Assembly (NCBI GenBank): GCA_030668825.1 | Contig: DAOVET010000031.1 | Coordinates: forward strand, 1-28,771 | Reading direction: 5' to 3' | Length of the DNA stretch: 28,771 nucleotides | DNA from: Candidatus Heimdallarchaeota archaeon | Lineage (GTDB): Archaea > Asgardarchaeota > Heimdallarchaeia > Heimdallarchaeales > Heimdallarchaeaceae | Shown here: one piece after another, positions 1 through 28,771 of the stretch | Position numbering within the stretch: position 1 is the stretch's first letter | How the letters are laid out: every line of letters starts with the position of its first letter | The notes under the pieces: generated by a model | Told to the model about the DNA's origin: nothing | Databases searched by the model: none | Seen by the model: the letters and a program-made list of their open reading frames with translations, nothing else | Program-made: the position numbers and the translations under genes

Positions 1-942
1 AAGCACATGACTCCCAGAGATAGGAAATCCAAAAATAGTTGCTAGAAAAATAACACTACTAGTTGCAAGCTCAATACTAAAAGCATCAGAAGGTTTTATT
101 GCTATTAAATTGTTACCAACATTTTTGATTACGTTTCTTCCGATAACGATTATTCCTAGAGCAATCATAGCTCCTACAGCCATAACTATGTAGATTGGAT
201 TTATACCTGTTGCAGTAAATTTCGTGAATATGCTTGAAGTTAAACCTACTCCTGGTTTGGCTATTAAAAAGAATGGCATGAAGTTTCGTAAAGAATCATT
301 CTCTATTAAACCATATAAAATACCTAATGCATTTGCTGAATCATTTCCTCCTCTACTGAACTGTGACCAACCAACTGCTACAATGAGTAGTACAGCAAAT
401 ATCCTCTCAATTTTTTCAACTCTATCCAATCCTTTCTGCATTTTCGAAAGAAATTTTTCTATTAGAATTTTGAAAATAATAGCTCCAATAAACCCTAGTA
501 AAGGCGAAATTACCCACCCTAATGCTACTTCTCCAAGTGTTCCCCAATCCATAGATTGACCAAATGATCCTGACTCTTGAAAACTCCAAACAATTGCTAC
601 TCCAAAAACAGCTCCAACTACTGAGTGTGTAGTCGAAATTGGAGCTCCTGTTTGTGAAGCTACAACCAACCAAATAGTTGTACTAATAATAATTGCAAAA
701 AGCATATAGATATTGTACTCTACATTTTCTCCTAGAAGATTTTCTCCAATGGTTTTACTTACGCTTTCTGAAAAAAATACCACCCCTAAGAAAACAAGTA
801 TTGCTCCTAGAGCAATTGCATATTTTGTTTTTACAGCTTTACTCCCCACTAAAGTTGCCATAGTCTCATCATTACTTCCGATGCCAAAGGCTAAGGCTAG
901 CATCAAAATCAGAAGAATGATAACTATAACTGCAACTGTCAT
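1..942 (-). CDS. pitA: Inorganic phosphate transporter, PiT/PHO4 family (3'-truncated by window edge; not in ORF track)
   Basis: Manual translation from ATG at 942: MTVAVIVIILLILMLALAFGIGSNDETMATLVGS...GAPISTTHSVVGAVFG...GGNDSANALG...GFPISGSHVL. Both PiT signature repeats (GxND; PxSxxH) are present, the protein is hydrophobic, and it lies downstream of DUF47. Confidence 0.93.
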   Translation of the reverse strand, partial: MTVAVIVIILLILMLALAFGIGSNDETMATLVGSKAVKTKYAIALGAILVFLGVVFFSESVSKTIGENLLGENVEYNIYMLFAIIISTTIWLVVASQTGAPISTTHSVVGAVFGVAIVWSFQESGSFGQSMDWGTLGEVALGWVISPLLGFIGAIIFKILIEKFLSKMQKGLDRVEKIERIFAVLLIVAVGWSQFSRGGNDSANALGILYGLIENDSLRNFMPFFLIAKPGVGLTSSIFTKFTATGINPIYIVMAVGAMIALGIIVIGRNVIKNVGNNLIAIKPSDAFSIELATSSVIFLATIFGFPISGSHVL

Positions 943-969
943 TGATAATCTACTTCCATAATTTTATGA

Positions 970-1641
970 TTATAGTGCATATTTGTGGATAAGTATAAAG
1001 ACTCTGTCTGCGAAAATTTCAGCTCTATCAGCAGCTTCCATTAAATATTTGATTAGAGTTTCAGTATATCTAAAAGCTTGAAAATCGTGTTGGTAATTAT
1101 AATTCAGCTTTTGAAGCTCCCATTGTTTTTCTCTAACAGATCTTCTTAAATTTGTTATATTGGTAATATTCTCTCTTGCTTTTTCAAAATTATCTTGGAC
1201 ATTGATTACCATTTCATGAACTTGGGCTCCAATTTGATTGTTTAATTCGGCTATTTCTTTAATTCCTTCTCTCAGATTTTCATTGATTTCAACTTGAAAA
1301 AGAAGTAATTTTCTTACAACAATTTCTATTTTGTCTGTGATTTTATCTATGTTTTCAATAGTTTGAATACGATCAGTTCTGGAAAAAACCATTGTTTCTC
1401 TAGAAAAAATTCTTTCGAAAATCTTTTCTTTCGTTCTATCTTGCTGTTTCTCTAAAGCTATGGTTTCATCAGCGTATTTTTGAGCTTCTGTGAAATTACC
1501 CTCAACATATGCTAAAACAGCTTTTTTCATTGTTTCAAATGCTTTTTTTGTCAACTCACTACATTCTGTAAACAATTCTTTCAGACTTCTAGCATGCTTT
1601 TTGCGTGAAAATATTTTTATCACCTTTATTTTATTCTGCAT
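970..1641 (-). CDS. DUF47 / PhoU-like phosphate transport regulator
   Basis: All-helical with EKQQD...K, FSRTDR...IDKITD and C-terminal MEAADRAE patterns typical of DUF47; canonical DUF47-PiT gene pair. Start may be a few codons downstream. Confidence 0.88.
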   Translation of the reverse strand: MQNKIKVIKIFSRKKHARSLKELFTECSELTKKAFETMKKAVLAYVEGNFTEAQKYADETIALEKQQDRTKEKIFERIFSRETMVFSRTDRIQTIENIDKITDKIEIVVRKLLLFQVEINENLREGIKEIAELNNQIGAQVHEMVINVQDNFEKARENITNITNLRRSVREKQWELQKLNYNYQHDFQAFRYTETLIKYLMEAADRAEIFADRVFILIHKYAL

Positions 1642-1833
1642 TGCAAAGATATTAACTTTTCTTTAAACCTAATTTTATCCTTTGCTTTTAGGTTTCATTT
1701 AATTGATGTTCTTTGTATTAGAAGTTTTTCGAAAAATGCTTGAAAGGCTGTATAACCTTCAAACAAGGCTTAAAGAATTTCTGTATGATTATATTTAAAA
1801 GTTAGAATTTGATAATATACTTAGGAAATTTTA

Positions 1834-2106
1834 ATGAGTGAAAAGAATCCAGTGGAAATTCAAAAATCAACAGAAGCACTTTTTAGAAAACTTCGAACAG
1901 TTTCCTTCATTTTCATTGTATTAACTTTCTTGTTCTTTGGATTAGGAGTAGGTTTTGGGTGGAATTACATTTTAACTATCTACTTAATGATTGGATGTAT
2001 GATCATTGCATTTGTACTACCTTTCTCTGTTAAAAGAATAAGAATCAAAAGAGATATGGAATTGGTTAAACTTATGCATCTAGATTCAGGCGGTAGGAGG
2101 ATCTGA
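1834..2106 (+). CDS. Small hypothetical membrane protein (2 TM helices)
   Basis: 90 aa with two hydrophobic segments and a basic C-terminal flank; TATA-like TATTTAAA about 40 nt upstream. Confidence 0.7.
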   Translation: MSEKNPVEIQKSTEALFRKLRTVSFIFIVLTFLFFGLGVGFGWNYILTIYLMIGCMIIAFVLPFSVKRIRIKRDMELVKLMHLDSGGRRI

Positions 2107-2110
2107 TATA

Positions 2111-3730
2111 TCAAATCGAAATTTCGCCTTCTAATAGTTTATCAGATATTACATCTATTACTTTTATTTTGCACGTATTGCCAATGATTGGTTTTTCAGA
2201 GTATACACTAATAGCTGGTCCACTGAAAATGGGATAACCAATAAAAGTATTTTTTCTAACTTTATCTTTTTCAGCAATAATAGTAATCATTTCTTCCCCT
2301 ATCATTTGCTTCTTCTTTTCTAAATTAAATTGAATAATAGCTTCTTTCAGTTCATTTCGACGGATATTTAAAAGATGTCTTTTTGTTGGTAATGGAACAC
2401 CAGTTACAGTAAAAGGAGAACCAGGTAAAGATAAATACCTATAAACAGTAATTTTATCAGCAAAATTGGAAAGTTTGTTATCGACTACTTCTTTAGTCAT
2501 TTCTAGAGATTTTACTGTTTCTCCAGGTAATGAATGAATTAAATAGATCTGTGGGGATAAACCTTCATCAAAAAAGAATCTTGAAGCTTCTAAGGCGGTA
2601 TTAGGCTCTGAAGGTCTTCCTATTTTGTTACTAAGTGATTTATCAAATGTTTCACAACCAATACTGATAGATGTTTTGGGAAGATACTTACCAATCAAAC
2701 TAGCTATCTCCTTTGTAACTAGTGATGGTTTGACATTTTCAATTGAAATGCTGCAAACTTTTTCTTGGTTGTCTCTAATTTCTGATAGAGATTGCAATAA
2801 GTTAGCAATTTCAACATAGTTTGCTTCGGGTTTGGTTGGGGAATAGATTTCTTCTTTTTTTCGACCTCGGAAATAATCCAAAAATCCTGGAGCTGATAGA
2901 ACTATTCTTCTCACTCCTTTATTCAATAAATCTTCAACTTCTTTTTCTACTTGATTGAGTTTCTTACTTCTTGGTGCCCCGAAGGTTGCAGATACTGAAC
3001 AGAAACCACACCCAGCAGGGATATTTTCAGGGCAATCTCCAGTACTAATGGTATCAGGATCATCACACTCACCACATTCACTACATCCTCCCGCTGTTTT
3101 AACCAATTCTCCTCTGTAATGGTTTGAACATCCTCTAACTAGTTCAACATAAACTTTAGAAAACCAGTAATCGGGATAGTCCAATATTCTTTCTGTTGAA
3201 GGTATGAATTCTTCAAATATTTCAGTTCCTGATATACTCTTTTCTTTTACGAGTAAAGCACCGTTTTTCTTCTCAATACTAAATTTATCTGCGGATTTTT
3301 GTTCTTGAAAAAAACTGAAATCAAAACCACATCTGATTAACTCTTCTATAATTCTCTCGCCTTCACCAATAACACCCACATCAAATTGAATTTCCTTAAT
3401 TAGATCCTTCTCTGAAAGAATAGGACCACCAATGATTATTTTGCTATTCTGTTGCTTTTTTGATATTTTTTGAACTGCTTTCTGGACAGCTACTTTGTCC
3501 ACAGACATAGCACTGATGAGAAATAAGTCAGATGAATTAACACCTTCCTCGTTTTCTTCTATAAAATCCTCTACTCTTGTTATGCGAACATTTACTTTGT
3601 ATTTTTCAAATACTCCTGCTACTAATCGTGGTCCTGCTCCAATAGTGTCCCTTGAAAATTTTCTTCTCCCCTTATTAGCAGCTAAGGCATCCACGATTAA
3701 AACATTCATCAATCGCAAGTGTTCTTCCAC
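2111..3730 (-). CDS. Radical SAM protein with N-terminal B12-binding-like domain and C-terminal TRAM-like domain
   Basis: ISAMS...IIIGGP...GEGE (cobalamin-binding-like), VELVRGC...GCGFC split radical SAM motif, IGCET, HSLPGET, YLSLPGSP, and a beta-rich TRAM-like C-terminus. Confidence 0.85.
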   Translation of the reverse strand: MEEHLRLMNVLIVDALAANKGRRKFSRDTIGAGPRLVAGVFEKYKVNVRITRVEDFIEENEEGVNSSDLFLISAMSVDKVAVQKAVQKISKKQQNSKIIIGGPILSEKDLIKEIQFDVGVIGEGERIIEELIRCGFDFSFFQEQKSADKFSIEKKNGALLVKEKSISGTEIFEEFIPSTERILDYPDYWFSKVYVELVRGCSNHYRGELVKTAGGCSECGECDDPDTISTGDCPENIPAGCGFCSVSATFGAPRSKKLNQVEKEVEDLLNKGVRRIVLSAPGFLDYFRGRKKEEIYSPTKPEANYVEIANLLQSLSEIRDNQEKVCSISIENVKPSLVTKEIASLIGKYLPKTSISIGCETFDKSLSNKIGRPSEPNTALEASRFFFDEGLSPQIYLIHSLPGETVKSLEMTKEVVDNKLSNFADKITVYRYLSLPGSPFTVTGVPLPTKRHLLNIRRNELKEAIIQFNLEKKKQMIGEEMITIIAEKDKVRKNTFIGYPIFSGPAISVYSEKPIIGNTCKIKVIDVISDKLLEGEISI

Positions 3731-3802
3731 ATATTAAATTATTTCTTTACTTATATAATCGTTCCAGATTTGAGAAATATAATTCAAATAATTTAAGTTT
3801 AG

Positions 3803-3819
3803 ATGAAAACATATAAATA
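3803..3819 (+). promoter_or_regulatory. BRE/TATA promoter of sui1
   Basis: ATGAAAAC-ATATAAATA about 25-30 nt upstream of the GTG start at 3842, consistent with a leaderless or short-leader archaeal transcript. Confidence 0.55.
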
Positions 3820-3841
3820 ACATCTTGACGTTTGGTAATTT

Positions 3842-4159
3842 GTGCTAGAAGACGAATTATGTATGGTATGTGGCTTACCTCAAGATCTTTGCGTATGTGA
3901 AGAGATAGCCAAGGAAGAGCAGATTATTAGGGTTTTTATGGTTAAACGAAGGTACGGTAAGAAGTATACTCTTGTTACTGGTATTGATCCAAATGAAGTC
4001 GATCTTAGTGCTTTAGCCAAGAAATTGAAATCAAAACTTGCTTGTGGTGGAACTTACAAAGAAGGAAGAATAGAACTTCAAGGAGACCATAGATTCAAAA
4101 TCAAAGGTATTCTAGAAAATTCTGGTTTTGCCTCAAATAATATTGAAGTACAATTCTAA
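3842..4159 (+). CDS. sui1: Translation initiation factor aIF1 (SUI1 family)
   Basis: CxxCGLPxDLCVC N-terminus, KRRYGK loop, LKSKLACGGT, IELQGDHR: diagnostic archaeal SUI1 motifs. Confidence 0.96.
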   Translation: MLEDELCMVCGLPQDLCVCEEIAKEEQIIRVFMVKRRYGKKYTLVTGIDPNEVDLSALAKKLKSKLACGGTYKEGRIELQGDHRFKIKGILENSGFASNNIEVQF

Positions 4160-4164
4160 CTAAG

Positions 4165-4443
4165 GTGAACTACATTCGAAAATCTAAGAAAGCTACCCGA
4201 ATAGATAAATCTTCAAAGGCTAAAAGAAGAAGAGGTTCTAATGACGAAATTGTAAAAGTTTGTCCCGTTTGTTTTTTCCCTGCAAAAATTGAATCTAGTT
4301 TTTATATCATGTATTATTTTACTTGTTCAAATGAAAACTGCAATTGGCAAGGTCCTACACCAGTTGAGGTACGGCTTGAGGATTATAAGGAATTTATTAA
4401 TGAGCATCTTAAGGATTCTTCCTTCCAAGAAAGCGATAATTAG
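4165..4443 (+). CDS. Hypothetical Zn-ribbon protein with basic N-terminal tail
   Basis: CPVC...CSNENCNWQGP (two Cys pairs); first 25 aa K/R-rich; starts 5 nt after the sui1 stop. Confidence 0.75.
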   Translation: MNYIRKSKKATRIDKSSKAKRRRGSNDEIVKVCPVCFFPAKIESSFYIMYYFTCSNENCNWQGPTPVEVRLEDYKEFINEHLKDSSFQESDN

Positions 4444-4482
4444 AAATATTTATCAAACTACCATCTACAATGGGATGTAATT

Positions 4483-5319
4483 ATGAAACCTGCAATCGTT
4501 ATAGATAGTTCTTCTGAACTACCTCAGAAGCTTTATCCGAAGTATAATATCTTTCCTCTAGGTTATGTTATAAGAGATTCTAACAATGAAACTCATAAAG
4601 AGCGAACACAGGTTCAAACATTACAAACAAGCAAGCTACTCTCAATAATTTCCAACGATAATAATGCACAGCTTTTTGCTCCCAGCATAAAGGATTTTGT
4701 AGAGCTTTATACTTTTCTCTCAGAAGAATTTGATTCTATTATCAGCATTCATTCTTCTTTTGCAACCCCTGCTGTATTTGAGAACGCTTTGGTAGCAAAG
4801 AAACTTGTTTCTGAAATAAGTATTGATGTTATTGATACTCATACATTAGGTTCTTCTTCTGGTTTATTTGTTGAAGAATTGTCAAAATTCATCGTAGAAG
4901 CTAAGAATATTAATGAAATCAGAAAGGAAACAATAAGTTTAGACAAACACATTAATTCCTTCATAATAACGAAGAATGAACATTTAAACTTAACAGGTTT
5001 AAAGAAAATTGATTGGAGAAAGAGCTTAACTACATCGTTCAAAACATATAGTTTGTACAATTATTTCCAGACTAATTGGAACATTCTCTCTAACAGTCGA
5101 AACACAAACAAGCTTTTTTACAAAATACAAGAAAAATTGGCGGTTATTATTAAAACTAAAGATCTGAGAAATGTGTTTTACACATCCAGTAAGAATTTTT
5201 CAAAAGATACTAAATCCACTTTAAGCAAAATGAGGAAAATCCCTAAAACTGAAACAAAATCTTCTCTAGTTGCTTATTATTTGTTAGGAGATAATTCATT
5301 TGATATCTCTTTCATTTAA
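4483..5319 (+). CDS. Degenerate DegV-family protein
   Basis: IVIDSSSELP, APSIKDFVELY, IISIHSS and IDVIDT match the DegV N-terminal domain; the GGR and HxGxG motifs are absent. Confidence 0.75.
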   Translation: MKPAIVIDSSSELPQKLYPKYNIFPLGYVIRDSNNETHKERTQVQTLQTSKLLSIISNDNNAQLFAPSIKDFVELYTFLSEEFDSIISIHSSFATPAVFENALVAKKLVSEISIDVIDTHTLGSSSGLFVEELSKFIVEAKNINEIRKETISLDKHINSFIITKNEHLNLTGLKKIDWRKSLTTSFKTYSLYNYFQTNWNILSNSRNTNKLFYKIQEKLAVIIKTKDLRNVFYTSSKNFSKDTKSTLSKMRKIPKTETKSSLVAYYLLGDNSFDISFI

Positions 5320-5325
5320 TCCATA

Positions 5326-6132
5326 TCATGGTTGGATTCTATAAAATGTGCATGTGTTATTGAAAGTTATATCAGCTAATAGTTTCTCATCTAAATCAAG
5401 CATCTTAGCTGCTTTGTCACAAAATATTGGAATGCTAGTTGGATCATTATTTACTCCTTTCTCTAACGAATGAAATGGACTGTCGGTTTCAAACATTAGG
5501 CTGTCTAATGAAGTTGCTTTGAGGATTTTTTGAAAGTTTTTTCTATAAACTGCGCTTGTTGGAACAGTTATGTACCATGATAATTTAGAGATTTCACTAG
5601 CTTGTTCTTCTGTACCTCCAAAACAGTGCATAAGAACGTCCTCAGCTCCTTTCTCTTTGAGAATTTCAATTGCTTTGCCCTCTGCTCCTCTTGAATGGAT
5701 CACAATTGGTTTATCATGTTCTTGAGCAAAATCTATTAACTTTCTAAAGTATTTTTCTTGAAGTTTTCTTAAATCAGATTCTTTTATCCAATGAAAATCA
5801 AGACCAATTTCACCTATTGCCATGATGTTATCTTCATTTTCATTGAAAAATTTTACAAATTGATCATATCTCTCTTGGGAGATTTTTGTTGTTTCAACAC
5901 CTATTGATAGATAAATTTCTCTGAATTGTATGGTTTCTAGTCCAAACTGATATTTTTCTTCTTCTAGTGCACTATTTACAATAACTTTCACATTTGCTCG
6001 TTGAGATTTTTCGACAATTATCTCAATATCCTCCATGGTAAACCAATCAGGAACCAGATGGCAATGACCATCTGCATATGAAGTACCAGATTCTTTTTCG
6101 CTTAATATTGAGGAGTCTGTCTGAGAAAACAT
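5326..6132 (-). CDS. tatD: TatD-family metal-dependent hydrolase/nuclease
   Basis: DGHCH, IGEIGLD, IVIHSR, MHCF, FETDSP. Confidence 0.93.
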   Translation of the reverse strand: MFSQTDSSILSEKESGTSYADGHCHLVPDWFTMEDIEIIVEKSQRANVKVIVNSALEEEKYQFGLETIQFREIYLSIGVETTKISQERYDQFVKFFNENEDNIMAIGEIGLDFHWIKESDLRKLQEKYFRKLIDFAQEHDKPIVIHSRGAEGKAIEILKEKGAEDVLMHCFGGTEEQASEISKLSWYITVPTSAVYRKNFQKILKATSLDSLMFETDSPFHSLEKGVNNDPTSIPIFCDKAAKMLDLDEKLLADITFNNTCTFYRIQP

Positions 6133-6142
6133 TTCATCACAA

Positions 6143-7120
6143 CTATAGTAGTTTTTCTTTGAATACCTGAAGCATATCTAGTCCTCTAATTTCTCTATCT
6201 AATGCTTCAATTTCTGTAATGATTGTTTCTGGAAAAGCTGATTTGATATACTCGATATTCTTTAGGTGCTCTTTGTGTCTATGCATACAATAGGAGCAAC
6301 CATCATTAGCTGGATTTATCTGATTTACTACTGCAAATTTATGTGAAATAAGATGTTGATCTAGTTCTTCAACGAGTCTTTCCGTTTCAAAAACACTCAT
6401 CATTGTTGGAATTAGTACTTTAATGAATTGTGTTTGTTCTTCATCCATCAGCTTGTCTCTCGCAACCAAAACCTTCTCTTTCATAGTTTCAAGAGTTTCA
6501 ACAGTTCTATCCTTCTCTTGACTTCCTCCAAACAAGGATTTCATCATTGTCATAGCGTTTGAAATGAAGGTTTTCATTTTAAGCATTCTTCCTAAAAATG
6601 AATCAAGGAACTCAGGAATATTTAATAATCGTAAAGTGTGACCAGTTGGAGCTGTATCAAGGATTACTGTGTCGTATATCTCATCCTCTGCATATTCTAG
6701 AATTTTTGCGAAAGATAAGGCTTCATCCATACCTGGAGGTGGAATTGATTTTAAATCTTGACCCAAACCTTGTTGTAATTCCCCCAAACCAGGAATAGCC
6801 GAAAATTGTGAGAATTGATCTGAATCAACAGGTTGTCCTATAGCCTTAGATATTTCCTCACCTGCTGCAGCAGGATTGATTTCAAGAGCAAATAGGTCAC
6901 CAGCAACTCCTTTGACTTTAGTTATTTCACCCTTAGAAAAATCCATATCAAATGAATCAGAAACACTATGGGCAGGGTCAGTTGAGATAATTAAAACTCT
7001 TTTACCTAGTTCAGCCAAAGCTATTCCTAGTGCTGAGGCAACGCTTGTTTTTCCTACTCCTCCTTTTCCCCCAACTAAAATGTATTTTAGATCCATGCTA
7101 GTAATTTCTTTTAAGGACAT
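6143..7120 (-). CDS. get3: Get3/TRC40 (ArsA-family) ATPase, tail-anchored protein targeting factor
   Basis: GKGGVGKT P-loop, STDPAH, DTAPTGHTLRLL, single ATPase domain, Met-rich insert (MLKMKTFISNAMTMMKSLFGG) and CSYC dimer Zn motif. ATG at 7120 preferred over the track's TTG at 7129. Confidence 0.88.
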   Translation of the reverse strand: MSLKEITSMDLKYILVGGKGGVGKTSVASALGIALAELGKRVLIISTDPAHSVSDSFDMDFSKGEITKVKGVAGDLFALEINPAAAGEEISKAIGQPVDSDQFSQFSAIPGLGELQQGLGQDLKSIPPPGMDEALSFAKILEYAEDEIYDTVILDTAPTGHTLRLLNIPEFLDSFLGRMLKMKTFISNAMTMMKSLFGGSQEKDRTVETLETMKEKVLVARDKLMDEEQTQFIKVLIPTMMSVFETERLVEELDQHLISHKFAVVNQINPANDGCSYCMHRHKEHLKNIEYIKSAFPETIITEIEALDREIRGLDMLQVFKEKLL

Positions 7121-7188
7121 CAAAATCAATTGCTTCTTGTTATATATAAAATATGAGATTTGTTGAAGTTTTAAAGAAAAAGAAAAGA

Positions 7189-7980
7189 TTACCTTCTTTT
7201 CTTGGTTTTTCTTTTAATCTGCTTCTTACTTTTTTGAATAACGGTTCCTTTTTTATCCCTTTGTTTCTCCTTCCCTTTCTTAGCTTCTCGAGGTCTCTTA
7301 AAAACAAGATAATCAATTAAAACAAGAGCGCCTATTCCAAATACTATTGCTAATGAATAATACAAGATATTCAACCAGAGCTTTGCATCTAAAACTACAA
7401 TATTCTCAGGTTTAATAGATGAAATGAAGAATCTCTGAGACTGTGCATTATATTTTTTTTCATCAATGCCGTAATATTCAATAGTAGTTGGTTCTAAAGT
7501 AAAGTTTCCTTCAGAAAGAGGTTTGAAGTAATAGTAATAGTATATAGTTGCATTTGGTTCTACTATAACATACTTTTGGGTTGTTAAATTTAAACTAGAA
7601 ATAGCCCAATCAGAAAAACTTGGATCAACTATTGTAAGATTATATGCAGTTTGATTACCAATGTTCTTAATAGTAATATTAACAAAAACCCATTCCTCGA
7701 TATCTGGGTTGATTTCTGTATCGTTAACATCTTTAGCAAGATCAAGAATGGGCCTATCAAGGAAAGAATCATTGATTTGACTAAATGTTTGAAGAGTCTT
7801 GTCTATTGTTGTAGTCATATTGTTTTCCGAATTAATAGCTATTGCACTATTAATGGATGAGTGTGAAATAGTTAAGCCTAGAAATAGCATAATTGTAAGA
7901 TATACTGTTGTGGGTCTAGAGATTCTTTTAATCATTGATTTCTTATTCCTTAATCTTCTAAACATGCTTGAATCAGCCAA
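7189..7980 (-). CDS. Type I membrane protein with Ig-like domain, TRAP-beta (SSR2)/BatD-like
   Basis: Signal peptide, VNITIKNIGNQTAYNLTIVDPSF...EPNAT...FKPLSEGNFTLEPTTIEY, C-terminal TM helix, very basic cytosolic tail, 9 N-x-S/T sequons. The true start is probably ATG 7935 or 7965. Confidence 0.7.
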   Translation of the reverse strand: MADSSMFRRLRNKKSMIKRISRPTTVYLTIMLFLGLTISHSSINSAIAINSENNMTTTIDKTLQTFSQINDSFLDRPILDLAKDVNDTEINPDIEEWVFVNITIKNIGNQTAYNLTIVDPSFSDWAISSLNLTTQKYVIVEPNATIYYYYYFKPLSEGNFTLEPTTIEYYGIDEKKYNAQSQRFFISSIKPENIVVLDAKLWLNILYYSLAIVFGIGALVLIDYLVFKRPREAKKGKEKQRDKKGTVIQKSKKQIKRKTKKRR

Positions 7981-8110
7981 TTTAAATATTTTGCTCTTCT
8001 GTATCTTTCTTTGTTCACATTCAGAAATTAATCTCTAATTATTCAAACCATTATTATTTGTTCATAAAAGTAGTAAATATTTAAAAAAAAGCTATTTTAA
8101 CAATACAGCT

Positions 8111-8998
8111 ATGACAGTTAAGATCATATGTGACACAAGCGCCGATTTAAACTTACAAAATGATGAAACACTATACGAGAAATATGACATTGAGTGGGTT
8201 CCAATGCAAGTTATGTTTGGAACAGAAGCATACAAGGAATTAGAAAATCTAAAAACATCAGAATTTTATGAAAAACTTTCTAAAACTGATGTTCATCCTA
8301 CAACCTCTCAGTCTACTCAAGCAGATTTACTTGTAGCTTATGAGAAATTTGGAGACAAAGTTGATGAAATTATCTCTATACACATCTCAGGAGAAATTAG
8401 TGGAGCTGTAGCCAGTGCTCGTATGGCTAAAAAAATGTATGAAAAACAGCATCCAGATGGAGCAAAAGTACACATTTTTGATTCCAAAACAGCTAGTGCG
8501 AACTTCGGATTAATTGCTTTAAAAGCAGCAATTCTTGCTAAGGAAGGTTTGAGTGCCGAAGAAATTGTACCTAAGCTTGATGAGTGGAGAACTAAAGATC
8601 AATCCTTCTACTTTACAGTAAAAGACCTAAAATGGCTGTTTCAAGGGGGAAGATTGAGCAGGACAAAATATGTCCTAGGTTCTCTTTTATCAAAAATTCC
8701 TATTTTCCAAATGATAGATGGGAAAATTGTACCCGTTAAAAGTGTTTCAGGAAAGGATGCTGCTATACAAACTATAATTGAGATGCAGATGAAAGATTTG
8801 CAGGTTGATCCAAGTGAATTAACATTGCATTTCACCCAAGCACAAATTTACTCTGAAACAAAAGAGATTGCAGCTCAATTAGTAGAACAATATCCAGGTT
8901 TGAAAATAGGTAAAATCTTCTCTATGGGTGGTGTAATAGCTTCTCATACTGGTCCTGGAACAATTGGTATAATACTTACAAAAAACTTTGAATATTAA
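8111..8998 (+). CDS. degV: DegV/FakB-family fatty acid-binding protein
   Basis: CDTSADL, PTTSQ, ISGEISG, FDSK, LFQGGRLS, SHTGPG. Confidence 0.93.
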   Translation: MTVKIICDTSADLNLQNDETLYEKYDIEWVPMQVMFGTEAYKELENLKTSEFYEKLSKTDVHPTTSQSTQADLLVAYEKFGDKVDEIISIHISGEISGAVASARMAKKMYEKQHPDGAKVHIFDSKTASANFGLIALKAAILAKEGLSAEEIVPKLDEWRTKDQSFYFTVKDLKWLFQGGRLSRTKYVLGSLLSKIPIFQMIDGKIVPVKSVSGKDAAIQTIIEMQMKDLQVDPSELTLHFTQAQIYSETKEIAAQLVEQYPGLKIGKIFSMGGVIASHTGPGTIGIILTKNFEY

Positions 8999-9054
8999 AT
9001 TTAAACAAGCAAAGTTTAAATTTAACTTTTTTTTCTTTCCATTAGGTTTATCAG

Positions 9055-9933
9055 ATGACTGTAAGAATAATGACAGATAGTGCTGCAGATATAACTCCAG
9101 ATTTAATCAAGAAGTACAATTTATCACTAGTTCCAACAGTGATAAGATTTGGTGATGAGATATACTATGAAGGAATAGATATTGATTTAGAGCAATATTA
9201 CGATAAATTTTTCACCTCTAAAGACTACCCTCAAACTGCTAATCCAACTCTTTACCACCAATATGAATTATTTGAGAAATTAGGAAATGAAGCGGATGAA
9301 GTAATAAATATAGTCATTTCTTCGGGTATTTCTGGTTCCTTTAATACAGCAATTAATGCTAGAAGAAGATATGAACAGAAGGTTAAGAACCCAGCTAAAA
9401 TTCTTATTTACGATTCAAAACTAGCAACTTTTGGTATAGGTGTAATTTCAATCATGGCAGCTGAGCTTGCTGAAAAAGGTCTGAGTGCTGATAAAATAAC
9501 CCCCAAATTAGATGAATATAGAGATAAGCTTGAAGTTGGTTTTACTGTAGCCGACCTAAAGTATTTACACAGGGGAGGAAGACTTAGTAGATCGAAGTAC
9601 TGGGTAGCTAAAATAGCTGATAGGAAACCTGTGATAGTTTTTGAAGATGGTAAGATGAATGTAGTTAAAACTGTTAAGGGCCATGAAAACGCCGTCATTG
9701 AATCATTTGAGTATGTTTATGAAAAAACAGGAAGACCCAATACTTTTAATGCCTATATTATGCATGCAAAGAATATGGATTCTGCAAAATTACTGAAAGA
9801 TTACATCATTGATAGGTTTAAACCCGAGGAACACAACATATCAATAGATGATTTAGGAATGGCTGTTACTACTCATACAGGTCTTGGTAGTATTGGTATT
9901 TGTTTGGATACACATTATAAATTTCTAAAATGA
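9055..9933 (+). CDS. degV: DegV/FakB-family fatty acid-binding protein (tandem paralog)
   Basis: TDSAADI, PQTANP, ISSGISGS, YDSK, YLHRGGRLS, THTGLG. Confidence 0.93.
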   Translation: MTVRIMTDSAADITPDLIKKYNLSLVPTVIRFGDEIYYEGIDIDLEQYYDKFFTSKDYPQTANPTLYHQYELFEKLGNEADEVINIVISSGISGSFNTAINARRRYEQKVKNPAKILIYDSKLATFGIGVISIMAAELAEKGLSADKITPKLDEYRDKLEVGFTVADLKYLHRGGRLSRSKYWVAKIADRKPVIVFEDGKMNVVKTVKGHENAVIESFEYVYEKTGRPNTFNAYIMHAKNMDSAKLLKDYIIDRFKPEEHNISIDDLGMAVTTHTGLGSIGICLDTHYKFLK

Positions 9934-9950
9934 CTAGACAAGTGATAAAA

Positions 9951-10667
9951 ATGAATTTTGAAGCATTACTTTTTGATTTAGATGGAACTTTGCTATATTT
10001 TGAACCGAGAGCTTTCATTAAAACCTATCTAGGAGCAGCTGCGAAGTTCTTCATAGATTTAGTTCCTAATCCTGAAACATTTTACACAGAATTACTCAAA
10101 TCTACAGATGTGATGGAAAATGGTGACAACGGGAATACTACAACTCTTGTTGATTTTATGGAAGATTTCTGTCCAAAATTTGATGTAGATTGTGAAACTA
10201 TACGAAAAAGATTTTTACAGTTTTACGATACTGAATATAAAGCTATAAAACCACTAATTTCCAAGATGAAAGGTGCTAGTACTTTACTACAGAATCTTAA
10301 GAAACTCCATCCTGAAAAGAAATTGATTTTAGCAACCAATCCTGTTTTTCCTTTCATAGCTGTACGAAAAAGAATGGAATGGGGAGGTATTCCTGAAAAT
10401 GTTTTTAATCTTATTACACACGCTGAAAATTCTAATTACTGCAAAAATAATAGCAATTATTGGCTAAACATAGCTAAAAAGACTGCAATAGATCCACAGA
10501 AATCATTAATGGTAGGAAATGATGGCTATAGGGATATGGTAGCTAAGAAATACGGTTACAAAACCTTTCTAGTGGAAACTGCTTCTGAAAATGAGGAGAA
10601 TATGACAGAAGATATTATGCCTGATTACAGAGGCAAATTAGAAGATCTTCACAATCTTATTTTCTGA
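9951..10667 (+). CDS. HAD-superfamily hydrolase (phosphatase)
   Basis: DLDGTL, LATNP, YCK, MVGND..RD. ATG 9951 follows a GTGAT RBS-like site; the track's alternative start at 9930 overlaps the degV stop (ATGA). Confidence 0.9.
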   Translation: MNFEALLFDLDGTLLYFEPRAFIKTYLGAAAKFFIDLVPNPETFYTELLKSTDVMENGDNGNTTTLVDFMEDFCPKFDVDCETIRKRFLQFYDTEYKAIKPLISKMKGASTLLQNLKKLHPEKKLILATNPVFPFIAVRKRMEWGGIPENVFNLITHAENSNYCKNNSNYWLNIAKKTAIDPQKSLMVGNDGYRDMVAKKYGYKTFLVETASENEENMTEDIMPDYRGKLEDLHNLIF

Positions 10668-10718
10668 TGATTTTTTACTTTAAATGGTAAGACATTTAAA
10701 CGTCTCATCTTTTTTCAC

Positions 10719-12422
10719 ATGAGAAAGATGTCTATTATAACTCCTGAAGCTTCATTCATTTTTGTTTATATCGCACTGTTATATAATGCGGGTTTATCAC
10801 TTAAGTTGATCTATAATTCTTTATCAAATCCTCTTTATGAAAGGAAAGTATGGAATTTATCATCTGCCGGGTTAATCTTTGTAGGAACGATTCTTTTCTT
10901 CCTCTGGTTTAATTTCTCATTGTCAGTAGATTTTGTTTGGGGGGGTCTAGTAGGCTGTTTTCTTCTGTTTGTAAACAACCTGTTAGCTACAATTTTTGCA
11001 TTTAAAAATTTAATTGAAGTTTCAAGATGGGGTAAAGCTAACTATATTTTCTTCACAGTTTTATCTTTGCAGTCGTTTATGTTATTACTAAATTTCATTG
11101 AAGCTCAAACAATTTTTGGTTTGCCTAGAGTTCTAGAATGGCTTATGATTATTCCTTCAGTTGGATATTCAGCTTTTCAAGCTTTTCTATATGGTCCAGT
11201 AGGTTATTTCTTCCCAGCACTTCTTTTGATTCCCCTTGCTGCTCCTATCAAATTTATGAGACCTCCTGAACCGGAACCGGAACCTGAGAAAACTACAACT
11301 AAAAAAACCAAAAAACAAGGTAAAGATTCAAAAGAGAGTGTATTTACAGAAGAAATTGAGATTCCAGAACAGAAGAAACCAGCAGTGTGGAAAACAATAC
11401 TTTCTTTTCTGGATAATGGTTCAAAAGGAATATTTGCTATTCTATTCATTTTACTAATGGTATTTAGCCTTCTAAATATTGGTACATTCACTTCATTCAG
11501 TGATTTTAAAGGCTCAGATTATCAACCTACATATCCTGAAAGAACTGATTTTGAATTCAGTGTATCATTAAAGACAATTACTTATCAACAAACCCTACTG
11601 TTTAACTATGAAGCTGTCTTTCAAGAGGAACTAGCTTTAATCAAGGAATTGAATGTTTCCACTGTAAGAATTGATATTAAAGCAGAGATTATTGATAACA
11701 ATCTAACAGAACTTATAGATATCACAGACCAACTCCATGCAAATGGTTTCAAAATCATGTTATCAACGTATGGATACGGATTTCCAACATGGAATTATCA
11801 AGCGGTCAATTTCACTGATTATGTCGATGTCATCGAACAGCAAGCTAAAACATTGATTCTTAACTGTACTCCTGAATATCTTCTTATCTATCCAGAACCT
11901 CTCGGTTTCTCTTCAGCATTTGTTAGAGAATTACAAACTCCTGTAGTTTGGGCATCTACTATAAATGATTCAGTGAACTATCTTAGATCTTTTACAAATG
12001 ATACAGAGATTGGCGTAAATCTCTCGTTTAATGATTTTGATAAATATGCTTTTGAAACTAGTGTATTCGAAGAATTATGGGAAAATACTACTCTTGATTT
12101 CATGGGAATCGATTTCTACATAATACATGCAAGGGATCTAAATTTAGACGTATATCTTGAAGATGTAACAAGTAACACAAAAGAATTCTGGGTGTGTGAA
12201 TTTGGCGTATCAGCAGTTATGTATGGTGAGAGAATTCAAGAAGCAGCTTTAGCGAGATTACTTGAGATATGTGTAAAAGAAAGTAGAATAAAAGGTTTCA
12301 ATTATTTCTCACTAATAGATGACTTAGCAGGTGGAAATTCGCTCGGATTAGTTGGGCAAACTGGTCACCAAAGGCTTTCATTCTATAAATATCAAGAAAT
12401 AATCAACAAAGTTGTTTTATAG
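10719..12422 (+). CDS. Polytopic membrane protein fused to an extracellular clan GH-A glycoside hydrolase (TIM barrel)
   Basis: About 5-6 N-terminal TM helices, a PEPEPEPE/K-rich loop, a further TM, then ELNVSTVRID, IYPEP (acid/base-like Glu), DFMGIDFY, WVCEFG (nucleophile-like Glu), GFNYF; many N-glycosylation sequons. Confidence 0.75.
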   Translation: MRKMSIITPEASFIFVYIALLYNAGLSLKLIYNSLSNPLYERKVWNLSSAGLIFVGTILFFLWFNFSLSVDFVWGGLVGCFLLFVNNLLATIFAFKNLIEVSRWGKANYIFFTVLSLQSFMLLLNFIEAQTIFGLPRVLEWLMIIPSVGYSAFQAFLYGPVGYFFPALLLIPLAAPIKFMRPPEPEPEPEKTTTKKTKKQGKDSKESVFTEEIEIPEQKKPAVWKTILSFLDNGSKGIFAILFILLMVFSLLNIGTFTSFSDFKGSDYQPTYPERTDFEFSVSLKTITYQQTLLFNYEAVFQEELALIKELNVSTVRIDIKAEIIDNNLTELIDITDQLHANGFKIMLSTYGYGFPTWNYQAVNFTDYVDVIEQQAKTLILNCTPEYLLIYPEPLGFSSAFVRELQTPVVWASTINDSVNYLRSFTNDTEIGVNLSFNDFDKYAFETSVFEELWENTTLDFMGIDFYIIHARDLNLDVYLEDVTSNTKEFWVCEFGVSAVMYGERIQEAALARLLEICVKESRIKGFNYFSLIDDLAGGNSLGLVGQTGHQRLSFYKYQEIINKVVL

Positions 12423-12437
12423 AAATAATGAAGAACT

Positions 12438-12494
12438 GCCTCAGACCGCCCATCAGCGATCATATTATCACACGACCGTTGTGTCATCATTAGC
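12438..12494 (-). ncRNA. Box C/D guide sRNA (2'-O-methylation guide)
   Basis: Minus strand: GCUA-[C AUGAUGA 12490-12484]-CACAACGGUCGU-[D' GUGA]-UAAU-[C' AUGAUCG]-CUGAUGGGCGGU-[D CUGA 12444-12441]-GGC. Two 12-nt spacers, a short terminal stem, and a D guide antisense to the conserved 16S sequence ACCGCCCGUCA. Confidence 0.88.
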
Positions 12495-12524
12495 TAATTC
12501 CTCAAGGAAAATAATCGAGTTTTG

Positions 12525-12538
12525 GTTTAAAGTTTTCG
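12525..12538 (-). promoter_or_regulatory. BRE + TATA promoter for the C/D sRNA
   Basis: Minus strand CGAAAA-C-TTTAAAC about 35 nt upstream of box C, predicting a TSS near 12500. Confidence 0.65.
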
Positions 12539-12546
12539 ATAATCCA

Positions 12547-13800
12547 CTATATGGACATTGCTTGAGCCATGGAAATGTATCCTTCAACCTCACTTTTAGC
12601 TATTCTAACAAACTCTAATAGCTGTTCAAGATTGCCCTCTGAAGCACTTAGGTGAGTCTCTTCAAGCCTTTTCATAGCTTCCTCAAATTTTGATAACGCA
12701 TCTTTGAATTGTTCTTGATCAAAAAGAGAAATTCCCTCTGTTTCTGAAGCTAGTGCTTCATAGAAAGATCTTTGAGCAGTCATATTTTTGATAAGTGATT
12801 CGCTTTTAATACTTGTTAGAAGACCCAAAGCAATATCTACTGATTCAACTGCTTTTTTGAATTTATTACTTGCATCTATTGGATTATCTCTTCTTTTATA
12901 GAGTTCATTAGCTTCAGATTCAAATTGGCTGGCTTGAGTGATTCGAGATAAAGCTAAGTACAGACGTTGTTCCATAAAATTTGAACAAATTACACTTGCT
13001 CTCGAATAATATTTGGATGCTATCGCAAAAAACCTTAGAGCTTCATTGAAGTTACTTATAATTATACTCTCTGTCCCTTGATCCCAAAACAATTCAGCTC
13101 TACCGACTATATGTGCTTTAGTTATCTCATCTATCTTGTTTTGCATATCTTCCATTTCTTTATCAAGTGATTTAAACAAAAAGTTGGCTTTCATTAATTC
13201 TGTTCTTGCATAAAGAAGGTGTTTCTTTGACTCTTTTGTGTTATCTGTAATTGATTCAGAAAGTTTTAACTCATAGATATATTTGGCATAACTTATTCTT
13301 GAATTTGAAACACTCACATCAATTGGATTATCGTCACTTTTGCGATTTTCTGAAAATTCTTCAAAGAAACCAATAGCTTCTTTTGCTGCTTGAATTTGAT
13401 TTTCTATGTTTTGATCAAGAAATGAGTTGCAAATTCGACACATCCCCTCAGAATAATTTATCCATTTAACCATCTCATTGAAAATTCTATCTCCTTCTCT
13501 CCCTCTAGAAGCTTTTGCTCGGATTAGCAACTTCAGTGATTCTTCATAGTTTTTTTGAGCATCAGCCTTCTTATCCTTTTTGAATAATTCGTCTCCTTTA
13601 ACAACATAAAGCATTCCAGCATAATAATATGACAAAACTTTGAATGCAACATTATCTTCTCCTGCTTCTTTAAATTCATTATACAGTTTAGAATATTCAT
13701 TATACGATGCTTTTAGATTTGAATAGACTGGTTCATAATGTAAAAATTGGAATTCAAGACTCTTTGTACTCAAAGGAACACCAAAATAATAATGAATCAC
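12547..13800 (-). CDS. Alpha-solenoid (TPR-like) hypothetical protein
   Basis: All-helical, with recurring G/A-x-x-L-F/Y...A-x-x-x-F/Y-x-x-A units (e.g. KGDELFKKDKKADAQKNYEES; EGISLFDQEQFKDALSKFEEA). The start may be TTG 13773 after a GGTG RBS-like site. Confidence 0.75.
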   Translation of the reverse strand: MIHYYFGVPLSTKSLEFQFLHYEPVYSNLKASYNEYSKLYNEFKEAGEDNVAFKVLSYYYAGMLYVVKGDELFKKDKKADAQKNYEESLKLLIRAKASRGREGDRIFNEMVKWINYSEGMCRICNSFLDQNIENQIQAAKEAIGFFEEFSENRKSDDNPIDVSVSNSRISYAKYIYELKLSESITDNTKESKKHLLYARTELMKANFLFKSLDKEMEDMQNKIDEITKAHIVGRAELFWDQGTESIIISNFNEALRFFAIASKYYSRASVICSNFMEQRLYLALSRITQASQFESEANELYKRRDNPIDASNKFKKAVESVDIALGLLTSIKSESLIKNMTAQRSFYEALASETEGISLFDQEQFKDALSKFEEAMKRLEETHLSASEGNLEQLLEFVRIAKSEVEGYISMAQAMSI

Positions 13801-13889
13801 AAAAATAAAAAAGTAACTATTGTTTTGTTCGTGTAAAAAGAGATAAAAATAGGAAGAAAAATACAGAATTAACTCTCATAGTGATAAAG

Positions 13890-14555
13890 ATGACAAAATT
13901 ACTTCCTGTAGTTGTTTTTGATATGGATGGAACAATAATTCAATCAAATATTGATTATTTTGGTACAAGGCAGAAAATGTGGAACATTTTGAAAAATACT
14001 GTAAGTAAAAATTACTATGAGGAAATAGTGGGTTCTCCAAGATCAATCATTGAACTGGTTGATTTAATAGAAAGAAACGATGAAACTAATACAAAAGTGA
14101 AATTGGCTTGGGAAATAATAGAAAAAAGCGAGAAAGAAGGCTATGAAGATGCAAGAGTCGATGATGATGTTTATGAGACTCTTGAATTCCTTAAAGCAAA
14201 AGAGTACACATTAACTATTTTTACAAATAATTCCAGAAAGTTAACAAACTATGGTCTTGAGAAATTTAATTTGCAGAAATATTTTGACTTTGTTCTTACA
14301 AGAGACGAAGTAAAAAATACTAAACCTCATCCTGAAGGTTTGGAAATCACGATGAGAAGATTTTCCGCTCAGAATAGCAATGTAGTGTTTGTAGGGGATA
14401 GTTGGATAGATGCCGAAACTGCTGTAAATGCAAGAGTCAAATTTATTTATTTTGGTTTAGAAGGATCTTCTGGAACAAGAAGAAAAGTGATCAAACCAGA
14501 CCATACTATTGAATTCATGAAAGATTTAATTCCAATAGTTGAGAAACTTAGGTAA
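13890..14555 (+). CDS. HAD-superfamily hydrolase, phosphoglycolate-phosphatase-like (subfamily IA)
   Basis: DMDGTI, FTNN, KPHP, VGDSWID; ATG 13890 follows GTGAT (track start 13881). Confidence 0.9.
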   Translation: MTKLLPVVVFDMDGTIIQSNIDYFGTRQKMWNILKNTVSKNYYEEIVGSPRSIIELVDLIERNDETNTKVKLAWEIIEKSEKEGYEDARVDDDVYETLEFLKAKEYTLTIFTNNSRKLTNYGLEKFNLQKYFDFVLTRDEVKNTKPHPEGLEITMRRFSAQNSNVVFVGDSWIDAETAVNARVKFIYFGLEGSSGTRRKVIKPDHTIEFMKDLIPIVEKLR

Positions 14556-14605
14556 TTTCTTTCCCTCTGTGCGAAAGAGATATATTATCACAGAAGTAAT
14601 CATAT

Positions 14606-16345
14606 ATGACTCATATGAAATCGAAAATAATAGTAAATTTCGCTTTGATTTTTCTTATTTTTTCTTCTGTTCTTACAATGTCAAGTACTTTAGCGTATGA
14701 AGATGAACCATACACTCCTCAGCTAGAGGAAATAAATACTATAAGTAGGGTGGTTGTCTTTAGCATCGACGCTTTTAGATATGATTATTGGTCAAGAACA
14801 GGGGACGCTGCTTCTTTTGAGTGGTTGAAAGAACAAGGGGTAACAGCAGCTTATAATGTTCCCTCTAACCCATCGGTTACTGCTGTAAACCATGTTTCTA
14901 TTATAACTGGTAATCATCCAGATAAGCATGGGATAATGGGAAACACATTCTATGACTGGGAAACAGGGAAAGCTTACTCACTTTTCTCTGATCCAACTGA
15001 TCCTTACAGAGATACAAACACTGGTCTGCACCTAATAACTACAAAACCCTCAGTTATTCATGCAGAAGAACAAGGTATAAAAACGGCAGTTTTCGCATGG
15101 CCTTATGTTGACTTTGGAACTGAATATGAGGGGATGTCCCCAACATATCTTTTTGACTATGATTGGTTTGGTGCCAATAATTTAAGAACTGACAAAGGCA
15201 TAGCAAATAAGGCTGCAAATACAATACTAGATGATCCTGAAATAGGTTTAGTATATGCATGGTTACCAGGTGTTGATAGCATCGGTCACTCTGCTGGACC
15301 TGAATCTGCTTCGGTTAAACAAGTTATTGATTTCTCTGTTGATGTAGCTCTCAGAACATTTTTTGAAAAACTAGATTCTGCTGGTTTGCTGGAAGAAACA
15401 CTTGTGATAATAGAATCTGACCATGGTATGGCTGCTGTAACTGACAGTGATTATTTCTTAGAAACAAAACCATTTTTCATTAATGCTGTAGCAAATACAG
15501 GACTTGATCCCTACATCGCACATGATGCAGCATTCGAACTTCTATACTTCATAGGTGAAACAAACACAACTAAAGTAGAGGAATTTGCTGGATATCTTAA
15601 AGGACAAGATGGAGTTCAAGCTGTCTTTGTCAATGATGAGCACAATAGCATAAATCTTGATAATCCAGCTAGAGGTGTAAATATATCTGTGTGGTTAGAA
15701 CCTGGAAGATCAAGGAATTTTGGTAGTACATATCTAGGAATGCATGGATACCTCAATAATAACACTGATATGAGAGGAATATTCTTAGCTGTAGGTCCAG
15801 GGATTACTCCAGGTAGTACGATAGGTGGAATAGATATGATAGATATTGCCCCTACTGCACTAGATATGTTAGGTATTATATCTGGTTTTGAAACTGATGG
15901 ATCTGTTCTTTCATCGATTTATGGCTCCAGAACTGAAGCATTTTCATATCCAGATATGTATGCCCCCACAATCTCAAAAATAACACTCAACCCTACTGAA
16001 CCAAGAGAAGGACTAGCTAATGTTATTGAAGTGAAAGTAAATGAATATGGAACCATAGTCAGTGCAGAAGCTGAGATATCAATAGATAATGGAACTGTCA
16101 GAACAATCAATTTGGTAGATATTGGTAGTAATAACACCTTCTTTGGAACAATGGGTGATTTCGTAGAAGGACAGGTGGTATCAGTTATTGTTACAGTTGA
16201 AGACTCAATAGGTTTTCAAGCAATTGGAGATACTGTAACGTTTACAGTTGGAGCTCTTGTTAAGAAAACAAGTTACAGCTTAATATCTTTGATAGCTCTA
16301 GTTTTTGTTGTTCCATATGTTTATAGAAGGAAGAGAAATAACTAA
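14606..16345 (+). CDS. Cell-surface alkaline phosphatase-superfamily nucleotide pyrophosphatase/phosphodiesterase (ENPP-like) with Ig-like domain and C-terminal TM anchor
   Basis: Signal peptide, SIDAFRYDY, PSVTAVNHVSIITG (Thr nucleophile), HGIMGN, DSIGH, SDHGM, GMHGY, DIAPT; C-terminal hydrophobic helix followed by RRKR. Confidence 0.9.
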   Translation: MTHMKSKIIVNFALIFLIFSSVLTMSSTLAYEDEPYTPQLEEINTISRVVVFSIDAFRYDYWSRTGDAASFEWLKEQGVTAAYNVPSNPSVTAVNHVSIITGNHPDKHGIMGNTFYDWETGKAYSLFSDPTDPYRDTNTGLHLITTKPSVIHAEEQGIKTAVFAWPYVDFGTEYEGMSPTYLFDYDWFGANNLRTDKGIANKAANTILDDPEIGLVYAWLPGVDSIGHSAGPESASVKQVIDFSVDVALRTFFEKLDSAGLLEETLVIIESDHGMAAVTDSDYFLETKPFFINAVANTGLDPYIAHDAAFELLYFIGETNTTKVEEFAGYLKGQDGVQAVFVNDEHNSINLDNPARGVNISVWLEPGRSRNFGSTYLGMHGYLNNNTDMRGIFLAVGPGITPGSTIGGIDMIDIAPTALDMLGIISGFETDGSVLSSIYGSRTEAFSYPDMYAPTISKITLNPTEPREGLANVIEVKVNEYGTIVSAEAEISIDNGTVRTINLVDIGSNNTFFGTMGDFVEGQVVSVIVTVEDSIGFQAIGDTVTFTVGALVKKTSYSLISLIALVFVVPYVYRRKRNN

Positions 16346-16416
16346 TTTCTCTCTAACTTTTTTTCTTCAAAAAATAAAGCAATATATACTAGTATGTCAC
16401 ATGTTATCATGATATT

Positions 16417-18213
16417 ATGAAGTTCAGGATAATTTTCAGAGGAATGTTAACCTTAGCTTTCCTTTGGGGTTTAGTTTATGCTGTTGCAATTGGAACTATG
16501 TTAATAGTCTTCTACGTTGGAAATATAACAGTAGTGTCAAAAACATTTTCAATAGTTCTTTTACCAATAATAATAGCAATTGCAATAATATTTGTCCAGT
16601 TTTTAATCTCTCCATGGCTTCTAGATTTAAGTTTCAGATGGTTACATAAAATGACATGGATTGATCCTATGCAATTACCTCCACATTTGGCACAATTTAT
16701 ATCAGATCAGTCTCAACTGCAAGAGCTTTCAATCAAAAAAGTAGGAATGATACACGACCAAAATCCTACAGCTTTAACTTATGGACGTTTAAAAAAGAAT
16801 GCAAGGCTTGTTTTGTCAGATGGTATTATTAATCTTTTAACAAAAGAAGAACAGATAGCAGTTGTTGGTCATGAATTAGGACATATTGCCCATCGAGATT
16901 TTCTCTTTATGACTATTGCTGCCGCAGTACCAATGATTCTCTATACATTCTATATATTTTCACGAGGTTTTATGAGGGCAGGATTAATCGCTGGTGGAGA
17001 TGATAGTAAAGCTGCTGCTGGTATTGCTGCAGCTGCAATAATAACTATGGTTGTTTCTTATCTGTTTTATATAATCAGTCAGTTTCTAGTTATGTTTCTA
17101 AGTAGAATTAGGGAATATTACGCAGATAGATTTTCCGGACAAGTGACCAGAAATCCTGCTGCACTTTCAACTGCACTGGTAAAGATTGCTTATGGTATGG
17201 TACAATCTCAAGCTCAATATGCACAGACTATGAATGATAAAAAAGTTGATAGAAGAGTTAGAACCAGAGCTTATAGAAGATATGGTTTTACTAATGCTAC
17301 AAGATCATTAAACATCTTTGATATTAATGCAGCTAAAGGTTTAGTAATGACCGCTTATGCTCAATCTCAAGTTGGTGATATTAAACCAGATATGGTTGTA
17401 AAAGCTGCAGCATGGGATTTAGAAAGTCCTTGGGGCGGTTTCTTAGAACTTCAGTCTACTCATCCACTTGCTGCCAAAAGATTACTAGCTCTTGATGATT
17501 TAGCTGAAGAAATGAATATGAAAAGAGCATTTCCAGATTTAGGTGTTGATCAAATAAGGGAATCATTGTGGGATGAATTTCTAATTGATCTCTTCTTGAT
17601 GTATATTGCCCCAGCTTTGGTTTTTATCTTACCTGGAATTATTGGCATTTTCTATGCATTTGGACTCCCTGGTGTCACTTCTAGTTGGATGTGGATTGGA
17701 ATTGGATCTGGTTTCGCATTAGCTGGATTATTATGGGTTTGGAGAACAAGAATCAAATTTCCTCGACTTGGTGAGGAAATACCTCTCATTTCTATAATGG
17801 GTGCAGTTACTGATGTATCAGATGATGGATATGCCGAGGCATCTCCATTTAGAGGAAAACCAATTCAATTACAAGGAACAATAATAGGTCGAGGTCAACC
17901 TGGTTACTATTTCAGTGAAGATGTTGTACTACAAGATCCTTCAGGAATTATAACTTTAGATTATAATCCTTTATTTGGGTTCATGAGATGGATTACTGCT
18001 CTCTTTAGAGTCGATCGTCTTATTGGTTCTCAAGTTACAATTGAAGGATGGTATCGACGAACACCAAGGCCTGTGGTTATGATCAAAAGGATGTATACTC
18101 TTGATGGTGGTACCAAATTCGGCTCTAATAAAAATATTTTCAGTTGGATAATCGCTGGGGCACTATTCATAGCTGCAATTGTGTGTATATTTTATGGTAT
18201 TCCAATTTCATAA
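16417..18213 (+). CDS. htpX: HtpX/M48 membrane zinc metalloprotease, long form with C-terminal extension
   Basis: HELGH, SRIREYYAD, ALSTALVKI, STHPL...R, followed by about 220 extra aa. Confidence 0.9.
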   Translation: MKFRIIFRGMLTLAFLWGLVYAVAIGTMLIVFYVGNITVVSKTFSIVLLPIIIAIAIIFVQFLISPWLLDLSFRWLHKMTWIDPMQLPPHLAQFISDQSQLQELSIKKVGMIHDQNPTALTYGRLKKNARLVLSDGIINLLTKEEQIAVVGHELGHIAHRDFLFMTIAAAVPMILYTFYIFSRGFMRAGLIAGGDDSKAAAGIAAAAIITMVVSYLFYIISQFLVMFLSRIREYYADRFSGQVTRNPAALSTALVKIAYGMVQSQAQYAQTMNDKKVDRRVRTRAYRRYGFTNATRSLNIFDINAAKGLVMTAYAQSQVGDIKPDMVVKAAAWDLESPWGGFLELQSTHPLAAKRLLALDDLAEEMNMKRAFPDLGVDQIRESLWDEFLIDLFLMYIAPALVFILPGIIGIFYAFGLPGVTSSWMWIGIGSGFALAGLLWVWRTRIKFPRLGEEIPLISIMGAVTDVSDDGYAEASPFRGKPIQLQGTIIGRGQPGYYFSEDVVLQDPSGIITLDYNPLFGFMRWITALFRVDRLIGSQVTIEGWYRRTPRPVVMIKRMYTLDGGTKFGSNKNIFSWIIAGALFIAAIVCIFYGIPIS

Positions 18214-18225
18214 CTGGATAATGCA

Positions 18226-18249
18226 TCTTCTTCTTTTTCTTTCTTTTTT
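18226..18249 (+). terminator. Oligo-U/pyrimidine-tract terminator after htpX
   Basis: TCTTCTTCTTTTTCTTTCTTTTTT beginning 13 nt after the stop codon. Confidence 0.55.
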
Positions 18250-18320
18250 ACCCATAAAGTGAATAAAACGCCAGAGTTATAAAGACAGAATTAGAATATT
18301 TTTCAATTCTGGTGAAATTA

Positions 18321-19298
18321 ATGGCTAGTGAAGAAAAAAAGACTAAAGAGGAAGTCAAAAAAGAAACTCCTGAAAAAGTCGATGAAGAAGTAGAAGAAGT
18401 TAAGGAAGAAACTCCACTAGAGAAATATAAGAAGGCTGGAGAAGTCGCAAAAAGCATTTTACTTAAATTAAATGAAATGATTAAACCTGGGATTAAGGCT
18501 TTAGATTTGTGTGAAACAGCTGATAAGATGATTGCTGATGCAGGTATGAAACCAGCATTTCCTCTGAATGTTGCTATAAATAATCATGCAGCCCATTACG
18601 CCTGTACTTGGGAAGATGAATTAGTTATCAAAGAAGGCGATGTTGTAAAGCTTGATGTTGGTGTTCATCATGACGGTTTTATTGCTGATACCGCATTTAC
18701 TGTAGCTTTTGATGATGTTCATAAGGATCTGATTAAAGCCAGCAAAGAAGCCACTGAAACAGCAGTAAAGGTAATCCGTGTTGGTGGTTATACTGGCAAA
18801 CTTGGTGATTTAATTGCTAACATAATTGAAGGATATGGTTTTACAACAGTTAAAGATCTATCTGGTCACCTTCTGATGCAATATAGAGTTCATGGACCAA
18901 AAACAATTCCTAATGTATCCGGTAGAAAAGGAAATTTAGTTCTGCAGGATGAGGCTTTTGCTATAGAAACATTTGCAACTACAGGATCAGGAGATTCTCA
19001 TCAAGATCGTACAAAATTAAACATTGTAAGACTGGCAGAAGGAAGGTTTCCACTAAGAACCGATGCAGCTAAGCAAGTAAGGAGATTATTGGATAAAGAA
19101 TATTTCAGACTTCCAGTGGCTACACGATGGATCTATAAGGAAATTGGTACAGCAAAAGCTAAAATGGGAATCAGAGAACTAATTCAAGTAGGGGCGCTTT
19201 ATCAATATCATGTACTTGCTGATAATGCAGGTTCATTTGTGAGTCAGCACGAGCACACAGTTTACATGACTCCAGAAGGTCCTATTCAAACAACTTAA
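18321..19298 (+). CDS. map: Type II methionine aminopeptidase
   Basis: AFP, AAHY, KLDVGVHHDGFIADTA, LSGH, AIETF, QHEHT metal ligands plus the type II helical insert; ATG 18321 follows a GGTGA RBS (track start GTG 18312). Confidence 0.95.
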   Translation: MASEEKKTKEEVKKETPEKVDEEVEEVKEETPLEKYKKAGEVAKSILLKLNEMIKPGIKALDLCETADKMIADAGMKPAFPLNVAINNHAAHYACTWEDELVIKEGDVVKLDVGVHHDGFIADTAFTVAFDDVHKDLIKASKEATETAVKVIRVGGYTGKLGDLIANIIEGYGFTTVKDLSGHLLMQYRVHGPKTIPNVSGRKGNLVLQDEAFAIETFATTGSGDSHQDRTKLNIVRLAEGRFPLRTDAAKQVRRLLDKEYFRLPVATRWIYKEIGTAKAKMGIRELIQVGALYQYHVLADNAGSFVSQHEHTVYMTPEGPIQTT

Positions 19299-19318
19299 TT
19301 TTCTTTCCTTTTTATTTT
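19299..19318 (+). terminator. Oligo-U terminator after map
   Basis: TTTTCTTTCCTTTTTATTTT directly after the stop codon. Confidence 0.5.
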
Positions 19319-19422
19319 AGTTATTTCCATTTTAATGAAAACTTATTTCCAAAATATCCCTTTTTCTCAATGAAAAATAATTATAAACAAGCTGGAAGCA
19401 TCTTTGTTAGAAGTGTACTATA

Positions 19423-20589
19423 ATGGGTTTTGTGTTAGAATCACTTTATCTTTTTTTAGTAATAGCCTGCGTAGTATACTTCATTGTTTTAGTCCAAAAT
19501 AGTAAGAATGGTTGGCAAACAATTGAGATTAAAGATGATGATCTTCCACTAGTTAGTATAATAGTACCTACGTTAGAAGAGGAAAATAACATAGGACGTT
19601 GTCTTGAAAGTTTGCTAAAATTAGATTACCCAAGAAAGGAAATTATTGTGTCTGACGGTGGTTCTCAAGACAGAACAGTAGAAATAGCAAAGAAGTTTTC
19701 AGATAAGATAGTAGTTGATTCTCATCTTCCCAAAGGATGGATAGGTAAATCATATGGATGTCAGATTGCGTATAAAGAAGCAAGGGGTGATATACTTCTA
19801 TTTACAGAAGCAGATACATATCATTCTCCTCAATCATTAGAAACAACAGTTAACCATCTATTAGCAACTAAAAGTGATTTGTTTTCATTATTTCCCTACC
19901 AGAAAGCAAAACGTTGGTATGAGTACCTTCTCAGTTTCTTCTACTTTTTGAGCTTCTTAGGAGGAGGACCAATTAACAATATCAATAATCCATATGCAAA
20001 GGATTCAGTAATGGCAAGCGGTCAATATATGATGTTTACACGAGAAAGCTATAACAAAATTGGTGGTCACGCAGCTGTAAGTAAATCTTTAGTTGAAGAT
20101 TTAGCTTTAGCTCGATTGTGTAAAGATAAAGAAATGAGATTAAACTTCAAAGAATCAACATCTCTCGTTTCAACTCGTATGTATCCTAATGGATTTTCAG
20201 ATTTCTTTAAAGGGTTTAGAAAATCAATTTATGAGGGTTTTTGGCTATTAAGTAAATTTAGACTAATGTTCATTATCTTTTGGTTAATTTATATGCTTGT
20301 TTCTCCCTATTTCTTAATTCGTTATTTACTGATTCCCGACAATTGGTTATGGTGGAATTATACTATAGGAGTAATCGTCAATGTAAGCTTATATCTTCTT
20401 TATGCCATAATTCTCTACATATACTGGAGAAAGAAAGGTAGCTGGAATTTCATCATTTTCCTATTTTATCCAATAACAATGCTCATTAATCTAATAATAA
20501 TCCTAGTGTCCTTCTATTATGGTTTTAGAGGGATTAAATTCTCTTGGAAGAACAGATATTATGATACTGAGAAGAGTTCCTCAAAATGA
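19423..20589 (+). CDS. Membrane GT2 glycosyltransferase (CrtQ/CruC/HpnB-like), paralog A
   Basis: VSIIVP, DGGSQD, LPKGWIGK, FTEADT (DxD variant), GQYM...IGGH, LVED, TRMY; N-terminal and C-terminal TM helices. Confidence 0.88.
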   Translation: MGFVLESLYLFLVIACVVYFIVLVQNSKNGWQTIEIKDDDLPLVSIIVPTLEEENNIGRCLESLLKLDYPRKEIIVSDGGSQDRTVEIAKKFSDKIVVDSHLPKGWIGKSYGCQIAYKEARGDILLFTEADTYHSPQSLETTVNHLLATKSDLFSLFPYQKAKRWYEYLLSFFYFLSFLGGGPINNINNPYAKDSVMASGQYMMFTRESYNKIGGHAAVSKSLVEDLALARLCKDKEMRLNFKESTSLVSTRMYPNGFSDFFKGFRKSIYEGFWLLSKFRLMFIIFWLIYMLVSPYFLIRYLLIPDNWLWWNYTIGVIVNVSLYLLYAIILYIYWRKKGSWNFIIFLFYPITMLINLIIILVSFYYGFRGIKFSWKNRYYDTEKSSSK

Positions 20590-20689
20590 ATATTTCTATG
20601 ATTCTCGTCTTCCCTCATATTAGTTTTTTCTCTGTCAATAAAATATATAAATAAGTTGTTCAATTTATAATGCAACCACTGATGTTGGA

Positions 20690-21940
20690 GTGACAAAGGT
20701 GCATTGGGTAATTGAATCATTATATCTATTCTTGGTGATTGTCTGTTTTGTCTACTTCTTTGTACTAGTCCAAAACAGTAAGACTATTTGGCAGATTCTT
20801 GATTTAAAGGATGATGAGTTGCCATTTGTATCAATTATAGTTCCAACATTAGAAGAAGAAAATAATATCTCTAAATGCCTCAGTAGTGTAACTAAACTTG
20901 ATTATCCTAATTACGAAATCCTTGTGGTTGATGGAGGATCAAAAGATAAAACTGTAGAAATAGCAGAATCTTTTGGAGTTAAGGTCTTAGTTGATGCAAA
21001 TCTACCAACAGGATGGATAGGTAAATCATATGGGTGTCATGTAGGTTATTTGGAAGCAAAAGGCGATGTGCTTTTGTTTACAGATGCTGATACCAAACAC
21101 ACACCAGGATCTCTTAAAATTACCGTTTCCCATCTATTAGGATCTAATGTTGCGTTGTTTACAATGTTACCTTATTTAGAAGCATATAGATTTTATGAGT
21201 TCTTTCCAAGCTATCTGTATTTTCTTAGTTTCCTCTGTGGAGGTCCTAGAGATGATGTAAACAATAGATATAACAAAAATTCTTTTATGGCTTCTGGTCA
21301 ATACATGTTATTCACAAGAGAGGGATATGAGGAACTAGGTGGTCATACATCAATAAGTAGTTCTTTAGTTGAAGACGTTGCTCTTGCTAAACTTGTTAAA
21401 GAAAAAGAACTAGGTTTAAGCTTTACAGATGGAACTAATCTAGTTCAAACAAGAATGTATCCTGATGGCTTTGGTCAGTATTTCAGAGCCTTTAGAAGAG
21501 CTATTTGGGGGGGTATAGTAACTCTAACTCCTTGGAGAATCTTCTTTATGATTTTATGGTTAGTTTATTTTGTACTAGCTCCAATATTCATGATACAATC
21601 ATTCTTTAGTAGTGGATCTTATTTCATTTGGGCCAATTATACAATTGGAATTATAGTTAATACAGGATTGTATCTAGCATATGCTGCAACTTTTTACTTC
21701 TATTGGTACAAGAGAGGAGATCTTAAGTGGTATTTGGCTTTATTCTTCCCAATTACACAAATAGCTAATTTCATTGTAATTGGAGTAGCCATTTATTTTG
21801 GATTACGTGGCAAAAAAGTTTCTTGGAAAGGAAGATATTATTCAACTCAAGGAACTGAAACTCTAAAGAAGCAAGAAAAAAAAGATTTAACAGATAAGAA
21901 AGTCCCCACTGTTAAGAAAATAGAAAAACCAGTTGACTGA
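20690..21940 (+). CDS. Membrane GT2 glycosyltransferase (CrtQ/CruC/HpnB-like), paralog B
   Basis: Same motifs with an intact FTDADT; shares long identical segments with paralog A. Confidence 0.9.
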   Translation: MTKVHWVIESLYLFLVIVCFVYFFVLVQNSKTIWQILDLKDDELPFVSIIVPTLEEENNISKCLSSVTKLDYPNYEILVVDGGSKDKTVEIAESFGVKVLVDANLPTGWIGKSYGCHVGYLEAKGDVLLFTDADTKHTPGSLKITVSHLLGSNVALFTMLPYLEAYRFYEFFPSYLYFLSFLCGGPRDDVNNRYNKNSFMASGQYMLFTREGYEELGGHTSISSSLVEDVALAKLVKEKELGLSFTDGTNLVQTRMYPDGFGQYFRAFRRAIWGGIVTLTPWRIFFMILWLVYFVLAPIFMIQSFFSSGSYFIWANYTIGIIVNTGLYLAYAATFYFYWYKRGDLKWYLALFFPITQIANFIVIGVAIYFGLRGKKVSWKGRYYSTQGTETLKKQEKKDLTDKKVPTVKKIEKPVD

Positions 21941-21970
21941 TTCACCTAATAAAATTTTTAAGTCCAGTCC

Positions 21971-23473
21971 ATGTTTAAGATTATGAAATTTGTTTTGAGC
22001 ATTGATCAAGGTACTACTGGTACTAGAGCTATGGTTTTTAACAAACATGGTGAAGAGTTAGCTAAAGACTATGTTGAGCATGAACAATTTTATCCTAAAC
22101 CAGGATGGGTTGAACATCATCCTTCAGAGATTTGGGAAAAGACAAAGATAGTTATGAGAAACGCTCTAGATAAAGCAAAGATCACCTCTGAATCGATATG
22201 CTCAATTGGAATAACTAATCAAAGAGAAACTGTTGTAGCATGGAATACAAGTACAGGTTTACCTTTGCATAAAGCTATTGTTTGGCAGTGTAGACGAACT
22301 GCTGATACGTGCTCTCAACTGAAAGAAGAAGGATTTTCAGCTCTGTTTACCAACACAACTGGTCTGGTTTTAGACCCATATTTTTCTGGTACCAAAATCA
22401 AATGGTTATTAGATAATTCCTCCAAAGTTCAAGATGCTTTAAAATTCGGAAATCTTGCAGTAGGAACAATCGATAGTTGGTTAATTTGGAACCTAACAGG
22501 TAAGAATTTAACAGACTATTCAAACGCTTCAAGAACTCTATTATTCGATATTCATAAAGGTCTCTGGAGCGAAGAGATTCTAGAAGTTTTAGATATCCCT
22601 TTGCACATTTTACCAGAGGTTAGACCAAGCAGCGATAAGGAGATTTATGGGTATTCCAAAGATGGACTATTTGAAAGCTCAATTCCTATTACTGGTGTTG
22701 CAGGTGACCAACAAGCAGCTTTGTTCGGTCAAACTTGTTTTAAGGCGGGTTCTATTAAGAATACTTACGGAACGGGTAATTTCATGTTACTGAATACTGG
22801 TTCAAAGCCAGTTAAATCAGACAGTGGATTATTAACGACAATAGCTTGGAAAATAGACTCGGATATACAATATGCTCTTGAAGGTAGTGTTTTCATCACT
22901 GGAGCAGTCATTCAATGGTTAGAAGAAGGAATTGGAATCTTAGAAAATAAATCGGACCTTGAGAATATTATGAATGAGCTAACAAATACAGATGGTGTTT
23001 TCTTTGTTCCTGCTTTTGTTGGATTAGGGGCACCACACTGGGATGCATGTGCTCGTGGAATGATCATAGGTTTAACAAGAGGTACTACTCGAGACCATCT
23101 AATAAGAGCCGCTATGGAATCAATTTGCTATCAGTCAGAAGACATTTTTGAGTTGATGAAAAAAGATTCAGGATTATCTATAGATATACTCAGAGTAGAT
23201 GGAGGAGTAACTAATAATTCTCAACTACTACAATTTCAATCTAACATTTCCGATGTTACTATTCAAAAACCTGTTGTAAATGAAACAACAGCTCTCGGGG
23301 CAGCATATTTAGCTGGTTTAGCCGTTGACTACTGGACTAGTCTAGATGATATTAGTCAAAAGTTTCAAGTAGAAAAGGAATTCCATCCTAATATGAACCA
23401 AGATGAAAGATCTTTATTGATTCAGACATGGAAAAAAGCTCTAGAACGATCAATGAATTGGTGCGAAGTTTAG
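21971..23473 (+). CDS. glpK: Glycerol kinase
   Basis: DQGTT, TNQRET, VWQCRRT, DPYFSGTK, GDQQAALFGQ, KNTYGTG, VDGG, ETTALGAA. Confidence 0.96.
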   Translation: MFKIMKFVLSIDQGTTGTRAMVFNKHGEELAKDYVEHEQFYPKPGWVEHHPSEIWEKTKIVMRNALDKAKITSESICSIGITNQRETVVAWNTSTGLPLHKAIVWQCRRTADTCSQLKEEGFSALFTNTTGLVLDPYFSGTKIKWLLDNSSKVQDALKFGNLAVGTIDSWLIWNLTGKNLTDYSNASRTLLFDIHKGLWSEEILEVLDIPLHILPEVRPSSDKEIYGYSKDGLFESSIPITGVAGDQQAALFGQTCFKAGSIKNTYGTGNFMLLNTGSKPVKSDSGLLTTIAWKIDSDIQYALEGSVFITGAVIQWLEEGIGILENKSDLENIMNELTNTDGVFFVPAFVGLGAPHWDACARGMIIGLTRGTTRDHLIRAAMESICYQSEDIFELMKKDSGLSIDILRVDGGVTNNSQLLQFQSNISDVTIQKPVVNETTALGAAYLAGLAVDYWTSLDDISQKFQVEKEFHPNMNQDERSLLIQTWKKALERSMNWCEV

Positions 23474-23772
23474 TTAACTGTCTTTTCCTTTGCTTTAACC
23501 AGTGTCTATATGATTTTCCTTTCCTTTAAACAATGTGTCTTCCGACAATATTACTGAATTTTGTATTCAATTATTGGATTAAATTAACTTTTTCTTTAAT
23601 CTATTAGCCGCGCCCTAGATTCAAAAGAAAAATTATCTATTTGTAATAAATTATGAGTTGCTAGATAAACGTCTAGTAAAATATTTTGAAGAAAGACTCT
23701 GCTAATATTCTAGTTGTAAGATATTTCATAAAACTGTTATTGGATGATAATTGGCGGCTTGAAATCAGGTTT

Positions 23773-23789
23773 TACACCTTTTAGGTGTA
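23773..23789. repeat. Perfect inverted repeat TACACCT-TTT-AGGTGTA
   Basis: 7-bp arms with a 3-nt spacer, followed by TCTTTTCT, inside the long intergenic region. Confidence 0.6.
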
Positions 23790-24067
23790 TCTTTTCTATA
23801 CTACAGTTATGATGATTAAAGGTTTCTTTATACTTTTGTCCGTAAACTTATACTAGTAAGCTCTTAATGAAATATAGAATCAAGTATTTTAGTGACCAAA
23901 TTAATTCTATCAGAAAGGAAAAGATTCTTATCTTCAACAAATATAATTTTATACTAACTAAAAGTTCTTTCAATAAACTGATTATTTGTTTAATAAACGT
24001 ATTACAAAACATTTTTTAAGTTTCTTCATATGACTCAACAACGACTCTTAGAGAAAGGGGTAAAAGG

Positions 24068-24454
24068 TTGACAACTCTGTACGATTATATTGGGGATAAA
24101 GATAAAAAAGTTGAAGAGGAAAGAATAAAGGAAGAACAATCTTATAATGCTGTTCTTACCAAAATTCAAAGACAGAAGCGCTCAAACGTTAATTTTACAG
24201 GATTTGAAGGGCGATTATCTGATCTGATAGATGGGATTAGAACCATTCCAAACTACAACAATCTTAAGGGGTATATTAGAGAGAAAGTTCTTCCAGATAA
24301 CCCGGAAATATCATACGAAAAATTATCTCTCCAGACAGGAATACATGAAGGTGTGGCTTTAGTCATTCTTTACGACTTGTATAATGATAAATTAGAAGAA
24401 GAACTGAAAGATCTTGATGCTGAAGATATAGATCTTGACTTTCGTTATGAATAA
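24068..24454 (+). CDS. Hypothetical acidic protein with possible helix-turn-helix
   Basis: 128-aa ORF, TTG start after a purine-rich RBS-like GGGGT; NPEISYEKLSLQTGIHEGVALVIL has HTH-like spacing; acidic C-terminal tail. Confidence 0.7.
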   Translation: MTTLYDYIGDKDKKVEEERIKEEQSYNAVLTKIQRQKRSNVNFTGFEGRLSDLIDGIRTIPNYNNLKGYIREKVLPDNPEISYEKLSLQTGIHEGVALVILYDLYNDKLEEELKDLDAEDIDLDFRYE

Positions 24455-24463
24455 ATTATTCTT

Positions 24464-25168
24464 CTACCTACCATGGTTGAGTCGATCGCTCAAGGATTTT
24501 GGGAGATTTAAATCGATCATTTTCTCTTGAACAGGTTTGTAATCATACTTTAGATGAATCATAGACGCGCTGTAAGGACTTGTATTCACAACAGAATAGT
24601 ATGCTCCAGGTTTTCCATTACGTGGTTGTCCTACCGAACCAGGATTTAAGAAATTGTGTTTTTGAATTCTAGCTTTAAATGGAACATGTGTATGTCCAAC
24701 TATTAGAACATCTGTCTTTGTAATCTCAAATGCTTCCTTAAGCATTGTTTTCCACTGCTTATCTGAGTAGGTATCCATATAATCAAAAGTTTGGCGTGGA
24801 GAACCATGAACTAAATAGATACTAGTGCCGTTTCTTTCAATTGTTTTTCTCCGAGGTAGAGTAGTTAACCATCTCTTGTTTTCGGCATGAATATTTTTTT
24901 GTGTCCATTGAATCATTGTATATGCGGTTGGATTGAAACAAAAAGAAGGTTCATCTCCAATTACTCCTGCATCATGATTACCTAACATTGTAATGGAGCA
25001 TTCTTCTCTAATTAGTTCAATACATTCATTTGGAAATGGATAATACCCCACAATATCGCCTAAACAGATAATCTCATCGATATTCTTTCTCTTCTGGATG
25101 TCTTGTAAAACTGCCTCTAAAGCATAGATATTTGAATGAATATCAGAAATTACAGCTATTCTAGGCAT
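24464..25168 (-). CDS. Calcineurin-like metallophosphoesterase (YfcE/MJ0912-like)
   Basis: SDIHSN, GDIVGY, GNHD, HGSP, GHTH, NPGSVGQPR; GGAGG RBS upstream. Confidence 0.92.
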   Translation of the reverse strand: MPRIAVISDIHSNIYALEAVLQDIQKRKNIDEIICLGDIVGYYPFPNECIELIREECSITMLGNHDAGVIGDEPSFCFNPTAYTMIQWTQKNIHAENKRWLTTLPRRKTIERNGTSIYLVHGSPRQTFDYMDTYSDKQWKTMLKEAFEITKTDVLIVGHTHVPFKARIQKHNFLNPGSVGQPRNGKPGAYYSVVNTSPYSASMIHLKYDYKPVQEKMIDLNLPKSLSDRLNHGR

Positions 25169-25346
25169 ACGAAGACCTCCAAATTAGTTAAGGCTGAAAC
25201 ACTTTTTAAGTTCTGCTCAAAGATTGAACCAGCAAATCTTAGTTTCAGATATCTCTGAAAAGCATTAATTGATTGATTAATATAATTTACGTTATAGAAG
25301 AATAGTTCTGAAAAGTAGTAAAGCTTTTCAAGAATGTAAAAATCTT

Positions 25347-26273
25347 ATGATAATGAGTTTAGCAACTAAAATTGGTAATATAACTATCAGAAATCCAATA
25401 ATACTAGCTTCTGGAGTTTTAGGAACGACTTATTCCACTCTAAATCGAATGTATGAAGCTGGTCTTGGCGCGGTTATAACAAAAAGTATTAGCAGCAAAT
25501 CTAGAGCTGGAAATCCTAATCCAAGTGTTTTTGCACTCAATGATATTCGAAGTGTGATTAGCTCTGTTGGATTAGCAAATCCAGGATACCAAATCTTTAG
25601 AGAAGACATTGAAATTCTAATGAAGAACTCTACTCCTACTATTGTTTCAATTTTTGGAGAAAATAAAGAAGAATTTATAGAAGTTCTTGATGGGTTAAAA
25701 GATCTTCCTGTACTTGCTTTTGAATTAAATATTAGTTACCTCAATACTGAGAAGGGAGGAACACAAATTGGAACAGATCCTGATTTAGTTTATGAAATTG
25801 TTAAGGAATTAAGAGAAAAAACCAGAATACCCCTCTGGGTTAAGCTAACTCCCAATGTATCAGATATTATAGAAATTGCTTCTGCTGCAGTTCAAGGAGG
25901 ATGTGATGCTTTAGTTGCAATAAATACACTGAAGGCTATGGTTATTGATATTCACACTAAACAACCAATTCTTGGGTATAAGAAAGGGGGCTTATCTGGT
26001 GCTGCAATAAAACCTGTTGGAATAAGATATGTTTATGACCTCTATGAGCATTTTGGAAATAAAATACCTTTGCTAGGAGTAGGAGGGATTTTTAGAGGAG
26101 AGGATATAATAGAATACCTTTTAGCTGGAGCTTCAGCTGTAGAAATTGGAACTTCTCTTGGAGTTGCATATCCTGAAAATATGGTTAGATTCTTCCAGAT
26201 GAAAATAAAGAAATATATGAAAGAACAACAATTTGATTCAATTGGTGAAATTACAGGAGGAGCTCACAGATGA
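25347..26273 (+). CDS. pyrD: Dihydroorotate dehydrogenase family 1B catalytic-subunit homolog (catalytic Cys missing)
   Basis: LASG, TKS, GNPNP, VKLTPN, AINT, GGLSG..IKP, GVGGI; however the active-site loop reads ELNISYLN instead of ELNxSCPN. Confidence 0.88.
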   Translation: MIMSLATKIGNITIRNPIILASGVLGTTYSTLNRMYEAGLGAVITKSISSKSRAGNPNPSVFALNDIRSVISSVGLANPGYQIFREDIEILMKNSTPTIVSIFGENKEEFIEVLDGLKDLPVLAFELNISYLNTEKGGTQIGTDPDLVYEIVKELREKTRIPLWVKLTPNVSDIIEIASAAVQGGCDALVAINTLKAMVIDIHTKQPILGYKKGGLSGAAIKPVGIRYVYDLYEHFGNKIPLLGVGGIFRGEDIIEYLLAGASAVEIGTSLGVAYPENMVRFFQMKIKKYMKEQQFDSIGEITGGAHR

Positions 26274-27121
26274 CAAAACAAACCCTTCCTAATGATAAAC
26301 CGATTATGGGAGAAATAGTTGAAAAATGGGGAGAGTGCTTTGAAACTTATTGCTTCAAAATAAAACTACCAGTTAAAGTTCAAAGTGCTAATCCAGGACA
26401 ATTTATCATGCTGTGGGTTCCAGGTGAAGATGAATACCCAGTAGGTATTGCTGGATTAAAGGATAGCATTCTAGAAGTTGGAATTGCCAAAATGGGTCCA
26501 GGAACGGAAGCTATGCATAAGAAAGAAGTTGGAGATTTAGTTGGTATTAGGGGTTTTTATGGTAAACCATTCACTCCTCCAGAAGGTGTGAACCACCTTC
26601 TAATCGGGGGAGGATTTGGTATGACACCTTTAAAATTACTTACTGAAAAACTAATGAGCAATGAGAATAAGCAAAATATCCATGTTTTTGAGGGAGCCCG
26701 ATCAAAAGATAGATTAATGTATCTCAAGTGGTTACAAGATTTTCACGATCAAGGCAAAATCAATTTTCATGTATGTACAGACGATGGTTCGTATGGATAC
26801 CAAGGTTTTCCAACTGTTGATTTAGAAATGTTCCTTCAAGAATCAGAAACCCCATCAGTAATATATGCAGCAGGTCCAGAAAAGATGATGAAAGCGATTT
26901 TTGATTTAGGTAAGAAATTTGCTAATGTTATTGATATGCAAATGAGTCTGGCTGATAGATACATGAGATGTGGGTTCGGAGCTTGTTCAAGCTGTGCTGT
27001 GGATCCTACAGGTTGGAGGATTTGTGTGGATGGACCCATTTTTAACACAGAGAAACTTGAGAAAATAAGTGATTTTGGTGTCTACAAACGTCTTGAGACA
27101 GGTGAAAAAAAGAGGATTTAG
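26270..27121 (+). CDS. pyrK: Dihydroorotate dehydrogenase electron-transfer subunit
   Basis: PGQFIM, IGGGFGMTP, TDDGS.G, MRCGFGACSSC...ICVDGPIF [2Fe-2S] motif; ATGA overlap with pyrD. Confidence 0.9.
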   Translation: MTKQTLPNDKPIMGEIVEKWGECFETYCFKIKLPVKVQSANPGQFIMLWVPGEDEYPVGIAGLKDSILEVGIAKMGPGTEAMHKKEVGDLVGIRGFYGKPFTPPEGVNHLLIGGGFGMTPLKLLTEKLMSNENKQNIHVFEGARSKDRLMYLKWLQDFHDQGKINFHVCTDDGSYGYQGFPTVDLEMFLQESETPSVIYAAGPEKMMKAIFDLGKKFANVIDMQMSLADRYMRCGFGACSSCAVDPTGWRICVDGPIFNTEKLEKISDFGVYKRLETGEKKRI

Positions 27122-27167
27122 GAAATTGTAGTTCTACAAAATCTTATTGAAGAAAGATACTTCCTAT

Positions 27168-27947
27168 TTATTTTGTAGCAGAATAGATTTTTAGAACTTC
27201 AAGTTCAACTCTATTCCATTGTTTGATTTTCTCCCACCGTGATCCTATTCCAGCTATAATTACTATTTTAACTGGTTTAGCTTCACATTTTCTTACTAAA
27301 TCTATTAGAGCAGTTTGTGTTGATCCTGATCTTATTATATCATCTACTATCAGTATCTTTTCTTCAGAACGAATGAATTTAGCGTCAACTCCTATAGTTT
27401 CAACTCTCCCTTGAGATGTTGATTGTATATCAGCAGTAATGAACATTGTAGTACCTAAAGGTTTTCTCTTTCTAGCATAGACACAATCAATATTTAACAG
27501 ATGAGCTAAAGTCATAGCTATTGGAATACCATCTACTTCAGCTGTAATTATCTTATCTACATCAAGTGGGATAATCCCTTGATATATTGCTAAAAATAAT
27601 ATTGCTTTTAGTGTTTTAGAATCATTAAGCAAATGTAGATTAGATATTCGAATGTTGCCAAACTCATCTATGTCTTTAATAATATGGTCTTTAATAAGCT
27701 GATCAATAGACAAGTTGAAACTTTCATCTTGAGTAAGTGCTCGTAAAAGTTCATCTTTTAGTTTGGATTTTGGTAAAGCTTTTCCATTAATATAACGTGA
27801 AAGATTGGCTATAGATACTTCTACTCCATTTCTTTCCAGTGCTGCTCTCATGCTATCAAGAGTGTCGAATCCCTTAAAGGCCATCTGGAGTAGATTCAAG
27901 GTCATTAGTTTCTCTTGAGCATCTCTACAGCTCTCTGCTGAACTCAT
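27168..27947 (-). CDS. HTH + type I phosphoribosyltransferase-domain protein (PurR-like regulator architecture)
   Basis: N-terminal VSIANLSRYINGKALP (HTH), TAEVDGIP, YARKRK, ILIVDDIIRSGST (PRPP-binding loop). Confidence 0.82.
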   Translation of the reverse strand: MSSAESCRDAQEKLMTLNLLQMAFKGFDTLDSMRAALERNGVEVSIANLSRYINGKALPKSKLKDELLRALTQDESFNLSIDQLIKDHIIKDIDEFGNIRISNLHLLNDSKTLKAILFLAIYQGIIPLDVDKIITAEVDGIPIAMTLAHLLNIDCVYARKRKPLGTTMFITADIQSTSQGRVETIGVDAKFIRSEEKILIVDDIIRSGSTQTALIDLVRKCEAKPVKIVIIAGIGSRWEKIKQWNRVELEVLKIYSATK

Positions 27948-28069
27948 TTGAAATAATTCACAAATACAAGTATATTTTTGTTACTGTTGCTTTCAAATAA
28001 TATTTCATTAGTTTGTGAACACATTTCTGATAAACAAATTGTTAAATATCCTCATAAGAATCATTTTTC

Positions 28070-28771
28070 ATGGTTTCATCTCAGAATTCATTTCTTCAAC
28101 GATATCAGAAGATAGTTTCCCAAAAGAATAGCATCTTATGTGTAGGACTCGATCCAGTTCTACCTTCTCAAAGAAGTAAATACACAATGAAGGATGATGA
28201 TAGGCTTAATTTTATGCGAACTTTGATTAAAGACGTAGCACCTCATACTTCAGTAATTAAGATGAATAGACAGTTCTTAATCGGTCTTACTGCTGATGAA
28301 ATAAGATCACTGAATATTCTCATTCATCAAAATGAGATGTTATCTATTATTGATCACAAATTGAGTGATATTGATTCCTCTAACGAATCAGCTATTTTCT
28401 GGTTTAAAGAAGAAGGATTTGATGCTTTTACATTTTCTCCCTTTGGAGCAAATATTGAAAAAGCTTCTTTACTTGCTCACCAAAAGGATTTAGGGATTAT
28501 AGTTTTGACACTTCTTTCCAATCCAGAAGCTATTTTCTACAAGATTGCACAATTAGAAGAGAAACCTATCTATCTTTATATCGCAGATCGGTGCAAAAGA
28601 GCTCAAGTTGACGGTTTTTGGATAGGGAATGCTGAACATATAGATTCTAAGGATGTAGGACGAATTAGAGAAAGAATAGGAGACAATGTAGTAGCAATGG
28701 CTCCATTGTATGGTAAACAGCACCTCATTGTAAAAAGTACAATTTTTCACTATGATGGAAAATCTTTGATA
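28070..28771 (+). CDS. pyrF: Orotidine-5'-phosphate decarboxylase homolog (3'-truncated; not in ORF track)
   Basis: Manual translation from ATG 28070, open to the window end: NSILCVGLDP, VIKMN, IIDHKLSDI (DxKxxDI), FDAFTFSPF, LTLLSNP. Confidence 0.88.
   Translation, partial: MVSSQNSFLQRYQKIVSQKNSILCVGLDPVLPSQRSKYTMKDDDRLNFMRTLIKDVAPHTSVIKMNRQFLIGLTADEIRSLNILIHQNEMLSIIDHKLSDIDSSNESAIFWFKEEGFDAFTFSPFGANIEKASLLAHQKDLGIIVLTLLSNPEAIFYKIAQLEEKPIYLYIADRCKRAQVDGFWIGNAEHIDSKDVGRIRERIGDNVVAMAPLYGKQHLIVKSTIFHYDGKSLI

What the first reader, a model, noticed from the sequence alone, without database searches (positions are those of the whole stretch)
12438..12494. Dual-guide box C/D sRNA whose D guide targets the 16S decoding-centre C1402
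Seen: the comparatively GC-rich gap between two convergent genes reads on the minus strand as C(AUGAUGA)-12 nt-D'(GUGA)-4 nt-C'(AUGAUCG)-12 nt-D(CUGA), with a short terminal stem and its own BRE/TATA. Established: this is the canonical archaeal L7Ae/Nop5/fibrillarin guide layout, and methylation occurs opposite the 5th nt upstream of D or D'. The D guide UGAUGGGCGGU pairs over 11 nt (one G-U) with the conserved SSU sequence ACCGCCCGUCA (E. coli 1398-1408), and N+5 falls on C1402. That position is 2'-O-methylated by the protein RsmI in bacteria and by snoRNA guides in eukaryotes (yeast Cm1639/snR70, human Cm1703/SNORD43). Inference: a functional guide that ORF-based annotation misses, and a functional analogue or possible relative of a eukaryotic snoRNA if the host is Asgard.
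Basis: partly seen in the sequence, partly recalled or inferred. Interest (0 to 1): 0.85.

Follow-up and report, generated by a model that had tools for sequence, protein, structure and literature searches.

The report
Conserved Heimdallarchaeial box C/D guide RNA
This is a real, unannotated methylation-guide RNA gene of an Asgard (Heimdall-type) archaeon that most likely directs ribose methylation of two ribosomal RNA positions also methylated in eukaryotes, an expected kind of gene but a well-preserved and informative example.

Summary
It is part of a 74-nt element (12503..12430) with a conserved BRE/TATA and an 11-bp terminal stem. The strict box layout occurs once in the 2.76-Mb genome and 0 times in each of five simulated genomes.

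It is conserved as one syntenic copy in 25 of 30 other genomes of the host's family. These MAGs are labelled Candidatus Heimdallarchaeota. Both guide cores stay invariant while the flanking proteins fall to 38-53% identity. The same two-guide RNA is found in 19 of 62 Methanomethylicia genomes. Fibrillarin, Nop5 and L7Ae are encoded; RsmI was not found.

N+5 falls on position 2590, which by numbering offset is the site of yeast Cm2959 and human Cm4536. A compensatory change across phyla supports this pairing.

The D guide pairs over 11 nt (two G-U, not one) with SSU 1398-1408, with N+5 on C1402. It also pairs over 10 nt with LSU 2555-2564 (N+5 on C2558), so the target is not uniquely settled.

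The host's own target regions are not assembled, and no RNA data exist. I found no evidence of descent shared with eukaryotic snoRNAs. Verdict: a genuine new member of a known class.

The parts
12525..12537 (-). Promoter: BRE-like GAAAAC followed by TATA-like TTTAAAC. It ends 21-22 nt upstream of the first stem base.
   Evidence: The motif (A/C)GAAA(A/C/T)C(T)TTAAAC sits at the same distance in 16 of 16 Heimdall homologues inspected, although the surrounding sequence differs. Its role as a promoter is inferred from the archaeal BRE/TATA consensus, which is recalled.
12492..12503 (-). 5' strand of the terminal stem (GAGGAAUU-A-GCU); A12495 is bulged and A12491 unpaired.
   Evidence: MFE fold of -26.6 kcal/mol, z -3.78. 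On alignment A3, 99.3% of cells pair against 37-71% for slid controls, and two pairs carry compensatory changes. The stem sequence is wholly different but still pairs in G043 and G045 (by inspection).
12484..12490 (-). Box C, AUGAUGA.
   Evidence: TGA and the final A are invariant or nearly so across 16 homologues.
12472..12483 (-). D' guide CACAACGGUCGU. N+5 is G12476, which pairs with LSU C at E. coli position 2590.
   Evidence: It forms 10 contiguous Watson-Crick pairs with GACCGUUGUG. That sequence is present in 7 of 8 same-genus LSUs (the eighth is truncated) and in 5 of 5 LSUs from other genera of the family. Numbering comes from alignment to MG1655 rrlH. The core AACGGUC is invariant in 26 of 26 family copies. 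Guide A opposite U2594 in Heimdall becomes guide G opposite C2594 in Methanomethylicia.
12468..12471 (-). Box D', GUGA.
   Evidence: Its first base G can pair with C at position 6 of C' (AUGAUCG). The same pair reads A-U in G044 and U-A in Methanomethylicia with UUGA/AUGAAAG (by inspection). The k-loop geometry is recalled.
12457..12463 (-). Box C', AUGAUCG, preceded by the 4-nt spacer UAAU (12464-12467).
   Evidence: TGA is kept in the window's subgroup. C'/D' are degenerate in other subgroups.
12445..12456 (-). D guide CUGAUGGGCGGU. N+5 is G12449, which pairs with SSU C1402. The alternative partner is LSU C2558.
   Evidence: Against SSU ACCGCCCGUCG (E. coli 1398-1408) it forms 11 pairs, 9 Watson-Crick and 2 G-U, at -20.2 kcal/mol. 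Against LSU UUCGCCCAUUAA (2554-2565) it forms 10 pairs (guide nt2-11 with 2555-2564), 8 Watson-Crick and 2 G-U, at -15.9 kcal/mol. The core GAUGGGCG is kept in 25 of 26 family copies and 19 of 19 Methanomethylicia copies.
12441..12444 (-). Box D, CUGA.
   Evidence: GA is invariant; a few relatives read CCGA, UUGA or CAGA.
12430..12440 (-). 3' strand of the terminal stem (GGC-AGUUCUUC).
12421..12429 (-). T-rich tail AUUAUUUCU, a likely termination signal. It overlaps the stop codon of the convergent ORF.
   Evidence: T-rich sequence follows the stem in all 16 homologues. The terminator role is inferred.

Best explanation
Window 12503..12430 (minus strand) is an independently transcribed, about 74-nt box C/D sRNA gene of a Heimdallarchaeial archaeon.

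Proposed mechanism. L7Ae binds the k-turn formed by boxes C and D, which is closed by an unusually long 11-bp stem, and the k-loop formed by C' and D'. Nop5 and fibrillarin then assemble on the RNA. Each 12-nt guide pairs with pre-rRNA, and fibrillarin methylates the ribose of the nucleotide paired to the fifth guide base upstream of D' or D.

Targets. The D' guide targets LSU rRNA at the peptidyl-transferase region, E. coli position 2590, which is a C in this lineage. The D guide most likely targets SSU C1402 at the P-site and decoding centre. The same guide can also pair with the 3' strand of LSU helix 92 (C2558), 32 nt from the D' site. It may therefore act there instead of, or as well as, on the SSU.

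Shown here: the sequence layout, the stem, conservation, synteny, guide-target complementarity and covariation, and presence of the protein machinery. Inferred: transcription, RNP assembly and methylation.
For: - Layout and rarity: (one hit in the genome against none in five simulated genomes).
- Stem.
- Promoter: conserved in 16 of 16 homologues.
- Conservation: covariance model R1 finds one copy per genome in 28 of 47 genomes of the order. In the host's family this is 25 of 30 besides the host: 19 of 24 in the genus and 6 of 6 in four other genera.
- Synteny: kept in 21 and 23 of 24 family loci, with flanking proteins down to 38-53% identity.
- Not coding: homologues (stem to stem plus one flanking base each side) measure 76, 77, 80, 81, 82 and 83 nt, so the indels break any reading frame.
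- Wider spread: the same dual-guide RNA is in 19 of 62 Methanomethylicia genomes.
- D' target: 10 Watson-Crick pairs, an invariant target, and a compensatory A-U to G-C change across phyla.
- D target on the SSU: 11 pairs with N+5 on C1402. The target sequence is present in 8 of 8 same-genus 16S loci and 3 of 3 from other genera.
- SSU pairing in other families: C/D sRNAs with GAYGGGCG-NN-CUGA D guides occur in 29 of 400 Asgard genomes, with 0 matches to the control pattern. Among the 20 outside the family, 12 carry C and 8 carry U opposite G1405, and both occur within one family.
- Machinery. No RsmI match.
- Rfam: every sub-threshold hit but one (a mir-2335 model, E 2.1) is a C/D family, and six of them cover 12494 to 12439/12440 at full model length. 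The best is RF01140 at 27.8 bits, E 1.9e-4.
Against: - There are no expression or methylation data, and no RNA run was available.
- The host's own 16S 3' domain and its LSU are not assembled, so pairing rests on relatives.
- The D guide is G/U-rich and pairs nearly as well with LSU 2555-2564. In Methanomethylicia that match is slightly better than the SSU match: 9 Watson-Crick plus 1 G-U against 8 plus 2.
- 72% of rRNA-targeting Pyrobaculum sRNAs are dual guides whose two sites lie within 100 nt of each other (PMC6009581, passage). That favours the LSU site.
- U at guide nt8 is kept in 44 of 45 copies that carry the LSU D' guide. An LSU A2561 partner would demand exactly this.
- C'/D' boxes are degenerate in several subgroups. 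There an 11-nt reading of the D' spacer would shift the site to 2591.
- The element scores below the gathering threshold of every Rfam family.
Confidence: 0.8

Rival explanations
1. It is the same real C/D sRNA, but both guides act on LSU domain V: D' on 2590 and D on C2558 in helix 92. It would be a typical closely spaced dual guide or folding chaperone. The match to SSU C1402 would then be a by-product, because the two rRNA sequences share a CGCCC core (CCGCCC in Methanomethylicia).
For: - The LSU match has 10 contiguous pairs and lies 32 nt from the D' site.
- It passes the published relaxed rule for a second guide within 100 nt (PMC6009581, passage).
- It is slightly better than the SSU match in Methanomethylicia.
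- Guide nt8 is U in 44 of 45 copies that carry the LSU D' guide.
- Where guide nt2 changes from G to A (4 family copies), SSU pairing is lost and LSU pairing is gained.
- The pairing of these two guides is kept across two phyla.
Against: - In the window the SSU duplex is longer and more stable: 11 against 10 pairs, -20.2 against -15.9 kcal/mol.
- Guide nt10 is G in 45 of 45 copies, although A would pair better with LSU U2563.
- Changes of nt11 and nt8 from U to C in G007, G004, G044 and G227 improve SSU pairing and break LSU pairing.
- Related D guides in other Asgard families carry C at nt8. That gives Watson-Crick pairing with SSU G1405 and a mismatch with LSU A2561.
- None of the passages I read lists a methylation at the 2558 equivalent.
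Confidence: 0.2
2. One guide serves two targets. The D guide directs methylation of both SSU C1402 and LSU C2558. Over guide nt3-nt11 in Heimdall (nt2-nt11 in Methanomethylicia) the two targets differ only where the guide carries wobble-capable bases: U8 faces G1405 or A2561, and G10 faces C1407 or U2563.
For: - Target sequences and pair strings are.
- U8 is kept in 44 of 45 copies and G10 in 45 of 45.
- In the same RNAs, the D' guide freely interchanges C and U opposite target G: 10 C against 9 T and 15 C against 4 T at two columns.
Against: - The copies are related, so the counts are not independent events.
- Each invariance could be inertia rather than selection.
- There are no experimental data.
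- Guides with several predicted targets are often over-called.
Confidence: 0.25
3. It is not a functional RNA. It would be a chance box-like motif, a terminator hairpin between convergent genes, or part of a small ORF (12412..12618 on the plus strand, 68 aa; 12468..12593 on the minus strand, 41 aa).
For: - ORFs of 68 and 41 aa overlap the site.
- A loose C/D-plus-target scan performs at chance level.
- No Rfam gathering-level hit.
Against: - The strict layout is unique in the genome and absent from the simulated genomes.
- Guide cores are invariant across a family and a second phylum, while boxes, spacer and stem vary with frame-breaking indels.
- The stem shows covariation.
- The promoter is conserved.
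- A stem enclosing a 52-nt loop is not terminator-like.
Confidence: 0.03

Closest known systems
Archaeal box C/D sRNAs (L7Ae/Nop5/fibrillarin guides; for example the Pyrobaculum families in Rfam, closest model sR20 RF01140)
   Same: It has boxes C, D', C' and D with 12-nt guides and the N+5 rule, rRNA targets in functional centres, and a host that encodes the three proteins.
   Different: It scores 27.8 bits against a gathering score of 44, and its guides differ, so it belongs to no curated family. Its 11-bp terminal stem is much longer than the few pairs I recall as usual for archaeal sRNAs. The host is a GC-poor Asgard archaeon in which my scans found only one other convincing C/D candidate.
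Pyrococcus abyssi 16S Cm1369, the archaeal equivalent of E. coli C1402
   Same: It is the same rRNA position as the D guide's N+5 site. It is listed beside yeast Cm1639, human Cm1703 and E. coli Cm1402 in Table 2 of PMC11542601 (passage seen).
   Different: I did not see which P. abyssi sRNA, if any, guides it. Dennis et al. 2015 (PMC4644070, passage) call helix 44 predictions sparse in seven other archaea, and the passage seen mentions positions 1408 and 1494, not C1402.
Eukaryotic U43/SNORD43, snR70 and AtU43 (18S Cm1703, Cm1639, Cm1645)
   Same: They have the same predicted target nucleotide and the same enzyme family. The equivalence of sites and guides comes from PMC11542601 Tables 1-2 and PMC2656528 Table 4 (passages).
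   Different: The cmscan of the region listed no such model at E <= 10. Any likeness in the guide is forced by the invariant rRNA. The archaeal RNA carries a second guide, for the LSU.
Eukaryotic U35/SNORD35, snR73 and Plasmodium PFS17 (Rfam also holds a Plasmodium model, snoR20) for LSU Cm2959 / Cm4536
   Same: The D' guide places N+5 on E. coli position 2590. That equals yeast 2959 and human 4536 by a constant offset from Um2921/Um4498 = U2552 (PMC11542601 Table 2; PMC2656528). The Rfam plasmodium_snoR20 consensus carries CACGACGGUCUU-CUGA as its D' guide, and it is a weak hit here (E 0.87).
   Different: The similarity is confined to the guide. The offset mapping assumes no indel in the eukaryotic stretch 2552-2590, which I did not check on a eukaryotic sequence. 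No archaeal entry stands at this site in that table.
Bacterial RsmI, a stand-alone C1402 2'-O-methyltransferase
   Same: It would yield the same modified nucleotide.
   Different: It is a protein-only enzyme. TIGR00096 found no match in this genome, which is 90.6% complete.

Membership tests
Archaeal box C/D sRNA | Box C (RUGAUGA) near the 5' end and box D (CUGA) near the 3' end. | tested here: met
   AUGAUGA at 12490-12484 and CUGA at 12444-12441. Both are kept in homologues.
Archaeal box C/D sRNA | Internal D' and C' boxes able to form a k-loop. | tested here: met
   GUGA and AUGAUCG are separated by 4 nt. The C' position 6 to D' position 1 pair reads C-G here, U-A in G044 and A-U in Methanomethylicia (by inspection). 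These boxes are degenerate in other subgroups.
Archaeal box C/D sRNA | Guide spacers of about 12 nt between C and D' and between C' and D. | tested here: met
   Both are 12 nt.
Archaeal box C/D sRNA | A terminal helix that closes the C/D k-turn. | tested here: met
   An 11-bp stem: 99.3% of cells pair against 37-71% for slid controls, with 2 compensatory pairs; z -3.78.
Archaeal box C/D sRNA | Guide complementarity to rRNA or tRNA with a Watson-Crick pair at N+5. | tested here: met
   D' forms 10 Watson-Crick pairs with the LSU. D forms 11 pairs with the SSU or 10 with the LSU. All three have G-C at N+5. This was tested on relatives' rRNA, because the host's own is unassembled. No convincing target was found among 30 tRNAs.
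Archaeal box C/D sRNA | Host encodes L7Ae, Nop5 and fibrillarin. | tested here: met
   Fibrillarin 301 bits, Nop5 230 bits in the adjacent gene, and L7Ae 89 bits.
Archaeal box C/D sRNA | Expressed as a discrete small RNA, bound by the proteins, with the target methylated. | not testable with these tools
   This needs small-RNA-seq, RIP or RiboMeth-seq.
Any curated Rfam C/D family | Score at or above the family's gathering threshold. | tested here: not met
   There were 0 gathering-level hits in the window. The best is RF01140 at 27.8 bits against 44.
Homologue of eukaryotic SNORD43/snR70 or SNORD35/snR73 | Sequence or structure similarity beyond the rRNA-dictated guide. | tested here: not met
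   The cmscan at E <= 10 listed no model by these names. The only eukaryotic C/D hit is plasmodium_snoR20 at E 0.87, through the shared LSU guide. I did not confirm which of these families Rfam 15 contains.

The most novel reading that the evidence does not exclude
The D guide is a two-target guide kept by selection. Its wobble-capable bases U8 and G10 sit at the only positions where SSU 1400-1408 and LSU 2556-2564 differ. One 12-nt guide could therefore methylate both C1402 (P-site and decoding centre) and C2558 (stem of the A-loop helix). With the D' guide on LSU 2590, a single small RNA would touch three functional-centre sites on both subunits.

This RNA is shared by Heimdallarchaeia and Methanomethylicia. 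Two of its sites are those served by separate snoRNAs (U43/snR70 and U35/snR73) in eukaryotes. It could thus resemble the multi-site ancestral state from which single-site eukaryotic guides were split.
Probability: 0.2. Interest if true: 0.65.

Novelty: new member of a known kind. Interest (0 to 1): 0.45.

Why it matters
Box C/D guide RNAs are the archaeal counterparts of eukaryotic snoRNAs. Five full-text searches found no paper describing them in Asgard archaea, the closest known relatives of eukaryotes.

This locus gives a concrete, conserved and promoter-bearing example in Heimdallarchaeia. Its predicted sites coincide with eukaryotic Cm1639/Cm1703 and Cm2959/Cm4536. It also shows that C1402-type guides are spread over several Asgard families.

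It offers a simple test of whether decoding-centre and peptidyl-transferase-centre methylations predate eukaryotes as RNA-guided events. It is also a natural test case for a single guide with two near-identical targets. As annotation, it fills a gene that ORF callers miss and that Rfam does not detect.

Tried and rejected
- Host target sites: I looked for them in the host genome. CCGCCCGTC is absent, the 16S is cut at a contig end and no LSU was found. Relatives' rRNAs were used instead.
- RNAalifold on a MAFFT alignment missed the terminal stem because the 3' arm was mis-registered. I realigned with a 3' extension and counted a structure I specified myself.
- My first stem-based genome scan was too strict and missed even this locus. 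The looser scan performed at chance level.
- Expression: the look-up of sequencing runs listed no RNA holder. It returned four runs of unknown kind from one study, each holding 0.27-0.35 of the sampled words. This says nothing about expression.
- tRNA targets: only G-U-rich 8-bp matches among 30 tRNAs. Rejected.
- An SSU site near position 936 for the D' guide pairs well in one relative but is not conserved. Rejected.
- Weak model hits outside the order (G151, G130, G139, G170, G080) do not carry the same guides.
- D' guides of the C1402-type sRNAs of other families gave no confident target when I used this family's rRNA as a proxy.
- Literature: I found no statement on methylation at the LSU 2558 equivalent. 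I also could not find which P. abyssi sRNA guides Cm1369. Supplementary tables of Dennis 2015 and Lui 2018 were closed and may hold both answers.
- No structure, complex or protein-homology searches were needed.

Full report
**What is in the sequence.** It lies 44 nt downstream of a minus-strand 417-aa TPR ORF and 8 nt from the stop of a convergent 567-aa ORF. The element is larger than the stated coordinates. An 11-bp helix (8 + 3 pairs with one bulged A) joins 12503-12492 to 12440-12430. That gives a 74-nt RNA with MFE -26.6 kcal/mol and z -3.78.

**Is it more than chance?** The strict layout occurs once in the 2.76-Mb genome, at this site, and 0 times in each of five simulated genomes. A loose criterion is worthless. 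A C box, CTGA and a 9-bp match to rRNA gave 55 candidates, against 58 and 58 with reversed or complemented rRNA. Rfam gives no gathering-level hit. All sub-threshold hits but one (a mir-2335 model at E 2.1) are C/D families, and six of them match at full model length over 12494 to 12439/12440. The best is RF01140 at 27.8 bits against a threshold of 44.

**Host and machinery.** The window is contig 115 of a 138-contig MAG with GC 0.33.
- A pattern scan of species-representative genomes returned 33 stretches.
  - 17 are in MAGs titled Candidatus Heimdallarchaeota. One is an unnamed archaeon with the same sequence as a genus member.
  - One is in Methanomethylicota and one in a MAG labelled Nitrososphaerota.
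  - 13 are in bacteria. These lack boxes and sit in GC-rich coding sequence (by inspection).
- Fibrillarin and Nop5 are adjacent on contig 45, and L7Ae is on contig 21.
- RsmI (TIGR00096) has no match, in a genome 90.6% complete.

**Conservation.**
- A covariance model built from 16 copies finds exactly one copy per genome in 28 of 47 genomes of the order.
  - In the host's own family it finds 25 of 30 besides the host: 19 of 24 in the genus and 6 of 6 in four other genera.
  - In the other families it finds 0 of 1, 0 of 3 and 2 of 12, the last two weak.
- In a 151-genome sample of the phylum, strong hits are confined to that family. The weak ones carry other guides.
- The locus is syntenic. 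Orthologues of the TPR ORF and of the 567-aa ORF flank it in 21 and 23 of 24 family loci, at 38-95% protein identity.
- Within the RNA, AACGGUC and GAUGGGCG are invariant or nearly so, while boxes, the D'-C' spacer and the stem vary.
- Copies measure 76-83 nt, so the indels break any reading frame and exclude a coding function.
- The stem pairs in 99.3% of cells, against 37-71% when the partner is slid, with two compensatory pairs. In G043 and G045 the stem sequence is entirely different yet still complementary. These sequences are related, so the shuffle counts are not probabilities.
- A BRE/TATA-like GAAAAC-TTTAAAC lies at a fixed 21-22 nt upstream in 16 of 16 copies, and a T-rich tract follows the stem. 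It is therefore its own transcription unit.

**D' guide.**
- CACAACGGUCGU forms 10 contiguous Watson-Crick pairs with GACCGUUGUG. This sequence is present in 7 of 8 same-genus LSUs (the eighth is truncated) and in 5 of 5 LSUs from other genera.
- Alignment to E. coli MG1655 rrlH places it at 2588-2597.
- With the 12-nt spacer and D' = GUGA, N+5 pairs with position 2590, a C here and an A in E. coli.
- By constant offset from Um2921 / Um4498 = U2552, this is yeast Cm2959 and human Cm4536 (PMC11542601, Table 2 passage). Those sites are guided by snR73/U35 (PMC2656528, table passages). I did not check the offset on a eukaryotic sequence.
- In Methanomethylicia the LSU has C at 2594 where Heimdall has U, and the guide has G where Heimdall has A. 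This held in 8 of 8 genomes for which both the sRNA and the LSU were available. That is a compensatory change.
- In subgroups whose D' reads NNGA after 11 nt, the site would be 2591.

**D guide.**
- CUGAUGGGCGGU pairs over 11 nt with ACCGCCCGUCG, E. coli 1398-1408, with N+5 on C1402. Because 1408 is G in this lineage there are two G-U pairs.
- The target is present in 8 of 8 same-genus 16S loci and in 3 of 3 from other genera.
- The same guide also pairs over 10 nt with the LSU sequence UUCGCCCAUUAA (2554-2565; guide nt2-11 pair with 2555-2564), with N+5 on C2558. That is 32 nt from the D' site.
- Duplex energies are -20.2 kcal/mol for the SSU and -15.9 for the LSU.
- For the LSU site:
  - Proximity fits the usual dual-guide pattern. 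72% of rRNA-targeting Pyrobaculum sRNAs are dual guides with both sites within 100 nt (PMC6009581, passage).
  - The LSU match is slightly better in Methanomethylicia.
  - U8 is kept in 44 of 45 copies.
  - G-to-A changes at nt2 favour the LSU.
- For the SSU site:
  - The duplex is longer and stronger here.
  - G10 is kept in 45 of 45 copies.
  - U-to-C changes at nt8 or nt11 in G044, G007, G004 and G227 favour the SSU.
  - A pattern scan of 400 Asgard genomes gave 29 with a match and 0 matches to the control pattern. The window itself fell outside the gap range I set.
  - That scan found C/D sRNAs with GAYGGGCG-NN-CUGA D guides and other D' guides in six to seven further families. Twelve carry C and eight carry U opposite G1405, and both occur within one family.
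- I conclude that C1402 is the more likely target, at about 0.7. C2558 may be an additional target, and is less likely the sole one.
- The two targets differ only where the guide has U and G. That is what a two-target guide would need (rival 2).

**Relation to known things.**
- It meets every sequence-level criterion of an archaeal C/D sRNA, but it belongs to no curated Rfam family.
- Methylation of the C1402 equivalent is already listed for P. abyssi (Cm1369). Dennis et al. 2015 describe helix 44 predictions as sparse in seven other archaea (passage).
- No SNORD43, snR70, SNORD35 or snR73 model appears at E <= 10.
- The family is shared with Methanomethylicia, in 19 of 62 genomes.
- The link to eukaryotic snoRNAs is therefore one of function and site, not demonstrated descent.
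- Five searches found no paper on C/D sRNAs of Asgard archaea. Only listings and the named passages were read.

**Limits.**
- No RNA run was available.
- The host's own target regions are unassembled.
- Supplementary tables that might list these sites were closed.
- The k-turn and k-loop pairing rules, the usual stem length of archaeal sRNAs and the BRE/TATA consensus are recalled, not tested here.

Noticed in passing
G000 contig C20, about 6686-6770 (+), outside the window: This is a second convincing C/D sRNA candidate in the host genome. It has ATGATGA ... CTGA flanked by a 10-12-bp terminal stem (GAGAATAGCG / CGTTATTCTC). Its D guide is complementary to LSU around E. coli 2574-2583, with N+5 near A2577, which is 13 nt from the D' site of the focal RNA. 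Long terminal stems may be typical of this lineage.
   Followed up: partly
Loci L165-L194 (other Asgard families f3, f4, f7, f18, f23, f24): These are C/D sRNAs with their own terminal stems. Their D guide is complementary to SSU 1399-1408 but their D' guides differ. The base opposite G1405 is C in 12 and U in 8. A C1402-type guide is therefore widespread in Asgard archaea.
   Followed up: partly
L038, L039, L040, L041 (LSU rRNA of G009, G013, G016, G020): Extra sequence interrupts the 23S gene right after the equivalent of E. coli A2600, 3 nt downstream of the D' guide's target. It looks like an rRNA intron or insertion present in some genus members only. LSU lengths range from 3382 to 4428 nt.
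   Followed up: no
L026-L033, L110-L112, L156-L162 (16S genes): The 16S has G at E. coli position 1408, as I recall for eukaryotic 18S, both in the Heimdall family and in Methanomethylicia.
   Followed up: no
G000 contig C25:11766-12466 and the whole genome: The host MAG holds only the first ~700 nt of its 16S, at a contig end, and no LSU rRNA. rRNA-dependent checks on this genome itself are therefore impossible.
   Followed up: yes
window 10719-12422 (+) and 12547-13800 (-): The 567-aa ORF has no Pfam domain, yet it is conserved next to the sRNA across the family. The 417-aa ORF has only a sub-threshold TPR_2 match.
   Followed up: partly
window 9930-10667 (+) and 13881-14555 (+): Two HAD-superfamily hydrolase genes bracket the locus.
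   Followed up: no
window 12412-12618 (+) and 12468-12593 (-): Mechanical ORFs of 68 and 41 aa overlap the sRNA. Frame-breaking indels among homologues argue that they are not genes.
   Followed up: yes
G000 contig C45:57807-59329 (-): The fibrillarin and Nop5 genes are adjacent, as in many archaea.
   Followed up: no

Follow-up and report, generated by a model that had tools for sequence, protein, structure and literature searches.

A two-armed box C/D sRNA of a Heimdallarchaeota genome with guides predicted for 23S helix 93 and the 16S decoding site

The sRNA locus and its architecture

The DNA analysed here, called the window below, is the whole stretch of 28,771 nucleotides that forms positions 1 to 28,771 of contig DAOVET010000031.1 (assembly GCA_030668825.1) of a Candidatus Heimdallarchaeota archaeon, which is the host in what follows. 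As listed in Table 1, a small RNA lies on the minus strand in a gap of 124 bp between two convergent genes. It shows the features of an archaeal box C/D sRNA, namely terminal C (RUGAUGA) and D (CUGA) boxes with a closing stem, a D'/C' motif between them in which stem II and the tandem GA pairs are present, and two guides of 12 nt each, where about 10-12 nt is expected. The fold has a terminal stem of 11-12 pairs with z = -3.32, and none of 200 shuffles was as stable. The stretch 12483-12468, re-read on the minus strand with the position and letters that the preliminary description had given to the guide, is thus confirmed at the sequence level: it forms the D' arm, guide plus D' box, of a two-armed box C/D sRNA that is conserved in relatives. 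Moreover, the host genome encodes fibrillarin adjoining Nop5, together with L7Ae-family proteins. The promoter and terminator scan of this archaeal locus used bacterial-type patterns.

Table 1. Features of the sRNA locus and its neighbouring genes (window positions)
Feature	Positions	Strand	Remarks
Whole box C/D sRNA with terminal stem	12430..12503	-	Ends inferred from the stem, not mapped; intergenic position, fold and synteny
Terminal stem, 5' arm	12492..12503	-	
Box C, AUGAUGA	12484..12490	-	
D' guide, 12 nt	12472..12483	-	
Box D', GUGA	12468..12471	-	First base non-consensus, paired with C of C'
K-loop linker, 4 nt	12464..12467	-	
Box C', AUGAUCG	12457..12463	-	
D guide, 12 nt	12445..12456	-	Pairs with the 16S decoding region
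Box D, CUGA	12441..12444	-	
Terminal stem, 3' arm	12430..12440	-	
Upstream gene, 417 aa, weak TPR match	12547..13800	-	Same strand as the sRNA; conserved neighbour, used for synteny
Convergent gene, 567 aa, no Pfam match	10719..12422	+	Conserved neighbour

The sole Rfam match in the window is sR20 (RF01140) at 12494-12439, with 27.8 bits, below its cut-off of 44; this and the other Pyrococcus sR matches were rejected as an identity, being below cut-off and alike in the boxes only. On 17 related loci, too, every Rfam family stayed below its cut-off, and the models of eukaryotic U35 and U43 gave no match in the window or on these 17 loci. Over the host genome a strict pattern gave 8 matches in all, several of which are probably chance matches in coding sequence. 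Among them are two further C/D-like candidates on G000:C20:+ near 6698 and near 97792, and the D guide of the former resembles that of PFS2, the Plasmodium homologue of U29/snR71. Other genes of the window include a TRAP-beta-like gene followed immediately, on the same strand, by an ArsA/Get3-type ATPase gene (6143-7980), three DegV-family genes (4483-5319, 8111-9933), and a pair of dihydroorotate dehydrogenase genes with a phosphoribosyltransferase gene convergent to them (25347-27947).

Pairing of the D' guide with helix 93

The host assembly holds no 23S gene and its 16S ends near model position 705, and therefore the targets were read in relatives. From 60 relatives 30 23S loci were taken; the family-level loci covering helix 93 number 14, of which 8 belong to the same genus and 6 to other genera of the family. 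All 14 have U at position 2594 (E. coli numbering, as throughout for 23S), including those of G013 and G009, whose 16S is 99.86% and 99.71% identical to that of the host over 700 nt. Because of this U2594 the guide finds the full ten Watson-Crick pairs that had been predicted for a host with U there: 12483-12474 stand opposite 23S 2597-2588, guide positions -3 to -12 are all paired, and the N+5 base, 12476, faces C2590, while 12480 faces 2594. The two bases next to D', -1 and -2 (12472 and 12473), are indeed unpaired with rRNA as described before, and they can pair with the end of C'. C2590 forms the first pair of helix 93, beside the peptidyl-transferase ring, and is not a catalytic base; of the earlier proposal of a peptidyl-transferase-centre target, the helix is upheld. 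The numbering was checked on the retrieved part of the alignment of Dennis et al. (PMC4644070), where column 2864 is E. coli 2590. Lui et al. 2018, in the accessible text, require a run of nine or more uninterrupted Watson-Crick pairs with rRNA that spans N+5; here ten are found against the 23S genes of 8/8 family genomes, these genes being the relatives' and not the host's.

When the host D' guide was scanned over the 16S and 23S of these 8 family genomes, helix 93 was the best site in every one, and a ten-pair run over N+5 was reached by 1.4% of 3000 shuffled guides. The duplex with helix 93 has -18.5 kcal/mol, and the next best site in G013 and G009 has -12.8. That the real target lies elsewhere (16S near 940 of the family genes, a tRNA or an mRNA), or that the match arose by chance, seems very improbable. 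Such a reading could draw on the 16S of G004, which gives 11 pairs including 2 G-U at -16.5 kcal/mol, and on the scan of host rRNA, which is limited to the 5' part of 16S; but the 16S site falls to 9 pairs (7 Watson-Crick) in the closest relatives G013 and G009, the best of the 38 host tRNAs gives 6 Watson-Crick pairs, the ten-base target word has no other occurrence in the assembled host genome, and the guide follows the change at 2594 between lineages, as described below. The search for a better target, which the preliminary description had proposed as a check, leaves helix 93 in place over the rRNA of relatives and the host tRNAs.

A bacterial exact match to the D' guide (L040) was rejected as a homologue and counted as chance because downstream boxes are absent. 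Regarding the target side, the 23S loci of family f4 (L004, L007 and L031, from G035, G033 and G037) have A at 2590 like E. coli, and therefore f4 offers no C2590 to methylate. In another 23S locus, L003 (G049:C57), helix 93 begins with a divergent sequence, and the contig may be a contaminant from another lineage.

The D guide and the decoding site

The D guide of the same RNA had been assigned to the decoding centre, and the scan agrees with this assignment: the 16S decoding region is its best site in 8/8 family rRNA sets, with 11 pairs (9 Watson-Crick and 2 G-U). Its N+5 target is presumably 16S C1402 in the E. coli number. In three orthologs, those of G004, G016 and G023 (L190, L193 and L192), the D guides are mismatched at -2 and the D boxes are variant; position-2 mismatches therefore recur in this RNA family.

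Orthologs and the two registers

A pattern built from the D guide only matched 17 of the 31 family genomes, and the D' core is present in 17/17; four further family genomes were recovered via the D' guide. The remaining 10 were searched via the neighbouring gene, which gave 5 readable downstream regions with the RNA in all 5, while among the same 10 the neighbour gene was unmatched in 3 and the contig was too short in 2. Altogether, the 31 family genomes have 26 syntenic orthologs in which the D' core is kept. The RNAs in the family are regarded as orthologs because one or both of the same two genes adjoin the RNA in 20/20 relatives tested. Conservation of the D' guide among orthologs, which had been suggested as a check, thus holds both for the RNAs found by the D guide alone and for those found by synteny alone. 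Pattern matches outside this set were rejected for want of a C/D layout, namely 20 D-guide matches beyond family f13, taken from 24 without loci, and the D'-pattern matches in G044, G032 and G061.

The orthologs fall into two registers. In eight of them (the host, G006, G010, G012, G013, G018, G024 and G028) two bases stand between the core and D', and the N+5 rule points at C2590; in the other 18 of 26 one base stands there, the pairing runs to -1, and the rule points at C2591. The placement of N+5 on C2590 in the preliminary description is hence right for the host genome, but does not extend to these 18 orthologs. In most of the short-register RNAs a small hairpin comes after the GA of D' and holds the kink in register, where the host has its linker of only 4 nt. 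Trees built for both neighbouring proteins (with 16 and 18 rows, short-match rows left out, rooted at the midpoint and with no clade test) place 7/8 of the C2590-register genomes in one supported clade nested among short-register genomes, with G028 apart on a long branch. From this we infer that the short register is the older one and that the host clade would have gained one base before D'. On the sequence evidence helix 93 is the conserved predicted target of this RNA family, while the base targeted by the N+5 rule is not conserved. Indels at guide ends have been proposed to shift predicted sites to neighbouring ones in archaea, in the sections of Dennis et al. (PMC4644070) that were available.

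Most short-register orthologs leave one purine of C' without a partner. If stacked in the helix, this purine might move the short-register site back to C2590; no precedent of methylation at N+4 was seen in the literature compared. Having two registers among true orthologs offers a natural means of testing how the choice of methylated base depends on stem II of the K-loop.

Covariation and other lineages

A pattern allowing A or G opposite 2594 was run on 400 Asgard genomes and matched in 33 of them, with A in 18/18 family matches and G in 15/15 others. Of the 15 non-family matches 12 were inspected; 11 of these have the appearance of full C/D RNAs whose D guides are different, and the twelfth is doubtful. 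Where the guide and the 23S come from one genome, A stands with U2594 in 11 family genomes and G with C2594 in G085, G114 and G115; G049 is the misfit, being the only one of 15 genomes with a guide and a 23S locus where helix 93 is not the best site. In all 14 genomes with helix 93 as best site the N+5 pair is G-C. Since related genomes are not independent, the change of A to G with U to C counts as about one compensatory change, in the predicted direction.

Eleven C/D RNAs inspected from the Asgard families f5, f9 and f13 also have the C2590 register. Moreover, the C1402 guide or the C2590 guide occurs with different partners in other Asgard families (G088-G090, G107, G109, G110; G068, G071, G049, G047, G074, G111-G115, G085), which is consistent with guide modules that were shuffled or that arose separately.

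A metagenome scan with a pattern that ignored the D' arm returned 28 loci: 16 with the same guide pair, 7 that are C/D-like with other D' guides, and 5 that look like chance. The C2591 register is found in 15/16 of the loci with the same guide pair. Twelve of the 16 (8 distinct) form a second, GC-richer lineage with G opposite 2594, the C2591 register and the same C1402 and helix 93 guides; this lineage was not found in the 400 Asgard genomes. Its loci (L162, L163, L165, L166, L168, L173, L174, L177, L179, L184, L187 and L188) have a conserved TATA-like element shortly upstream.

Mechanism and the methylated base

We consider it probable, judging from the guides and boxes, that the RNA works in a standard L7Ae-Nop5-fibrillarin sRNP whose D' arm would direct methylation to C2590 and whose D arm would direct it to 16S C1402, independently of each other. 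By analogy with known archaeal sRNPs, L7Ae would bind both kink motifs and Nop5 would dock on stem II; the D' guide would bind helix 93 on its 5' strand while the helix is still unfolded, and methylation would fall on the ribose opposite the fifth guide base counted from D', so that fibrillarin would 2'-O-methylate 23S C2590 via the D' arm. The D arm would likewise direct methylation of 16S C1402, and the two arms would act independently on the two subunits.

The structure of the D'/C' motif bears directly on the predicted site. The first base of D' pairs with C' in 8/8 C2590-register RNAs, as G-C in 7 and as A-U in G028, and in the same eight the base that follows C' is able to pair with the invariant G at -2, which against the rRNA makes a G-A mismatch. 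Because of these two possible pairings, the two bases next to D' that are unpaired with rRNA likely extend stem II. In the host stem II is regular (U-U, G-C, U-G, G-C) and has no bulge, and the parsed orthologs retain the tandem GA pairs of their K-loops. The caveats raised in the preliminary description, two unpaired nucleotides and non-canonical D' and C' boxes, are therefore real features but weaker objections than was feared, since the stem of D'/C' is closed by the G-C swap, and some human sites are fully methylated despite a mismatch at position 2. In the part of Krogh et al. at hand, human rRNA has 8 interactions with a position-2 mismatch at fully methylated sites, and one annotated position-2 mismatch with 11 further pairs that is unmethylated.

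According to the available text of van Nues and Watkins, when D' does not begin with C, the methylated site in yeast can move or become two. This suggests a different outcome, in which the arm would still bind helix 93, with methylation at C2591 alone or together with C2590. The extended and non-consensus stem II would lead the protein to a five-base reading of the D' box (N+6), and the whole family would then keep one site, C2591. The N+5 site in 18/26 orthologs and in the second lineage, with the host clade nested among them, agrees with this outcome, as do the yeast motifs of U18 and snR48, which have a non-C first base of D' and methylate two nearby sites, and those of snR13 and U24 with N+6, as far as the same literature excerpts describe them. 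We nevertheless hold it unlikely, though it is the foremost of the alternatives, as the regular stem II of the host leaves no bulge to give a second register, the accessible archaeal literature proposes that predicted sites move through indels at guide 3' ends, and guides of other Asgard archaea, of crenarchaea and of eukaryotes are directed to C2590.

A further alternative, which we judge slightly less likely still, takes the arm as a folding aid or timing device on the 5' strand of helix 93, with methylation weak or absent owing to the -2 mismatch and the non-consensus D' and C' boxes. It would explain that the pairing and not the base is conserved across the family; it also has parallels in the consulted accounts of conserved pairings with an N+5 mismatch in Pyrobaculum and of Sulfolobus sR105, which has such a mismatch at the C2591 equivalent. 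Moreover, the splice helix of an intron uses the guide-bound bases 2594-2597 in 5/8 same-genus 23S loci. Against this reading stand the N+5 G-C pair of 14/14 genomes with helix 93 as best site, the kept tandem GA pairs and the 8 human interactions at fully methylated sites noted above.

An intron in the targeted helix

The intron just mentioned is a structured insertion of 151-155 nt in the loop region of helix 93, present in 5/8 same-genus 23S loci and in 0/6 from other genera of the family. It is carried by L012 (G009), L014 (G013), L022 (G016), L026 (G020) and L028 (G010, cut off), and thus by the two closest 16S relatives of the host. On visual inspection it folds into a bulge-helix-bulge motif; bases 2594-2597, which belong to the guide target, take part in the central helix, and the cut falls between 2599 and 2600 with an ambiguity of one A. 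No C/D boxes were found in the 4/4 complete introns. Archaeal group I introns at LSU/2593 are known from the retrieved part of PMC6125680; the helix 93 intron differs from them in type and in position.

Comparison with known systems

The RNA class, the C2590 site and a layout serving two subunits are already known; worth recording here are the pairing of a decoding-site guide with a helix 93 guide, the register switch of one base, and the intron in the targeted helix. Our literature search found no usable paper with measured methylation at archaeal C2590 or C2591, the accessible parts of PMC11121408 and PMC12918454 hold nothing on the C2590 or helix 93 site, and no paper mapping Asgard C/D guides was found in a search mainly of openly accessible papers.

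As to archaea, the available sections of Dennis et al. 2015 (PMC4644070) describe helices 90-93 as a methylation hotspot and predict D' guides for the C2590 equivalent (C2864) in Pyrobaculum calidifontis sR30, Thermoproteus tenax sR52 and Ignicoccus hospitalis sR27 and sR124. In Pca sR30 the D' box starts with G paired to C in C', as in the host. The D guides of Pca sR30, Tte sR52 and Iho sR27/sR124 are given there for 23S C2880, G2322 and G2842, whereas that of the host is predicted for 16S C1402. Conversely, Pca sR25 and Tte sR35 have in the same material a D guide on 16S alignment C1389, which is E. coli C1402 by offset, as in the host; unlike the host, they show an N+5 mismatch and a partner guide on a nearby 16S site. 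Rfam sR20 (RF01140) shares the box layout and length of the host RNA, but both guides differ.

The suggestion that one small RNA may modify both subunits is upheld in that both guides match their predicted sites, but the layout is not as unusual as was supposed. At least four cross-subunit guides are predicted in the retrieved sections of PMC4644070 (Neq sR11, Pca sR16, Iho sR52 and Iho sR314); these, like human SNORD30 and SNORD68 and Dictyostelium CD7, CD19 and CD25, have one guide per subunit as the host RNA does, although for other sites. For SNORD30 and SNORD68, which serve both subunits, the authors saw no support for coordination. In the accessible part of Lui et al. 2018, 260 of 327 rRNA-targeting Pyrobaculum RNAs are dual guides, and 237 of the 260 have their sites within 100 nt, so that the cross-subunit layout is a minority; the excerpt of Breuer et al. 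2021 agrees.

The closest comparison is with eukaryotes. In the portions of the tables retrieved from PMC8817022, PMC5199042 and PMC2656528, yeast Cm2959 and human Cm4506 (old numbering) belong to U35/SNORD35/snR73, and yeast Cm1639 and human Cm1703 to U43/SNORD43/snR70. These tables bear out both the earlier equation of C2590 with the site of snR73 and human U35 and the statement that two separate snoRNAs serve the two sites. The register was matched on Plasmodium PFS17, the U35 homologue, whose D' guide has the two-base spacing of the host and a core that differs in 1/10, opposite 2594; since PFS17 shares the register of the host, the equivalence of C2590 and Cm2959 is confirmed. A guide on the C2590 equivalent by N+5, as in U35/snR73, is found in the host and not in 18/26 orthologs. 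Plasmodium PFS3, moreover, has a decoding-site guide near-identical to the host D guide. Such likeness of guides is no proof of descent, because a conserved target forces similar guides. We give little credence to a bolder scenario, in which an old archaeal family would have joined the U43/snR70 and U35/snR73 guides in one gene, resembling their precursor, and would also present a natural experiment in site choice, where the methyl was transferred from C2591 to C2590, the site conserved in eukaryotes, by a change of one base in the K-loop that apparently happened more than once, or where the unpaired purine of stem II lets short-register orthologs break the N+5 rule and reach C2590.

To sum up, the host RNA and eukaryotic U35/snR73 with U43/snR70 have the same two target sites, but in eukaryotes these are served by two separate, longer snoRNAs, whereas the host has one RNA of about 60 nt that consists mostly of boxes and guides. 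For a close prokaryotic relative of eukaryotes this gives a testable prediction, that one 60-nt RNA marks two sites which are methylated in yeast and human.
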